A stretch of DNA of 50,317 bases from the NCBI GenBank assembly GCA_964368135.1, contig CAYIZI010000003.1, positions 1-50,317 on the forward strand, given 5' to 3'. The notes below the pieces were generated by a model. That model was given only the letters and a program-made list of their open reading frames with translations, ran no database searches and had not been told where the DNA came from. Below are positions 1 to 50,317 of this stretch, one piece after another. This DNA is from an uncultured Candidatus Saccharibacteria bacterium. Lineage in GTDB: Bacteria; Patescibacteriota; Minisyncoccia; 2-02-FULL-40-12. The position numbers and the translations under genes were made by a program. Positions within the stretch are counted from its first letter, which is position 1, and each line of letters opens with the position of its first letter.

Positions 1-102
1 CATATTTTGCGAAACCGCCAATTCGTTTTTACCCCCAAAATTGAATACAAATTAGCCGCCGAGCGAAGCGAGGCGAACCAAAACTCTTTGACTTTTCTCA
101 CT

Positions 103-190
103 TGGTGCCCGGGGAGAGATTCGAACTCTCACGAGCTTACGCTCATCGCATCTTAAGTGCGAAATGTCTACCAAATTCCATCACCCGGGC
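103..190 (-). tRNA. tRNA-Leu (anticodon TAA), CCA encoded
   Basis: Minus-strand cloverleaf folded by eye. Acceptor GCCCGGG/CCCGGGC. Anticodon stem TCGCA/TGCGA with loop CTTAAGA. Long variable arm GAGC-GTAA-GCTC. T arm GAGAG-TTCGAAT-CTCTC. 3' ACCA. Confidence 0.9.
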
Positions 191-231
191 GTATGTATAA
201 AATCTTATTTTACCGCTTATTTTTAAAAAAT

Positions 232-915
232 TCAAGCGGTATTATGTATTTGATAAATAGGGATTTTTGAAACAAAATTGGCCTTACGTTTCAAGCCGAT
301 AGGAAAATTTTTATAATACATATATCTTAATAATGTTTCAGAATCTTTCATGCCATATCCTAATTTTAAAGAGTTGCCTCTATTATAAATACCGAGTTTT
401 TTGTATTTTAAATTTAGTTCATGCTTTAATGCGTCCATCAGGCCTTCTAGAAATTTTTTACTTCCTGATGTAAAATTTGTTCTCAGTTCTCTTGTATATC
501 TTTTATCCTTAGTTCTGATATATTTAACAAAAAATACACTACCATCGCCATCAAAATAACCGCGAATAAAATCTTTTATATAGTTTTTTGGAATATAAGG
601 GAATTCTATTATTCTACTTTTACATCTTAAACCTCCGAGTTTGATTAATTTTTCATATAATTTCCTAGAATGCATAGCAATTTGCCATACATTGTCTTCT
701 TTGCGTAAGCGAAGAGGATGAGTTGAATTCATTTTAGATCGAATTCTTTCTAGAATTTCCCTATCTTTAGAAAAGAAAAGAATCCTGTAAGATTTCTCCT
801 TTCTCATATAGCCATCCGCAAACCAAAACCCTAATATGTAAGCCATTGTTGGATTCCAGGCGTCAAAAAACGATTCGTTGATTTTGTATTTACGGTTTGT
901 ACTACGGTAGACCAT
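232..915 (-). CDS. LAGLIDADG-family homing endonuclease, free-standing
   Basis: 227-aa ORF with two LAGLIDADG-type motifs (LGFWFADGYM and IRGYFDGDGSV). It lies between tRNA-Cys and tRNA-Leu on the same strand. Confidence 0.85.
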   Translation of the reverse strand: MVYRSTNRKYKINESFFDAWNPTMAYILGFWFADGYMRKEKSYRILFFSKDREILERIRSKMNSTHPLRLRKEDNVWQIAMHSRKLYEKLIKLGGLRCKSRIIEFPYIPKNYIKDFIRGYFDGDGSVFFVKYIRTKDKRYTRELRTNFTSGSKKFLEGLMDALKHELNLKYKKLGIYNRGNSLKLGYGMKDSETLLRYMYYKNFPIGLKRKANFVSKIPIYQIHNTA

Positions 916-950
916 CTAATAAATTATAACACAAAAGAGTACAAAATGAG

Positions 951-1023
951 AGGCGGCAGTGGGAATTGCACCCACATATATCGATTTTGCAGATCGATGC
1001 GTTAACTATTTCGCCATGCCGCC
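951..1023 (-). tRNA. tRNA-Cys (anticodon GCA)
   Basis: Minus-strand cloverleaf. Acceptor GGCGGCA/TGCCGCC. Anticodon stem TCGAT/ATCGA with loop CTGCAAA. T arm GTGGG-TGCAATT-CCCAC. Confidence 0.85.
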
Positions 1024-1024
1024 A

Positions 1025-2587
1025 TTAGATACTTCTTCTAATTTTTTCTTCTTGATAAATTTCTAAAATGTCTCTTTCTTGAATTTCAGCCGGTCCTTCA
1101 AACTTGATTCCGCACTCAAGTCCTTCTTTAACTTCTTCCACATCAGCTTTATTGTGCTGAAGCTGGCCTAATCTGCCGGAAATCATTTTAGCTTTATTTC
1201 TTAAAACGTCAATCAGGGCTCCTCTTTTAGCATAGCCCGAAACAACTTTTCCTCCAACAATTTGATAATTGGCGCCGCTTTTGAAAAGTTTTAAGATTTT
1301 TACTTTACCCAACGGGATTATTTTTATTTCTGGTTCAAGCAGTTCGGAAAGCTCCTTTCTTAATTCTTCAATCAGTTCATAGATGACTTTGAATGTTTTA
1401 ATCGCCACCTTTTCTTTTTCGGCCAGCCGTCTGGCTGAATCCTCGGTTTCAACATGAAATCCGTAGATAAATCCCTGGCCATTGGCCGCGGTCTGGACAT
1501 CATTATCTTTTATATTGCCGATGCCGTAGCTGACCACATTATAACCCACCTCTTCGGTCCCGATGTTTTTAATTGACTCACTTATCGCCTCAAGCGAACT
1601 GTGAGTGTCGGCCTTGAACACCAGATTCATTATTTTTTTGCCTGCCCCGTAGCGATGCGAAGCATCTGCTTCGGGGTTTTCCTCCTTTAGGAACAAAGGC
1701 GGCTCAACAACTAAGGCCTGTTTGGCCGCTTCCTGTGCTTCTTTTTTGTCTTCTACGGCTTTAAACTCCTGGCCCACGTCTGGGCCTTGGCTCCAGCCAA
1801 GAGTTAAAACCGGTTGGGACGGCAGAGCTTCTTTTATGTTTTTGCCGGTAAAATCTTCCATCATTTTGATTTTGGCAAAAGTTCCGCCGCTGACAATGCA
1901 GTCTCCGATTTTTAAAGTTCCTTCTTGGACTAAAAGAGTGGCCACGCAGCCGCGCCTTGAATCCAGGTGGGACTCAATAACTATTCCCTTTGCTTTTTGG
2001 TTTGGGTCAGCTTCCAGATTTTCAAATTCGGCGGTCAAAAGGATTAGTTCTAAAAGTTCATCAATTCCTTTTCCGTTTTTGGCTGAAGTTTCAACAGCCG
2101 GAATCTGGCCGCCATAGCCCTCCAAAAAAACTCCGGCTTCAGCCAACTGTTGTTTTATCATGGCTGGCCTTGCTTCTTCTTTATCAATTTTGTTTAAAGC
2201 CGCGATAAAAGGAATTTTTGCATTTTGAATATGTTTGATTGCTTCTTTGGTTTGGGGTTTGACTCCATCGTCGGCGGCAATTACTAAAATGGCGATGTCA
2301 GCTACTTTGGCCCCGCGGCGGCGAATGGCTGAAAAAGCTTCATGCCCCGGCGTGTCCAGAAAAGTTATTTTTTTAACTTGCCCCGAACTGATTGAAGGAT
2401 GTTCGACCTGGTAAGCACCGATATGCTGGGTAATGCCGCCAGCCTCTTTTTCGGCGATTTTAGTCTTTCTGATATAGTCCAGAATTTTAGTCTTGCCATG
2501 ATCCACGTGTCCTAAAACGACCACTATTGGTGGCCGTTTAGCAGAGCTATTAGTTTTAATATTGGTTTCTTCCATAATTGTCGGCAA
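1025..2587 (-). CDS. infB: translation initiation factor IF-2 (short form, 520 aa)
   Basis: G1 motif [16 protein letters not shown] and NKID GTPase motifs, and C-terminal IF-2 domains. The start is non-ATG (TTG) at 2587, or ATG four codons downstream. Confidence 0.9.
1634..1680 (-). repeat. 47-nt in-frame hairpin element, copy in infB (peptide [15 protein letters not shown])
   Basis: Plus-strand TTTTTTGCCTGCCCCGTAGCGATGCGAAGCATCTGCTTCGGGGTTTT aligns without gaps to 7005..7051 in murB, with 36/47 positions identical. The hairpin architecture is the same, with compensatory changes. Confidence 0.75.
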
Positions 2588-2717
2588 AGATTAATATATA
2601 ATTTTTCAGGACTTTTGGCAATTTGGCTAAGGTTTTACCTTAAAAATACCAAGATAGATATAATCGAATTAGTTTGGAGGCTGTTTTGGGTAGACAAAAC
2701 CTGGTCTTCTGTTTACA

Positions 2718-2745
2718 TTCTATTTAGTTCGTTCTATTTAGTTCG
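2718..2745 (+). repeat. perfect 14-nt tandem direct repeat (TTCTATTTAGTTCG x2)
   Basis: Read directly. It lies immediately upstream of the Kelch/SGNH gene leader. Confidence 0.9.
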
Positions 2746-2781
2746 TTGTTTTTTGTTCATTACAACTTAGGAGAAAATGCA

Positions 2782-4665
2782 ATGAAAAGATGGCTATTGA
2801 CTCTCAGCGCCGCACTTGTGTTTGCTGCTTTGTTTTTCTTTGTCCCAGGACTGTCGGCCTTACAGGTCTTGACTTGGGTTCAGAGATTCCCTTCGCAAAA
2901 TCCAGGAGCCAGATTTTTTCACAGCATGGCTTATGATGAAGCAAGAGGTGGGGCAGTACTCTTTGGCGGATTTACGGGCCAGGACGCTTTAGCCGACACC
3001 TGGGCTTGGAATGGCAGCGATTGGGTTCAGCGGTTCCCCGTTCAAAGCCCTCCAGTGAGATACAGTCATGCAATGGCATACGATGGCGCCCGCGAAGAGG
3101 TTGTGCTCTTTGGAGGATTTCCATTTCCTGCCGGGACACTTTTTTCTGATACCTGGCTCTGGAATGGTGTCAATTGGACACAATCGCCTACAAGCGGTCC
3201 TTCGCGCCGGGGCGCGCATTCAATGGCTTATGATTCTGGGCGTAGAGAAACGCTTTTGTTTGGCGGTTCAAGCCAGACTGGCGGGGTGCTTGGCGATACT
3301 TGGATTTGGAACGGTGCAAACTGGATTCAGTTGTTTCCAACTGAAGCGCCTCCGGCCCGGATGCTTTTTGGGATGGCCTATGATGAAGCAAGAGGAGAAG
3401 TTGTTTTATTCGGAGGCACGACGCTGATCGCCGGGCAAGTCTTTGGTGATACTTGGGTTTGGGATGGCATAAACTGGGCTCAAAAGTCGTCTATTCGTCT
3501 GCCTCCGGCCAGGCGAGACCACAAGATGGTTTACGACAGGGCACGCCAGAGGGTTGTTCTTTTCGGCGGGATCAGTAACGACATTGCATTTTCTGACACC
3601 TGGAGCTGGGATGGTTCAAACTGGACTGAAGAAGCACCGCTGGCAAATCCAGGGCCAAGAGCCAGATATGGTTTGGCTTTTGACTCAACCAGGAATGAGG
3701 CCGTCCTTTTTGGCGGGACCGGTTATTCTGCTGGGGTTGGCTTCGCTGACACCTGGGTTTGGAGTGAAGTTACCGTTCCGGATCCAGTCCCGATTGGGCC
3801 GGAGATTCATTACTTTGCTTTGGGCGATTCGGTGGCTTCGGGTCACGGGCTTATGGATGACGGAACTCCTTGCCGCCGTTCTGATTTGGCGTATCCAAGT
3901 AAAGTAGCCGAGCGCCTTAAGGAACGGTACAAAGAGGTTCACTTTACTTCTTTGGCTTGTTCAGGAGCGAGAGTGAATTTCCCGGTAGAATTTTCCGACC
4001 CACACAAGTTCTTTTCAAACCAAGTCAATGATGTTGTTAGTGCTTTGAGAAGGATTGACGGTGTCCCGACTGTCGTCACCATCACTATCGGTGCCAATGA
4101 CTTTGGGTGGACTGAACTTCGACAGTTCACAGATTTGTTGTATTTAAGCAACCTAAATCGGTTTCAGAGAATTGTGAACAGAATTGGTGCGTCTGTTAGA
4201 CGGACTCTTCGACAGCAGGTTCCCCGGCTTCTTAGGTTCCAGAATGTTACTGTTGTGTTGACCGAGTACCATAATCCGTTCAACACCAACAGTGTATTCT
4301 TTTTAGGACCCGGAGGCCGTTGCGGTTTAATTGAGTGCTATGACCGGACCGAGTACGCCATACATACTTTGAACAACGCAATTGTTCAAGCTTATGTTGA
4401 CTTGGGCCGGCCAAGCAATTTGAAGCTGACGCCTATTCATGGTTTGTTTCACGGTCACGAAAGCCCAAGGCCTTCGTGCGGTAACAATGGGCCAGAAGTA
4501 AACGATACTTGGGTGCAGTACAAGGATGATCCGGACTCAAATAGTTTCCCCTTCAGATTGGATTCGAGTTGGCGAGGGGATTGTATGCACCCTAATAGCC
4601 GAGGCACAGACTTTTACGCGGCTCAAGTTAACTCTGACTTGATTGGCTTGTCCTTTGGTGAGTAG
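2782..4665 (+). CDS. secreted Kelch-repeat beta-propeller fused to an SGNH/GDSL hydrolase
   Basis: ATG at 2782 is preceded by AGGAG; the track start at 2746 is an upstream TTG. A signal peptide is present. About six units of the form W-W-NG-x-W plus MAYD...VLFGG. C-terminal SGNH blocks: GDSVASG, GANDFG and DCMHPN. GC is high (58% in line 3001-3060). Confidence 0.8.
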   Translation: MKRWLLTLSAALVFAALFFFVPGLSALQVLTWVQRFPSQNPGARFFHSMAYDEARGGAVLFGGFTGQDALADTWAWNGSDWVQRFPVQSPPVRYSHAMAYDGAREEVVLFGGFPFPAGTLFSDTWLWNGVNWTQSPTSGPSRRGAHSMAYDSGRRETLLFGGSSQTGGVLGDTWIWNGANWIQLFPTEAPPARMLFGMAYDEARGEVVLFGGTTLIAGQVFGDTWVWDGINWAQKSSIRLPPARRDHKMVYDRARQRVVLFGGISNDIAFSDTWSWDGSNWTEEAPLANPGPRARYGLAFDSTRNEAVLFGGTGYSAGVGFADTWVWSEVTVPDPVPIGPEIHYFALGDSVASGHGLMDDGTPCRRSDLAYPSKVAERLKERYKEVHFTSLACSGARVNFPVEFSDPHKFFSNQVNDVVSALRRIDGVPTVVTITIGANDFGWTELRQFTDLLYLSNLNRFQRIVNRIGASVRRTLRQQVPRLLRFQNVTVVLTEYHNPFNTNSVFFLGPGGRCGLIECYDRTEYAIHTLNNAIVQAYVDLGRPSNLKLTPIHGLFHGHESPRPSCGNNGPEVNDTWVQYKDDPDSNSFPFRLDSSWRGDCMHPNSRGTDFYAAQVNSDLIGLSFGE

Positions 4666-4672
4666 ATCTTTG

Positions 4673-4708
4673 TTCCACTGAGTAGCAACGCAATGCTACT
4701 CAGTGGAA
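4673..4708. terminator. bidirectional hairpin between convergent genes
   Basis: TTCCACTGAGTAGCA-ACGCAA-TGCTACTCAGTGGAA. The 15-bp stem is perfect. Confidence 0.7.
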
Positions 4709-4716
4709 TACTTAAA

Positions 4717-5058
4717 TTAAAGAAAATCGAAGATCGGGTCTATGATTAGAATAAATAGCAGTACAACTATAAAAATAATAGTGTTAGCTAAATAAACCCA
4801 CGAAATCGATTTTCTGAATCTAAAAGCCAAAATACTACTACCTACCCCACTTATTATAAAAAATATAGCCCCATAGTAAATTGATATCGTAAAAATCCAA
4901 GCAAGGCTGTCTATAAAGTATTCAAAAAAACCACACGGTTCACTCAAAAAACCACAGCGTCCCTCAAAAGAAAAACTCCAGATCAAAGCGCCAGACAAAT
5001 TCAAAACAATAAACATAATCAAGGCGCTGGCCAGTCCTTTCAAAATATACTTGAACAT
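4717..5058 (-). CDS. small integral membrane protein (hypothetical)
   Basis: 113-aa ORF with about four hydrophobic segments. I recognise no motif. Confidence 0.5.
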   Translation of the reverse strand: MFKYILKGLASALIMFIVLNLSGALIWSFSFEGRCGFLSEPCGFFEYFIDSLAWIFTISIYYGAIFFIISGVGSSILAFRFRKSISWVYLANTIIFIVVLLFILIIDPIFDFL

Positions 5059-5140
5059 ATTTACATTATAATTATGTTTGAGACTTTCTTACCAGTTTGT
5101 TTTTCCACAGCAAATTTTAATATTTCAAAAATTGTCAAGG

Positions 5141-5222
5141 CGGTGGGTGTGAGAGTCGAACTCACAAGCCCTTGCGGGCGCCGGTTTTCGAAACCGGTGG
5201 AATGCCATTATCCGAACCCACC
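5141..5222 (-). tRNA. tRNA-Ser (anticodon CGA)
   Basis: Acceptor GGTGGGT/ACCCACC. Anticodon stem CCGGT/ACCGG with loop TTCGAAA. Long variable arm GCCC-GCAA-GGGC. T arm GTGAG-TTCGACT-CTCAC. Confidence 0.85.
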
Positions 5223-5237
5223 AAAGATTTTTGCCAA

Positions 5238-5309
5238 TGGACCTGAGGGGATTTGAACCCCTGACCCCGCGAATGCCATTCGCGTGCTCTACCGCTGAGC
5301 TACAGGCCC
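5238..5309 (-). tRNA. tRNA-Ala (anticodon GGC)
   Basis: Acceptor GGGCCTG/CAGGTCC with the G3:U70 identity pair. Anticodon stem CGCGA/TCGCG with loop ATGGCAT. T arm AGGGG-TTCAAAT-CCCCT. Confidence 0.9.
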
Positions 5310-6601
5310 AGTAACCTCTCTCCAACCTTATAAATATCGCCGGCGCCCATTAAGATAATTACATAATTTTTGCCGAAATTAACCATTAAATAATCTACTA
5401 TTTTTCGAAAATTTTCAAGAGCTAAAACACGTCCCCCTTTTTGTTTTATTTTCTCTGCCAGAACTTTAGAGCTTATACTTCCGTCATCTTCTTCTCTGGC
5501 TTTGTAAATCGGCGCTAAGATTATTTTATCCGCCTCGTTAAAACTCTTTGCAAACTCGTTGAGTAGTAGTTTTGTCCGGCTGAAAAGATGGGGCTGGAAA
5601 ACGACTACTAATTTTTTATTAGGAAATTTTTCTCGGAAAGCTTTTAGAGTCGTTTTTATTTCGGTGGGGTGATGGGCATAATCATCATAAACTAAGGCGC
5701 CTATTTTAGTCTTGCCTTTGAATTCAAATCTTCGCCAAACCCCTTGGTAGTTTTTAAGCGCAGTAATTATTTTTTCTTCTGGAATTCCCAAAACCTTAGC
5801 CACTGCGAAAGCTGTCTTTGCGTTTTCAATGTTATGCTGACCTGGGAATTTAAGTTTGAAATTATTTTTAACTTTTGAGTAATTAATGATTTGGCACTTT
5901 GCCGATTTCAGAGCCGGTTTAACTTTTGGATCAACAGGATTACAGATTAGGAATCCGTCTTCGGGAATTTTTGAAACCAGTTCACTGAATGCGTTTTGAA
6001 TATCAACTAAGTTTTTATAATAATCCAAATGGTCAGCTTCAATATTAGTGATCACAAGAATTTTGGGCACGAGATTGAGAAAATGCCGTTGGTACTCGTC
6101 TGCTTCCGCGATAAAGTAATCACTTTTTCCAGCCCGAAAATTACTTTTGGTTTTGGTCCGAAGCGAGCCGACAATCGCGGTCGGATCTTTGCCTGCATCT
6201 TCAAGAATATCAACGAGCATGGCCGTGGTCGTGGTTTTGCCATGGGCCCCGGCAACGGCAATGAGATAATATTTATTGGCAATTTTACCAAGAGCCTGAA
6301 AATATGAGAGCACCGGTACTCCTTTTTGCTTGGCCGCTTCAATAATCGCTGGGTTCATTGTTAGCCAGGCGTCGCTAAAAATGTACAAATCAGCCTCGGG
6401 CAAATGTGTTGGATTTTGGTCCAGCGAGATCTGAACGCCCTGGCTTCGCAGTTCATCCAAAGTTTCCGGGCTCGGATTGTCATTTGTTCCTGAAATTTCT
6501 TTTTTCTCGTGAAGCAACAGCCGAGCAAGCGCTGAAATCCCAACTCCGCCAATGCCGATAAAATGGATTCGCTTTACATTAGATATATTGAATTTCTTCA
6601 T
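5300..6601 (-). CDS. murC: UDP-N-acetylmuramate--L-alanine ligase
   Basis: N-terminal GIGGVGISALA Rossmann motif and the Mur ligase P-loop GAHGKTTTT. 433 aa. The stop codon lies inside the tRNA-Ala 5' acceptor stem. Confidence 0.9.
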   Translation of the reverse strand: MKKFNISNVKRIHFIGIGGVGISALARLLLHEKKEISGTNDNPSPETLDELRSQGVQISLDQNPTHLPEADLYIFSDAWLTMNPAIIEAAKQKGVPVLSYFQALGKIANKYYLIAVAGAHGKTTTTAMLVDILEDAGKDPTAIVGSLRTKTKSNFRAGKSDYFIAEADEYQRHFLNLVPKILVITNIEADHLDYYKNLVDIQNAFSELVSKIPEDGFLICNPVDPKVKPALKSAKCQIINYSKVKNNFKLKFPGQHNIENAKTAFAVAKVLGIPEEKIITALKNYQGVWRRFEFKGKTKIGALVYDDYAHHPTEIKTTLKAFREKFPNKKLVVVFQPHLFSRTKLLLNEFAKSFNEADKIILAPIYKAREEDDGSISSKVLAEKIKQKGGRVLALENFRKIVDYLMVNFGKNYVIILMGAGDIYKVGERLLGL

Positions 6602-7580
6602 CTAAATTTATGCCGAATTTATTTTTAACTTTTTGTTTTAAGATTTTAGCCAGCTTTATTATTTCAGATGATTTGCCTTTGCCCGGATTAAAAATCAAAT
6701 TGCCATGATGCTTAGCTACTTTGATTCTTCCAACCTTCATTCCTTTAGCGCCGACTTCTTCCAGAAGATAACCAGTTGGCACCTTGCCGTGATTGACTTT
6801 GCTTTTGTCTATTTTTGATAAAAATTTTTGCCGCAGAGCCGGCCTTACATTATTAATAACAATATTTTTGAAAAAACTGCCTGGGCACAAAAGACCAGGC
6901 CAATATTTCTTTTCTCGCATTTTTATTATTTCTTTTGATGTTTTTTGAAGTTCCTTGGGATCGCCTTTTTTAAATTTGAACTCCGCCCCCAGAATTATCC
7001 AATCTTTTTTCCCTGCCCCATAGGAAGCCGGAGGCTTTCCTTCGGGGTTTTTAAAAATACTTTCCCGGTAACCAAAACGGCATTGTTTTTTTGAGAGCCA
7101 TTGAGTTTCCTTGCCGTTATAAATTTTCACTTTTGTCAGGCAATCTTTTATCTCTTGGCTGTAGGCGCCAGCCGAACCGTAAATCGCTCCGCCGATTGTG
7201 CCGGGAATCCCGGCCATTTTCTCCATTCCAGCCCAGCCAAACTGATTTAACTTATATATAAATGTAAGAAGATTATTTCCAGCGCCGACAAAAAATCTGT
7301 TTCCATTCTTTTCAAAATTTTTAATTTCATTTTTGATTACCAATCCGTTAAAACCCGAGTCAGACGGTACCAAATTTGAGCCGTCACCAATAATATACCA
7401 TTTAATTTTACTATCTTTTGCCCAGTTAATGGCCGAAATTAAATCATTTTCCTTTTTGGCAATAAAAAAATATTTGGCTGGCCCGCCAATTTTCATAGTC
7501 GTCAGTTTTTTAAGAGGATAATTTGTTAAAATCTTGGCTTTGGGAATCATTTTGGATGTTGATAACTTTTGTTGCACCAT
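6579..7580 (-). CDS. murB: UDP-N-acetylenolpyruvoylglucosamine reductase
   Basis: FAD-binding N-terminus (TTMKIGGPAKYF, GDGSNL) and a MurB C-terminal domain. An alternative start lies at 7550. It overlaps the murC start by 23 nt. Confidence 0.9.
   Translation of the reverse strand: MVQQKLSTSKMIPKAKILTNYPLKKLTTMKIGGPAKYFFIAKKENDLISAINWAKDSKIKWYIIGDGSNLVPSDSGFNGLVIKNEIKNFEKNGNRFFVGAGNNLLTFIYKLNQFGWAGMEKMAGIPGTIGGAIYGSAGAYSQEIKDCLTKVKIYNGKETQWLSKKQCRFGYRESIFKNPEGKPPASYGAGKKDWIILGAEFKFKKGDPKELQKTSKEIIKMREKKYWPGLLCPGSFFKNIVINNVRPALRQKFLSKIDKSKVNHGKVPTGYLLEEVGAKGMKVGRIKVAKHHGNLIFNPGKGKSSEIIKLAKILKQKVKNKFGINLDEEIQYI
7005..7051 (-). repeat. 47-nt in-frame hairpin element, copy in murB (peptide NPEGKPPASYGAGKK)
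   Basis: TTTTTTCCCTGCCCCATAGGAAGCCGGAGGCTTTCCTTCGGGGTTTT. This is the partner of 1634..1680. Confidence 0.75.
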
Positions 7581-7581
7581 T

Positions 7582-7599
7582 TATATCATATATGATATA
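7582..7599. promoter_or_regulatory. perfect 18-bp palindrome in the murB/murA divergent gap (candidate operator)
   Basis: TATATCATATATGATATA equals its own reverse complement. It occupies most of the 32-nt gap between the murB ATG (7580) and the HTH-murA ATG (7613). Confidence 0.5.
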
Positions 7600-7612
7600 T
7601 AAACTGAAAACA

Positions 7613-9088
7613 ATGAGCAATCAAATTACACAAAGAGATATTGGTAAGATGATAATTACTCGACGGACAGAACTCGGCATGACACAAAGTGCCCTTGCTA
7701 AGTTACTCCATACGAGTCAAAGTGCAGTAGCTCGTATTGAGAAGGGTGAGCAAAATCTTACAACTGAGACGCTTGTTAAAATAAGCGGAGCACTTAAGAA
7801 AGACCTCGCTTCTCTTCTAAGCGGCGAATCAAGTTTTTTTATTGAGGGTGGTCATACACTGGAAGGAAAAATTCGGGTACAGGGTGCTAAGAACTCTGCT
7901 CTGAAAATTCTTGCTGCTACACTTCTTTATAAAAGTCCGGTTACTATTCGAAACCTTCCACTTGTTGAAGACATATTCCGTATGATTGAACTTTTAGAAG
8001 ATCTTGGGGCTAAGGTACGCTGGATCGGCGAACGAAGCGTGGAGGCGGATACTTCTGGAGTGAGAAATTATAAGTTGAATCCCGCAATTGCCAAACGTTT
8101 TCGAGGTTCAATTGTACTTGTTGGGCCGCTATTGGCACGATTAGGTAAAGCTATTTTCCCTCACCCTGGTGGATGTGTTATTGGCGAACGCCCAATAGAT
8201 CTTTTTTTGAAGGGGTGGAAGAGTATGGGCGCCAGAGTGAGTAAGAGTGATTCAGGATATAATATTATACTCAAAAATCCTCTTAGTATTGATTATTTCT
8301 TTCGACACGTGAGTGTTACTAGCACCGAGACCTTGATGTTAACTGCAGCCATTCTCGATGGCAAGACCGTATTGCGGAATAGTGCTATGGAGCCGGAAAT
8401 TCCTCACCTTGCCGATTTTTTGAATAAATCCGGCGCAGCGATTACAGGCGCTGGAACGCACACAATAGAGATGACTGGCACTAGAGGATCTTTACTTACC
8501 GCCCGAAAACCATTTAATGTTTTGCCCGATAGAATTGAGACCGCAAATCTTTTGGTACTCGGCGCTCTTTTAGGCAAGAAGGTGGTTATTGAAAATTGTG
8601 TACCTCTTCATGTTCGCCAGATGACTGATACATTGCGTGAGGCAGGAGTTTTAATTGAAGAAGGCGTTAACTCTTTGGTAGTACACAAACCTAGGACACT
8701 AAATAGTATTTCAATACGTACGCATGAGTATCCAGGGTTTGTAACTGACTTCCAGGCACCGTTTACAGTATTGCTTACTCAAGCTTGTGGCGAAAGTACT
8801 GTTTTTGAAACAATCTTTGACGGACGTTTGAATTATTCCGAAGATTTAAACCGCATGGGCGCGCACATCATTATGCATAATCCTTATCGTATTTCTGTAT
8901 CAGGACCTTCTGAACTTCGTGGCCGCAAAATTGAGAGTCCTGACTTGCGAGCTGGTCTTGCTTTTGTAATTGCCGCACTCGTTGCAAAAGGGAAATCTGT
9001 GATTAGCAATATTTACCAGATTGACCGCGGCTATGAACGAATTGATCAAAGATTAAAAGTTCTTGGTGCTAAAATTTCTCGAGGATAA
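7613..9088 (+). CDS. murA: XRE-type HTH domain fused to UDP-N-acetylglucosamine 1-carboxyvinyltransferase
   Basis: About the first 70 aa match the HTH_3 pattern (RRTELGMTQSALAKLLHTSQSAVARIEKGEQN). They continue without a stop into MurA (GAKNSALKILAA). The catalytic-loop Cys is retained (HPGGCVIGERPIDLF). The ATG at 7613 is preferred over the track TTG at 7523, which overlaps murB. Confidence 0.85.
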   Translation: MSNQITQRDIGKMIITRRTELGMTQSALAKLLHTSQSAVARIEKGEQNLTTETLVKISGALKKDLASLLSGESSFFIEGGHTLEGKIRVQGAKNSALKILAATLLYKSPVTIRNLPLVEDIFRMIELLEDLGAKVRWIGERSVEADTSGVRNYKLNPAIAKRFRGSIVLVGPLLARLGKAIFPHPGGCVIGERPIDLFLKGWKSMGARVSKSDSGYNIILKNPLSIDYFFRHVSVTSTETLMLTAAILDGKTVLRNSAMEPEIPHLADFLNKSGAAITGAGTHTIEMTGTRGSLLTARKPFNVLPDRIETANLLVLGALLGKKVVIENCVPLHVRQMTDTLREAGVLIEEGVNSLVVHKPRTLNSISIRTHEYPGFVTDFQAPFTVLLTQACGESTVFETIFDGRLNYSEDLNRMGAHIIMHNPYRISVSGPSELRGRKIESPDLRAGLAFVIAALVAKGKSVISNIYQIDRGYERIDQRLKVLGAKISRG

Positions 9089-9141
9089 CTTTTTAGAAAT
9101 ATTGAAAAAGTAGCTAAATTTCAGTAAAATTACAAATTAAA

Positions 9142-9213
9142 GCCCCTATAGCTCAATGGATAGAGTACCTCATTCCTAACGAGGCGATTCAGGTTCGAAT
9201 CCTGGTAGGGGCG
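9142..9213 (+). tRNA. tRNA-Arg (anticodon CCT)
   Basis: Acceptor GCCCCTA/TAGGGGC. Anticodon loop TTCCTAA. T arm CAGG-TTCGAAT-CCTG. Confidence 0.88.
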
Positions 9214-9223
9214 TAGAATTTTA

Positions 9224-10738
9224 ATGACTCTTCCAAAAGAAATTAAAGATACTTTAGATAAACTGGAAATAGCTGGTTTTGAGGCATTTGTTGTTGGTGG
9301 TTGCGTTCGCGATTTGCTTTTGGGCAAAAAACCAAAAGACTGGGATATTACCACTAAGGCCAAGCCGGAAGAAATTCAGGAAGTTTTTTTGGATAGTTTT
9401 TACGAAAATAAATTTGGGACGGTTGGCGTTAAGACCGAATCAGAAGAAGAATCGCTGAAAGTAGTTGAGATAACCACTTATCGAATTGAATCAAAATATT
9501 CTGACAAGCGGCATCCTGATGAAATTAAGTTTGCCTCAAAAATTGATGAAGATTTAAAGAGGCGTGATTTTACGATTAACGCTTTGGCCATGGATAAAGA
9601 CGGAAACCTGATTGATTTGTTTGGCGGGCAGAAGGACTTGAAGGATAAATTGATTAAGGCAGTGGGCGAGCCGAGAGAGCGGTTTGACGAAGATGCTTTA
9701 AGGCTTATGCGAGCGATCAGGTTAGCCGTAGAACTTGATTTTGAAATTGAAGATAAAACTTTCGAAGCAATAAAAGAAAAGTCCGGCCTGATTCAGATGA
9801 TTGCCAAAGAAAGAGTCAGAGAAGAATTATTGAAAGTAATTCAGCATACGCCTGAAGGCTGGCTTAAAAAATCGAAAAGAAAATCAAATGAAGTCACAGA
9901 AAAAGAATTAGTCCGAGGGCCAGCCCGAGCTTTTGAATTAATGCGCGAAACCGGACTATTAAAAATTATTTTGCCGGAATTTGAAGATGGCTTTGGCGTC
10001 GGCCAAAACAAGCACCATATTTATTCGGTTTGGGAGCATAATTTGCGTGCCTTCACTTACGCCGTCAAAGAAAACTTCAGTTTGTATGTACGCCTCGGCG
10101 CCTTGTTTCATGATATTGCCAAGCCTCACACCAAAAAAGGCGACGGCCCTGATTCAACTTTTTATGGTCATGATGTTATTGGCGCCAAAATGACCGCAAA
10201 AATCATGAGCCGTTTGAAATTTCCAAAAAAAGACATTGAGAAAGTCGTTTTATTGGTTCGGTATCATTTGTTTCAGTCAGACCCGGAAAAAATCACTGAT
10301 TCGGCCGTGCGCCGCGTCCTGCGCAACGTCAGCCAAGAAAATATTTGGGATTTGATTGATGTTCGGCTTTGCGATAGAATCGGTTCCGGCGTGCCCAAGG
10401 CCGAACCTTACCGATTGAGAAAGTTTTTGGTGATGCTTGAAAAGGCCTTGCGCGAGCCGATTTCACTGAAAGAACTCAAAATCAGCGGTAATGAGATTAT
10501 GGAACTTTTGAGAATTCAGCCAGGCCCTAGGATAGGTTTTATTTTAAATGCCTTAATGAATGAGATTTTGGAAGACCCGAAAAAGAACGAAAAAGATTAC
10601 TTAGAGACTCGGGCCAAAGAATTAAACAAGTTATCTGACAGTGAATTAAAAAAGTTTTCTGATCAAGCCAAAAAGAAAATGACTGAAATAGAATACGAAA
10701 AAGAAGAAACAACAAAGAAAAAATATTGGGTGAGTTAA
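9224..10738 (+). CDS. cca: CCA-adding tRNA nucleotidyltransferase with HD domain
   Basis: GGCVRDLLLG and RRDFTINA polymerase-beta-type motifs, plus an HD domain (LFHDIAKP). 504 aa. Confidence 0.85.
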   Translation: MTLPKEIKDTLDKLEIAGFEAFVVGGCVRDLLLGKKPKDWDITTKAKPEEIQEVFLDSFYENKFGTVGVKTESEEESLKVVEITTYRIESKYSDKRHPDEIKFASKIDEDLKRRDFTINALAMDKDGNLIDLFGGQKDLKDKLIKAVGEPRERFDEDALRLMRAIRLAVELDFEIEDKTFEAIKEKSGLIQMIAKERVREELLKVIQHTPEGWLKKSKRKSNEVTEKELVRGPARAFELMRETGLLKIILPEFEDGFGVGQNKHHIYSVWEHNLRAFTYAVKENFSLYVRLGALFHDIAKPHTKKGDGPDSTFYGHDVIGAKMTAKIMSRLKFPKKDIEKVVLLVRYHLFQSDPEKITDSAVRRVLRNVSQENIWDLIDVRLCDRIGSGVPKAEPYRLRKFLVMLEKALREPISLKELKISGNEIMELLRIQPGPRIGFILNALMNEILEDPKKNEKDYLETRAKELNKLSDSELKKFSDQAKKKMTEIEYEKEETTKKKYWVS

Positions 10739-10741
10739 AAA

Positions 10742-10812
10742 CGGGCTGTGGTGTAACAGCAGCACGAGTCCTTCGGGAGGATTTAGCCCGGGTGCAAATC
10801 CCGGCAGCCCGA
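10742..10812 (+). tRNA. tRNA-Pro-like (anticodon CGG) with non-canonical D and T loops
   Basis: Acceptor CGGGCTG/CAGCCCG gives C1:G72 with A73, as in bacterial tRNA-Pro. Anticodon stem AGTCC/GGATT with loop TTCGGGA. T stem CCGGG/CCCGG. However, the D loop AACAGCA lacks GG and the T loop is TGCAAAT. Confidence 0.55.
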
Positions 10813-10871
10813 TTAAATATCTTAAAATATCCAGGTCGATTGCCTAAAATAATTTTAATAGTTTCAATCTT

Positions 10872-11033
10872 ATGACAAAGTGCAAAAAATGCGGGATGAA
10901 AACTGATGGCTATAAGTGCGAGCTTTGCGGGGCCGAATCCGAGAAGCACGACCCCAAGCATTCTTGCGGGGGCGAGCATTGCCTGCCCAAGTGCTCCGGT
11001 TGCGGCCAGGCCGAAACAAAGTGCACCTGTTAG
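10872..11033 (+). CDS. 53-aa cysteine-rich mini-protein (10 Cys), below the ORF-track cut-off
   Basis: Hand translation: MTKCKKCGMKTDGYKCELCGAESEKHDPKHSCGGEHCLPKCSGCGQAETKCTC. CxxC pairs suggest a zinc-ribbon or metallothionein-like fold. The minus-strand track ORF 10539..10979 that covers it looks spurious. Confidence 0.55.
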   Translation: MTKCKKCGMKTDGYKCELCGAESEKHDPKHSCGGEHCLPKCSGCGQAETKCTC

Positions 11034-11131
11034 GCAAAATATCCTTTTTATTTTATAATTTACCCAGCTGTTTTGTTTTTTGTTAGTTTGTTCGTTGAAA
11101 AATCAGACATAAAGACAGATAGGAGGGAGAG

Positions 11132-12226
11132 GTGAGGACTCATCTTCGGATTCTCGTCGGCTTGTTTGGGTTTTTGGTTTTCGGCGGCCCTGCTTTGCTT
11201 CGCAGTCAGAATCCGGCAAGTCACTCGGTACCCGAGTATCTTTGCCAATCAATGAAAGGATATGATCGGGCGATGTGCCTACATGGCGGCGATGGCAACC
11301 CCCAGGGCCCGTTGGCTAACCGCATTCCGGTCATCTTCATCCACGGCTGGAATTCCAAGGAAGTAGCAGGCGAGCCCGGCCTCCAAGTTTGGTCGGGGTT
11401 GGGCAGTCATCTTTACTACAGCCCCTGGTTCAAAGATAACTACAAAATGTACTTTCTTCTGTATTGGAGCAACATTCAAGGCTGGACTTTGAGAGATATG
11501 GGTTTGACTTTCCGTTCTTTGATTGAACAGATTGACCGGGCCGACCCGGATTTTAGAGGAAAGCCCCTAATTTTAATCGGCTACAGCATGGGCGGTTTGA
11601 TTGCCAGGTCTTACATGCAGGAGTTCAGGCCCGGTTCAAGCGGACGTAACGGAGACAGGGTTTTGAGATTGATTACCCTGGGTACGCCGCATCATGGTTC
11701 TCCGTTTGCCAATGGCCCGGCTCGGGATAATAAGGCCGGCGGCGTATGGCTTGAGACTATGCACCTGGTCATTGACGGCGGTCTTTTCGGCTTTGATATC
11801 CGCTGGGATATGGATAACCGTTATGACCTTCACTGGGATAACTATGATGGGCTGTTCGACTACGAAAGGTTTCCTGAAAACAGCATCTGGATGGAATGGC
11901 TGAACTCCGGCGACACGTTTGAGAGAAAAATCGTGGCCTACGGCGGCAAGGTAAGTCAGTTGGGCCAAATCAAGGACTGCGCTTTGGGGGCAGAGGGATC
12001 AGCCTGCTTCACGGCGATAATGAACGGAGCTCTCGGCATTTCCGAGAGCGACGGCTTTGTCCCGTTGAAAAGCGCGCTCTTTGATCCCTGCCAGGACTGC
12101 CTCGCCACTCATGTTTTTGAAGATTACGACCATAATGAGATTGTCCGCGGCAAGCCTCGACTTTTTGGGGAAACGGAGCCGCTCTTTGAGGGCGTCGCGA
12201 ATGATTTACTCAGTTTGGTTCGTTAA
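11132..12226 (+). CDS. secreted alpha/beta-hydrolase (lipase/esterase-like)
   Basis: GTG start after GGAGGGAGAGG. Signal peptide present. IFIHGW, nucleophile elbow GYSMGG and LGTPHHGS. GC is 62% in line 11281-11340. Confidence 0.75.
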   Translation: MRTHLRILVGLFGFLVFGGPALLRSQNPASHSVPEYLCQSMKGYDRAMCLHGGDGNPQGPLANRIPVIFIHGWNSKEVAGEPGLQVWSGLGSHLYYSPWFKDNYKMYFLLYWSNIQGWTLRDMGLTFRSLIEQIDRADPDFRGKPLILIGYSMGGLIARSYMQEFRPGSSGRNGDRVLRLITLGTPHHGSPFANGPARDNKAGGVWLETMHLVIDGGLFGFDIRWDMDNRYDLHWDNYDGLFDYERFPENSIWMEWLNSGDTFERKIVAYGGKVSQLGQIKDCALGAEGSACFTAIMNGALGISESDGFVPLKSALFDPCQDCLATHVFEDYDHNEIVRGKPRLFGETEPLFEGVANDLLSLVR

Positions 12227-12249
12227 GGCGAGGACTTGTTCCTCGCCTT
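12225..12249 (+). terminator. hairpin terminator after the lipase gene
   Basis: AAGGCGAGGA-CTTGT-TCCTCGCCTT followed by T-rich sequence. Confidence 0.6.
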
Positions 12250-12254
12250 TCGCT

Positions 12255-12283
12255 TTGACTTTCTCCATTATTAGTCGTATACT
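12255..12283 (+). promoter_or_regulatory. sigma70-like promoter (TTGACT-17-TATACT)
   Basis: Read directly, about 45 nt upstream of the 12329 ATG. Confidence 0.45.
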
Positions 12284-12328
12284 ATCTTCTTAAGCACCTT
12301 TTGAGCCGGTTTTCCTACGGAGGTCCAT

Positions 12329-13231
12329 ATGAGAGTTTTGAATGCGTTGTTTCTCGGCGGCGCCATCTTGATCTGGTTTGGCTATCCGGCCATGGTTTTT
12401 GGCCAGGAACAACAGTTTAGGGTCATGGTTCAGATGGCTAATATCCGGCTTGAGCCGACCACCTCAAGTCAGATAGTTGGTCGGGCAAAGGCTGGAGCCT
12501 TGCTGACAGTTGTTAAAGAACTCGGAGACTGGGTGAGGATTTATCTTCCGGAAGATGGGAATCTCCAGAGAGTGGGGCATATCTTCAAGTCTTTGGGGGT
12601 TATTGAGAGAGCGGCCGAACCGGTAGTAAGGCCGGAGCGGGCTTCTGGGCCGGCCCCAAAGCTTTTGCCTGTTCCTGTTTCGGTTTCTGAGCCGGAACCA
12701 GCACCTCAGCCTTCGGCGCCAGCAGCTGCTTCAACTCCGGCAGAACCACAGGTAATCGTTGAGCCGGCTTCACAGCCGAACCGACCTATCCAAGCTGATC
12801 AGCCAAAGGCTCCGGGAGGCTTCGGCGCCGGCCTCCAATTGGCGGCGGCTCCGGGCGGGGCGGTTCCGAGCATTCTCTACGACCTGAACGAGCGGCTGAC
12901 CGTCAACGGCGCCATTGGTTTTTACTACGGCGCCGCAACCGGTTTTATGGGTGAACTTCTCTACCGGTTTCCCAGGCCACCGAAAAATCCTCCGTCAGAT
13001 GCTTCTTTCGAGCCGTATCTCGGCGGTGGGTTAATCTTTGTTTCGGTGAATCCGGGGTTCGGTCTTTCCAGATCATACACTGGCTTCATCGGCTCCGGCG
13101 GGACGTTTCTGACTTTCAGGAAGATTCCCCGCTGGCGGTTTAGCGGCGATATAAATCTGGTTCAGTTTGATGTCGAAAGGGTTGCGGTCGCCGGCATTGG
13201 TATCCGGCTCGGCGGTCACTACTTTTTCTGA
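12329..13231 (+). CDS. signal peptide + SH3b-like domain + Pro-rich linker + OMP-like beta-barrel tail
   Basis: GGAGG Shine-Dalgarno site. The N-terminal segment ANIRLEPTTSSQIVGRAKAGALLTVVKELGDWVRIYL is SH3b-like. The C-terminal ~130 aa show alternating-hydrophobic strands and end in GGHYFF (aromatic terminal Phe), as in OMP beta-barrels. GC is 60% in line 12661-12720. Confidence 0.65.
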   Translation: MRVLNALFLGGAILIWFGYPAMVFGQEQQFRVMVQMANIRLEPTTSSQIVGRAKAGALLTVVKELGDWVRIYLPEDGNLQRVGHIFKSLGVIERAAEPVVRPERASGPAPKLLPVPVSVSEPEPAPQPSAPAAASTPAEPQVIVEPASQPNRPIQADQPKAPGGFGAGLQLAAAPGGAVPSILYDLNERLTVNGAIGFYYGAATGFMGELLYRFPRPPKNPPSDASFEPYLGGGLIFVSVNPGFGLSRSYTGFIGSGGTFLTFRKIPRWRFSGDINLVQFDVERVAVAGIGIRLGGHYFF

Positions 13232-13243
13232 CACTGTTCATTA

Positions 13244-13282
13244 GGGCGGAAGAATCAAGGCGATTCTCCGCCCCTCTTTTTT
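13244..13282 (+). terminator. rho-independent terminator
   Basis: GGGCGGAAGAATC-AAGGC-GATTCTCCGCCC (12 bp with one bulge), followed by CTCTTTTTT. Confidence 0.7.
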
Positions 13283-13332
13283 CTAAAACCCCTTTAAAAA
13301 TCTTGATTTTTGACAAAAGAGAGATTGTCCAA

Positions 13333-13401
13333 AAACCAAGCCCGAAATGGAAAGAGGTCAATCCGGGAGGGTTCGCCAAGAAAGGCGAACAAGGCGAAGC
13401 C
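13333..13401 (+). repeat. conserved 40-nt block + covarying hairpin + GGCGAAGCC, copy 1 (intergenic)
   Basis: AAACCAAGCCCGAAATGGAAAGAGGTCAATCCGGGAGGGT matches 24531..24570 at 39/40 positions. It is followed by hairpin GTTCGCC-AAGAAA-GGCGAAC and AAGGCGAAGCC. Confidence 0.65.
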
Positions 13402-13419
13402 AATAAGTAATAGGGTAGG

Positions 13420-13463
13420 TGTGGATAATTTAAACTTGCACAATATTCAGCATGATTTATAAT
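13420..13463 (+). promoter_or_regulatory. perfect DnaA-box 9-mer (TGTGGATAA) abutting a TTGCAC-16-TATAAT promoter
   Basis: Box at 13420..13428, -35 at 13436..13441, -10 at 13458..13463. The gene ATG is at 13485. Confidence 0.45.
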
Positions 13464-13484
13464 TAAATAAATTAAAACACTCAA

Positions 13485-14000
13485 ATGATTAACACTAAAA
13501 TAATAACTATAATTCTGGTTGTAATTGCCGTTGTATTATTGATGTTTATTTTTAAACCCAACCTGCCAGAAAATATTACTCAAAGTCCAACGACTTCTCC
13601 TACTCCAACTCCCAGACAAATAAACCAGAATCTTACCCAAGATGAAAATAAATTATTATCTCAAGTACCGACTCAAGGTAGCAGCCCAGAAGAGTTAATG
13701 GCCCATTATAATTTGGCGGTTAAGCTGGCGGTTAGTTCTTCCCAGCTTGAGATCGGGGGTTGTGAGGTCAAGCCCTTGGTCCTTAAAGTTAAAGACGGTT
13801 CGTCATTCACTATCAAAAATTCCAGCGGCGAAGACAGGAGTATAAGTTTTGATGCTGATAATACTATCTTTGTTCCGGCTGGGAAAACCCATGTCCAACA
13901 GGTTAAGTTTAAAAACGGCCCGGGTCTCTATGGCTACGGATGCGATTTTCCGGATATAAGGCAAGCTGCCGGATTTGTTCTGGTTGAGCCCAAACAGTAA
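13485..14000 (+). CDS. membrane-anchored cupredoxin-like beta-sandwich protein (no obvious Cu ligand set)
   Basis: N-terminal TM helix and a Pro/Thr-rich linker. The C-terminal ~100 aa follow a cupredoxin-like pattern (KPLVLKVKDGSSFTIKNSSGEDRSISF ... PGLYGYGC ... AGFVLVEP). Confidence 0.55.
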   Translation: MINTKIITIILVVIAVVLLMFIFKPNLPENITQSPTTSPTPTPRQINQNLTQDENKLLSQVPTQGSSPEELMAHYNLAVKLAVSSSQLEIGGCEVKPLVLKVKDGSSFTIKNSSGEDRSISFDADNTIFVPAGKTHVQQVKFKNGPGLYGYGCDFPDIRQAAGFVLVEPKQ

Positions 14001-14048
14001 AATAACCTCTCTCCTGTTTTTAAAAACCGGTCAAATGGCTGGGTTTTT

Positions 14049-14077
14049 TTGATTCATCTTATCCAATTGGCTATACT
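14049..14077 (+). promoter_or_regulatory. sigma70-like promoter (TTGATT-17-TATACT)
   Basis: Read directly, 24 nt upstream of the GTG start at 14101. Confidence 0.45.
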
Positions 14078-14100
14078 AAGAGTGAAAGAATATTAAATAA

Positions 14101-15345
14101 GTGAAATCAAATATCAAAAAGACATTTATTATTTTTCTGTTGCTGGACATTGTTTTATTTGTCATTTTTATTTCCAAAAATTATTCGGTATTCAATCCCG
14201 GCGGAAATTTTTCCGGCGGGGATTTCAAAGAAATTGAAGCAATAAAAAATACGGATATGGATTTCCGTTCTTTATCTGTTTTTTTTACTGAACTGGCTGA
14301 TAAAAAAGGGGGCGAATACGCCTATAAATCCCTGGCTTTAGCCGCCCAGTTGTCATATATCCCGCCTAATATTGATCTTCATCTTTTAGGCCATGTGGTC
14401 GGAGATGTTTTATATAAGCAAAAAGGAATAGAAGGCATCAAGGTCTGTACTAATGATTTAAGAAACGCTTGTTCCCATTCAATTGTGGTCGGGGCCTTTC
14501 TTGAAAAAGGAACGTCGGTCTTAAAAGAAGTGGTAGAGCTTTGCAAGCTTGCCCCAGGCGGCAAGGGGGCTTTTACGATGTGTGTTCACGGTCTGGGCCA
14601 TGGGGTTTTGGCCTTTACCGAATACGACATGAAAGCAGCAGTCAAGCTCTGCGAAGATATTGGCAATCCGAACGCCGGGGACCGCATCTATACCGAATGT
14701 GTCGGCGGGATATCAATGGAAATGATGGCCGGAGTCAATGATCCGGAACAATGGGAAAAACAAAAACCCAATTATTTTAGCCAGACCGATCCGCTGGCCC
14801 CTTGTAATATGGATTTTATGCCCGAGGCGGCCAGGCCGATCTGCTATAATTTTTTGACCCCCCATCTTTTTCGGTCTGCCGGCGCAGAACTTAGCCGGCC
14901 GCTGCCAGAACATTTTAAAAAAGCCTTTACCTACTGCAGTAAAATTCCAAATAATCGGCCGGGCGAACGCAGTTCTTGTTTCGGCGGCTTTGGCAAGGAG
15001 TTTGTTGTCTTGGTTAATGACCGGAATGTCCAAAGCGTTGAAAATATGAATGATGACAGATTGGCCAGGATCTATGAATGGTGTTCTTTGACCAATGATC
15101 TTCAGGGCCGGAGCGACTGCATGCATTCGGCGCTCCAATCTCTTTACTGGGGCGGAGAAAATGACCGGGGAGCGGCTCTTAGGTTTTGCCGCCTCATTCA
15201 AAATGAAGACGATAATGCCAGTTGTTTTAACGGACTCATCGGCGCGGTCGGCTACTATATAGACGATAAGAGGTATAAGGAGAGTTTTTGCAATGAAGTT
15301 CCCGATAACATTAAAGATACTTGCCGCAAGCACCTTATCCGTTAG
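14101..15345 (+). CDS. Cys/His-rich membrane-anchored repeat protein, paralogue 1 of 3
   Basis: N-terminal TM helix. 16 Cys arranged as eight C-x(7-16)-C units. His motifs HLLGHVVGDVLY and CVHGLGHG are shared with paralogue 2. Confidence 0.7.
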   Translation: MKSNIKKTFIIFLLLDIVLFVIFISKNYSVFNPGGNFSGGDFKEIEAIKNTDMDFRSLSVFFTELADKKGGEYAYKSLALAAQLSYIPPNIDLHLLGHVVGDVLYKQKGIEGIKVCTNDLRNACSHSIVVGAFLEKGTSVLKEVVELCKLAPGGKGAFTMCVHGLGHGVLAFTEYDMKAAVKLCEDIGNPNAGDRIYTECVGGISMEMMAGVNDPEQWEKQKPNYFSQTDPLAPCNMDFMPEAARPICYNFLTPHLFRSAGAELSRPLPEHFKKAFTYCSKIPNNRPGERSSCFGGFGKEFVVLVNDRNVQSVENMNDDRLARIYEWCSLTNDLQGRSDCMHSALQSLYWGGENDRGAALRFCRLIQNEDDNASCFNGLIGAVGYYIDDKRYKESFCNEVPDNIKDTCRKHLIR

Positions 15346-15353
15346 TTTAAACT

Positions 15354-16451
15354 ATGCCGGCTAAAAATGATAAAAGATCATATGTTATTATATTGGTCCT
15401 GATTTTATTTATAACCGTAACTCTGTTTATTTATCTTAGGTTTGGTTCGGTTTTCGGATTGTATGAGTCATTGAAATATAAAAATAGTTCAAATCAGGAT
15501 TTAGTCGTTCCTAAAACCGGCGACCCTCTGGTCCAAGAGAAGGGTTGGTCTGATCTGATGGACCGGATCGGCGTGGCCGAAGCCTACCTGGCTTTTAAAA
15601 ATCAATACGATAATGAAAATTTTGGCGTTCAGCATACCGTGGCTCACATAATCGGCGAATTAATATATGAGAAAAAAGGCATTGAGGGGTTGACGATCTG
15701 CGACAGCGAATTTGCCTTTGGCTGTTACCATAGTTTTTTCGGATTGGCTTTAGCCGAAAACGGCACCTCGGTTATTCAAAAATTGGATGCCGAATGCGTC
15801 AAAAAGTACGGACCGCTTGGCACCGGCTGTCAGCACGGAATCGGCCATGGTTTGGTAGAGTATTTCGGCCATGACTATGGCGGACTCACAAAATCTCTGG
15901 ATGCTTGTAAGCTGACGACCCAAATGGCGCCCCTGGCTGGATGCACTTCGGGGGTGTTTATGGAGTTTAATCTTTCAACCATCCTCTCGGATAGAGGAGG
16001 AATCAGTAAGACCCGGGATTTTGATCCGGGACAACCCTATTATCCCTGTAACTTGATTTTGGCAAAATACAAAGACTCTTGTTATTATGAAATGGCCCAA
16101 TGGTTGAATAGTATCCCTGATTTTAATGATGATTTTGCCAATATTGGACGGCTTTGCCAGGGAGTTGAGAGCTACGAGAATCGGATTTCGTGCTACTTGG
16201 GCGTTGGAAATGTAGCCGGCCCTTCAAGCAACTATGAAGTCGAGAAAGCCAAAGAGAAGTGCAATAGCTTACCAACTAAAGAAGGCCGGATTGAATGTCT
16301 GGCCGGTGCGTCCTGGAGTTTTGATGCTAACCCGGATTTCAGGCCCTTGGCTTATTTGTTATGCGAAGGATTAAGTTCAACCGATACCGTCCATTGTATC
16401 CGGAGTTCCGATGTTTTAAAACAAAAAAAGAATAATCAGCAAGATATATAA
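15354..16451 (+). CDS. Cys/His-rich membrane-anchored repeat protein, paralogue 2 of 3
   Basis: N-terminal TM helix. HTVAHIIGELIYEKKGIEGL and CQHGIGHG align with paralogue 1. Seven C-x(n)-C units. Confidence 0.7.
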   Translation: MPAKNDKRSYVIILVLILFITVTLFIYLRFGSVFGLYESLKYKNSSNQDLVVPKTGDPLVQEKGWSDLMDRIGVAEAYLAFKNQYDNENFGVQHTVAHIIGELIYEKKGIEGLTICDSEFAFGCYHSFFGLALAENGTSVIQKLDAECVKKYGPLGTGCQHGIGHGLVEYFGHDYGGLTKSLDACKLTTQMAPLAGCTSGVFMEFNLSTILSDRGGISKTRDFDPGQPYYPCNLILAKYKDSCYYEMAQWLNSIPDFNDDFANIGRLCQGVESYENRISCYLGVGNVAGPSSNYEVEKAKEKCNSLPTKEGRIECLAGASWSFDANPDFRPLAYLLCEGLSSTDTVHCIRSSDVLKQKKNNQQDI

Positions 16452-16453
16452 CG

Positions 16454-17665
16454 ATGCCCCGCCGCATTAGAAGAATAAAACCCCTATATTTTATAATTAT
16501 TATTGCGGCGATTATCGCGGCTGAATCGGCTTGGTTGTTTTTTAATTCTGATCAATCTTTTTTTAAGAAAAAAACCATTGAGCAATACGCCCAGGAAGTG
16601 CTTCGGGCTTGCCGCCAGGCTAACTATCGGCCGACCTGCTATGATGAAGAAATTCCAAAACTTATGGATTATATTTCAATGGAGGATGCTTTTAAAGTAA
16701 CGCGGATAGTTCAGGACAATGATTCCAGTTATGCCTATTGTCATGTCTTAGCCCACGAGTTAAGCGCTCGGGAAGTTCAGAAAGACCCTTTAAATTGGAA
16801 AGATGTGGTTACGAGATGTCCAAGCGGGATGTGCTCTAACGGCTGTCTCCATGGCGGTTTTCAGGAAAAGTTCAGAGCCGAAAGTTTTACCCCTGAACAG
16901 ATTGAAGAACTAAAGCCGGATCTTTACTCTTTGTGCGAACGCCGAGATTCTTGGAATCCGACCGGCATGGAACAGGCCTCTTGCTATCACGCTCTCGGCC
17001 ATTTGACAATGTATGTGACCGGGGCCGACATATTCAAGTCGCTCGAAGTTTGCGACGAAACCGCTCTTAAAAAGGACGGCCGGGACTTTCGCCAACTATG
17101 CTATGACGGCGCGTTTATGCAAATATTCCAACCTCTTGAACCAGAGGATTTTGATTTAGTGGAAGGCAAGGAAGTTAAAAAAGAAGAATTGGAAAAGTTC
17201 TGTTCCCAATTCAGCGGCCATGAAAAAGCGTCTTGCCGAAGCGAGGGCTGGCCTCTTTTTCGCGACGAACTTCAAAAACCGGCCGAACTGGTTAAGTATT
17301 GTTCTAAGTCTGACCCGTCTGAATTAGGGAGGTGTTATAGCGCTATAATTTATGTTATGGCCGCCCAGTTTGGTCTGGATTCTGATAAAATTTATGAATA
17401 TTGTTCTGGCTTGCCTAACCCAGTTAGCGGCCAGTGCTTTGCTAATTCTGCTTCCAGGATGATAGAAACTGACTATAGAAATATTAATAAGGCCGTCACT
17501 TTATGCACTCGGGCCGCCGAATTTGACCGTAATAACCAATGCCTGAATGAAATGCTGGTCTACTCTGATTATAATTTCCATAGAGATTCACCCGAGTTTG
17601 CCGAAATTTGCCAGGCCCTGCCTCCCGGCTGGAAAGAAAAATGTCTAAGCGGCAATAAACTATAA
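16454..17665 (+). CDS. Cys/His-rich membrane-anchored repeat protein, paralogue 3 of 3 (divergent)
   Basis: N-terminal TM helix. CHVLAHELSA and CYHALGH motifs. Repeated C-x(9-16)-C units in the same register. Confidence 0.65.
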   Translation: MPRRIRRIKPLYFIIIIAAIIAAESAWLFFNSDQSFFKKKTIEQYAQEVLRACRQANYRPTCYDEEIPKLMDYISMEDAFKVTRIVQDNDSSYAYCHVLAHELSAREVQKDPLNWKDVVTRCPSGMCSNGCLHGGFQEKFRAESFTPEQIEELKPDLYSLCERRDSWNPTGMEQASCYHALGHLTMYVTGADIFKSLEVCDETALKKDGRDFRQLCYDGAFMQIFQPLEPEDFDLVEGKEVKKEELEKFCSQFSGHEKASCRSEGWPLFRDELQKPAELVKYCSKSDPSELGRCYSAIIYVMAAQFGLDSDKIYEYCSGLPNPVSGQCFANSASRMIETDYRNINKAVTLCTRAAEFDRNNQCLNEMLVYSDYNFHRDSPEFAEICQALPPGWKEKCLSGNKL

Positions 17666-17673
17666 TAAATTAA

Positions 17674-19209
17674 ATGTCCGCAAGCAGAATCCAAAGATTT
17701 TTACGGCAACATTGGTCAATCCTAATTTTGATAGCTATAGTAGTACTGGCTCTATGGGCGAGATTCCCGTTGATTGGTTATCCACTGACCGATACTGCCC
17801 AGGGTGAGCCGAGCCGCGATTACCTCGTTGCTAATCATATTTTATCTTTTCATGAGTGGCCGCTGACCGGTCCCTGGAATGGATTTTTCAGCGGTTTCTT
17901 AAATAGTCCCAGCTATTATTATTTAATCGCCTTTTTTCTGTTATTTAGAAATAGTATTGTTTTTTTAGTTTTAGTAAATATTTTACTTCAAGTAATCACC
18001 GGCATACTGCTCTATATTCTGGGGTATAAACTTTTCAGTGAGAGTACAGGATTATCCGCTGCCTTATTATTTCTTTTCAGCAATGAAAATATATTTTTTC
18101 ATTCTCAGTATTTTTGGCAACCCTATGTGATGCAAGTTGTTTTAATACTTGCCTTTCTGCTTATCTGTATGTCTTTTCAAAATAAAAGAATCGGGTGGCT
18201 TTTGGCTGGTATATCTGCTTTTATATTTGCCACGTCACTTCACATGTCTGCGCTGGGAATCTTACCTGTTTTTGGGGTAGCCGCAGCAGCTTCCTTTAAA
18301 AGAATGGATCCTAGTCAAAGGAAATACCCGTTTGTTATTTCTACCGCCGTTGGCAGCTTATTTTTATTGTACGGCCCGCTCCTATTTTTTAATCATCCTT
18401 ATGATCCGGCGGACCGGATGATAAACTTAAACGGCTTAACCACTGCCTCTCTCGGTCCTTATTGGCTGCAATTCAGACTTGTTTTATTGAAGATGGCCGA
18501 GGTTTTTGTCAGAGACATTAATTTTCATAGCGCTATAGCCATTATTTTTGCCGGTCTTTTATTGGCAAAGTCCTTAATCGGCGGCGGAGCATTAACCAGG
18601 ACTAAACTATGTTTTATTACTGCTGGTATTTTTATTTTGCCAATTATGCTTGCTTTCGCAGAGGCGACCTATCATAGATTTTACTTTATACCAATATTCG
18701 GACTGGTTATATTACTTTTAGCCGGTGTTATTGATGATGTCTTTTCCGGATCAGCCCGCGTTTTTAAATGGATAGTTGTGGCCGGATTCTTTATTCTCAT
18801 TTCTGGCAAGTTGAGTTTTTTAGACCTTCAGTCTCGGGGACCGTACAATTCAACAATAGAACAGGCCGTAAGCGCTGTTGCTCACTTTGACATTTTGTCT
18901 TTTTCGGTCGCGGCTTATGCTCAAGAATCGGAGAATGCCCCGGCCTTAGTTTCAATGCATCCCGCTCTATTAATCGCCCCATTGGAAAATTATTTTAAAC
19001 TTCCGCTGTCAAATATTGATACTTTTCTTTCAAGCGGTTATGAATTGAGTAATAATAACTCAAAGAGAATGCTCATACTTTGTAGGGGCTTAGAGCTGGC
19101 CAGCAAGGATATTTGCGCCGCTCAATTTCACAAAGATCATCCGGGTTATACTGTTGAAAGAGAAATTTTTTATACTTACCCCTTGTTAATTTTAATTGCT
19201 GACAAGTGA
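17674..19209 (+). CDS. polytopic membrane protein, possibly GT-C (ArnT/PMT-like) glycosyltransferase fold
   Basis: 511 aa with at least 10 hydrophobic segments, then a soluble C-terminal domain of about 130 aa. The family assignment is tentative and rests on topology only. Confidence 0.45.
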   Translation: MSASRIQRFLRQHWSILILIAIVVLALWARFPLIGYPLTDTAQGEPSRDYLVANHILSFHEWPLTGPWNGFFSGFLNSPSYYYLIAFFLLFRNSIVFLVLVNILLQVITGILLYILGYKLFSESTGLSAALLFLFSNENIFFHSQYFWQPYVMQVVLILAFLLICMSFQNKRIGWLLAGISAFIFATSLHMSALGILPVFGVAAAASFKRMDPSQRKYPFVISTAVGSLFLLYGPLLFFNHPYDPADRMINLNGLTTASLGPYWLQFRLVLLKMAEVFVRDINFHSAIAIIFAGLLLAKSLIGGGALTRTKLCFITAGIFILPIMLAFAEATYHRFYFIPIFGLVILLLAGVIDDVFSGSARVFKWIVVAGFFILISGKLSFLDLQSRGPYNSTIEQAVSAVAHFDILSFSVAAYAQESENAPALVSMHPALLIAPLENYFKLPLSNIDTFLSSGYELSNNNSKRMLILCRGLELASKDICAAQFHKDHPGYTVEREIFYTYPLLILIADK

Positions 19210-19628
19210 TTACCAGAAATAAAGTTTTAATTATAATCTTTTTGACCGTTGCTCTGGCATCCGTTTCTTATGTTTTGTATCTTGGCCGCAAGAAGGGTAC
19301 TTCTTATGGTTACAAAAATGTCCAAAGCTTTGATAAATCTCTTATTGTTTCAAACGATATCGTGGTCACAGGGAAAAGTGATGGATTTTATCCTTCAGAA
19401 ATTGCTATTAAGAAAGGCACTCGGGTGGTTTGGGTGAATGAAAGCGGCCGTCCGTTTTGGCCGGCTTCTAATCTTCATCCGACCCATGAACTGTATCCTG
19501 AATTTGATCCCAAAGAGCCGGTCCCAGACGGCCAGGCCTGGAGTTTTACCTTTAAAAAAATAGGCGATTGGCCGTATCATGACCACTTAAGACCCAGTAG
19601 AAGAGGAATCATCAAAGTAACCGATTAG
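19206..19628 (+). CDS. membrane-anchored cupredoxin-like protein
   Basis: N-terminal TM helix. FYPSEIAIKKGTRVVWVNES ... WSFTFKKIGDWPYHDHL ... GIIKV resembles a plastocyanin-like fold. The canonical Cys ligand is replaced (YHDH). It overlaps the upstream gene by 4 nt. Confidence 0.55.
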   Translation: MITRNKVLIIIFLTVALASVSYVLYLGRKKGTSYGYKNVQSFDKSLIVSNDIVVTGKSDGFYPSEIAIKKGTRVVWVNESGRPFWPASNLHPTHELYPEFDPKEPVPDGQAWSFTFKKIGDWPYHDHLRPSRRGIIKVTD

Positions 19629-19749
19629 CAGCCGCGGATTTGAGTTTTGATTTAGATGCAAGACCCTCCCTAAAACTCTTGATATTAAAACTCTCATAAA
19701 ACCTTGATTTTTGGCAAGATGTGGTGCCAGGATTGGGCCATCACATAGT

Positions 19750-19778
19750 TTGTGAATATCGTATGAAAATGCTATAGT
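19750..19778 (+). promoter_or_regulatory. sigma70-like promoter (TTGTGA-17-TATAGT), apparently giving a near-leaderless mRNA
   Basis: The -10 ends 6 nt before the ATG at 19785. Confidence 0.4.
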
Positions 19779-19784
19779 GGCGAT

Positions 19785-20078
19785 ATGGCTATTAGCAGAG
19801 CCGCCCACTCTTTGCCCGATTTTTTCAGGCCCCTAATGTGGTCCTACGATTTTAATTCTTTGGATTTGGAGAAAAATAAAAAAACCATAATCGTAAATAC
19901 GATCAACTACGGCGACTTAAAGCATTGGCGTTGGATAGCGAAGCATTACGGTAAAAACAGGATTAAAGAGGTTTTAGGGGCGATCCCGGCCCAAGAATTA
20001 AGAAACAGAGCCAGAAAATTAGCTTCCCTGATTTTTTCGTTACAAGATTTCAACTATGCACCGAGAGGCGCTAAATGA
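19785..20078 (+). CDS. small protein of unknown function, upstream partner of the AbiEii-like fragment
   Basis: 97-aa ORF that overlaps the next ORF by 23 nt in another frame. The arrangement is typical of two-gene TA-like modules. Confidence 0.45.
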   Translation: MAISRAAHSLPDFFRPLMWSYDFNSLDLEKNKKTIIVNTINYGDLKHWRWIAKHYGKNRIKEVLGAIPAQELRNRARKLASLIFSLQDFNYAPRGAK

Positions 20079-20454
20079 AGAAGGCAAAAAATTATTCCCC
20101 CTTTTTAACAAGCTTTTCAATCTTATTCAGCCGTTCGTTGAATACGAAGGAGTGAGGCTGTTGAGTATTGAAGAAATCGGCGCGACGAAAGCATACGTGA
20201 TAGGCCGGCGGGGGGACTTTAAGGATTATGTCGATTTGTACTATATTTTATCCGAAGGTTATTCCTCGCTGGAAAAAATAGTTAATGTTGCTGAAACAAA
20301 GTATCAGAATGAGTTTAACTCAAGGTTATTTTTAGAGCAACTGGTGTATTTAGAAGATATAGAAGAGTCTCAACTTATATTTTTGAAAAAACAAATGGCA
20401 AAAAAAGAATTAGAAATTTTTTTTAGCGAAGCAATCAGGAACTTAAAGTTGTAA
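20056..20454 (+). pseudogene. nucleotidyltransferase AbiEii-like toxin, internally truncated
   Basis: The N-terminal MHREALNEEGKKLFPLF and the C-terminal SIEEIGATKAYVIGRRGDFKDYVDLYYIL resemble AbiEii-family proteins from memory. The catalytic segment expected between them is absent. Confidence 0.4.
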
Positions 20455-20539
20455 TCCTAAATCCCAAACTCCTCATAAAACCCGGTGATTTGATAAATTC
20501 GCCAGTTGACTGATTTTTTTGTTTTGATATTATAAAAAT

Positions 20540-20764
20540 ATGGACACGATTACTATTCCTAAGACCGAATATAGAAAGTTAAAGAGTTATTCCTCGGCCT
20601 ATCTTAAAATTGTAGAAAAAATCGCCGAAGCTGAGCGAGATTATTCCTATGATTATAACTATATAGACAAGCTTACTCGTCAGGCAAAATTAGATTACAA
20701 AAAAGGAAAGGCCATTGAAGCAGATTCAGTGGACGAAGCGGTGATGAAATTTAATAAAAAATGA
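20540..20764 (+). CDS. putative antitoxin (74 aa)
   Basis: Small acidic ORF whose stop overlaps the toxin start in ATGA. Confidence 0.5.
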   Translation: MDTITIPKTEYRKLKSYSSAYLKIVEKIAEAERDYSYDYNYIDKLTRQAKLDYKKGKAIEADSVDEAVMKFNKK

Positions 20765-21012
20765 GGATTTTCTATTCCTCTAAATTTCTCCGTTCATTTG
20801 ATAAACTGCCAAAGCCGATTCAAAACGAGTTTCGAAAGAAAGAGATTGTTTTTAGAGAAAATCTTCACGATCCAGGCCTGCGGACGCACAAATTAAAAGA
20901 CAGAAGGGAATGGGGTTTTTTGATCACCTATAAGATTCGGGTGATTTTTGTTTTTGAAAAAAGTCATATTCTTTTCGTAAATATAGGCGACCACTCTATT
21001 TATCGGAGATAA
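20761..21012 (+). CDS. RelE/ParE-superfamily toxin-like protein (83 aa)
   Basis: The pattern FLRSFDKLPKPIQ ... THKLKD ... WGFLITYKIRVIFVFE ... FVNIGDHSIY is typical of RelE/YafQ-like mRNA interferases. Confidence 0.6.
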   Translation: MRIFYSSKFLRSFDKLPKPIQNEFRKKEIVFRENLHDPGLRTHKLKDRREWGFLITYKIRVIFVFEKSHILFVNIGDHSIYRR

Positions 21013-21054
21013 ATTTCTCAAACCACTCATAAAATCAAGGAAAAACCTTAAAAT

Positions 21055-21084
21055 TTGACATTTTTTTAAGAAGCGTCTTATAAT
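21055..21084 (+). promoter_or_regulatory. consensus sigma70 promoter (TTGACA-18-TATAAT)
   Basis: Read directly, about 60 nt upstream of the 21143 ATG. Confidence 0.55.
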
Positions 21085-21142
21085 AGAATTAGCAATTTCT
21101 CTTTAACAATTTTGATAGGAAGCCCAAGAAAGGAGGCTGACT

Positions 21143-22072
21143 ATGCGTAAGAACTTTTTGCCGTCGCTCGTCGTTCTGCTTGCTGGGGCCGCGCTGGTCG
21201 TCTCCAGCGGATGCAATATCTTCAGGAACTTGCCGAGTGCACCGGACAGTTCTGATCCGGGCCCCGCGGTCCAGAGAACTATCCGGGTGGTTTCTTGTGA
21301 AACGTTCAGTCCGATTCAAGGCGCCTTTGTTACCGTGGGGAAGAATAATAGTTCTTCGGTTACCGACGGATCAGGTTACGTAACTCTGGAAGCTGGGGAT
21401 AACGACAGGATCAAAATTGAGGCGACCGGATTTTTGGGCCCTCACGATACTCCTCTGAATGGTGAAGAAGAATTTTGCCTTTTTCCGGAAAGACCGGGAT
21501 TTGAAAGAAGTTTTATCCGCCCGTTTCTTTACAAATATATTGATCTGCGCAAACTCCGCAACTCGACCCTGAAGGTCCACTTTTCTGACGAACTCCGGGC
21601 CAACCGCGAAGTTGTGGCAATATATGAAAAAGCAATTCCGATTGCGATGTCTGCCTTTAACGGTCATGTTCGTCCCCCAGAAACACCAATAGTGATCGAA
21701 ATAATAGACGTCAACGACCAGCCTAACTTTGGGGTGGTTCTGGAAGTGTTCTTTAACTCGAATCCCGATGATCCCCCGAGGATAGATACATCGGTTGATG
21801 GGGATAATATTATCTATAGAGCTTCAAGGTCTTACAACCCAAGACATTTTCCCATCACAAATCTGCCCTCTGTTCTTTACACTCTTGGCGCGGTTACCGG
21901 CCTTGGCTCAACGGGTTGGCCGGGAATTATGCAACAGAACAATCCTTCTCCACCTGACGACTTTACGGATATCGAGAAACTAGCCATGCGTATGTCGCTG
22001 TGGAGAAAAGCTGGCAATCAGTTTCCCGACTGCACGCCTGCAAGACTTCAGCCCTGCCCCGCCATACGGTAA
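21143..22072 (+). CDS. lipoprotein of unknown function (lipobox VSSGC), GC-rich
   Basis: GGAGG Shine-Dalgarno site. Signal peptide plus Cys. A carboxypeptidase-regulatory-like beta-sandwich segment (GAFVTVGKNNSSSVTDGSGYVTLEAGDNDRIKIEATGF). GC is 60% in line 21241-21300. Confidence 0.6.
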   Translation: MRKNFLPSLVVLLAGAALVVSSGCNIFRNLPSAPDSSDPGPAVQRTIRVVSCETFSPIQGAFVTVGKNNSSSVTDGSGYVTLEAGDNDRIKIEATGFLGPHDTPLNGEEEFCLFPERPGFERSFIRPFLYKYIDLRKLRNSTLKVHFSDELRANREVVAIYEKAIPIAMSAFNGHVRPPETPIVIEIIDVNDQPNFGVVLEVFFNSNPDDPPRIDTSVDGDNIIYRASRSYNPRHFPITNLPSVLYTLGAVTGLGSTGWPGIMQQNNPSPPDDFTDIEKLAMRMSLWRKAGNQFPDCTPARLQPCPAIR

Positions 22073-22164
22073 TTTTTACCACCTTAGGCGGGGCTTTTGT
22101 TGATAACTGAGTTTATGTATTTTTAGTCTTAATATATAATTAGATTAAATATAAAAAAGTAAGT

Positions 22165-22713
22165 ATGTCTCAAAACCAACAAACTCTAATCCTAGCGCTA
22201 TCATTGCTTGCTGTCTCAGTTGGGTTTGCTTATAGAAGCCGGGTATCAACTCCTTCCGTATCTAAAAACACCAAGCCTGGAGAAGAGAGGCAAGTATCAT
22301 CTGTTCCAGTAGCTTCTGTTCCTTTTTTGATTTTCCCTTCCGTTGAAAGTCGGAAATTATTGAGGGAAAACTTTGACAATCGAAGCCTTGCCCTGGAGTT
22401 TAATCAATTTATTCATCCTAGCGCTGAAGAAAAATCTATGTATGAATTTGTTTATGCTGGTTCTAATAATACTGTTCTGGGTTTTGAAATATCCTACCAA
22501 TTAATCGACGGCAACTTACCCCAGGTTTATAAAGAAGAGATGGATGCGGCCGGATTAAACGGTTGGAAAATTTTAGCTGCCAATCTCGAAGATGATCATG
22601 CTTTTATAGATGTAGAAAGAAAGACGGGAAATACCAGTTTTCAAGTTCGTCTTTCTCTTGACCGGGAAAATGAATTGCTTATGGCTAACGTCCAATTTTT
22701 AATAAGTCCCTAA
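22165..22713 (+). CDS. membrane-anchored hypothetical protein
   Basis: 182-aa ORF with an N-terminal hydrophobic helix. Its stop overlaps the next start (TAATG). Confidence 0.5.
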   Translation: MSQNQQTLILALSLLAVSVGFAYRSRVSTPSVSKNTKPGEERQVSSVPVASVPFLIFPSVESRKLLRENFDNRSLALEFNQFIHPSAEEKSMYEFVYAGSNNTVLGFEISYQLIDGNLPQVYKEEMDAAGLNGWKILAANLEDDHAFIDVERKTGNTSFQVRLSLDRENELLMANVQFLISP

Positions 22714-24572
22714 TGTTTAAAAAAGTTACTTACATTTATCCTATCTTATTTCTTGTCTCTCTTTTTATTTATTTCATTCCTCAGGCCAGTGCTACCCAGC
22801 ATATTGCTCAATGCGGTTCAGATGTCGGCTGTTCCAGTGACCCCGAATGTATCGGTTGCTGTGATATCGTCCCTGTAATAACTTTTTGTCCTTCGGAAGA
22901 CTATAGAGTTGTTTGCGACCTTGATTCTGATATTACCTGCTTTGGCAGAAATAACACCCAATGGACCTGTCCACGAACTCAAAGCCATTGCGAACTTATC
23001 TATTCCGAAGGCTACTACCAGGCCGACTACTATTCCCAGGGCATTTATTACTCCCAGGGCTATTATCAGAGCTATTACCAAGGTTATTATCAGGGTTACT
23101 ATCAAGGTAGCTATGCTCAACCTGCTATTGGTAATGCAGATGTTATCAACTGCAGTACTATCGAGGGCTGGGCTTTTGACCCAGATTCATCAGCCACTTC
23201 AATTGATGTTCATGTTTATAAAGATGCCCCAGCTGGTTTAGGTGGAACTTTTGTAACAGCTCAATCTGCCAATCAACCTCGGCCTGATGTTAATGCCGCT
23301 TATGGCATTACCGGCAATCATGGTTTTTATTTCTTAACCCCCCTCTCATTAAAGGACGGAATAAATCATAGTATCTGGATTCATGCAATAGATGTCAGTG
23401 GTGGTCCGAATAATTCAATTAGTGGTGATGGTGTAGTTATTAATTGTATTGTCTACTCCCAAGGCTACTATCAGGGCTACTACCAAGGCTACTATCAGGG
23501 CTACTACCAGGGTTATTATCAAGGCTATTACCAGGGTTATTACCAAGGCTATTATGAAGGCTACTATCAGGGTTATTACGAGGGTTTTTACGAAGGCGGC
23601 TACTACTCTGAAGGTTCTTATTATTCCCAATCCTACTACCAAGGCTATTATCAGGGCTATTATGAAGGCTACTATCAAGGCTACTATCAAGGCTACTATC
23701 AAGGCTACTATGAAGGCTTTTATGAAGGCGGTTACTACTCTGAAGGTTCTTATTATTCCCAAGGCTACTACCAAGGCTACTACCAGGGTTATTACCAGGG
23801 CTACTACGAAGGTTTTTATGAAGGTGCCTACTATTCTGAAGCTTCATATTATTCCCAGTCCTACTACCAGGGCTATTACCAGGGTTATTATGAGGGTGCT
23901 TATGAAGGGGCCTACTATTCTGAAGGCGCCTACTACTCCGAAGGTTCTTATGCTTCTCCGCCTTCTGTTTCTAATGTTACCGTAACCGAACCTAATTACT
24001 GCCTCTCTGGTCCGGCCGCCACGGTGAACTGGGATTATTCTCCTGCTGGCGACCCCCAGTCAGCTTATCAGGTTATGATAGATCTACAGGGTTCTTCTTT
24101 TGCTCCGCCTTTATATGACAGCGGAAAAGTAATTTGTGAAAACTGCCGTTCCAACTCCACTCCCCAAGGCATTCTTCAATTCAACACCACCTACAAAGCC
24201 AGAGTCAGGGCTTGGAATCAACTTGATCTTGCTTCTGGTTGGACTGAATCAGCTACCTGGAAGACTCCTAATTTTGCTTACCCTCAAGTTAATTTCACTT
24301 GGGCCCCTCAATTTCCAGGCGCTGGTCAGCTGGTCCAGTTTACTGACCAGACCCAGTTCTTTGATGCCGGCGGCGGCCACACCTGGTCCTGGCTGTTTGG
24401 CGATAGCGGTTCTTCAATTCTCCAGAATCCAACCCATGCTTATAGCACTAACGGCACCTACAATGTCACCTTAACCGCTACCGATAATCAGAATCAGTCC
24501 TGCTCTTTGACCAGGCCGCTTGATATCCAGAAACCAAGCCCGAAATGGAAAGAGGTGAATCCGGGAGGGTAA
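22713..24572 (+). CDS. secreted surface protein: Cys-rich N-domain, (G/S)YYQ low-complexity arrays, beta-sandwich, FN3-like and PKD domains
   Basis: Signal peptide present. Two Tyr/Gln/Gly arrays. The C-terminal segment FTWAPQFPGAGQLVQFTDQT ... HAYSTNGTYNVTLTATD is PKD-like. Confidence 0.8.
   Translation: MFKKVTYIYPILFLVSLFIYFIPQASATQHIAQCGSDVGCSSDPECIGCCDIVPVITFCPSEDYRVVCDLDSDITCFGRNNTQWTCPRTQSHCELIYSEGYYQADYYSQGIYYSQGYYQSYYQGYYQGYYQGSYAQPAIGNADVINCSTIEGWAFDPDSSATSIDVHVYKDAPAGLGGTFVTAQSANQPRPDVNAAYGITGNHGFYFLTPLSLKDGINHSIWIHAIDVSGGPNNSISGDGVVINCIVYSQGYYQGYYQGYYQGYYQGYYQGYYQGYYQGYYEGYYQGYYEGFYEGGYYSEGSYYSQSYYQGYYQGYYEGYYQGYYQGYYQGYYEGFYEGGYYSEGSYYSQGYYQGYYQGYYQGYYEGFYEGAYYSEASYYSQSYYQGYYQGYYEGAYEGAYYSEGAYYSEGSYASPPSVSNVTVTEPNYCLSGPAATVNWDYSPAGDPQSAYQVMIDLQGSSFAPPLYDSGKVICENCRSNSTPQGILQFNTTYKARVRAWNQLDLASGWTESATWKTPNFAYPQVNFTWAPQFPGAGQLVQFTDQTQFFDAGGGHTWSWLFGDSGSSILQNPTHAYSTNGTYNVTLTATDNQNQSCSLTRPLDIQKPSPKWKEVNPGG
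23007..23114 (+). repeat. first YYQ array (36 aa)
   Basis: EGYYQADYYSQGIYYSQGYYQSYYQGYYQGYYQGSY. The DNA has 12-nt periodicity. Confidence 0.9.
23454..23951 (+). repeat. second YYQ/YYE array (166 aa) with about 3.5 super-repeats
   Basis: 12-nt GGCTACTA(C/T)CA(A/G) units are nested in larger units. Each larger unit ends in EGFYEG(G/A)YYSE(G/A)SYYSQ. The array generates three spurious shadow ORFs in the track. Confidence 0.9.
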
Positions 24573-24673
24573 GAGTGCTATGAATAGCACTCTTACGGGC
24601 ATTTTAGGCGAGCGTACCGGCGAGCCGTAAAAATGCCCTGGGTCGCGCCAAGAAAGCGCGACGTGGCGAAGCC
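24531..24673 (+). repeat. conserved 40-nt block + hairpin element, copy 2, carrying a 73-nt double-hairpin insertion
   Basis: Block at 24531..24570. The insertion at 24571..24643 holds hairpins GTAAGAGTGCTA-TGAA-TAGCACTCTTAC and GGGCATTTT...AAAATGCCC. It is followed by GTCGCGC-CAAGAAA-GCGCGAC and GTGGCGAAGCC. Confidence 0.65.
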
Positions 24674-24706
24674 CTCGTAGATTCAAGATTTAGTTATGAC
24701 TTAGAG

Positions 24707-24740
24707 AAATTAAAATTGCCGTTAACGGCAATTTTAATTT
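24707..24740. terminator. perfect 34-nt palindrome abutting the tRNA-Ser 3' end
   Basis: AAATTAAAATTGCCGTT/AACGGCAATTTTAATTT, giving 17-bp arms with no spacer. Confidence 0.6.
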
Positions 24741-24741
24741 A

Positions 24742-24827
24742 TGGCGGTGGGCAGAGGACTCGAACCTCTAAGGGCTTGCGCCCACGAGTTTTCAAGACTC
24801 GCGCCTTGCCAATTCGGCCAGCCCACC
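24742..24827 (-). tRNA. tRNA-Ser (anticodon TGA), CCA encoded
   Basis: Acceptor GGTGGGC/GCCCACC. Anticodon stem CGAGT/ACTCG with loop CTTGAAA. A long variable arm. T arm AGAGG-TTCGAGT-CCTCT. 3' GCCA. Confidence 0.9.
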
Positions 24828-24921
24828 AGACTGAAAATTCTACCAATTTTTTCAACAATTTGCAATTATTTTTTATCCGTGTTATTCTTAAATTCCTGTT
24901 TAATTTTGCGACTCCAGTTTG

Positions 24922-25002
24922 TGGATGCGCGGGTCGGAACAGGTTAATACAAAAATAAATATGGATAGTGTGCTCGATGATAATCAGTCAGCCGCGCATC
25001 CA
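24922..25002 (+). promoter_or_regulatory. long-range 11-bp stem in the 5' leader of the RRM-protein gene
   Basis: TGGATGCGCGG (24922..24932) pairs perfectly with CCGCGCATCCA (24992..25002). The stem closes 15 nt before the TTG start. Confidence 0.4.
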
Positions 25003-25016
25003 GTTTATTCAGTAAG

Positions 25017-25355
25017 TTGGCTAAGAAACTTTATGTAGGAGGTCTTCCTTATGAGACTACCGATGATGAGCTGAAAGAGCTTTTCTCCGGAGCCGGTCAA
25101 GTTGAGTCAGCTAAAGTCATCACCGACCGATACTCTGGCCGAAGCCGGGGTTTCGGATTCGTGGAGATGACTAATGATGATGAAGCTGACAAAGCGATTG
25201 AGTCAATGAACGGCAAACAGGTTGGAGAAAGGACCATTACCGTCAACGAAGCTAAACCGATGGGCGAGAAGAGAGAAGGAGGCTTTGGCGGCCGCCGAGG
25301 CGGCCGGGGCGGATTTGGCGGCAGAGACAGAGGAGGTTTTGGAAGACAGTACTAA
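25017..25355 (+). CDS. RRM-type RNA-binding protein with Gly/Arg-rich tail
   Basis: RNP2 LYVGGL and RNP1 RGFGFVEM. C-terminal GGRRGGRGGFGGRDRGGFG. TTG start. Confidence 0.85.
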   Translation: MAKKLYVGGLPYETTDDELKELFSGAGQVESAKVITDRYSGRSRGFGFVEMTNDDEADKAIESMNGKQVGERTITVNEAKPMGEKREGGFGGRRGGRGGFGGRDRGGFGRQY

Positions 25356-25356
25356 A

Positions 25357-25393
25357 TTAGTTAATTAGTGATTAGTTAATTAGTCATTAGTTG
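25357..25393 (+). repeat. TTAGTNA(A) tandem repeat (15-nt unit x2.5)
   Basis: TTAGTTAATTAGTGA TTAGTTAATTAGTCA TTAGTTG, starting directly after the stop codon. Confidence 0.75.
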
Positions 25394-25404
25394 CTAAAAG
25401 AAAC

Positions 25405-25440
25405 AAAAACAGCCCATTCGATAAACTCAGGGCTGTTTTT
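25405..25440. terminator. bidirectional terminator between convergent genes
   Basis: AAAAACAGCCC-(14 nt)-GGGCTGTTTTT. Confidence 0.65.
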
Positions 25441-25446
25441 GATTTT

Positions 25447-26868
25447 TTAAGGAAAAACTATTTTCACTCGAGTGATAAGGCCGCTACTTCCATTATCGCC
25501 AAAGGGAGCAAGCCAGGCAGCGTTATTGCCACTGTCATAAGCGGCGCCGGTGGACTGAGACACACCCTTGCTCGGATACATCATCCACGAGGACGCCTGA
25601 TTGAAAGGCTGGCGGCTGTCCCAGACGATGAACGGCGGAACGTTCCTGGAACTATTTATCTGGGGTACGAAATGGACGAAGCCGTCTTTATCGGCCCAGC
25701 CGAGCTGATAACCCTCTGCCGCCGGATCCTTCTCGTTGGCGTCGAAGAACTTCCAGGCATTTTTATCGGACAATGATTTGGTGGTGTCGAAGGCGGCAGC
25801 CACGCTCATTATGGTAGCGGTTCCTTTCTTTGAAAGATCTCTCCAGGGAACGAGTACAAGCGTGTTGCCGACTACTATTCCTCCTGTCGGACCTTTGACT
25901 TTGTTGTTCAAAGTGGCAATGTCAAAGGTCTCGTAAGAAGATGGAGAATTGAATAACTTGGTGACATTATAACGGACAATCAAGCTTTCTCCTACGCCAA
26001 AAGGAATAAGATAGACATAAGGATATTTGGTGGCCATGGATTGAAATGCATGGGCCCTTGAATTGACGTTTTTTTCAATGTCATACCAACTCCAAGCCGA
26101 TTGATTATTAAAGGCTAAGCTGGTGTTATATCTTAAAAAGATGCCATGCAGAATTCTGGTGCCTCCTTCTTGGAGAATCGGGCTATAATAGACATAACCT
26201 GATTGGTAGATGCAGGGCGCCCAGCCGGTTCTGGGTAGGCCTAATACTGATACGTCAAAGGTCTCATAGGCAGAACGGTCGGTAACTGACTTGGCACCTT
26301 TATAACGGATCATTAAGGTATTGGGTTGGATACCACTGCCTACATCTTTTCTAAATGCCGGCAGATAAAACCAGCCACTTTGATCTAAGCAGCCGGCACC
26401 AAAACCTTCGGCCGCCGGTCCAATTAACTGGGTCAGGTCAGAAGCTTCATAACTGGCTTTATCAAGAAAATTCTTGTCGGCTTTGTATGATAAAATTACA
26501 CCTCTTGGATTTGTACCCACGCCGCCCCAGGGATAAAAAACGACCTTTCTGCTTATTGGGTCATAGTCGGCCAATTGAAATCCTCTGGCTTCGGGATGAA
26601 CGGTAGTAGCATCAAAAAAGTCAATGGTCTGAGTGGGAAATTTCTGTGATGTTGGAGGAGGGGTTGGGGCGGGACTAGTGCCGTCTGACGGCGGTAGCGG
26701 ACTTTGATTGGGAAGTTTGGAAAGTATCCGTTCCCAAAAACTTTTACGTATTCCTTCTTGCCGGTCTTGTCTGCGATTAATCGCCCGGCCAATAATCAGA
26801 ATAAATAGCAATATTACTACTATAGCTAATATAGTTTGAGCGGTTGTTATGCCTTTTTGTCTTAACAT
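25447..26868 (-). CDS. membrane-anchored repeat protein (beta-propeller-like), unknown function
   Basis: N-terminal TM helix and a Pro-rich linker. About seven repeats of 50-60 aa, marked by recurring (Y/F)(E/x)xFD motifs: YETFDVSVLG, YETFDIATLN, WKFFDANEKD, IDFFDATT, WSWYDIEKN. Confidence 0.55.
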   Translation of the reverse strand: MLRQKGITTAQTILAIVVILLFILIIGRAINRRQDRQEGIRKSFWERILSKLPNQSPLPPSDGTSPAPTPPPTSQKFPTQTIDFFDATTVHPEARGFQLADYDPISRKVVFYPWGGVGTNPRGVILSYKADKNFLDKASYEASDLTQLIGPAAEGFGAGCLDQSGWFYLPAFRKDVGSGIQPNTLMIRYKGAKSVTDRSAYETFDVSVLGLPRTGWAPCIYQSGYVYYSPILQEGGTRILHGIFLRYNTSLAFNNQSAWSWYDIEKNVNSRAHAFQSMATKYPYVYLIPFGVGESLIVRYNVTKLFNSPSSYETFDIATLNNKVKGPTGGIVVGNTLVLVPWRDLSKKGTATIMSVAAAFDTTKSLSDKNAWKFFDANEKDPAAEGYQLGWADKDGFVHFVPQINSSRNVPPFIVWDSRQPFNQASSWMMYPSKGVSQSTGAAYDSGNNAAWLAPFGDNGSSGLITRVKIVFP

Positions 26869-26910
26869 AAAGATTGGTTTAAATATAATAAATTTTTAAG
26901 AAGAGTGCAA

Positions 26911-26942
26911 ATATAAATCAGCGTTTTGACGCTGATTTATAT
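26911..26942 (-). terminator. hairpin after the FG-GAP gene
   Basis: ATATAAATCAGCGT-TTTG-ACGCTGATTTATAT. The 14-bp stem is perfect. Confidence 0.55.
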
Positions 26943-27026
26943 TAATATAGGGCACAATTTCACCCCCTGCAAATGCATCTAACCACCGGCAGTACGAGCA
27001 TCTCCGTACCATTACCTAAACAGTGT

Positions 27027-28415
27027 TTATTTTACGAAAGCCCTCCCCGCATTAACATTTCCGCCTACATCTGCGTACGGACTGCCTGCCACCAAACTTC
27101 CTTGGCCGTAGTCAACGGAAAATCCAAATTGATCGTCAGCAACAGGATTATCAGGTTCAATGAGTGTCGGGGTATTCCATCCGCCGTTCCAAACCATTTC
27201 ATATACCGCTCCCGAATCTTGCGTTGAAGGGGAGTTATCGTATCGGGCCGCACCGATATACACCTTATCTCCCGTATCACTTATGGCTACATTTTTCCCA
27301 TGACGACATTCGTGGAGTTGCCACCATGGCCCGCAATTGCTTTCTGGAAAAACCTCTTTGTACGTTTGACTCCAAGTGTTGCCGGACCGTTCAACAATAT
27401 ATGCTTCATCCGTAAATGGCGCTTCTACAACAACGGTGGAACCCGTAAAATCTGAAGCGATGTGTCTCCCAAAAACTTTATTTGAACCAATATCGGCAGG
27501 AGCATTCCAGAACTTGCCGCGATTAACCCAACTACTCGTACTGTCATCCCATTCAAAAACATAGACAGATCCAGCATTGAGTTTGTCGCCCTGTCCAGGA
27601 TTATACACGCAGTTCCCATTCACATCGTAATCATCATGCATCGCCCCCACAAAAATAACTCGGCCATCCGGCGAAATAGTAGGTTCTGCACCGAACCACA
27701 AAGGCACGCCCTCCGAACTCAAATCAGGACATTCATAACGATCAAATGGCTCGAGGGTTGCTGTTTTCTGCCACGATCCCCCAATTTTCTCAAATACGTA
27801 AACTATGCCGCGATCGCAAAGATTCCCGTTGGGGTCAGGATAAGGACATGGGGGATCGCTATCAAGGTAATTGTACGCTCCAACAACAATTCGGTTCCCC
27901 ATTCGATCGATATCCACGGCGCCAAAATAAGATGATTCGTGCAGTTCGGCCGGCGCGTATAATTTTGCCTGAGTCCAAAATACTGCGCTCCTTTCAAAGA
28001 CATACGCCCTACCAACATCTAGCTTGCCTGTCTCATCCCATTTGGGCGCTCCAACGACGAATATGTCAGAGTTATCCTGCGCTGCGGCTACAAACTTTCC
28101 GAACTCATCATCCGGCTGAACGCTCTCACCGGGGACTACACTGGATGTTTGACTGCTCCAACTTGCTCCAGTTCTTTCTGTCAAGAAAACTCTATTGCTC
28201 GTTGGGTTAGTATTGAACTTGCCAACTACAACGAGTCCCTTCTTGTTCGGATTGATCTGGCTTTGTACATCTGCGATAGATATTGCATATCCATACCGTT
28301 CGCCGGCGTTTGGAGTGGTAAATGGTAGAAGCTCAGTCCAAACTACCGCTCGAACAAGAGTGATGGCAAAAAATGACCCGAACAATAACATGAGTATTTT
28401 GGCACTAGAGTTCAT
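27027..28415 (-). CDS. secreted FG-GAP (integrin-alpha-like) repeat beta-propeller protein
   Basis: Signal peptide present. Recurrent FG...D...GD...D(L/I)xVGAP...GxxYVF units, for example DDEFGKFVAAAQDNSDIFVVGAP and DDQFGFSVDYGQGSLVAGSPYADVGGNVNAGRAFV. Confidence 0.75.
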   Translation of the reverse strand: MNSSAKILMLLFGSFFAITLVRAVVWTELLPFTTPNAGERYGYAISIADVQSQINPNKKGLVVVGKFNTNPTSNRVFLTERTGASWSSQTSSVVPGESVQPDDEFGKFVAAAQDNSDIFVVGAPKWDETGKLDVGRAYVFERSAVFWTQAKLYAPAELHESSYFGAVDIDRMGNRIVVGAYNYLDSDPPCPYPDPNGNLCDRGIVYVFEKIGGSWQKTATLEPFDRYECPDLSSEGVPLWFGAEPTISPDGRVIFVGAMHDDYDVNGNCVYNPGQGDKLNAGSVYVFEWDDSTSSWVNRGKFWNAPADIGSNKVFGRHIASDFTGSTVVVEAPFTDEAYIVERSGNTWSQTYKEVFPESNCGPWWQLHECRHGKNVAISDTGDKVYIGAARYDNSPSTQDSGAVYEMVWNGGWNTPTLIEPDNPVADDQFGFSVDYGQGSLVAGSPYADVGGNVNAGRAFVK

Positions 28416-28504
28416 GTTTTAAGATTTTTGTCGATTCAACAAAAGTCTGATTTATATATTTTATCACAGAAATTAAGAGATCAATACTGTGAGGCTGTGG
28501 ATAA

Positions 28505-28654
28505 TTTCGCGGTCTGTTCCTATTTATCTGGGCATTAGCAGATATTTTAGGAGCCAAAAAGGATGCTATTTGGAAAACTCTTTGGATTATCCTCTGTTTG
28601 ATTCTTCCGATTCTTGGGGTGATTCTTTATGTTCTTTTAGGAAAAGAGAAGTAA
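28505..28654 (+). pseudogene. PLDc_N-type small membrane protein lacking a canonical start
   Basis: Hand translation: FRGLFLFIWALADILGAKKDAIWKTLWIILCLILPILGVILYVLLGKEK*. The frame is closed by the TAA at 28502..28504, which is the 3' end of a perfect TGTGGATAA box. No in-frame ATG, GTG or TTG is present. Confidence 0.4.
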
Positions 28655-28668
28655 AGTTTTAATAAAGA

Positions 28669-28753
28669 CGGCGGGTGTGAGACTCGAACTCACAAGACCC
28701 CTTTCGAGGTCGCAGGTTAGCAACCTGCTGCCATACCTTTAGGCGAACCCGCC
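28669..28753 (-). tRNA. tRNA-Ser (anticodon GCT)
   Basis: Acceptor GGCGGGT/ACCCGCC. Anticodon stem GCAGG/CCTGC with loop TTGCTAA. A long variable arm. T arm GTGAG-TTCGAGT-CTCAC. Confidence 0.9.
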
Positions 28754-28793
28754 CCGATAATTTGAAAAATTCACCATCATCTTATCACTTTCT

Positions 28794-29567
28794 TCACCCC
28801 CTCGCAATCGCTAAACCGATTACCTCTTTTGCCCCAGCTTCTTTTAAAACCCTGGCGCATTCATTCATTGTCGTGCCGGTAGTGTAGACATCATCAACTA
28901 ATAAAATTTTTCTGCCGGAGATTGATTCTGAACCTGAACATTTAAATGCTCCGTCTAAATTTTTAAGCCGTTCGTCTTTTTTTAATTCAACTTGATCTCT
29001 GGTTGATTTTTCTTTAATCAGGTAATTCTTTGCTAATCCGATATTTAAATATTTTGAAATTTTTTGGGCAACCAGCTCTGATTGATTATAGCCCCGCCAG
29101 TTATATTTTCTTTTATGAAGCGGGACAGGAATAATCAGATAGTCATTAAAGCTGAACTCGCCCCCTATTTTGTTGAGATAGTTTATCATTAACTTTCCAA
29201 TTGGTTCGGTCAGCTCTTTAATGAAGCTGTATTTAAAAGCTTTTACTATTTTTTGGATCGCCGGCTCCCGGTAGGAAAAAGGATAAATAAGTTTATCTAT
29301 TTTAAAGCTCCCATTTTCACCGGCAATAGTCTTACAGGAATAGCACATACCCGCATCAACTGATTTTGCTTCGCAAAGCAGGCAGTAAAAATTCAGAGAA
29401 GGAGTTAAATTTTTAAGGCAATCAGAACAGATTAGTTTGTTTTTCCGCGCCCGCCGTAGCTTTGACGAAGGAGGGTTTTCGGTTTCCCTTTCGCAGACAA
29501 CGCATCTAATCGGAAAGAGAAGCTGCAGGAACCCATCTTTTACTGATGTTAATAACTTAAATGCCAT
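28794..29567 (-). CDS. comF: ComF-family phosphoribosyltransferase-domain protein
   Basis: N-terminal CxxC...CxxC zinc finger. PRPP-binding motif ILLVDDVYTTGTTM. The likely start is MAFKLL at 29567; the track ORF begins at 29618. Confidence 0.8.
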   Translation of the reverse strand: MAFKLLTSVKDGFLQLLFPIRCVVCERETENPPSSKLRRARKNKLICSDCLKNLTPSLNFYCLLCEAKSVDAGMCYSCKTIAGENGSFKIDKLIYPFSYREPAIQKIVKAFKYSFIKELTEPIGKLMINYLNKIGGEFSFNDYLIIPVPLHKRKYNWRGYNQSELVAQKISKYLNIGLAKNYLIKEKSTRDQVELKKDERLKNLDGAFKCSGSESISGRKILLVDDVYTTGTTMNECARVLKEAGAKEVIGLAIARG

Positions 29568-29675
29568 AGTGGTTATTTTGAAGTATAATAAGTCCAGTCG
29601 CTCACAGGAGCAAATCAATTTCCACGCCTTCTGAAGGAAGCTAAATTGATTTTATCTGTAAGCGACCGGACTATC

Positions 29676-30731
29676 ATGTCTTTATTTGGCCCAAAAACTG
29701 TTTTAGGAATTGATTTGGGAACATCCGGCGTCAAAATAGCCGAACTTTCCCATTCCGGCGGGAGGTTTGATTTAAAAAACTACGGTCTTCTTGATTTTAC
29801 GGATAAAGACGAAACCGCCCTCAAGCTCGGCGATCAGGTTTTAGCAAACGGAATCAAAGAACTTTTAAGTAAAACCAAGGTTTCAACCAAAAACGTGATT
29901 GTTTCAATTTCTTCTTTTTTAACTTTTGCAACGGTGATTGAACTGCCTTATCTTTCAGAGAAAGATTTGGAAAAGGCAATTCCTTTTGAAGCAAGAAAAT
30001 ATATTCCCGTTCCGCTTGAGGAACTGGTTTTGGACTGGTCAATTGTCAATGTTAAAGAAATTTCCGAGCATCAAAACAGCAATGTTCCCCAGTCAAAGTA
30101 TCCAAACGTAGAAATATTTTTAGCGGCGGTGCCAAAAGCCGAAGCTGAAAAATATAAGAATATTTTCGCTTTAGCCGGGCTTAATCTTAGAGCTCTTGAA
30201 CTGGAAAATATTGCCCTGGTTCGTTCTTTGATCGGCGAAGATTTATCTCCAATGGCAATTATAAATTTGGGCGGCCGGAGCACCTCAATTTTCATCATTG
30301 ATAAGGGCTTTGAAAGAATTACCCGAAACTACGAATTGGGCGGTTTTGAGTTAACAAAAACTTTATCCAGAGCCCTGGGTGTGAGTTTTGAGAGAGCCGA
30401 ACAGATGAAGAAGACCGAAGGTTTAAAGGCGACTTCTTCTGATTTGGCCGATGCCCTTACTCCCTTGGTTGATTTGATTGTTTTTGAAACCCAAAAAATT
30501 ATTTCAAATTATGAGGAAGCTAAAAAAGTCAAAATAAACAAGATTATTTTAAGCGGCCGCCAAGCCAATATGCCAGGCTTTAGAGAGTATTTTAATCAAA
30601 AATTGAAAGTAGCCACCGTCATCGGCGACCCCTTCAGGAATGTTTCCTTTAACCGGCTGCTTGGCCCGACTTTAAAAGATTTAGGGCCGGCTTTGTCAGT
30701 GGCCATAGGCTTGGCAATGAGGAAGATTTAG
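29676..30731 (+). CDS. pilM: type IV pilus assembly ATPase-like protein PilM
   Basis: Actin-like fold N-terminus VLGIDLGTSGVKIAEL. The ATG at 29676 is preferred to the TTG at 29646. Confidence 0.8.
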   Translation: MSLFGPKTVLGIDLGTSGVKIAELSHSGGRFDLKNYGLLDFTDKDETALKLGDQVLANGIKELLSKTKVSTKNVIVSISSFLTFATVIELPYLSEKDLEKAIPFEARKYIPVPLEELVLDWSIVNVKEISEHQNSNVPQSKYPNVEIFLAAVPKAEAEKYKNIFALAGLNLRALELENIALVRSLIGEDLSPMAIINLGGRSTSIFIIDKGFERITRNYELGGFELTKTLSRALGVSFERAEQMKKTEGLKATSSDLADALTPLVDLIVFETQKIISNYEEAKKVKINKIILSGRQANMPGFREYFNQKLKVATVIGDPFRNVSFNRLLGPTLKDLGPALSVAIGLAMRKI

Positions 30732-30734
30732 TTA

Positions 30735-30852
30735 GCAAGATAGCGAGAGAGCAAGATAGGTTTTAGGGCTGTTAATAATTTTAATAGCCGGATGTTTATA
30801 AATATTATAAAATTTATACATTGAAAACCTAAAACCTATCCTGCTATCTGGC
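30735..30852. repeat. imperfect ~30-bp inverted repeat flanking an AT-rich 60-nt spacer (pilM-pilN gap)
   Basis: The left arm GCAAGATAGCGAGAGAGCAAGATAGGTTTTAGG pairs with the right arm CCTAAAACCTATCCTGCTATCTGGC. The 13-bp core GATAGGTTTTAGG/CCTAAAACCTATC is perfect. Confidence 0.5.
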
Positions 30853-30859
30853 TACATTT

Positions 30860-31393
30860 ATGCCTGAATTAGAATTACTTCCGGAAAAAACAAAGAGAGT
30901 TGAGATAAGAACGCAAAGAAAACTCGGCTCGGGTGTTTCGTGGCTTGTTTTAGTTTTAATTTTATACGGAGCTATTTTATTTTATAACCGAAGTTTGGAA
31001 GTTAGGGTCCAGGAGCTTGATGCTCAATTTTCAGCTTTTAACCAGTCAAGAAACAGGGCCCAGGAAGACAGATTAAAAGAAGTTGAATCAAAGTTAAATC
31101 GGGGCCAGACCCTTTTGGGCGAGCATGCTCTTTGGTCTAAGGGATTTGAAAAAGTCCAGGCCCTGACCCTGCCTTCGGTTCAGTTCCTGTCTTTAAATGC
31201 TTCATTGCCGGAGTTGAAATTTGAGTTCAGGGCGACCGCTCCTAATTTAACCGCCATTGCCAAACAAGGAGCCAACTTTTTGTCTGACGGCTCGGTTAAA
31301 GACATATCAATAAGCCAGCTTAAAATTTTAACCACTGGCCGAACCGAGTTTGTCATAAAAATAACCTTTAACCGGGACCAATTTCTAAAATAA
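30860..31393 (+). CDS. PilN-like bitopic pilus assembly protein
   Basis: A single TM helix after a charged N-terminus, plus its position after pilM. The call rests on topology and synteny. Confidence 0.5.
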   Translation: MPELELLPEKTKRVEIRTQRKLGSGVSWLVLVLILYGAILFYNRSLEVRVQELDAQFSAFNQSRNRAQEDRLKEVESKLNRGQTLLGEHALWSKGFEKVQALTLPSVQFLSLNASLPELKFEFRATAPNLTAIAKQGANFLSDGSVKDISISQLKILTTGRTEFVIKITFNRDQFLK

Positions 31394-31401
31394 CAACGAA
31401 C

Positions 31402-31920
31402 ATGACCAAATTCCTTTCCTCAATCTTAACAGCTGGTTCAATCTTGATTTTCTTTATTCTGGTTTTGCCTTCTTTTGACCAGACCAGAATTTTAAGAAAC
31501 GAAATAGAAGAAAGAAACAACATTTTGGCAGAAGCCGAAGAGATTACCAATAGAGTCCGGGAGATTAATAATGAAATAGATTTGCGCCGAAGCGATATAG
31601 AGAGGCTGGATAATCTTTTGCCGGAACAAAAAGAACTTCCGGAGTTGTTGTCCAATCTTGAGTCAATTGTTTCGGCTTCGGGTATGGCCCTGTCGGAGCT
31701 GAATCTTTCCGAGCTTACCGCTGAAGGAGAGTTTAGAAAAATCGGCGGGAGCGCCAGACTTAACGGCAGTTTTACTTCTTTCACTAATTTTTTGGATTTG
31801 CTTGAGAGGAACTTAAGATTGATTGACGTCACTGCCATCAGCGCCACTTTGCAGGCGGCTGAAGGGAGCGGCAGAATAAGTTATGATGTCAGATTTGAGA
31901 CCAGTTATTTGTCCAGATGA
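31402..31920 (+). CDS. PilO-like bitopic pilus assembly protein
   Basis: N-terminal TM helix, a coiled-coil segment, and position after the pilN-like gene. Confidence 0.5.
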   Translation: MTKFLSSILTAGSILIFFILVLPSFDQTRILRNEIEERNNILAEAEEITNRVREINNEIDLRRSDIERLDNLLPEQKELPELLSNLESIVSASGMALSELNLSELTAEGEFRKIGGSARLNGSFTSFTNFLDLLERNLRLIDVTAISATLQAAEGSGRISYDVRFETSYLSR

Positions 31921-31957
31921 TAATATTTAAATATTAAAGTATTTAAACTTTTACTTT

Positions 31958-32254
31958 ATGGCTGATAAACAAGGTTTTAAAATTCAAGGCGGTTCTTCAC
32001 TCCCGATGCTTTTAATTTTTCTGGCCCTGCTCTTTGGGTTCATATTTTATTTCTCGGTAATAAAATCCGGGCAGGTTAATAAGTACGAAATTTCTACCGA
32101 AGTTCAAACAGAAATGGTTAAACTCCGGTCTTTCAAAAATGTAATGCTCAACTTTTCAATTTTTGACCGGGTAGAATTCAGGAACTTAAGAATTTTTGGA
32201 GAAGTACCGGTTCTGCCAGTGCCGGGCGGCAAAACTGATTTATTTGCTCCTTAA
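31958..32254 (+). CDS. small bitopic membrane protein in the pilus operon
   Basis: 98-aa ORF with one TM helix. No motif recognised. Confidence 0.4.
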   Translation: MADKQGFKIQGGSSLPMLLIFLALLFGFIFYFSVIKSGQVNKYEISTEVQTEMVKLRSFKNVMLNFSIFDRVEFRNLRIFGEVPVLPVPGGKTDLFAP

Positions 32255-32311
32255 TCCAAGAATCAAAATGATAAGCTAAAAATTTTAATTTTTGATTTTT
32301 GATATTTTACT

Positions 32312-34057
32312 TTGATAAAAATCCCTCAAACATTAGTCCAAGATTTAATAAAAAGAAAGATACTGGATAAAAAAGGAGCAGATGGGTTGATTCAAAAAGC
32401 CAAAGAGAAAGACAGAGATTTTACTCAAATCATAGTTAATTCGGAAATTATTTCTGATGATGATTTACTAAAGATTAAGTCAGAGCTTTACCGACTGCCG
32501 TCGGTAACTTTGACCAGCGATAAGATAAGACCGGAAGTTTTAAAATCTATTCCAGAAGATACCGCCGAGTTTTACAGAATTGTTCCTTTTGATAAGGAAG
32601 AGAACATATTGAGAGTTGGAATTTTAAATCCAGAAGACAACGATGCTCTTGAAGCTCTGAATTTTGTTGCCCGGGATCAAGGTTTTTCAATAGAGAAGTA
32701 TGTAATTGGCTTTGAAGATTATAGTAAAGTTATTGGTGAATATAGAACCTTGATCGGCGAGGTAAAAGAAGCCCTCCTTGAGTTAGGCCAGGAACTTAAG
32801 AAAGAGACGGCCAAGAAAGCCCCGCCCGGCAAGTTGCCCCAGATTAGCGAGGAAGCGCCGATTATCAGAGCGGTGGCCGTGGTGGTTAAACACGCGGTTG
32901 AATCCCGGGCTTCGGACATTCACATTGAACCGCAGGAAGACGAGATTAAAGTCCGTTTTAGAGTAGATGGCTTGATGCATGTGGCTTTGATTTTGCCTAA
33001 AAGGATTCATTCCGCTATTATCACCAGAATCAAAATTTTATCCGATTTAAAAATAGATGAAACCAGAGTTCCCCAAGATGGAAGATTCAGCACTATCGTC
33101 GGAGACAAAAAAATTGACTTCCGGGTCTCTACTTTACCGACCCGTCACGGCGAGAAAGCGGTTTTGAGGATTTTAGATCCAAGCGTTGGCTTAATTGAAC
33201 TTCCTGATTTAGGTCTGACCGGACGTAATTTAAAGCTGGTGGAAAAATATGTTGAAAAACCATTTGGCAGCATTTTGATTACCGGGCCGACCGGCTCGGG
33301 TAAAACCACCACTCTGTATTCAATTTTAAGAAAAATTAATAATGAGGCCGTCAATATCATTACTTTGGAAGATCCTATTGAAATTCTTTTGCCGGGCGTT
33401 AATCAGTCCCAGACCCAGGAAGAAATCGGCTATACTTTTGCCAGCGGTCTTCGCCATATTTTAAGGCAAGACCCGGATATCATTATGGTCGGCGAGATTC
33501 GGGATTCGGAAACTGCTGGCTTGGCCACTCACGCTTCCTTAACCGGCCACCTTGTTTTCTCCACTTTGCACACCAATGATTCTATCGGCGTGATTCCCCG
33601 TTTGATTGATTTAGGGGTGGAAAAGTACTTAATTGCTCCAACTTTGAATTTGGCGATGGCTCAGCGGCTTTTAAGAAGATTATGTCCGGTTTGTAAGATA
33701 AAAAACAAGGCCAACCAAGCCGAGCAGAAAATAATAACCAAATCAATAGAAGAAATGCCGGAAGATTTAAAAAAAGACCTGGCCAATAAAGATTTTCTTG
33801 TTTATAAAGCAAGCGAGACGGGGTGCACCGAATGCAAAGGCAAGGCCTATAAGGGCCGAATCGCGATTTTTGAGATTTTTGAGATAACCGATCAAGTGGA
33901 AAAAATTGTTTTGACTGATTTATCTGAAGTGAGCTTAAGAGAAGAATCAAAAAGACAGGGGATGTTAACAATGTTTCAAGACGGGATTTTGAAAGTGATA
34001 GAAGGCGTAGTATCATTAGAAGAGTTGTTAGAGGTTGCCGAAGCCGGGAATGCTTGA
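32312..34057 (+). CDS. pilB: type IV pilus assembly ATPase PilB (GspE family)
   Basis: Walker A GPTGSGKTTT. Asp and His boxes. Tetracysteine motif CPVC...CTEC. TTG start. Confidence 0.9.
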   Translation: MIKIPQTLVQDLIKRKILDKKGADGLIQKAKEKDRDFTQIIVNSEIISDDDLLKIKSELYRLPSVTLTSDKIRPEVLKSIPEDTAEFYRIVPFDKEENILRVGILNPEDNDALEALNFVARDQGFSIEKYVIGFEDYSKVIGEYRTLIGEVKEALLELGQELKKETAKKAPPGKLPQISEEAPIIRAVAVVVKHAVESRASDIHIEPQEDEIKVRFRVDGLMHVALILPKRIHSAIITRIKILSDLKIDETRVPQDGRFSTIVGDKKIDFRVSTLPTRHGEKAVLRILDPSVGLIELPDLGLTGRNLKLVEKYVEKPFGSILITGPTGSGKTTTLYSILRKINNEAVNIITLEDPIEILLPGVNQSQTQEEIGYTFASGLRHILRQDPDIIMVGEIRDSETAGLATHASLTGHLVFSTLHTNDSIGVIPRLIDLGVEKYLIAPTLNLAMAQRLLRRLCPVCKIKNKANQAEQKIITKSIEEMPEDLKKDLANKDFLVYKASETGCTECKGKAYKGRIAIFEIFEITDQVEKIVLTDLSEVSLREESKRQGMLTMFQDGILKVIEGVVSLEELLEVAEAGNA

Positions 34058-34092
34058 AATATTTAAACATTTAAATATTTAAATGTGAGAAG

Positions 34093-35157
34093 ATGCCTGA
34101 TTATCGAGAGTTAGTTAATGACTTGCTTACTTACACGGCTAATCAGAAAGCCTCGGATTTGCATTTGTCGCCGGGTCACTACCCGACGATCAGGCTTTCC
34201 GGCCGGCTTATTCCGGTTAAAAAATACAATATTTTAGATCCCGAAACCCTGGAAGGCATTACTGATTTCTTGTTGGGTGAAAGGAGGTCAAGATTTTTAG
34301 TGGAAAAAGAAGTTGATTTTTCTTACGCCTTGGACAGTGAAGCCCGTTTTAGAGTCAATATTTACACCACTAAAAATATTTCGGCCGCGACTTTCCGTTT
34401 CATCCCTTCAATTATTCCTGAAATCGAGGAACTTAATCTGCCGCCAATCGTGAAAATATTCGCTCGTATTAGCCAAGGCTTTGTTTTAATTGTCGGCCCG
34501 AATGGTCATGGGAAGTCAACGACTTTGGCCGCTTTGATTAATCTGATTAATCGCGAAAGAAACGTGAAAGTGGTAACCATTGAAGACCCGATTGAATATA
34601 TTTTCAATCCTGACAAAAGTATTATTGACCAAAGAGAGCTTTATGGCGATACCCTTTCTTTTAACAAAGCCCTCCGTTCTACTTTCCGCCAGAATGTGGA
34701 TGTGATTTTAGTTGGCGAGATGCGGGATTATGAAACAATGTCGGCCGCGGTGAGCGCGGCTGAAACCGGCCATTTGGTTTTTGCCTCTTTGCATACTAAC
34801 AATGCCGCCCAGACCGTGGAGAGAATAATTGACAGCTTTCCGGCTTCCCAGCAGTCGCAAATTAGAATTCAGTTAGCTAACACAATTTCGGGCGTAGTTT
34901 CCCAAAGGTTGATTCCCAGAACCAAAGGCGGCTTAATTCCGGCAGCCGAAGTGATGATTGCTAATTCCGCGGTCAGAAATTTAATAAGAGAGAATAAGGA
35001 AAACCAGCTCAATTTGGTGATTGAGACTAGTTCTGATATGGGGATGGTTTCTTTAAACCGCTCCTTGGTTGAGTTGGTAAGGAAGAATGAAATCTCTATG
35101 GACCAGGCTGAATTTTATTCGCTCAATCCTGAAGAATTAAAAGAGTTAATGAAGTAG
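34093..35157 (+). CDS. pilT: twitching-motility retraction ATPase PilT
   Basis: Walker A GPNGHGKSTT. LVGEMRD. AHLVFASLHTN-type His box. 354 aa. Confidence 0.9.
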   Translation: MPDYRELVNDLLTYTANQKASDLHLSPGHYPTIRLSGRLIPVKKYNILDPETLEGITDFLLGERRSRFLVEKEVDFSYALDSEARFRVNIYTTKNISAATFRFIPSIIPEIEELNLPPIVKIFARISQGFVLIVGPNGHGKSTTLAALINLINRERNVKVVTIEDPIEYIFNPDKSIIDQRELYGDTLSFNKALRSTFRQNVDVILVGEMRDYETMSAAVSAAETGHLVFASLHTNNAAQTVERIIDSFPASQQSQIRIQLANTISGVVSQRLIPRTKGGLIPAAEVMIANSAVRNLIRENKENQLNLVIETSSDMGMVSLNRSLVELVRKNEISMDQAEFYSLNPEELKELMK

Positions 35158-35160
35158 ACA

Positions 35161-36390
35161 ATGGAATTCATCTATCAGGCTAAAACAAGAGAAGGTCAGA
35201 TCACTCAAGGAATCGTTGAGGCCCATAAAGAGTCAGAAGCGGTTTCTGTTTTACAAGAAAGAGGGTTGATAGTTTTGTCTTTGGAACCGAAAGAAAAAGG
35301 GCTTTTGAAAAAAGAAGTAGGCACTTTTTTTGTAAGGCCTAGCCGAAAAGATGTAGTTTTTTTTACGAGGCAATTGGCTACTTTGGTTGATGCCGATGTT
35401 CCTTTGGTCAGTGCTTTAAATACTTTGGCCGAAGAGGCGGCCAATCCGGCTTTTAAAAAGATTTTAGTGGATCTGACTTCTTCGGTTGACGCCGGCAGTT
35501 CTCTTTCCGAGGCCTTAGCCGGATATCCAAATGTTTTTTCCGATTTTTTCGTGAGCCTGGTCAGGTCAGGAGAAACAGCCGGAAAACTTCATCAAGTTTC
35601 AAATTATCTGGCTGATTATTTAGAAAAGCAGGCGGAGATTAGGTCAAGAACTTTAGGCGCTTTGATTTATCCGGTCTTTCTGCTTTTTGCGGTGATCGCC
35701 GTATTCATTGTTTTATTCTTCGGTTTTCCGCTTTTGGAGGTGCCGCCGGTCATTCCGCAGATTTTAGTCATCGTTGAAGAAGCCGGGATAGAGGATTTGC
35801 CTTTAACCACCAGAACCCTGATTTTCGTAAATAATATTTTGATAAATTTCTGGTACATAATTTTTGGCCTGGCGGCAATCGCCATCATTTGGCTGATTCA
35901 GTATGTTCGGACTCCGGAAGGAAGAGAAAGATATGATTGGATTAAATTAAAAATCCCGTTTCTTAAAAAAGCGATTCAAGGCATTTACTTGGCCAGGTTA
36001 TCTGAAACTCTGTCCACCTTAACCAAAGCCGGGGTGCCGATTTTGGATTCTTTGGAGATAACTTCAACCGTGGTCGGGAACAAAGTTTACGAAAATATAC
36101 TTTTGGAAACAAAAGAAAAGGTGGGCACCGGAGCGAGGATTTCCGATGTCTTCAGCCGCTACCCAGATGTTATCCCGCCGATTATCACCCAGATGGTTGT
36201 GGTCGGCGAGAAGACCGGTAAACTGGATTTTATGCTGGAACACATATCTAAATTCTACTCTAATGAAGCCGACTCAATAATCAGAAATTTACCAGCCACG
36301 ATAGAGCCGGTGGTCATCCTGATATTTGGCGGGATAGTGTTTATAATTGTATCTGGCGTATTATTGCCGTTATTTAGTATAATAAGGTAA
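35161..36390 (+). CDS. pilC: type IV pilus platform protein PilC (GspF family)
   Basis: Two T2SSF repeats and three TM segments. 409 aa. Confidence 0.9.
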   Translation: MEFIYQAKTREGQITQGIVEAHKESEAVSVLQERGLIVLSLEPKEKGLLKKEVGTFFVRPSRKDVVFFTRQLATLVDADVPLVSALNTLAEEAANPAFKKILVDLTSSVDAGSSLSEALAGYPNVFSDFFVSLVRSGETAGKLHQVSNYLADYLEKQAEIRSRTLGALIYPVFLLFAVIAVFIVLFFGFPLLEVPPVIPQILVIVEEAGIEDLPLTTRTLIFVNNILINFWYIIFGLAAIAIIWLIQYVRTPEGRERYDWIKLKIPFLKKAIQGIYLARLSETLSTLTKAGVPILDSLEITSTVVGNKVYENILLETKEKVGTGARISDVFSRYPDVIPPIITQMVVVGEKTGKLDFMLEHISKFYSNEADSIIRNLPATIEPVVILIFGGIVFIIVSGVLLPLFSIIR

Positions 36391-36582
36391 AGCTTTTGTC
36401 TGAGCGCAGCGAAGCGAGCACAGCTACAAAGCTTTACCCAGCCCTCTAAGCCCATCGGATATAGGGGGATAGTAATAGTAATGTAAACTAAAGTATATTA
36501 CTAAATATCTGTTCTGCGGGCATAGAGGGCTGGGTGCTCAATGTTGTAGCTATTCGCTACGCTCATAGACAACATTGGCAGG
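36389..36582 (+). repeat. three-hairpin palindromic element, upstream copy (pilC-pilin gap)
   Basis: L hairpin: AAAGCTTTTG...CAAAGCTTT. Central stem: ACCCAGCCCTCTAAGC (36436..36451) pairs with GCATAGAGGGCTGGGT (36520..36535) around a 68-nt loop. R hairpin: CAATGTTGT...ACAACATTG. Confidence 0.7.
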
Positions 36583-36663
36583 TCGATTTTTAAAAAGTTT
36601 TAACCGCAGGATTTTAAGGATTTTTAAAATACTTAATTTCCTGAAGTTAAAATAAGTATCAAA

Positions 36664-37221
36664 ATGAGAGTTAGTTTAAGAAAAGAGAGAGGCTTCACTT
36701 TGGTCGAGCTTTTGGTGGTTATTGCCATTATTGGGGTTTTGGCTACTTTGCTTTTGCTTCAATTAGGCGGAGCCAGGGCTAAGGCCAGGGATACCAAGAG
36801 GGTTTCTGATGTCGCCCAGTTAAGAACAGCAATTGAGCAGTATTTTGACGATAACTGCGGTACATATGTTGGAGGAAATAACTGCGCTGGAGTGGTCATT
36901 GCTAGTTTATATGATGCTTCTAATCCTCTTGGTCCTTACCTTGGAACCGCAATGCCGACTGATCCGCTTGACCAGGCCCAATACGGTTATTCAAGTGCTC
37001 CAGCTGTTGCTACAAGAGTATTAAGATTCCAAATTTGGGCTGAATTAGAGAACGGCAGTACCGGCTTGAGAACAGACCACGATATTACCACCACCGGCTG
37101 GACCGCCAGAAGCACCGGCCGAATGGGAGTTTTGACTAATGGTACAGATCCGGTAACCGGCACTTGTCCAGACAACAATCTGGCTGTCTTCGACTGCGTG
37201 TTTGATGTCGGGGTAAGATAA
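36664..37221 (+). CDS. major type IV pilin
   Basis: Class III signal MRVSLRKERG/FTLVELLVVIAIIG, followed by a 150-aa globular domain with Cys pairs. Confidence 0.85.
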   Translation: MRVSLRKERGFTLVELLVVIAIIGVLATLLLLQLGGARAKARDTKRVSDVAQLRTAIEQYFDDNCGTYVGGNNCAGVVIASLYDASNPLGPYLGTAMPTDPLDQAQYGYSSAPAVATRVLRFQIWAELENGSTGLRTDHDITTTGWTARSTGRMGVLTNGTDPVTGTCPDNNLAVFDCVFDVGVR

Positions 37222-37355
37222 TTTTTTGTTCAAGAGCGAAGCGATTGATTACAAAAAGTTACCCAGCCCTCTAAGCATCTGAAAAAGTATTTAGCATAGA
37301 GGGCTGGGTGCTCAAATTTGTATCTGCTCGCTGTGCTCGCAGACAAATTTGGCAG
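37222..37355 (+). repeat. three-hairpin palindromic element, downstream copy (pilin-pilD gap)
   Basis: The same central stem (37261..37276 pairs with 37294..37309) around a 17-nt loop. The R hairpin is CAAATTTGT...ACAAATTTG, with compensatory changes relative to the upstream copy. The 61-nt right arms are 50/61 identical. Confidence 0.7.
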
Positions 37356-38143
37356 TTTTTTTTATTTTCATTTTTGGCCTGGCAGTAGGCAGCTTTCTAA
37401 ATGTCCTGATTCACCGATTACCAAAAGGGGAGTCAATCCTTGGTTTTTCAAAATGTCAGCATTGCCGTAGGACTATTTATTGGTCCGACAACATCCCGGT
37501 TTTAAGTTTTTTGATTTTGAAAGGTAAGTGCCGGCACTGCGGCCAGGAAATTTCCTGGCAGTATCCGTTGGTTGAGTTATTAACCGGTTTTTTGTTTCTG
37601 TTTTCTTTCTGGGTCTACCCCGAAGAGCCTATTTTTTTGATTTATATCTTGTTTCTTATGAGTTTATTGGTTGTGATTGGTTTAATTGATTTAAAAAAAT
37701 TCTTAATATTGGACAGTCTTATTTTGACAGGCCTTATCGGGAGTCTTATTTTTATGTTTTTGTTTAATGTCTCATGCTTAAAGTTTCAGGAACTGACCAG
37801 CTGTTCCTTTAGAGATTCCTTATTCGGGGTCTTATTTTTTGCCGGTTTGTTTTTGTTAATTTTTTTAATGTCTAAGGGCCGGGGGATCGGCTTTGGCGAT
37901 GTTAAATTCTCGGCTTTACTGGGCTTTATATTTGGCTTGATAAATTCAATCAACCTCTTCTACCTGACCTTTTTAATCGGTTTTATTATTGCTATAATAT
38001 TATTGGCCTTTAAAAAATCAGATTTAAAGACCGAAATTCCCCTTGGTTCAATAATGGCCGGCACAGGCATTTTGCTTTTGTTATCAGGTTTTAATCTTTT
38101 TGGTATAATAGATATAAATTTCATTTTAAGATTATTTTACTAA
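37349..38143 (+). CDS. pilD: prepilin peptidase (A24 family) PilD
   Basis: GSFLNVLIHRLP. Zinc-finger CQHC...CRHC. Catalytic GFGDVKF. The TTG start is embedded in the repeat element. Confidence 0.85.
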   Translation: MAVFFIFIFGLAVGSFLNVLIHRLPKGESILGFSKCQHCRRTIYWSDNIPVLSFLILKGKCRHCGQEISWQYPLVELLTGFLFLFSFWVYPEEPIFLIYILFLMSLLVVIGLIDLKKFLILDSLILTGLIGSLIFMFLFNVSCLKFQELTSCSFRDSLFGVLFFAGLFLLIFLMSKGRGIGFGDVKFSALLGFIFGLINSINLFYLTFLIGFIIAIILLAFKKSDLKTEIPLGSIMAGTGILLLLSGFNLFGIIDINFILRLFY

Positions 38144-38149
38144 AGGATA

Positions 38150-38548
38150 ATGAAAAATTTCAGAAGGCTGACAAAGAATCGTGATTTTTGGGTTGTGGTA
38201 GCAGTTATTGCCTTTGGCTTTTACACCGGTTTTTTTACTGATTTAGTTAATCCCCCGGCTTATTTGGAGATTGACTTTGGCGAGAGAAAAAGAGCTTTCA
38301 GCGGCGAGATAACCGATGATATGTCTGTTTTGGATGCTTTGGTTGCTTCAAGCCGGGCCGGCGATTTTGATTTAAGATACGCAATTTTGAACGACCAGGT
38401 GAATCTAATGGTCATAGACGGGTTCGTAAAAGACGGCCTTGATTCTAAAAATTGGAATTTCCGACTTAATGGGGAATCAGTAGAGACTCCTTTAATTCAT
38501 AAACAGAGGATTAATCCAGGCGATAGAGTTTTAATAAAATACGAATAG
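38150..38548 (+). CDS. membrane-anchored DUF4430-like protein
   Basis: N-terminal TM helix. The C-terminal pattern WNFRLNGESVE ... INPGDRVLIKY resembles the DUF4430 beta-domain, recalled from memory. Confidence 0.45.
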   Translation: MKNFRRLTKNRDFWVVVAVIAFGFYTGFFTDLVNPPAYLEIDFGERKRAFSGEITDDMSVLDALVASSRAGDFDLRYAILNDQVNLMVIDGFVKDGLDSKNWNFRLNGESVETPLIHKQRINPGDRVLIKYE

Positions 38549-38598
38549 TCTACAGTCCATCATTCCAATTCTTAAACGTTTCTCTTGTCAAAAAAAAC

Positions 38599-39140
38599 AT
38601 GAATTCATACCCCTTTGTTCTAAGGGGTTTACCCTTTTTGAAGTTTTAGTAGTCGGGATGATAATTGGAACGGTGACGGTGGTTATTTTGCAAAATTTTA
38701 GAGGCGGTCAGACAAAAGCAAGATTAAACAGAGTCTCGGCAGCTTTAGAATCTCAAGTCAGAAGAACCCAGAATTTAGCTATTTTCGGCACTAAATTCGG
38801 GGGCGGAATTCCCTGCGGATACGGAATAAATTATGTTGACGGCCAAACCTACAGGATTTACGTTGGCCAGCGCACCAGCTCTAATCCATGCAGTAACTCA
38901 AATCGCAATTATTCAAATGGTACCGATGATATTTATGAAGATATTAAATTAATTGATGCCGGTATAGTTTTTAAGAATTCATTTAATGATTTGTTTTTTG
39001 AACCGCCTGACCCGACAGTTTATATAAATAATAGTAGAACTCCTGGGAGCTCGGTGACGATGGAAGTTTGTTTAGAAGATGACCAGACAAAATGCAAGAT
39101 ATTAACCGTAGATCTGATCGGAAGAATTATAATTCAATGA
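38599..39140 (+). CDS. minor pilin with an apparent frameshift between its ATG and the prepilin motif
   Basis: KGFTLFEVLVVVGMI starts at 38622 in a frame that has no ATG, GTG or TTG upstream. The only ATG (38599, MNSYPFVLRG...) is in the +1 frame. The two are separated by the homopolymers CCCC and TTT (38610..38616). The track reports only 38658..39140. Confidence 0.55.
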
Positions 39141-39610
39141 GAGGCTTCACTTTAATTGAAGTGGTTGTATCAATCTCAATAGTATCTTTGGTTGTAGTCG
39201 GAGTGATGTTTGTTTTCAGTCTAAACTTAACCAGCGCTTCAAGGAGCATTAATAATCTTATTGCTGCTAACTTGGCTCAAGAGGGTCTGGAAATCGTCCG
39301 GAATATTAGAGATAAAGATTGGCATTTGGGAAATCCTTTTGGAACTTCTTTGCCCAACGGAACTTATTTGGCTGACTGGAATTCTCAAAACCTTATTTCC
39401 TTTTCCGATATTCCTCTGAAGAAAGATTCAACTGGAATTTACAATTATACTTCGGGCCAGGATACAAACTTTAAAAGAAAAATAATCATTGAAGATTCTT
39501 TGCAAAATCCGCCGACAATTGAAAAAGTGGTCAAGGTTGAAATTTCTTGGCAGGAGAGAGGGGGCTTAAAAACAATTCAAGCCGAACTACGTCTATTTAA
39601 TTGGCGTTAA
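39137..39610 (+). CDS. minor pilin (prepilin-type N-terminus)
   Basis: MRG/FTLIEVVVSISIV. ATGA overlap with the upstream stop. The track start at 39092 is upstream in frame. Confidence 0.75.
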   Translation: MRGFTLIEVVVSISIVSLVVVGVMFVFSLNLTSASRSINNLIAANLAQEGLEIVRNIRDKDWHLGNPFGTSLPNGTYLADWNSQNLISFSDIPLKKDSTGIYNYTSGQDTNFKRKIIIEDSLQNPPTIEKVVKVEISWQERGGLKTIQAELRLFNWR

Positions 39611-39616
39611 AGCAAA

Positions 39617-40123
39617 ATGAATAAAGGTTTTACCTTAATTGAAATCATTGTTTCTTTAGCCATTTTTTCTGTTTTGGTGATGATTGTTGGCGGGGTTTCG
39701 GTCGCCAGCTTAAACTTAGAGAGAAAAGCCCTTAATCTTAAGAAAGTTGAAGAGAATAGCCGCTTCGTCTTAGAGTTGATGTCGCGTGAATTAAGAGTGG
39801 CTGACCCGATTAATACACCTGATAATGTTTGTCCCGGTTCAGGCGGTTCTTTTATTAGTTTTACTCACCCGGTTAATGGGAATATTGAATATGACTTGGT
39901 TAATTCGCAGATTGTCCGAAGGGTTAATGGCGTGGAGTCAGCTATCTCTAATCCGGATGTTGAAATTGCCAGTTTACTCTTTTGTATTTCCGGAAATCTG
40001 GCCGGCGATCGAAATCAGCCCAAAGTTTCAATAGTTTTAAGAGTTCGAGCCGGCGGTTTAGCCGGCCAAGCGACAACGTTTGATTTACAAACAACTGTTT
40101 CTGAAAGAAGAGTTGTTGATTAG
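39617..40123 (+). CDS. minor pilin (PulJ/FimT-like)
   Basis: MNKG/FTLIEIIVSLAIFSVL. Confidence 0.75.
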   Translation: MNKGFTLIEIIVSLAIFSVLVMIVGGVSVASLNLERKALNLKKVEENSRFVLELMSRELRVADPINTPDNVCPGSGGSFISFTHPVNGNIEYDLVNSQIVRRVNGVESAISNPDVEIASLLFCISGNLAGDRNQPKVSIVLRVRAGGLAGQATTFDLQTTVSERRVVD

Positions 40124-40125
40124 AG

Positions 40126-41154
40126 ATGAATAGAGGCACGGTTTTAATTTATGTTTTGTTGACCATCAGCATTATTTTATCAATGGCTTTGTTTTTGACG
40201 GCTATTTTTGCCGACAAAGTAAGAACCTCTTTTGATTATCCGAATTCGGTTACGGCTCTTTACGCCGCTGACAGCGGAGTGGAGTGGTGCCTCTATGTTA
40301 ATTTATCTAATGTGTCTCCTCCGGTGCCAGGTCTCGTCGCTCACTGGAAGCTTGATGAAACTTCGCCTAGTACCACCGCCGCCGACTCTTCGGGCAACGG
40401 CAATACCGGAACTTTGGTTAATGGTCCTACCTGGACCACGGGTCAGATCAATGGCGCTCTTGATTTTGACGGGGTTAATGATTATGTGGATTTTGGCACG
40501 GGGACCAGTTTAGATATGGGTGCGGGAAATTTCTCCTTGTCAGGATGGTTTAAATCTGGTTTTGGATTTGGAAGAACTATGGCAGGGAAAGGGGGAACCG
40601 GCCCGGGCGGAACGAGATATTTGATAACATTAGACGAAACCGATTGCGGCGGAGGAATGAAAATAAAAGTGGAGATTGACGATGATACCACTAAGAAGTT
40701 TACATGTTCGTCCGGAAGCAGTTTTAACGATAACGCCTGGCATCACGCAGTATTGGTTAGAAACGGCAATAACCTAAGGCTTTACGAGGACGGTCAGCAA
40801 GTGGCAACTCCTACCGATATCACGGGTTACGGCAATATCAATAGTACCCGCATTTTTAGTATCGGCTCAATGTTCGATGAAGGTGCTCTTAATCAGTCCA
40901 GTTTTTTTTCGGGTCTCATCGATGATGTCCGTATCTATGACCGGGCTCTGTCGGCGGCCGAAGTTACAGATTTATTTAATCCTCCGCCCCCGCCCACTAC
41001 TATACCCCAGCCGGTTTTGACTAATGGCGCCACTTATGCGATTTATTCTCCGGCGACCGGATCCACTGTTTCAGACTGCACCGAGAGCACGCTTAATCAT
41101 AAAATTGTCGGATCATATCGGGATGTAGCTCGTTCACTGGAGATTTCTCAATAA
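40126..41154 (+). CDS. PilX-like minor pilin fused to a LamG/concanavalin-like domain
   Basis: Hydrophobic N-terminus. LVAHWKLDE...GNGNTGTL...GALDFDGVNDYV...DDVRIYDRALSAAEV is the classic LamG_3 pattern. Confidence 0.7.
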   Translation: MNRGTVLIYVLLTISIILSMALFLTAIFADKVRTSFDYPNSVTALYAADSGVEWCLYVNLSNVSPPVPGLVAHWKLDETSPSTTAADSSGNGNTGTLVNGPTWTTGQINGALDFDGVNDYVDFGTGTSLDMGAGNFSLSGWFKSGFGFGRTMAGKGGTGPGGTRYLITLDETDCGGGMKIKVEIDDDTTKKFTCSSGSSFNDNAWHHAVLVRNGNNLRLYEDGQQVATPTDITGYGNINSTRIFSIGSMFDEGALNQSSFFSGLIDDVRIYDRALSAAEVTDLFNPPPPPTTIPQPVLTNGATYAIYSPATGSTVSDCTESTLNHKIVGSYRDVARSLEISQ

Positions 41155-41175
41155 ATTAGGTATATTATTGAGTTC

Positions 41176-43236
41176 ATGGATAGATCCGGAATCAAAAAAA
41201 GGATTGAAAAACTTCGCGAAGTAATCAATCGCCACCGTTATCTTTATCATGTTTTGGATAAGCAGGAGATATCTGATTCGGCTCTGGACTCTTTAAAAAA
41301 AGAGCTTTTTGATCTGGAGCAGGAATACCCTGAATTTATTACGGCAGATTCGCCGACCCAAAGAGTGGGGGGAAAGCCGCTGAAAGAGTTTAAGAAATTT
41401 AAGCACCCTGAATCAATGCTTTCCTTCAATGACGCATTTGACGAAAAAGATATTCAGGAGTGGGAGAATCGTTTTGAGAGATTGGCTCCCGGGGCTAAAA
41501 AAAACGGTTACTACTGTGAACTAAAAATAGACGGGTTGGCGATTGAGCTTATTTACCAGAAAGGGATCCTTCGGGTTGGCTCAACTCGCGGCGATGGGGT
41601 GACTGGCGAGGATGTTACCCAAAATCTTCGGACCATAGAGGCGATACCATTACAACTATTGAACAATCGAGAGATAGTTAAAAATTTAAAAAAGGGAAAG
41701 TCAGATAATTTTACCAGCAGGGTTATAAAATCTCTTAGTGGAGAGTTAGTTGTCCGGGGAGAAGTTTTTATTACCAAAAAAGAATTTGAAAGAATAAATA
41801 AAGATCAGGAGAAAAAAGGATTAAAAATTTATGCCAATCCCCGAAACCTTGCCGCCGGTTCTGTCCGCCAACTCGATCCTTCAATAACCAGTTCTAGGAA
41901 ACTTGATTCTTATGCTTATGCTCTTAAGACCGATGTTGGTCAAAAAACCCACGAAGAAGAACATCTGATACTTAAAGCTCTGGGATTTAAAACCAATCCT
42001 CACAATAAATTTATTAAGGGTCTGAATGAGGTTCAAAAATTCCGCGACTATTGGGAGAAAAACCGGGAAAAGCTTGGTTACGAAATAGATGGCGTGGTCA
42101 TAAACATTAATGACAATGATGTTTTTGAAAAATTAGGGGTGGTCGGCAAATCGCCCCGCGGTTCAATCGCTTATAAATTTTCACCCAAAGAAGCGACCAC
42201 CAAAGTCAAAGATATCATTGTTTCAGTGGGCCGGACCGGTACTTTAACGCCGATTGCTGTTTTGGAGCCGGTTGAAATCGGCGGGGTTACGGTTTCCCGG
42301 GCCACTTTGCATAACGAGGATGAGATAAAAAGACTGGGAATTAAAATTGGCGACACCGTAGTTGTCGGACGAGCCGGGGATGTTATTCCGGACGTGATTA
42401 AGGTTTTAAAAGAATTGAGAACCGGCAAAGAAAGAGAATTTCATATGCCTAAAAAATGTCCGGTTTGCGGCGGGGCGGTAAAAAGAATGGAAGGCGAGGC
42501 GGCTCATCGCTGCATCAATAAAAATTGTCCAGCCATAAAAAGAGAAGCGATTTACCACTATGTCGGTAAAAATGGGATGGATATGGAGGGCGTCGGTCCT
42601 AAAATCATTGACCAGCTTATGGATGCCGGTTTAATTAAAAGTGCGCCTGATTTATATTCTTTAAAGAAAGAGGACTTGCTTAATCTGCCGCGTTTTGCCG
42701 AAAAGTCAGCGGAAAATGTCATAAAGGCAATTCAGGAAAGAAAGAATCCGGCTTTGGATAAATTTATTTATTCTTTAGGCATCCGTCATGTTGGCGAAGA
42801 AACCGCTTTTGATTTGGCTAAGAAATTCGGCAGTTTGGATAAGCTGGCCAAGGTTTCTTTGGAGGAATTGAGTAAGATTCCGAATATCGGTGAAGTGGTG
42901 GCTCAAAGCATTTACGAGTGGTTCAGGAATAAATACAATCAGGGCCTTCTTGAGAAATTCAAAAAAGCAGGCGTGAAGCCGAAAGGATTCAAAATCACCA
43001 AAGCAATGACTAAGCTGGCTGGCAAGAATTTTGTTTTTACCGGCGGGTTGGAAAAGATGACCCGGGAAGAAGCCCAAAAACGGGTGCGGGAGATGGGCGG
43101 TGATGTTTCATCAGCAGTTTCGGAGGATGTAGATTATGTAGTCGCCGGTTCAGAGCCGGGTTCAAAGTATGAGAAAGCCAAGAAACTTGGTATAAAGATA
43201 CTAAATGAAAAAGAGTTCTTATTAATGATAAAATAA
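41176..43236 (+). CDS. ligA: NAD-dependent DNA ligase
   Basis: Adenylation motif CELKIDG. A Cys4 zinc finger (CPVCGG...CIN). HhH and BRCT regions. 686 aa. Confidence 0.92.
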   Translation: MDRSGIKKRIEKLREVINRHRYLYHVLDKQEISDSALDSLKKELFDLEQEYPEFITADSPTQRVGGKPLKEFKKFKHPESMLSFNDAFDEKDIQEWENRFERLAPGAKKNGYYCELKIDGLAIELIYQKGILRVGSTRGDGVTGEDVTQNLRTIEAIPLQLLNNREIVKNLKKGKSDNFTSRVIKSLSGELVVRGEVFITKKEFERINKDQEKKGLKIYANPRNLAAGSVRQLDPSITSSRKLDSYAYALKTDVGQKTHEEEHLILKALGFKTNPHNKFIKGLNEVQKFRDYWEKNREKLGYEIDGVVININDNDVFEKLGVVGKSPRGSIAYKFSPKEATTKVKDIIVSVGRTGTLTPIAVLEPVEIGGVTVSRATLHNEDEIKRLGIKIGDTVVVGRAGDVIPDVIKVLKELRTGKEREFHMPKKCPVCGGAVKRMEGEAAHRCINKNCPAIKREAIYHYVGKNGMDMEGVGPKIIDQLMDAGLIKSAPDLYSLKKEDLLNLPRFAEKSAENVIKAIQERKNPALDKFIYSLGIRHVGEETAFDLAKKFGSLDKLAKVSLEELSKIPNIGEVVAQSIYEWFRNKYNQGLLEKFKKAGVKPKGFKITKAMTKLAGKNFVFTGGLEKMTREEAQKRVREMGGDVSSAVSEDVDYVVAGSEPGSKYEKAKKLGIKILNEKEFLLMIK

Positions 43237-43242
43237 GAGTCT

Positions 43243-43542
43243 ATGGCTTTATCCGCTAAAGAGATAGATTATATTGCTAAACTTGCCAGATTAGGCCTTA
43301 GCGATTCAGAAAAGAAGAAATACTCAAAAGAGTTGAGCCAGATTTTGGATTATATGAATAAGTTAAATGAGGTAGATACAAAAGACGTAGAGCCAACCAG
43401 CCAGGTTACCGGCTTGATTAATGTTTTCAGAAAAGATGAAAATCCTTTTGGAGTTGAGCCTGAGAAAATTAAAAAAATAATCGGCCAGGCGCCGGAAAGA
43501 GAAGATAATTTCATTAAAACTAAACCGATAATTGAGAAGTAA
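43243..43542 (+). CDS. gatC: Asp/Glu-tRNA amidotransferase subunit C
   Basis: 99 aa. [13 protein letters not shown] ... VEPT pattern. Position immediately upstream of gatA. Confidence 0.88.
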
Positions 43543-44954
43543 TGGACATTAAATCCCTAACAATAAAAGATACGATAAATGGATTCAAGAAGAAGGAGTT
43601 TTTGCCTGAGGAATTAAGACAGGCATTTTTAAGGTTAATAAAAAAAGAGAATAAGGAATTAAACGCTTATTTGAACATTTTTGAAGAAAGCGATTCCGGC
43701 GAAGGGAGAGGGATTTTAGCCGGTGTTCCTTGTGCTGTAAAAGATAATATTCTTATTGAAGATACACGGTGTACTGCCGGCTCTAAAATTTTAGAAAACT
43801 ATGTCTCTACTTATGATTCCACGGTTATAAAAAAACTGAAAGAAGCGGGAGCGGTTTTTTTAGGCAAAACTAATCTTGATGAATTTGCTATGGGTTCTTC
43901 AACCGAGAATTCTGCTTTTGGGCCGACAAAAAACCCTCATGACTTAACTCGTGTTCCCGGCGGTTCTTCAGGTGGTTCAGCAGCCGCGGTGGCAGGGGGA
44001 TTAGCGGTGTTTGCGTTAGGTTCTGATACTGGCGGTTCAATTAGGTTGCCAGCCAGCTTCTGCGGGGTAGTGGGGTTGAAGCCGACTTACGGACGGGTTT
44101 CCCGTTATGGTCTTATGGCCATGGCTTCTTCTTTGGATCAGATTGGGACTTTAACCAAGAATGTTTATGATTCGGCTTTAGTTTTAAATTTAATTGCCGG
44201 TCAAGACAATTATGATTCTACTACTCTATCTGAAGAGATTAAAGATTACACTCAAGATTTAGATAGACCGCTTAAAGGCCTGAAGATCGGAGTGCCCAAA
44301 GAATACTTTGGCCAGGGTTTAGATAGTGAAGTGGCTAATTCAATTCAAAAAGCGATAGCCAAATTGCAAAGTTTGGGCGGGGAAATAGTTGAGGTGTCTT
44401 TGCCTCATTCCGAATACGCCTTGGCGGCTTATTATATTATTATGCCGTCAGAGGTTTCAGCTAATTTGGCCAGGTATGACGGCATCAAGTACGGTTTTTC
44501 AAAAAGCAAGGCAAAAAATTTAATGAATGTTTACCTTGAAAGCAGAGGCCAGGGCTTCGGGGAAGAGGCGAGAAGAAGAATAATGCTTGGAACCCATTCT
44601 TTATCCAGCGGTTATTATGATGCCTATTATAGGAAGGCCCAGCAGGTAAGGACTTTAGTAAAAAAAGATTTTGATGAAGCCTTTAAAAAAGTTGATGTGA
44701 TAATCGGACCAACCGCCCCAACCGTGGCCTTTAAGATAGGAGAAAAAATTAATGACCCTTTGAGTATGTATCTCTCCGATATTTATACTGTGGCCATTAA
44801 CTTGGCGGGCATTCCGGCAATTTCAGTGCCTTGCGGTTTTGTCCAGGTGGAAGATAAAAACTTACCAGTCGGCCTTCAGATAATAGGGAATCAGTTTGAC
44901 GAGGCGACGATTTTAAGAGTGGCGTATAATTACGAGAGAGGGAGAAGTGAATAA
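43542..44954 (+). CDS. gatA: Asp/Glu-tRNA amidotransferase subunit A
   Basis: Amidase signature [12 protein letters not shown] and [13 protein letters not shown]. 470 aa. Confidence 0.92.
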
Positions 44955-44983
44955 TTCTAATTATTTACTTCGACCGAACGAAT

Positions 44984-45014
44984 TAATTATATAGCTGAGT
45001 GAGCTATATAATTA
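44984..45014. terminator. 13-bp perfect hairpin after gatA
   Basis: TAATTATATAGCT-GAGTG-AGCTATATAATTA. Confidence 0.5.
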
Positions 45015-45026
45015 CGAACAGAATCA

Positions 45027-45491
45027 ATGAATGTCGGCACTATAATCACAATCATATCCTTGATTTTAATTGCCGTTTTTTTAATCCTGATAGTTTTTCT
45101 TTTAGTCAGAGCAAAAAAGTTAAAATTAGATACAGGTGTCAAAAGGGGAAAGGGAGAAGTAGTAGATTCTCAAAAAATAAGAGAAGACTGGCAGGCAGTT
45201 TTAAGTCACTTTAATTCAAGTAATGAAAGTGATTGGAAGTTGGCGATTATTGAAGCCGACAAACTAATTGATAATTTATTAATTCAAAAAGGATATAAGG
45301 GAGAATCAATGGCCGAGAGAATGTCTTTGATTAAAAGGAAAGAGTTAAAAAGTATTGAACTTCTTTGGGAAGCCCACAAACTTAGAAATAGAATTGCTCA
45401 TAAGCCCGGTTTTAAACTTGATTATCGCCAAACCCAAAAAGCAATTTCCTATTACGAAGAAGCCTTGAAAGATTTAAGAGAAGAACTATAA
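45027..45491 (+). CDS. membrane-anchored helical protein, unknown function
   Basis: 154-aa ORF with an N-terminal TM helix. Confidence 0.5.
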   Translation: MNVGTIITIISLILIAVFLILIVFLLVRAKKLKLDTGVKRGKGEVVDSQKIREDWQAVLSHFNSSNESDWKLAIIEADKLIDNLLIQKGYKGESMAERMSLIKRKELKSIELLWEAHKLRNRIAHKPGFKLDYRQTQKAISYYEEALKDLREEL

Positions 45492-45728
45492 TTCTTCAAC
45501 TAAGATTTTTTTCGTTTTGAAAGCGGCCGGTTCAGCCGTTTTTTTATCTCGGCTTTCGTCTATGTCCTTAAGGAGATTTTCTACATCCTCAACTTTATAA
45601 ACCCGATAATTATTCATCGGATTTCGGTAGGCTTGAAGCCGGCCACGTTTATCCCAGTTACGGATTGTCAAGGGGGTGACTCCTAATAATTTTGCGACTT
45701 GTTTTACGGTCAAAAATTGTTTTGGCAT
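45486..45728 (-). CDS. excisionase/MerR-type HTH DNA-binding protein (80 aa)
   Basis: LTVKQVAKLLGVTPLTIRNWDKRGRL...YRVYKVEDV is the HTH_17 pattern. Confidence 0.7.
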   Translation of the reverse strand: MPKQFLTVKQVAKLLGVTPLTIRNWDKRGRLQAYRNPMNNYRVYKVEDVENLLKDIDESRDKKTAEPAAFKTKKILVEEL

Positions 45729-45754
45729 TTTAATTTTTTAAACCTTTAAATTCC

Positions 45755-45775
45755 TAAACTTAAATTTTAAGTTTA
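45755..45775. promoter_or_regulatory. 21-nt palindrome 27 nt upstream of the excisionase-like gene
   Basis: TAAACTTAAA-T-TTTAAGTTTA, giving 10-bp arms. Confidence 0.35.
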
Positions 45776-45877
45776 ACTTTTAATAATCTTTTCATTTTAA
45801 AGTTTCAGATATTTTTTATTTCAATCTTTATTAAGGTTTCAACATCTATTTTAGTTTTTAACTGGATAAATAACAAC

Positions 45878-45886
45878 TGTGGATAA
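45878..45886 (+). promoter_or_regulatory. perfect DnaA-box 9-mer TGTGGATAA
   Basis: Reverse complement of TTATCCACA. Its extended context TGTGGATAATTTAAA is identical to the box at 13420. An imperfect CTGGATAAA lies 17 nt upstream. Confidence 0.45.
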
Positions 45887-45938
45887 TTTAAAAGCCCAGT
45901 TATTACGGAGAAAAAAAATATATAAGTAAACATATGAT

Positions 45939-46180
45939 AGGGACAGTGCTGGCTAGGTCAAGATATTTGTCGGGCTAAAAATAAAAATAGATGGCCAAGA
46001 TTATTATCTGGTTATACTTCCCGGTCATCTCTTCTTGGCCTCCCAACTCGGCTTTTCGAAGCCACCAAAAGAGGCCTAAATGGTTTACCCTGTTATTTAT
46101 ATAGAGGGGAGTCCGCGTTACTTTATTCAATTTGCTGACTATACCCGAGAGGCTTTTCGTTTGGCCATACCCTCGATTTT
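45939..46180. ncRNA. candidate structured non-coding RNA (GC-rich island in an AT-rich gap)
   Basis: Nested helices. GGCCAAGA...TCTTGGCC (8 bp). GGCCTC...GAGGCC (6 bp) enclosing GGCTT-TTCG-AAGCC. CGAGAGG...CCCTCG followed by ATTTTT, which is terminator-like on the plus strand. No convincing ORF. The strand is not resolved. Confidence 0.4.
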
Positions 46181-46285
46181 TCAAGAAATATTGCGTGTTT
46201 TAATAATTTTATATATGTTTTTCTTCAAATAAATACCAGAACTTTTACAACAAATCCTCAAGAAATAATCAACTAATAAACACTT

Positions 46286-46329
46286 TGTGGATAACTTTAT
46301 TGACACTATATAACCAGAAAACCTAATAT
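46286..46329 (+). promoter_or_regulatory. perfect DnaA-box 9-mer abutting a TTGACA-18-TAATAT promoter
   Basis: Box at 46286..46294, -35 at 46300..46305, -10 at 46324..46329. This lies upstream of the giant ORF. Confidence 0.5.
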
Positions 46330-46422
46330 TTAGATATCGCAATATTCTATTAAAGAGTAAGGAATATCGCGTCCTTAAAAATATTATTTATCGGCTATAG
46401 GGAAGGCTTTCGAAGTTAGAAT

Positions 46423-49400
46423 TTGGAAGCCATCGAAAGGGAAGGAAAAAAGTTTATAGCTGCTTCGGTATTAGCCGAAGAATTTGGTTATGATCGGAAT
46501 CACATTGGGTTATTAGCTCGCCAAGGAAAAGTTGAAGGAATTTTAGTGGAGAAAAAGTGGTACGTAACTAAAGAATCGCTTGAAAGTTATCGAATCAAAG
46601 CAGCTAAAAACAGAAAGGAAGTCGCCCGCCAAGGCATTCAACTGACTCGAAGGCCAATAGCTCCTTCGTTAGCTTCTTCCCATATAGCCGATGGGACCAG
46701 AGCCATCAGGACATATCTTAGCTCCAGCAATTTGAAACTGGGTTTAAGATATGGCCTGGTGGCTCTTTTTATTTTACTGATAAGCGCGACCAGCCTTAGC
46801 TATTACAAAAATCCGGCCCTTGGCCATAAGACTGGTAAACTTATTAAAGATTCTTTTGATTTGGTTGGCGATACTATTAAACTTCCTTCCTTAACATTAT
46901 TCGAAGCTGCCAAAAACTTAGACACAATTACCCAAGTAGTTACTAAGCCAGCCCGAAGGCTTTTATATGGCGAGCTAATAAAGTTTGAGTCTCCGAAAGT
47001 TATTTCAAATTTTGATTCAGTTTCTAAACCAGCAAATAATTTTAAACGAAATCTGTTTTCTCTTTTGTTAAACAGCAGGAATCTTTTTAAAGAGTATTCT
47101 TATTCTGTTAGAAATGAATACAAAGATTCTCTTTTCGCTATTCATAATGAGCTTATAATCCCATTAGCTGATGCTATTTCTGGCCCCATAACTTATCTTT
47201 TAACTCATCTTTTTGGAAAAGAAGAGCCTAAAGAAGATTTAGCCGAGGAATTAATTCAGAGAATTAAAGAATTAGAGCAGCAGTTAAAAGATGGTCGGTT
47301 CTTTATCTTGTCAAATAACAACATCATAAGAGAAATTGTTGAGAGAGTAGTAGTTGAAACCCAAACTCCAGCCCCGCCTCAAACAGTCCAGCCCTTACCG
47401 GCCATTACTTTTAACCAGGCCCTAGAACAACGTTTTTCAGCGATTGAAAATACTTTGCTTTCTTTTGAGGAAAGATTTTTGAAAACCCCAACTATTATAT
47501 CGCCAATCCCAACTTATTCTGGTGGCGGTAATACTGGAATGACAATTTTAAACCCGGCTACTATTGATAGCGAAACTGTAAAAGCCGTAACTTTGACTGT
47601 CAGCGGCAGCGGAACGATCAGCAAAAACTTAACAATTAACGGAGATTTAACCGTTGATACCAACACTTTCTATGTAGATTCAACAAATAATCGGGTCGGT
47701 ATCTTAACCACCAGTCCGGAAACTGCTTTTGAAGTAATCGGCCTGGCTTCAGTCAGCCAACTGGCTGGCGCTGGTCTGACTGATTGCGATGGCGGCACCC
47801 AATCACTTAAATGGGATGGGACAAATAAGGTATTTTCCTGCGGTAGCGGGGGAGTATCTTCTAATTCTATTGACTTCGATGAAATCGTCGCCTCGGCCAC
47901 CTTTGACACTAACTGGGATATTGCTTTAAACAGCAAGAATCTTGATATTGGGGATGCTAAGTTCTTTATTGAGGGCTCTTCCGGTAAAATCGGTATTGGC
48001 ACCAGACAATTAACCGAAGTTTTAGAGATTTCGGGCAATGCTTCGGTTTCAGGCGGTTTCTTTGGTCCCTCTTTCCCGGCCACTGATTGTTCTACTGAAT
48101 CTCAAACAATTTTATGGAACTCAACTACTGGTAAATTTTCCTGCGGTACTGATGCTTCTGGCGGTGGTGGCGGTGCTTTTCAAGTTAGAGAATACCCACC
48201 CGGTGTAACCGTTTCTGATATCGCCACTATCTCTTTTGATGCCGGGGCTTTTAATATCACTGCTTCAGCCGGCACTGATGCGGTGGTTAAGCTTGACTAT
48301 ACCAATGGCCCGGCTTCAAGAGCGGCTGACCAGACCATTACCGGCAACTGGCTCTTTAACAATGACGTTGAGTTCCAGGATAACTCTCTCACCCGCTTCA
48401 AGTTCGCCTCCACTTCCCTTGGCCGGTTCGGCTTTGGCGACACTTCTCCGGAAACCTTTTTTGAGATTGCGAGTTCTTCAGGGATCGTGGCGAGTATCTC
48501 TGATACCTTCTTTGTTGACGCAACGAACAAATTTATCGGCATCGGGACGACGGGGCCGACTACCGTTCTGCATGTGTCCGGTCCGAGTAGCGGTGGAACT
48601 ATTTGGAACTCTGGGTTGAGAGTTGACCGAGATGGTGGAGGTTCTGTTAATCAATACACGGTCATAAACACGAATGGCGGTGCGACGCAGATCATCGGAG
48701 TTGATTTAACTGCCGGTGCTGGTAATGGGGCAGAAATTATTTTCAATCGCAGCAATACAGGTTCCGGTACACCTTCAGTAAGTATGCGTATTAGTTCTTC
48801 CGGCAACGTCGGCATCGGCGCCGCCCCTTCCACCAAATTTGAAGTCCAGGGCACGGCTTCGGCCTCATACCTTCTGACCGGCAATACTCTGCAGGTTGGA
48901 GGCTTCGCATCGGCGGCATACTCAAGATTCGGGACTTCGACTCTTACTGCCAATCCAGCCGGCAACTGGATAACCGGAAGCAGTGACCTTCTTGTTTCAG
49001 GTGATCTGTACGGCGTCGGTTCAATCGCCTTTGCCGGTCCGGCATCAATGTCTAACACGTTATGGGTATCGCCGGGAGGGTATTCCGGCAACGTCGGGAT
49101 TGGGACGACAAGTCCACAAGCAAAGCTGCATGTTTCAGGTGGCACAATATTATTGGACCATAACAAATACTTGCAAGGCAAAGATTCAGGTGGGACCGTT
49201 AGGGACATTATTGGGACAATTTTCTCTAGCCAAGACATTTTTGATCTTGCTGGAACTGCGGCGTATAACGTACGTATCGCAGCTGGCGGAGGAGATATCT
49301 TATTCCCTGGTTCTGGAGTTTGGAAATCTACAGGTTTCGTCGGCATCGGGACCACTGCCCCCTCCACCAAGTTTGAAGTCCAGGGCACGGCCTCGGCCTC

Positions 49401-50317
49401 CTACCTGCTTACAGGGAATACTCTCCAAGTTGGGGGCTTCGCCTCGGCCGCCTACTCGAGGTTCGGGACAAGTATCACATCCTACTCCCGACTGGGAGAT
49501 ACCAACGATCTCTTAATCACCGACGACCTTGAAGTTGACGGCACGGCTTGGTTTGACGGCACCGTCAACTTCTCAACTATCGCTTCGGCCTCTCTTTTCC
49601 ACGCCCAAGACGGCACCGCTGCTTCTCCCAGTTATACTTTTGCCGTAGATAAAGACACGGGCATGTTCAGAAGAGCAATCAATGCTCTGGGTTTCTCCAC
49701 CCTTGGCCAAGAACGTCTGACCATTGATTCCACCGGCAACGTCGGCATCGGGACGACGAGTCCAACTGTTCCGTTCCATGTTTCGGCGAATGCTCCCACC
49801 GCGGACTACCTGGCCAGGTTCATTAATAGCCAAGGAACCCGCGCGTTAGGGCTTATAATCCAAACGAATACGGCCAGTGCGGTTGCGAGTGACCCGCTGT
49901 TCAACGTTATCGGCGGTGCCGACACGAGATTCAAAGTTGAAACCGGCGGCAACGTCGGCATCGGGACGAGTACTCCAACCTCTCTCCTGACTGTCCAAGG
50001 AAGAGGTGAGTTCCAAGGCACCGCCTCTGCCTCCTACCTTTTGACCGGCAACACTCTCCAGGTCGGGGGTTTTGCTTCGGTCGCTTATTCAAGATTCGGT
50101 ACTGACGCAACTACTCACGCCGGGACCATTGATGCCTCAAACGATCTTCTTATTTCTGGCGGTCTTGAAGTGAATTCTGATGTCTTCTTTGATTCAAAAG
50201 CCAGTATCTCTTCCAATCTTCAAATCTCTGGCCGATTCATTGCCGATACCGCCGCCTCCCACTCTTTTACCGGTGATCTTAATATCTCTGATGATTTATC
50301 AGTTGACGGTTCTGCTT
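46423..50317 (+). CDS. giant HTH-TM-anchored surface protein with tail-fibre-like GNVGIGT repeats (3' partial, at least 1298 codons)
   Basis: This ORF is absent from the track. I split every 60-nt line from 46441 to 50317 into codons (line starts are in frame) and found no stop. An in-frame TAG at 46417..46419 closes the frame upstream. The first start candidate is TTG at 46423. The N-terminus has an HTH_17-like segment (ASVLAEEFGYDRNHIGLLARQGKVEG...KKWYVTKESLESY) and then a TM helix (LRYGLVALFILLISATSL). Confidence 0.85.
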   Translation, partial: MEAIEREGKKFIAASVLAEEFGYDRNHIGLLARQGKVEGILVEKKWYVTKESLESYRIKAAKNRKEVARQGIQLTRRPIAPSLASSHIADGTRAIRTYLSSSNLKLGLRYGLVALFILLISATSLSYYKNPALGHKTGKLIKDSFDLVGDTIKLPSLTLFEAAKNLDTITQVVTKPARRLLYGELIKFESPKVISNFDSVSKPANNFKRNLFSLLLNSRNLFKEYSYSVRNEYKDSLFAIHNELIIPLADAISGPITYLLTHLFGKEEPKEDLAEELIQRIKELEQQLKDGRFFILSNNNIIREIVERVVVETQTPAPPQTVQPLPAITFNQALEQRFSAIENTLLSFEERFLKTPTIISPIPTYSGGGNTGMTILNPATIDSETVKAVTLTVSGSGTISKNLTINGDLTVDTNTFYVDSTNNRVGILTTSPETAFEVIGLASVSQLAGAGLTDCDGGTQSLKWDGTNKVFSCGSGGVSSNSIDFDEIVASATFDTNWDIALNSKNLDIGDAKFFIEGSSGKIGIGTRQLTEVLEISGNASVSGGFFGPSFPATDCSTESQTILWNSTTGKFSCGTDASGGGGGAFQVREYPPGVTVSDIATISFDAGAFNITASAGTDAVVKLDYTNGPASRAADQTITGNWLFNNDVEFQDNSLTRFKFASTSLGRFGFGDTSPETFFEIASSSGIVASISDTFFVDATNKFIGIGTTGPTTVLHVSGPSSGGTIWNSGLRVDRDGGGSVNQYTVINTNGGATQIIGVDLTAGAGNGAEIIFNRSNTGSGTPSVSMRISSSGNVGIGAAPSTKFEVQGTASASYLLTGNTLQVGGFASAAYSRFGTSTLTANPAGNWITGSSDLLVSGDLYGVGSIAFAGPASMSNTLWVSPGGYSGNVGIGTTSPQAKLHVSGGTILLDHNKYLQGKDSGGTVRDIIGTIFSSQDIFDLAGTAAYNVRIAAGGGDILFPGSGVWKSTGFVGIGTTAPSTKFEVQGTASASYLLTGNTLQVGGFASAAYSRFGTSITSYSRLGDTNDLLITDDLEVDGTAWFDGTVNFSTIASASLFHAQDGTAASPSYTFAVDKDTGMFRRAINALGFSTLGQERLTIDSTGNVGIGTTSPTVPFHVSANAPTADYLARFINSQGTRALGLIIQTNTASAVASDPLFNVIGGADTRFKVETGGNVGIGTSTPTSLLTVQGRGEFQGTASASYLLTGNTLQVGGFASVAYSRFGTDATTHAGTIDASNDLLISGGLEVNSDVFFDSKASISSNLQISGRFIADTAASHSFTGDLNISDDLSVDGSA
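48802..50103 (+). repeat. three ~135-156-nt intragenic repeats (48802..48936, 49333..49470, 49948..50103)
   Basis: Each encodes G(N/F)VGIG..P(S/T)..(F/L).VQG..TASASYLLTGNTLQVGGFAS(A/V)AYSRFGT. Copies A and B are identical over 37 aa but differ at about 16 synonymous sites. Confidence 0.85.

What the first reader, a model, noticed from the sequence alone, without database searches (positions are those of the whole stretch)
24531..24740. Copy 2 of the 40-nt element: a 73-nt double-hairpin insertion creates the host gene stop codon
**The insertion.** Relative to copy 1 (…GGGAGGGT|TCGCCAAGAAA…), copy 2 reads …GGGAGGGT|AAGAG…CCCTGGGT|CGCGCCAAGAAA…. An extra 73 nt (24571..24643) is bounded by a GGGT direct repeat. 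It consists of two strong hairpins:
- a 12-bp perfect stem, GTAAGAGTGCTA-TGAA-TAGCACTCTTAC
- a 9-bp stem, GGGCATTTT...AAAATGCCC

**Effect on the ORF.** The TAA that ends the YYQ/PKD protein (24570..24572) is assembled from the last T of the conserved block and the first AA of the insertion. Without the insert the frame would run on for 17 more codons. In copy 1 the equivalent frame continues as ...PGGFAKKGEQGEANK.

**Context.** The whole 3' region (24531..24740) is a chain of four hairpins that ends in a perfect 34-nt palindrome abutting tRNA-Ser.

**Interpretation.** It looks like a miniature hairpin insertion with a target duplication, or a modular structured 3' UTR or small RNA.
Basis: seen in the sequence. 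Interest (0 to 1): 0.65.

Follow-up and report, generated by a model that had tools for sequence, protein, structure and literature searches.

The report
Conserved three-hairpin element of Parcubacteria
The "73-nt insertion" is two of the three hairpins of a roughly 100-nt structured element that recurs at stop codons and just upstream of tRNA genes in a group of tiny groundwater bacteria; it matches no catalogued RNA family, its function is unknown, and it does not shorten the host protein.

Summary
The sequence facts hold: the GGGT-bounded 73 extra nt, both hairpins, the TAA at 24570-72 and the 34-nt palindrome. The interpretation needs correcting.

- **What the 73 nt are.** They are hairpins 1 and 2 of a conserved module, GG-hp1-hp2-YGG-hp3(-hp4), at window 24563-24673. 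I found 18 distinct loci with a canonical hp2 in Patescibacteria/Parcubacteria genomes and groundwater metagenomes, plus 2 divergent copies.
- **Structure.** Covariation is strong (10 of 12 hp1 pairs), and RNAalifold predicts the same fold independently.
- **Position.** The element always lies on the strand of the upstream gene. In 13 of the 18 loci that gene's stop codon sits inside the element. A same-strand tRNA gene often follows 4-170 nt downstream.
- **Known families.** No Rfam family reaches its threshold.
- **Effect on the protein.** Orthologous PKD genes without the element end at the same residue (…NPGG*), so the protein is not truncated. The 45-nt "conserved block" is real coding sequence for a conserved C-terminal motif.
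- **History.** The element is present, decayed or absent at orthologous loci (PKD/tRNA-Ser and rnc/khpA).
- **Copy 1 (13328-13401).** It is a rearranged fragment that lacks hp1 and hp2.

Most likely this is a dispersed structured element transcribed in mRNA 3' ends. No RNA data were available, so its function is inferred only.

The parts
24526..24572 (+). Last 15 codons plus the TAA stop of the YY-repeat/PKD protein gene (22713-24572). It encodes QKPSPKWKEVNPGG*.
   Evidence: ORF list. The Pfam PKD match ends near aa 600. All 22 homologues whose sequences were fetched end in P-x-P-x-W-[KR]-E-[VI]-x-P. Synonymous sites vary among the orthologues.
24563..24673 (+). Full copy of the conserved element: GG, hp1, hp2, YGG, hp3 and the start of hp4.
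   Evidence: Covariance model R1 scores it at 109.9 bits, E = 5.6e-29, and it is the only strong hit in the window. The fold has z = -6.2.
24569..24596 (+). hp1: GUAAGAGUGCUA-UGAA-UAGCACUCUUAC. It contains the host gene's stop codon (24570-72).
   Evidence: Inverted repeat I2. 10 of 12 pairs covary across 14 copies. The most similar hp1 is in L007, at 93%.
24597..24638 (+). hp2: GGGCAUUUU-A-GGCGAGC-GUACCG-GCGAGCC-GUA-AAAAUGCCC. The inner stem has a tandem G.A/A.G.
   Evidence: Inverted repeat I4. Contig depth in other groundwater runs is about 10 times background here. The tandem GA alternates with Watson-Crick pairs in other copies. L035 has a divergent but isostructural version.
24639..24641 (+). 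Linker UGG (YGG in the family). Together with the GU of hp3 it forms the second GGGU.
   Evidence: The two G columns (79, 80) are invariant in alignment A2.
24642..24662 (+). hp3: GUCGCGC-CAAGAAA-GCGCGAC.
   Evidence: Regex and alignment. 3 of 7 pairs covary. The stem differs from copy 1 by compensating changes.
24663..24677 (+). hp4, an optional module with core GGCGAAGCC (24665-24673).
   Evidence: The same core follows the element in copy 1, L018 and L003.
24707..24740 (.). Perfect 34-nt palindrome between the convergent PKD gene and tRNA-Ser. Probably a bidirectional terminator. It is not part of the conserved element.
   Evidence: Inverted repeat I1, 17+17 nt, 100% complementary. It is absent from the other loci.
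24742..24827 (-). tRNA-Ser(tga), convergent with the PKD gene. A promoter-like site TTGCAA-17-TAGAAT lies at 24865-24837.
   Evidence: ARAGORN, Rfam tRNA 55.9 bits, promoter scan. The same gene order is found in L025 and L031.
13328..13372 (+). Copy 1, part 1: an intergenic 45-nt copy of the PKD gene's 3' coding end. Both differences from copy 2 are synonymous in that frame.
   Evidence: There is no similarity further upstream: score 14 against a shuffle mean of 14.8.
13371..13401 (+). Copy 1, part 2: hp3 (GUUCGCC-AAGAAA-GGCGAAC, 13371-13390) and the hp4 core GGCGAAGCC (13393-13401). hp1 and hp2 are absent.
   Evidence: Downstream local alignment scores 34 against a shuffle maximum of 26. The weak CM hit is 14.5 bits. 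No polymorphism was seen in population contigs.
13244..13285 (+). Context of copy 1. A terminator-like hairpin plus T-run of the upstream gene (12329-13231) lies here. A promoter-like TTGCAC-16-TATAAT for the next gene lies at 13436-13463. Copy 1 sits between the two.
   Evidence: Read directly from the sequence. The simple scan did not report either site.

Best explanation
Window 24563-24673 is one intact copy of a dispersed, conserved element of about 100-110 nt found in a clade of Parcubacteria (Patescibacteria/CPR).

**Layout.** The order is GG, hp1 (11-12 bp, closed by GU..AC), hp2 directly adjacent (9 bp, an internal loop, 7 bp, and the loop GUACCG), the linker YGG, hp3 (7 bp, loop C-A/C-AGAAA), and sometimes hp4 (GGCGAAGCC).

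**Shown.**
- It is a family with subfamilies and compensatory base changes.
- It always lies on the sense strand of the upstream gene and usually engulfs that gene's stop codon.
- It is often followed by a tRNA gene on the same strand.
- At orthologous loci it is retained, decayed or lost.

**Inferred.**
- It is transcribed as the 3' end of the upstream mRNA, and as the 5' leader of the downstream tRNA precursor where one follows.
- It acts at the RNA level as a folded 3'-end module. It would be a barrier to 3' exonucleases and/or a landmark for processing, left at the end of the mRNA after termination or after RNase P frees the downstream tRNA.
- New copies arise by duplication or insertion next to a GG(G)U.
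- Copies are remodelled by deletions between short repeats.

**The two window copies.** Copy 1 (13328-13401) is a rearranged fragment: 45 nt of PKD 3' coding sequence joined at GGGU to hp3-hp4.

**Effect on the protein.** The element supplies the AA of the TAA stop codon, and the preceding T lies in the GGGU shared with hp1's first pair. It does not change where the protein ends.
For: **Family and structure**
- The exact hp2 core occurs in 6 stretches from 4 MAGs (metagenome-assembled genomes), 3 of them labelled Patescibacteria, Parcubacteria or Saccharibacteria. It also occurs in 15 true metagenome stretches.
- That makes 18 distinct loci, with two further divergent copies, L003:2720-2823 and L035.
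- Other groundwater runs show about 10 times the background contig depth over 24590-24645.
- 91.8% of cells are paired, against about 40% when the partners are slid. 14 pairs have changes on both sides, and no shuffle out of 500 reaches the observed values.
- RNAalifold finds the same three hairpins on its own.
- The tandem G.A/A.G in hp2 would be pyrimidine mismatches on the other strand, which favours folding of the + strand.

**Position**
- In 13 of 18 loci a same-strand ORF of 92-627 codons stops inside the element.
- The host genes are unrelated to one another: RNase III, a sugar transferase, bS21, an FtsB-like protein, a cupin, an HD-domain protein and the PKD protein.
- Same-strand tRNA genes lie downstream in L004, L011, L012, L015-L018 and L021.
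- In the window and in L006 the element lies between convergent genes, ahead of a terminator. It is therefore a 3' element there, not a 5' leader.
- In L019 and at copy 1 the next gene's promoter lies downstream of the element.

**Evolution**
- Orthologous copies differ by compensatory pairs (L005/L007 and L008/L019).
- Non-orthologous loci share hp1 subtypes: L004 = L012 at 100%, window and L007 at 93%.
- The PKD orthologue L031 keeps a degenerate hp2 at the same place (score 24 against a shuffle mean of 13.7; 1 of 500 shuffles as high). L025 and L032 have nothing there.
- At rnc-khpA the element is present in L019, L008 and L035. It is absent in L033 and L034, where the spacer is 16 nt, although their RNase III is 87-91% identical to that of L019.
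- PKD homologues end at the same residue with or without the element.
Against: - No transcript data exist. Three RNA-run searches returned nothing, so transcription, RNA ends and any stabilising effect are all inferred.
- Counts of G.U against A.C pairs do not separate the strands.
- Co-orientation with genes could equally reflect a replication-strand bias of a DNA-level element.
- The hp2 stems are nearly invariant in sequence, which is unusual for a helix that is only structural. This suggests sequence-specific recognition by a protein or another nucleic acid. It is partly an artefact of my search pattern, which fixed TTTTA, GTACCG and GTAAAAATG.
- The element is dispensable at individual loci.
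- The 18-19-nt tRNA 5' fragments in front of four copies are unexplained.
- So is the contrast in copy 1 between 96% identity in the 45-nt block and about 70% in hp3-hp4.
Confidence: 0.55

Rival explanations
1. DNA-level mobile element. The hairpins form in single-stranded DNA and are recognised by a transposase or recombinase supplied in trans. This would resemble hairpin-ended IS200/IS605 derivatives (PATEs) or REP/RAYT elements, which insert 3' of a short target (here GG or GGGU). Any effect on RNA would be incidental.
For: - The family is dispersed, with subfamilies shared by non-orthologous loci in different genomes.
- It is present or absent at orthologous loci.
- Composite and nested forms exist in L035, L003 and L021.
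- The left boundary is constant, lying after GG in very different contexts: Gly or Trp codons next to a stop, and the tRNA D-loop G18G19.
- The hp2 stems are invariant, as expected for a protein-binding site.
- The strand bias would fit insertion biased by replication strand.
Against: - hp1 and hp3, the would-be ends, vary freely in sequence while keeping their pairing. hp1 alone has at least three sequence classes, so one enzyme is unlikely to recognise the ends by sequence.
- There are no terminal inverted repeats and no duplication flanking the whole element.
- Copy number looks low, at 1-2 exact-core copies per MAG.
- Copies group by locus rather than by genome, and orthologous copies show compensatory evolution. 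That indicates long vertical retention under selection for pairing.
- Loss at the PKD locus looks like decay, not excision.
- No transposase gene lies next to any copy in the loci I read. That was not checked systematically.
Confidence: 0.25
2. The 73 nt (hp1+hp2) are an independent miniature insertion that duplicated a GGGT target inside a pre-existing 40-nt element. The insertion truncated the host ORF.
For: - GGGT flanks the 73 nt on both sides.
- Copy 1 looks like an empty site.
- L003 and L021 show that extra hairpins can be added between hp2 and hp3.
Against: - hp3 follows hp2 in 15 of the 16 other canonical loci that can be read past hp2, and is degenerate in L008.
- Only one hp3 without hp1/hp2 (copy 1) exists in all the DNA fetched.
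- YGG-GU before hp3 is a conserved feature of every copy, not a target duplication specific to this site.
- The "40-nt element" is coding sequence for a conserved protein tail.
- Orthologues without hairpins stop at the same residue.
- Contigs from the sampled populations show no joint that removes the 73 nt.
Confidence: 0.08
3. A self-contained functional RNA that happens to sit next to genes. Candidates are a trans-acting small RNA, a protein-sequestering RNA, a self-cleaving ribozyme that cuts near GG|GU, or a ligand or protein sensor.
For: - Conservation is strong and covariation is clear.
- Variable expansion segments sit between conserved helices, as in many functional RNAs (L003, L021, L035).
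- GG and YGG are invariant and unpaired.
- The L016 copy weakly resembles the Rfam gyrA motif: a GUC..UUGAU..GAC hairpin and a CCAGAAA tail.
Against: - No Rfam family, including all known ribozyme and riboswitch classes, reaches its threshold.
- No promoter of its own is apparent, and the copies overlap the stop codon of the upstream ORF.
- The conserved nucleotides lie mostly in helices rather than junctions.
- The host and downstream genes share no functional theme.
- The element is dispensable at orthologous loci.
Confidence: 0.1

Closest known systems
Modular interspersed hairpin repeats of bacteria: BOX elements of Streptococcus pneumoniae, REP/BIME of enterobacteria, Correia elements of Neisseria (from my own knowledge, not tested here)
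   Same: - Short (about 100-150 nt) and dispersed.
- Built of separable hairpin modules whose number varies between copies.
- Sit at the ends of genes and are co-transcribed with them.
- Can stabilise or process mRNA 3' ends.
- Present or absent between related strains.
   Different: - No sequence similarity to any of them.
- Low copy number.
- No terminal inverted repeats and no TA/TSD as in Correia elements; no GTAG head as in REP.
- Regularly overlaps the stop codon.
- Strongly linked to downstream tRNA genes.
- One module (hp2) is almost invariant while the others covary.
IS200/IS605-derived hairpin elements (PATEs) and REP/RAYT systems (from my own knowledge)
   Same: - Hairpins rather than inverted terminal repeats.
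- Strand-specific.
- Fixed short sequence (here GG/GGGU) immediately 5' of the element.
- No flanking duplication of the whole element.
   Different: - The end hairpins differ in sequence between copies.
- No associated Y1 transposase was seen.
- Orthologous copies persist with compensatory changes, which points to a cellular function.
Rfam RF01740, gyrA RNA motif (Pseudomonas, candidate cis-regulatory RNA; listed in PMC2864571)
   Same: - A first hairpin closed by GUC..GAC with a UUGAU loop.
- An immediately adjacent second hairpin.
- Then CCAGAAA (alignment).
   Different: - The score is 23.3 bits against a gathering score of 45, and only one copy (L016) is hit. The window copy, L015 and L035 are not.
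- Different phylum.
- 3' of genes rather than a gyrA 5' UTR.
- In gyrA the tail is unpaired; here it forms hp3.
tRNA punctuation of polycistronic transcripts (mitochondria; bacterial mRNA-tRNA co-transcripts cut by RNase P). This is an analogy of function only.
   Same: A folded RNA unit sits between an ORF and a tRNA, so RNase P cleavage at the tRNA 5' end would leave the mRNA ending in the structured element.
   Different: - The element is not tRNA-like. ARAGORN and the Rfam tRNA model do not call it.
- Many copies have no tRNA downstream.

Membership tests
Any Rfam 15 family (4227 models, including ribozymes, riboswitches, RNase P, tmRNA, SRP, 6S) | Covariance-model score at or above the family's gathering score. 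| tested here: not met
   Only tRNAs pass in the window. Permissive scans of copy 2, copy 1 and three other loci give nothing better than gyrA at 23.3 bits against 45.
MITE / Correia-type miniature transposon | Terminal inverted repeats at the two ends of the element. | tested here: not met
   The element is three consecutive hairpins. Its two ends share only GU..AC (alignment, inverted repeats).
MITE / Correia-type miniature transposon | Target-site duplication flanking the whole element. | tested here: not met
   The second GGGU lies inside the element (before hp3) in every copy. Nothing is repeated after hp3 or hp4.
REP/BIME | A 20-40-nt imperfect palindrome headed by GTAG, tens to hundreds of copies per genome, and a RAYT gene. 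| tested here: inconclusive
   There is no GTAG head. One full copy occurs in 50 kb of the window, and 1-2 exact-core copies per MAG. The presence of RAYT could not be examined.
IS200/IS605-derived PATE | Subterminal hairpins, insertion 3' of a fixed tetra- or pentanucleotide, and a Y1 transposase in the genome. | tested here: inconclusive
   A fixed GG(G)U lies 5' of hp1 in all copies, but the end hairpins differ in sequence between copies. No whole genome could be searched for a transposase.
Intrinsic (Rho-independent) terminator | A G+C-rich hairpin followed directly by a U-run on the transcribed strand. | tested here: not met
   The scan reports no + strand terminator in 24300-25100. hp1-hp3 are not followed by U-runs. 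The separate palindrome at 24707-24740 is the likelier terminator.
tRNA / tmRNA / tRNA-like gene | Cloverleaf with acceptor and T arms. | tested here: not met
   ARAGORN and the Rfam tRNA model call only the neighbouring true tRNAs. Four copies carry only an 18-19-nt tRNA 5' fragment.
Structured RNA under selection for pairing (generic criterion) | Compensatory changes that keep the helices across independent sequences, above controls. | tested here: met
   14 pairs have double changes, the covariation score is 0.331 against 0.110 in shuffles (0 of 500 as high), and slid controls give at most 0.075. RNAalifold gives the same fold. A single-stranded DNA hairpin would pass this test as well.
Transcribed 3'-UTR element | Present in the transcript of the upstream gene, with a defined RNA 3' end. 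| not testable with these tools
   No RNA runs hold these sequences.

The most novel reading that the evidence does not exclude
This is a previously undescribed class of structured RNA specific to Parcubacteria that marks gene ends. It would be a three-hairpin "punctuation" module that engulfs stop codons and precedes tRNAs. Its near-invariant hp2 would be bound by a dedicated protein or RNase to define mRNA 3' ends and tRNA precursor processing in these reduced genomes. Alternatively, it is the first hairpin element known to home to GG in stop-codon contexts and in tRNA D-loops.
Probability: 0.25. Interest if true: 0.7.

Novelty: new member of a known kind. Interest (0 to 1): 0.5.

Why it matters
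Candidate-phyla-radiation bacteria have tiny genomes with little non-coding DNA, and almost nothing is known about their RNA biology.

- A roughly 100-nt element kept at gene ends, with clear compensatory evolution and one nearly invariant hairpin, is a concrete handle on how these organisms finish, protect or process transcripts. It could instead point to a new kind of small mobile DNA.
- For annotation, it explains why several unrelated ORFs in these genomes carry odd 1-5-residue C-terminal tails (GL*, GG*, WVKVS*). It also warns against reading the hairpins as a truncating insertion.

Tried and rejected
- **Known RNA families.** Rfam at gathering and permissive thresholds on both copies and on other loci gave nothing but tRNAs and a weak gyrA hit.
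- **Resemblances recalled from memory.** I considered the RNase P S-domain, tmRNA, SRP RNA, group II intron domain V, a K-turn, hammerhead, twister and HDV-like ribozymes, CRISPR repeat/tracrRNA-like scaffolds and integron attC. I rejected them because no model matches, or because the required core sequence or topology is absent from alignment A2.
- **5' block as an RNA element.** The genome scan for the 45-nt block found nothing, and so did the viral scan. The block turned out to be protein-coding.
- **Phage or plasmid origin.** There were no matches in viral contigs, phage records or plasmid records.
- **Copy 1 as a decayed PKD pseudogene.** There is no similarity upstream of the 45 nt.
- **Population polymorphism of the 73 nt.** The laid contigs show no such joint. 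Contigs drop rare variants, so this is weak evidence.
- **Strand from wobble pairs.** I counted 4-5 G.U against 3-5 A.C, which is not informative.
- **Promoter inside the element for downstream tRNAs.** No acceptable -35/-10 pair could be read in hp2 or hp3, so this idea was dropped.
- **Literature.** Searches for CPR/Parcubacteria repeats or RNA motifs found nothing relevant. The gyrA motif appears only as a table row in PMC2864571.
Full report
**1. The observation**

- The ORF 22713..24572 (+, 619 aa) has Tyr-rich repeats followed by Ig-like and PKD domains. It ends with TAA at 24570-72.
- A 45-nt stretch (24526-24570) recurs at 13328-13372 with 43 of 45 identical bases. None of 100 shuffles gave two matches.
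- After the shared ...GGGAGGGT, copy 2 has 73 extra nt (24571-24643), ending again in GGGT. Both copies then continue with a hairpin whose stems differ by compensating changes (UUCGCC/GGCGAA against CGCGCC/GCGCG) and with GGCGAAGCC.
- The hairpins and the perfect 34-nt palindrome next to tRNA-Ser(tga, minus strand, 24742-24827) are as described.
- The 225-nt stretch folds with z = -7.0.
- Removing the 73 nt would add 16 codons before a TAG.
- Copy 1 is intergenic. It lies between a terminator-like hairpin of the gene 12329-13231 and a TTGCAC-16-TATAAT promoter-like site of the gene that starts at 13485.

**2. The insert is not unique**

- The window comes from Hainich groundwater, 0.1-µm fraction.
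- When contigs of other groundwater runs were laid on the region, depth over 24590-24645 was about 10 times the background. Many different contigs were 80-95% identical there.
- An hp2-core pattern found 6 stretches in 4 MAGs. Three are labelled Patescibacteria, Parcubacteria or Saccharibacteria and one Gammaproteobacteria.
- A looser pattern with free stem positions found 17 metagenome stretches, 2 of them chance hits in coding sequence.
- After removing duplicates there are 18 distinct loci with a canonical hp2. Two further divergent copies are L003:2720-2823, found by my covariance model, and L035.
- Nothing was found in viral contigs, phage records or plasmid records.

**3. Anatomy**

- Alignment A2 (14 copies) gives this order: an invariant GG; hp1 of 11-12 bp closed by GU..AC; hp2 directly adjacent (GGGCAUUUU-A-GGCGAGC-GUACCG-GCGAGCC-GUA-AAAAUGCCC); the linker YGG; and hp3 (GUUUCGC-CAGAAA-GCGAAAC).
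- An optional hp4 (UUGGC-GAA-GCCA) follows in the two window copies, in L018 and in L003.
- Counting pairs gives 91.8% paired, against 35-46% when partners are slid. 14 pairs have changes on both sides, 10 of them among the 12 pairs of hp1. The covariation score is 0.331 against 0.110 in shuffles, with 0 of 500 shuffles as high.
- RNAalifold predicts the same three hairpins independently.
- The outer stem of hp2 never varies in this sample. My search patterns partly forced that.
- L035 has an hp2 of the same architecture but different sequence (GGACAAUUU-A-GCCUGC-GUU-GCAGGC-GUUAAG-AAUUGCCC).
- In 8-9 copies the inner stem of hp2 carries a tandem G.A/A.G that is Watson-Crick in others. On the opposite strand these would be pyrimidine mismatches, so the + strand is the folding strand. 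Wobble counts alone do not decide the strand.
- L003 and L021 have 60-90 nt of extra hairpins between hp2 and hp3.

**4. Context**

- In 13 of 18 loci a same-strand ORF of 92-627 codons ends inside the element: at the start of hp1 (GGG-UAA/UGA), one codon later (GGG-UUA-UAG), in the hp1 loop or its 3' strand, and once inside hp2.
- The host genes are unrelated to one another: RNase III, a sugar transferase, ribosomal protein bS21, an FtsB-like protein, a cupin, an HD-domain protein and others.
- Same-strand tRNA genes follow within 4-170 nt in eight loci.
- In the window and in L006 the element lies between convergent genes, ahead of a terminator. There it can only be a 3' element.
- In L019 the promoter of the next gene lies downstream of the element.
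- Four copies are preceded not by an ORF but by the first 18-19 nt of a tRNA, ending at the D-loop GG (L003a, L015, L016, L018). I cannot explain this. A deletion between the similar strings GGUYAGAGC (tRNA D-arm) and GGGUCARAGC (start of hp1) is one possibility.

**5. The 45-nt block is coding sequence**

- Homologues of the last 192 residues come from Candidatus Yanofskybacteria and other Patescibacteria and are 45-73% identical. All 22 whose sequences were fetched end in P-x-P-x-W-[KR]-E-[VI]-x-P plus 0-2 residues.
- Their DNA varies at synonymous sites.
- The block is therefore the gene's real 3' end, not an RNA element.
- In copy 1 the similarity starts abruptly. Upstream of the block the local alignment score is 14, against a shuffle mean of 14.8. 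It continues through hp3-hp4, with a score of 34 against a shuffle maximum of 26.
- Copy 1 is thus a displaced fragment, [45 nt of PKD 3' end]-GGGU-[hp3-hp4].
- It is fixed in the sampled populations.
- Why its 45 nt are 96% identical to copy 2 while hp3-hp4 are only about 70% identical is unexplained. Recent gene conversion, or recombination between different copies at GGGU, are possibilities.

**6. History at orthologous loci**

PKD locus:
- L025 has the same gene order (PKD, tRNA-Ser(tga) on the minus strand, RRM protein). It ends ...CCGGGAGGATAG with no element.
- L032 ends GGGAGGGTGA, followed by unrelated sequence.
- L031, the closest homologue, ends GGGAGGGTAG. It keeps a degenerate hp2 (GGGCUAUUUUA...GCGUAAAAAU) and the 5' strand of hp3 at the same position. 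The score is 24 against a shuffle mean of 13.7, with 1 of 500 shuffles as high.
- So the element is older than the split between the window lineage and L031. It decays by deletion, and the protein ends at ...NPGG with or without it.

rnc-khpA locus:
- The native RNase III C-terminus is ...KK-x-W plus 0-2 residues.
- L019, L008 and L035 carry the element directly after the UGG, which extends the ORF by four codons.
- L033 and L034 have RNase III 87-91% identical to that of L019. They have only a 16-nt spacer there.
- In a tree of RNase III sequences the carriers are not a single clade.

Pattern across loci:
- Orthologous copies differ by compensatory pairs (L005/L007, L008/L019).
- Non-orthologous loci in different genomes share hp1 subtypes (L004 = L012; the window copy is 93% identical to L007).
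- Together this indicates occasional spread to new sites, long vertical retention under selection for pairing, and occasional loss.

**7. What it most likely is**

- *Shown:* it is a conserved, dispersed, strand-specific three-hairpin element of a Parcubacteria clade that sits on stop codons and in front of tRNA genes.
- *Inferred:* it is transcribed with the upstream gene and acts as a folded RNA 3'-end module. It would block exonucleases and/or act as a processing landmark, left as the mRNA terminus after termination or after RNase P releases the downstream tRNA.
- The overlap with stop codons is expected in very compact genomes. It also follows from the element carrying stops in two of its three frames within hp1 and in the third within hp2.
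- The main rival is a DNA-level hairpin element moved by an enzyme acting in trans. I cannot exclude it, because no whole genomes or transcript data were available.

**8. Comparison with known things**

- No Rfam family matches. The best match is the gyrA motif, at 23.3 bits against a gathering score of 45, on a single copy.
- By anatomy and behaviour it is closest to modular interspersed hairpin repeats such as BOX, REP/BIME and Correia elements. It shares neither sequence nor their defining ends with them.
- Literature searches found no description of it.
- I rate it a new family of a known general kind, with moderate interest. The local finding itself, an "insertion that creates a stop", is largely explained away.

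Noticed in passing
window 24531-24569; proteins P0001-P0023: A family of Patescibacteria PKD-domain proteins shares an extreme C-terminal tail, P-x-P-x-W-[KR]-E-[VI]-x-P plus 0-2 residues. It has no transmembrane segment. It could be a sorting, anchoring or recognition signal.
   Followed up: partly
L003:2706-2724, L015:674-691, L016:275-292, L018 about 3027-3045 (minus strand): Four element copies are preceded by the first 18-19 nt of a tRNA, ending at the D-loop GG. The 5' strand of hp1 (GUCARAGC) continues like the D-loop and D-stem. L016 and L018 are orthologous tRNA arrays, and each carries as its fragment the 5' end of the other's tRNA-Val(gac).
   Followed up: partly
L035:1458-1660; L003:3494-3690; L021:3372-3552: There are composite or expanded versions of the element. 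L035 has two hp1-like hairpins, a divergent hp2, an hp3-like hairpin and a partial canonical hp2. L003 and L021 have 60-90 nt of extra hairpins between hp2 and hp3.
   Followed up: partly
L016:287-385: A sub-threshold match to the Rfam gyrA RNA motif RF01740: 23.3 bits, gathering score 45. It shares a GUC..UUGAU..GAC hairpin and a CCAGAAA tail. The window copy, L015 and L035 are not matched.
   Followed up: partly
L019, L008 and L035 compared with L033 and L034 (rnc-khpA spacer): Where the element is absent, the khpA promoter appears to use a -35 (TTCACA) inside the end of rnc together with the -10 TAATAT. Where the element is present, a new TTGATT or TTGCCT -35 follows it at the right spacing.
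   Followed up: no
window 23001-23956: The PKD protein gene contains a long array of degenerate repeats with a 12-nt period, encoding Tyr-rich units (YY-S/E-G). The other groundwater runs hold contigs that skip 89 nt (24300 to 24390, X8) and 198 nt (24302 to 24501, X5) in the coding sequence further downstream, in and just before the PKD domain.
   Followed up: no
window 1634-1680 and 7005-7051: A 47-nt terminator-like hairpin (TTTTTTGCCTGCCCCGTAG...CTTCGGGGTTTT) occurs twice at 77% identity.
   Followed up: no
window 19785-20454: Overlapping small ORFs with DUF6922 and AbiEii (nucleotidyltransferase toxin) Pfam hits. This is probably a toxin-antitoxin pair upstream of the PKD operon.
   Followed up: no
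window 1-28753: Eight tRNA genes lie in about 29 kb, three of them tRNA-Ser. Only the tRNA-Ser at 24742-24827 has the element nearby, and it is on the opposite strand.
   Followed up: no

What the first reader, a model, noticed from the sequence alone, without database searches (positions are those of the whole stretch)
36389..37355. Major pilin gene bracketed by two direct copies of a three-hairpin palindromic element with covariation
**Shared architecture.** Both flanks of the pilin ORF contain the same composite element:
- a left hairpin whose loop contains GAGCG(C)AGCGAAGCGA
- a strong central stem, ACCCAGCCCTCTAAGC / GCATAGAGGGCTGGGT (16 of 17 bp)
- a right hairpin whose loop is roughly the complement of the left loop

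The whole element is thus a long imperfect palindrome in which each arm is itself a hairpin.

**Differences between copies.** The copies differ in central loop size (68 versus 17 nt). Their 61-nt right arms are 50/61 identical. The right stem changes from CAATGTTGT/ACAACATTG to CAAATTTGT/ACAAATTTG, which is two compensatory pairs.

**Link to pilD.** The pilD TTG start codon (37349) lies inside the right hairpin of the downstream copy. The upstream copy has the same TTGGCAG at the equivalent place.

**Possible roles.**
- mRNA punctuation or stabilisation, giving a highly abundant monocistronic pilin transcript and occluding pilD translation
- recombination sites allowing pilin cassette replacement
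- a MITE pair
Basis: seen in the sequence. Interest (0 to 1): 0.72.

Follow-up and report, generated by a model that had tools for sequence, protein, structure and literature searches.

The report
Dispersed hairpin repeats flanking a pilin gene
The two palindromes around the pilin gene are copies of a small hairpin-forming repeat that is scattered through the genomes of ultra-small (CPR/Patescibacteria) bacteria, where the same unit also forms the short insertions in their ribosomal RNA and RNase P RNA genes; it is not a pilin-swapping device.

Summary
Two composite palindromes (36386-36581 and 37219-37355) bracket the pilin gene of a Parcubacteria-type type IV pilus operon. Each consists of hairpin X, a central hairpin and hairpin Y. 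The central stem is ACCCAGCCCTCTAAGC / GCATAGAGGGCTGGGT.

They are not pilin-specific. The central hairpin has a 16-bp stem with a conserved A.A or U.U mismatch and an AT-rich interior of 12-80 nt. Pattern scans recovered about 100 distinct copies:
- in spacers of ribosomal-protein, dnaK-dnaJ, clpC and pilus operons
- inside 16S rRNA (h6, h17 and others)
- inside 23S rRNA, including helices 25 and 45, the classical RNase III-excised intervening-sequence (IVS) sites
- at P3 of RNase P RNA
- in attC-like palindromes

Syntenic relatives have an orthologous pilin (65-69% identity). Three lack the elements.

In mRNA settings the X-core-Y unit spans exactly from the upstream stop codon to the downstream start codon.

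Best reading: a non-autonomous, MITE/IVS-like selfish hairpin. Its transcript is probably cut by RNase III, which would punctuate the operon and bury the pilD TTG start. Both effects are inferred, not shown. The recombination-cassette idea is not supported.

Novelty: a new variant of a known kind.

The parts
35161..36390 (+). pilC (T2SSF platform protein). Its TAA stop (36388-36390) is the first three bases of hairpin X1.
   Evidence: ORF; Pfam T2SSF on the identical locus L121; 66-77% identity to PilC of syntenic relatives.
36386..36435 (+). Hairpin X1 of upstream copy E1. Outer stem GGTAAAGCTTT/AAAGCTTTACC; loop carries GAGCGCAGCGAAGCGAGC.
   Evidence: I13: 11 nt, 100% complementary; -12.4 kcal/mol folded alone; aligns with the X hairpins of other genomes.
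36436..36535 (+). Central hairpin ('core') of E1, long form. Arms ACCCAGCCCTCTAAGC / GCATAGAGGGCTGGGT with an A.A mismatch; 68-nt AT-rich interior.
   Evidence: (-49.2 kcal/mol); member of the family of about 100 copies.
36536..36581 (+). Hairpin Y1 of E1. Stem GCTCAATGTTGT/ACAACATTGGC; loop TTCGCTACGCTC is complementary to the X1 loop; ends in TTGGCAG.
   Evidence: (D1); Y-type flank.
36582..36663 (+). Ancestral pilin leader, not part of the repeat. It holds a GGTCGA(A/T)TT motif shared with all four syntenic relatives, an AT-rich inverted repeat (36598-36652) and a promoter-like site (36624-36653).
   Evidence: GGTCGAA present in L122-L125; I1.
36664..37221 (+). Major pilin gene (leader MRVSLRKER, then GFTLVEL). 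Its TAA stop (37219-37221) is the first three bases of X2.
   Evidence: N_methyl domain called on the orthologs; 65-69% identity over the full length to L122-L125.
37219..37260 (+). Hairpin X2 of downstream copy E2. Stem TAATTTTTTGT/ACAAAAAGTTA; loop AGAGCGAAGCGATT.
   Evidence: I22, D10; -10.3 kcal/mol.
37261..37309 (+). Central hairpin of E2, short form. Same 16-nt arms and A.A mismatch; 17-nt interior.
   Evidence: I6; (-27.0 kcal/mol).
37310..37355 (+). Hairpin Y2 of E2. Stem GCTCAAATTTGT/ACAAATTTGGC. The pilD TTG start (37349-37351) is paired in its 3' strand, and a U-rich tract follows.
   Evidence: (D1); the start is inferred by alignment with ATGGCAGT in L122 and L125.
37349..38143 (+). 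pilD (prepilin peptidase, A24_N_bact + Peptidase_A24) with a TTG start.

Best explanation
**What it is.** Each flank of the pilin gene carries one copy of a layered, non-coding palindromic repeat.
- The inner layer is a small hairpin element with 16-bp imperfect terminal inverted repeats, ACCCAGCCCTCTAAGC...GCATAGAGGGCTGGGT.
- The stem has one conserved A.A or U.U mismatch.
- The interior is AT-rich: usually 64-72 nt, sometimes trimmed to 12-44 nt.
- This unit behaves like a non-autonomous mobile element (MITE-like). It is dispersed in Patescibacteria/CPR genomes and in a few other uncultured bacteria and archaea.
- The same unit makes up short intervening sequences at helix tips of 16S and 23S rRNA and at P3 of RNase P RNA.
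- In operons it sits in the centre of a second palindromic layer, hairpins X and Y. That layer fills the whole spacer from the stop codon of the upstream gene to the start codon of the next gene.

**How it most likely works (inferred).** It persists because its transcript folds back on itself, either as a three-way junction or as one long hairpin. This re-joins the flanks, so rRNA helices and operon spacers tolerate it.
- As in rRNA IVS, the long stem is probably cleaved by RNase III.
- Cleavage would leave X as a 3' cap on the pilC and pilin messages and Y as a 5' cap on the pilin and pilD messages. That favours a discrete, stable pilin mRNA.
- The pilD TTG start remains paired in Y2, which should keep pilD translation low.

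**Shown:** the anatomy, the family, its distribution and hosts, the empty orthologous sites, and the stop/start geometry.

**Inferred:** mobility mechanism, RNase III cleavage, and any effect on expression.

**On the confidence figure.** It applies to the whole statement. That the elements are members of this dispersed hairpin family shared with rRNA insertions is about 0.9. That they are cleaved by RNase III and shape pilin and pilD expression is about 0.4.
For: **Family**
- 45 paired cores occur in 36 of the 120 loci returned from genome contigs.
- A paired-arm pattern found 59 metagenome loci. After removing duplicates there are 101 copies.
- Interiors fall into sub-families that are shared between unrelated loci. 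For example, L017_2949, L059 and L211 share one, and L194, L199, L205, L219 and L225 share another.

**Stem statistics (91 distinct copies)**
- Pairs 6-17 and 19-20 are more than 90% paired.
- Position 9/36 is A-U in 74 copies and C-G in 14.
- The mismatch at 18/27 is present in 83 of 91.
- The covariation score exceeded all 500 shuffles.

**Hosts**
- Rfam places copies inside 23S rRNA (L212) and 16S rRNA (L185, L190, L217).
- One copy lies at P3 of RNase P RNA in L094.
- In E. coli numbering the sites are 23S ~534-538 (H25) and ~1157-1187 (H45), and 16S ~63-68 (h6) and ~439-505 (h17), among others.
- H25 and H45 are the canonical RNase III-excised IVS sites (PMC4990558).
- Short non-intron insertions at these sites in CPR are reported but left uncharacterised (PMC11270868).

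**Operon copies**
- They lie between rplN|rplX and upstream of rpsE (L017), before dnaJ (L089), between mcsB|clpC (L118), and next to pilB (L023, L080).
- 38 locus-and-strand combinations (about 35 distinct copies; L039, L080_7551 and L089 count on both strands), of about 80 non-rRNA copies, have a stop codon within 130 nt upstream and a start codon within 130 nt downstream on one strand.
- In 17 of 19 X-core-Y composites the next start codon sits at the 3' foot of Y. The upstream stop sits at the 5' foot of X.

**Empty sites**
- Syntenic L122, L123 and L124 lack the elements; in L122 the spacers are 95 and 22 nt.
- L125 holds an X/Y element with a different central hairpin.

**Folding and start codon**
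- Fold z-scores are -7.9 and -5.2.
- Two nearly iso-energetic folds exist, and the TTG is paired.
- The organism rarely uses Shine-Dalgarno sequences.
Against: **Gaps in the mobility case**
- No transposase partner or ORF-bearing full-length copy was found.
- No target-site duplication was seen.
- Mobility therefore rests on distribution alone.

**Ascertainment**
- Copies were found with exact-arm patterns, so arm conservation is inflated.
- Both collection scans were capped or narrowly patterned.

**Other weaknesses**
- No RNase III gene lies in the window, and no transcript data were available.
- rRNA expansions at these helices can also be tolerated without being excised.
- Palindromes can keep their symmetry through DNA-level template switching, so the covariation does not prove selection on RNA.
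- The closest available relatives are only 62-68% identical in PilD, so the age of the insertions is unknown.
- Some taxon labels come from short MAG contigs that may be mis-binned.
Confidence: 0.6

Rival explanations
1. A domesticated intercistronic RNA module. On this view X-core-Y is maintained by selection as a functional spacer. It would bring the stop and start codons together for termination-reinitiation, or it would set the ratios of neighbouring cistrons. It would not be mere selfish DNA.
For: - The geometry is strict. The TAA or TAG stop is at the 5' foot of X, and the ATG is at the 3' foot of Y in 17 of 19 composites from different genomes and operons.
- X always lies upstream and Y downstream in the direction of transcription.
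- The X stem shows compensatory pairs: UA in 8 and CG in 7 sequences at one position.
- The organism lacks Shine-Dalgarno sites, so structure could matter for initiation.
Against: - The elements are absent from the same spacers in L122-L124, whose operons are otherwise identical.
- The core occurs in either orientation inside X/Y: 6 copies A.A against 8 U.U.
- The core is replaceable by another hairpin in L125.
- The same core sits in rRNA, where no cistron coupling applies.
- The tight geometry could result simply from compact genomes with near-zero spacers.
Confidence: 0.2
2. Site-specific recombination sites (attC-like or other) that make the pilin gene an exchangeable cassette.
For: - A gene bracketed by two direct copies of an imperfect palindrome with a variable centre resembles an integron cassette.
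- Some copies of the core in other organisms lie inside palindromes with ..YTAAC...GTTAGC.. ends that look like attC sites: L012, L061, L102, L106, L192, L206, L229 and L241.
Against: - The window copies have no RYYYAAC or GTTRRRY boxes.
- None of the 30 window ORFs scanned is an integrase or other recombinase; a few longer ORFs were not scanned.
- The pilin is a vertically inherited ortholog, 65-69% identical over its full length, also in relatives without the elements.
- The same X-core-Y unit separates ribosomal-protein and chaperone genes.
- There are no further copies and no silent pilin cassettes in the window.
Confidence: 0.03
3. Locally evolved transcription terminators or attenuators, duplicated within the locus. 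They would be ordinary hairpins that lower read-through from pilC into the pilin gene and from the pilin gene into pilD.
For: - Relatives have simple terminator-like hairpins after the pilin gene: GGGCGTCC..GGACGCTC followed by a T-run in L124, and a hairpin followed by a T-run in L123.
- Y2 is followed, 4 nt later, by UUUUUUUUAUUUU.
Against: - The consensus terminator scan flagged neither element.
- Identical 16-nt arms recur in about 100 unrelated contexts, including inside rRNA genes, where termination would be lethal.
- The U-run after Y2 is simply the Phe-rich N-terminus of PilD, which relatives also have.
Confidence: 0.05
4. A DNA-level signal. The candidates are a DNA-uptake sequence for the competence pilus, a cruciform or replication signal, or a binding site for a DNA-binding protein.
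For: - The element lies in a pilus/competence locus, with comFC upstream.
- Inverted uptake-sequence pairs act as terminators in Neisseria (my own knowledge).
- The X loops contain GCGAAGC, a very stable DNA mini-hairpin motif (my own knowledge).
Against: - There are only two copies in 50 kb, far below uptake-sequence densities.
- Identical arms occur across phyla and in archaea, which does not fit a species-specific uptake signal.
- Placement is confined to transcribed, non-coding positions.
Confidence: 0.03

Closest known systems
Intervening sequences (IVS) of bacterial 23S and 16S rRNA
   Same: - It is an extended stem-loop that replaces the tip of helix 25 or helix 45. The stem is formed by terminal inverted repeats with a single mismatch.
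- Distribution is sporadic and looks horizontal. The element is regarded as selfish and is excised by RNase III (PMC4990558).
- Copies of the very same core occupy H25 and H45 in CPR 23S genes.
   Different: - The window copies lie in an mRNA operon, not in rRNA.
- This unit is shorter (about 50-100 nt), has no ORF, and has one arm sequence shared across many lineages and many different helices.
- Excision by RNase III was not tested here.
Bacterial MITE-type intergenic palindromes that are co-transcribed with operons: Correia/NEMIS (Neisseria), ERIC/IRU (enterobacteria), REP/BIME
   Same: - They are short, non-coding and multi-copy, with terminal inverted repeats.
- They sit in transcribed spacers and fold into long hairpins.
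- Correia hairpins are RNase III substrates, and ERIC exists in short and long forms that differ by internal segments of about 70 nt (my own knowledge).
- REP hairpins stabilise upstream mRNA.
   Different: - There is no sequence similarity and no Rfam match.
- This family also lives inside rRNA and RNase P RNA genes and spans phyla.
- No TA duplication or GTAG tag was seen, and no cognate transposase or RAYT was identified.
Organellar hairpin repeats: double-hairpin elements (Allomyces), repetitive hairpin-forming elements (sponge mtDNA), Volvox palindromic repeats
   Same: They are small selfish hairpins that spread through intergenic regions and also into variable parts of rRNA genes in compact genomes (PMC2800124, PMC2670323).
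   Different: These are in eukaryotic organelles and have unrelated sequences. The analogy is one of behaviour only.
Integron attC sites
   Same: They are imperfect palindromes with a variable apical part that bracket a gene. Some non-CPR copies of the core sit at the apex of attC-like palindromes.
   Different: The window elements lack R''/R' boxes, extrahelical bases, an integrase, and cassette-like gene content.

Membership tests
MITE (non-autonomous transposable element) | Short, non-coding, with terminal inverted repeats | tested here: met
   The core is 49-100 nt in the window, with 16-nt arms (15 of 16 paired) and no ORF.
MITE (non-autonomous transposable element) | Multiple dispersed copies with near-identical sequence at unrelated loci | tested here: met
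   There are 101 non-redundant copies. At least five copies occur in MAG JAUSHI01 and at least five in JAUSHC01. Interior sub-families are shared between unrelated loci. Only two copies lie in this 50 kb window.
MITE (non-autonomous transposable element) | Presence/absence at orthologous sites | tested here: met
   L122, L123 and L124 have the same gene order but lack the elements. These relatives are distant, at 62-68% PilD identity.
MITE (non-autonomous transposable element) | Target-site duplication | tested here: inconclusive
   No consistent direct repeat flanks the core or the X-core-Y unit in the sequences.
MITE (non-autonomous transposable element) | Cognate autonomous element or transposase with matching ends | tested here: not met
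   No arms enclose an ORF-sized interior in any fetched locus; the largest interior is 229 nt, in L051. No transposase among the 30 window ORFs scanned. Whole genomes could not be searched.
rRNA intervening sequence (IVS) | Replaces the tip of a peripheral rRNA helix (23S H9, H25 or H45; 16S h6 and others) | tested here: met
   This holds for family members: 23S ~534-538 and ~1157-1187, and 16S ~63-68 and ~439-505, in E. coli numbering. It does not hold for the two window copies, which lie in mRNA spacers.
rRNA intervening sequence (IVS) | Complementary termini form an extended stem-loop | tested here: met
rRNA intervening sequence (IVS) | Excised from the precursor by RNase III | not testable with these tools
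   This needs RNA end-mapping or an in vitro assay.
Integron attC site / gene cassette | R'' (RYYYAAC) and R' (GTTRRRY) boxes at the ends | tested here: not met
   The ends are TAAAGCTTTTGT... / ...ACAACATTGGCAG and TAATTTTTTGT... / ...ACAAATTTGGCAG.
Integron attC site / gene cassette | Associated integrase or cassette array; variable, promoterless cargo | tested here: not met
   No recombinase among the 30 window ORFs scanned. The cargo is the orthologous major pilin.
REP / REPIN | 20-40 nt imperfect palindrome tagged by a conserved GTAG or CGTC at one end (PMC3733652), linked to a RAYT gene | tested here: not met
   The core has no such tag. Y hairpins carry GTAG, ATAG or GTAA inconsistently. 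The presence of a RAYT gene could not be tested.
Intrinsic terminator | GC-rich hairpin immediately followed by a U-tract | tested here: inconclusive
   The scan flagged neither element. Y2 is followed by a U-run after 4 nt, but that run encodes the PilD N-terminus.

The most novel reading that the evidence does not exclude
The core would be a hairpin-apex-seeking mobile element of a kind not yet described. It would insert, through folded single-stranded DNA or at the RNA level, into the tips of pre-existing hairpins of any sort:
- rRNA helices
- RNase P P3
- attC sites
- intercistronic palindromes

It would cross between CPR bacteria, other bacteria and archaea. Its conserved stem with the A.A mismatch would be a dedicated processing signal. 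On this reading, CPR cells would excise it from mRNAs exactly as from rRNAs, giving RNase III-based 'punctuation' of operons in organisms that lack Shine-Dalgarno-led initiation.
Probability: 0.25. Interest if true: 0.8.

Novelty: new variant of a known kind. Interest (0 to 1): 0.58.

Why it matters
**rRNA insertions in CPR.** CPR bacteria are known for rRNA genes riddled with insertions. The short insertions that are not introns have been left uncharacterised (PMC11270868). Here one sequence family accounts for many of them, and it also sits in RNase P RNA and in the spacers of housekeeping and pilus operons. That ties rRNA intervening sequences to MITE-like mobile DNA.

**A testable prediction.** The same nuclease step that removes the element from rRNA should cut operon mRNAs at these sites.

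**Annotation.** The element explains oddly long spacers, non-ATG starts such as the pilD TTG, and mis-called starts such as the L125 minor pilin.

**Pilus biology.** The pilin here is not a swappable cassette.

Tried and rejected
**Searches that found nothing**
- Rfam at gathering score, and at E-value up to 10 on the region, gave only tRNAs and chance hits.
- IMG/VR viral contigs gave 57 single matches at chance level and no paired core.
- BLAST of copy 1 against the PLSDB plasmid collection and the INPHARED phage collection gave no match.
- Literature searches for CPR plus MITE, attC, IVS or palindromes found no description of this family.
- A search for an autonomous copy, meaning arms 200-4000 nt apart, found nothing apart from neighbouring elements and one 229-nt interior in L051.

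**Ideas rejected**
- The attC/integron reading was rejected on sequence and on context.
- A REP/GTAG tag is not consistent across copies.
- The SD-like GAGGG in the 3' arm was set aside, because this organism hardly uses Shine-Dalgarno sequences and the same arm sits in rRNA.
- The GAGCGAAGCGA motif at window position 61 is not significantly structured (z = -0.95).

**Technical limits**
- A MAFFT alignment of the Y hairpins was too gappy to yield a consensus structure.
- RNase P was detected only below the gathering score.
- One cmscan call with 14 sources failed.

**Weakened claim**
- The test of 'always at a hairpin apex' showed only enrichment. Flanks are mutually complementary at z below -2 in 17-20% of copies, against 3% of displaced controls. 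The claim was weakened accordingly.
Full report
**1.

Region 36386-37355 contains two direct copies of a composite palindrome.
- The right arms are 62 nt long and 82% identical. The left junctions are 27 nt long and 89% identical.
- The central stems are 36436-36453/36518-36535 and 37261-37276/37294-37309, each 94% complementary. The interiors are 64-68 nt and 17 nt.
- The 16-mer ACCCAGCCCTCTAAGC, allowing up to 3 mismatches, occurs only at these four arms in the 50 kb window. None of 100 shuffles reached four matches.
- Both elements fold far better than shuffled sequence, with z = -7.9 and -5.2.
- The three-hairpin picture is one of two nearly iso-energetic folds. In the other, X pairs with Y to give one long hairpin. 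Copy 1: -84.4 (long hairpin) against -76.9 (three hairpins). Copy 2: -51.9 against -55.8.

**2. The locus.**

The window comes from a Parcubacteria-type (Patescibacteria/CPR) groundwater organism.
- An identical contig comes from Hainich well H51.
- PilD homologs carry the name Parcubacteria.
- The gene order is comFC, pilM, an unassigned ORF (30860-31393), pilO, pilB, pilT, pilC, [E1], pilin, [E2], pilD, minor pilins, ligA.
- None of the 30 window ORFs scanned is a recombinase, transposase or RNase III gene; a few longer ORFs, e.g. 47670-48083 and 48236-48619, were not scanned.

Four syntenic relatives were fetched through PilD homologs.
- L122, L123 and L124 have no trace of the elements. 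In L122 the spacers are 95 and 22 nt.
- Their pilin is a full-length ortholog at 65-69% identity. That is as conserved as PilD (62-66%) and not far below PilC (66-77%). The gene between the two elements is therefore the inherited pilin, not an exchanged cassette.
- pilD begins ATGGCAGT in L122 and L125. In the window it reads TTGGCAGT, with the TTG paired in the 3' strand of Y2.

**3. A dispersed family.**

Genome collection scan:
- By my own estimate, single hits are what chance predicts for a 16-mer in 596 Gb: about 500.
- Even so, 36 loci hold 45 arm pairs in hairpin orientation.
- These loci come from Parcubacteria, Staskawiczbacteria, Portnoybacteria, 'Saccharibacteria' and unclassified Patescibacteria MAGs.
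- They also come from MAGs labelled Omnitrophota, Cloacimonadota, Planctomycetia, Thermotogae, Spirochaetia/Brevinema and a Thermoplasmata archaeon.

Metagenome scan:
- A paired-arm pattern found 59 loci.
- Removing duplicates leaves 101 copies.

Properties of the copies:
- Interior lengths cluster at 64-72 nt, with shorter forms of 12-44 nt.
- Interiors are AT-rich and share no common fold. They do fall into sub-families that recur at unrelated loci and in different samples. This is the pattern of a short element with inverted-repeat ends that has been copied.
- On 91 distinct copies the stem is more than 90% paired at 14 positions. Position 9/36 is A-U in 74 copies and C-G in 14. One position is mismatched (A.A or U.U) in 83 of 91.
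- These figures are inflated, because the copies were found by their arms.

Searches that found nothing:
- No paired core was found in IMG/VR.
- No match was found in plasmid or phage collections.
- No Rfam family matches.

**4. The same unit sits inside stable-RNA genes.**

Many metagenome copies are flanked by rRNA sequence.
- Rfam confirms that the element lies within 23S rRNA (L212, two copies) and 16S rRNA (L185, L190, L217).
- It also replaces P3 of RNase P RNA in L094. That match has E = 1.5e-15 but is below the gathering score.

Alignment of the flanks to E. coli rrsH and rrlH gives the following sites:
- 16S: ~63-68 (h6), ~439-505 (h17), ~200-243, ~1126-1177 and ~1435.
- The 5' leader of the rRNA operon.
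- 23S: ~534-538 (H25), ~1157-1187 (H45), ~178, ~627, ~1465-1545, ~1860 and ~2140-2220.

What the literature says:
- H25 and H45 are the classical sites of intervening sequences. These are extended stem-loops with inverted-repeat ends and are cut out by RNase III (PMC4990558).
- A survey of CPR rRNA insertions noted many short, non-intron, ORF-less insertions at exactly these sites. It suggested they are IVS but did not characterise them (PMC11270868).

**5. In operons the core is embedded in a second palindromic layer.**

Aligning the flanks shows two half-types:
- X: TAAAGGGCTTTGTCC...GGTTACAAAACCTTT|ACCC
- Y: GGGT|GCTCAATTTTGTAGC...ATAAAATTNGC

In 19 composites from different genomes:
- X lies upstream and Y downstream in the direction of transcription.
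- The upstream gene's TAA or TAG forms the first bases of X.
- In 17 of 19 the next gene's start codon follows directly after, or lies in, the 3' foot of Y. Examples are rplX, rpsE, dnaJ and pilB.
- The window's E2 fits this pattern. E1 ends 82 nt before the pilin ATG, at a GGTCGA motif that all relatives share.

Evidence that the centre and the X/Y layer are separable:
- The core occurs in either orientation inside X/Y (6 A.A, 8 U.U).
- In the syntenic relative L125, an X/Y element between two minor-pilin genes carries a different central hairpin, ACCCCTCACTTGGT..62 nt..ACCAAGTGAGGGGT.
- The L125 pilin-pilD spacer holds a degraded X/Y element with yet another palindrome in the X loop.

Flanks of the core are mutually complementary more often than displaced controls (17-20% against 3% at z below -2). 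This is a tendency, not a rule.

**6. How it most likely works.**

Shown:
- It is a multi-copy, non-coding hairpin.
- It is confined to transcribed but non-coding positions.
- It is absent from orthologous sites in three relatives.

Inferred:
- It is selfish, non-autonomous DNA. It survives where a self-contained fold re-joins the flanks, namely helix tips and operon spacers.
- Its transcript offers 16 bp or more of duplex, and 45-50 bp in the long-hairpin fold. It shares identity with units at RNase III-processed rRNA sites. Cleavage of the operon transcript at both elements is therefore the most economical expectation.
- Cleavage would leave a pilin message bounded by Y1 at the 5' end and X2 at the 3' end.
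- The pilD message would then begin with Y2, which keeps the TTG paired.
- The organism rarely uses Shine-Dalgarno sites, so structure at the start codon may matter more than usual.
- None of this is demonstrated.

**7. Rivals.**
- A pilin-exchange system is contradicted by the orthologous pilin, the housekeeping hosts, the missing R-boxes and the missing recombinase.
- A home-grown terminator is contradicted by the identical arms inside rRNA genes. Y2 followed by a U-run could still attenuate transcription.
- A selected intercistronic module remains possible, given the strict stop/start geometry. It is weakened by the empty sites and the interchangeable centre.
- A DNA-uptake or cruciform role does not fit the low density or the cross-phylum identity.

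**8. Comparison and novelty.**
- Functionally the closest things are rRNA IVS and co-transcribed MITEs (Correia, ERIC, REP).
- Among organelles, the closest are double-hairpin and repetitive hairpin elements, which also invade both spacers and rRNA genes (PMC2800124, PMC2670323).
- I found no description of this sequence family, nor of its shared presence in rRNA, RNase P RNA and mRNA spacers, in the searchable library.
- I rate it a new variant of a known kind.

**9. Caveats.**
- The collection scans were capped and pattern-based.
- MAG taxon labels may be wrong for short contigs.
- No complete genome of the source organism was available.
- No RNA data were available.
- No mobilising enzyme was identified.

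Noticed in passing
L125:7225-7425: In a syntenic relative, an X / alternative-core / Y element lies between two minor-pilin genes. The called GTG start (7350) and an 18-residue leader peptide of the downstream minor pilin are encoded inside the element. The GFTLVE motif begins right after Y.
   Followed up: partly
L125:4898-5000: The pilin-pilD spacer of the same relative holds a degraded X/Y element with no core. A different nested palindrome (TCCCGATAGC...TATCGGGA) is inserted in the X loop. Palindromes nested inside palindromes seem common here.
   Followed up: partly
L012, L061, L102, L106, L192, L206, L229, L241 (flanks of the core): In these mostly non-CPR contigs, including a Thermoplasmata archaeon, the core sits at the apex of palindromes ending in ..YTAAC ... 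GTTAGC/GTTAT. These ends look like integron attC sites. If they are, gene cassettes might carry the hairpin between phyla.
   Followed up: no
window:36581-36663: The pilin leader has a GGTCGA(A/T)TT motif conserved upstream of the pilin gene in all four relatives. It also has a 27-nt AT-rich inverted repeat (36598-36652) and a direct repeat GATTTTTAAAA (36585 and 36619). This may be the pilin promoter or operator.
   Followed up: partly
window:232-915 (-): A free-standing LAGLIDADG_3 homing-endonuclease-like ORF lies between tRNA-Leu and tRNA-Cys.
   Followed up: no
window:1-100: GAGCGAAGCGA, the X-loop motif that contains the stable GCGAAGC mini-hairpin, occurs at position 61 next to tRNA-Leu. 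The window starts with CAT, possibly a minus-strand ATG. The fold is not significant (z = -0.95).
   Followed up: yes
window, gene starts (e.g. 34093, 35161, 36664, 38150, 41176): Most genes have no Shine-Dalgarno-like sequence upstream. Only a few do (11132, 12329, 21143).
   Followed up: partly
L188:1598-1817 and L094:3150-3248: RNase P RNA genes carry the core at P3. L188 has two cores in tandem on either side of the GAGGAAAGTCCGAAC conserved region.
   Followed up: partly
L123:5103-5360: A small GIY-YIG nuclease ORF is inserted directly after pilD in one relative. It is absent from the window.
   Followed up: no
L185:1875-1959: A group II intron domain hit (RF01998) lies just downstream of a 16S gene that also carries the core in h6.
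   Followed up: no
window:3001-4000, 11001-13000, 48001-50000: These are islands of 50-55% G+C in a genome of about 41% G+C. The first overlaps a Kelch/GDSL-lipase ORF. The second overlaps an alpha/beta-hydrolase ORF and an SH3-domain ORF.
   Followed up: no
window:25017-25355 and 20056-20454: There is an RRM_1 RNA-binding protein gene and a fragment similar to the AbiEii toxin.
   Followed up: no
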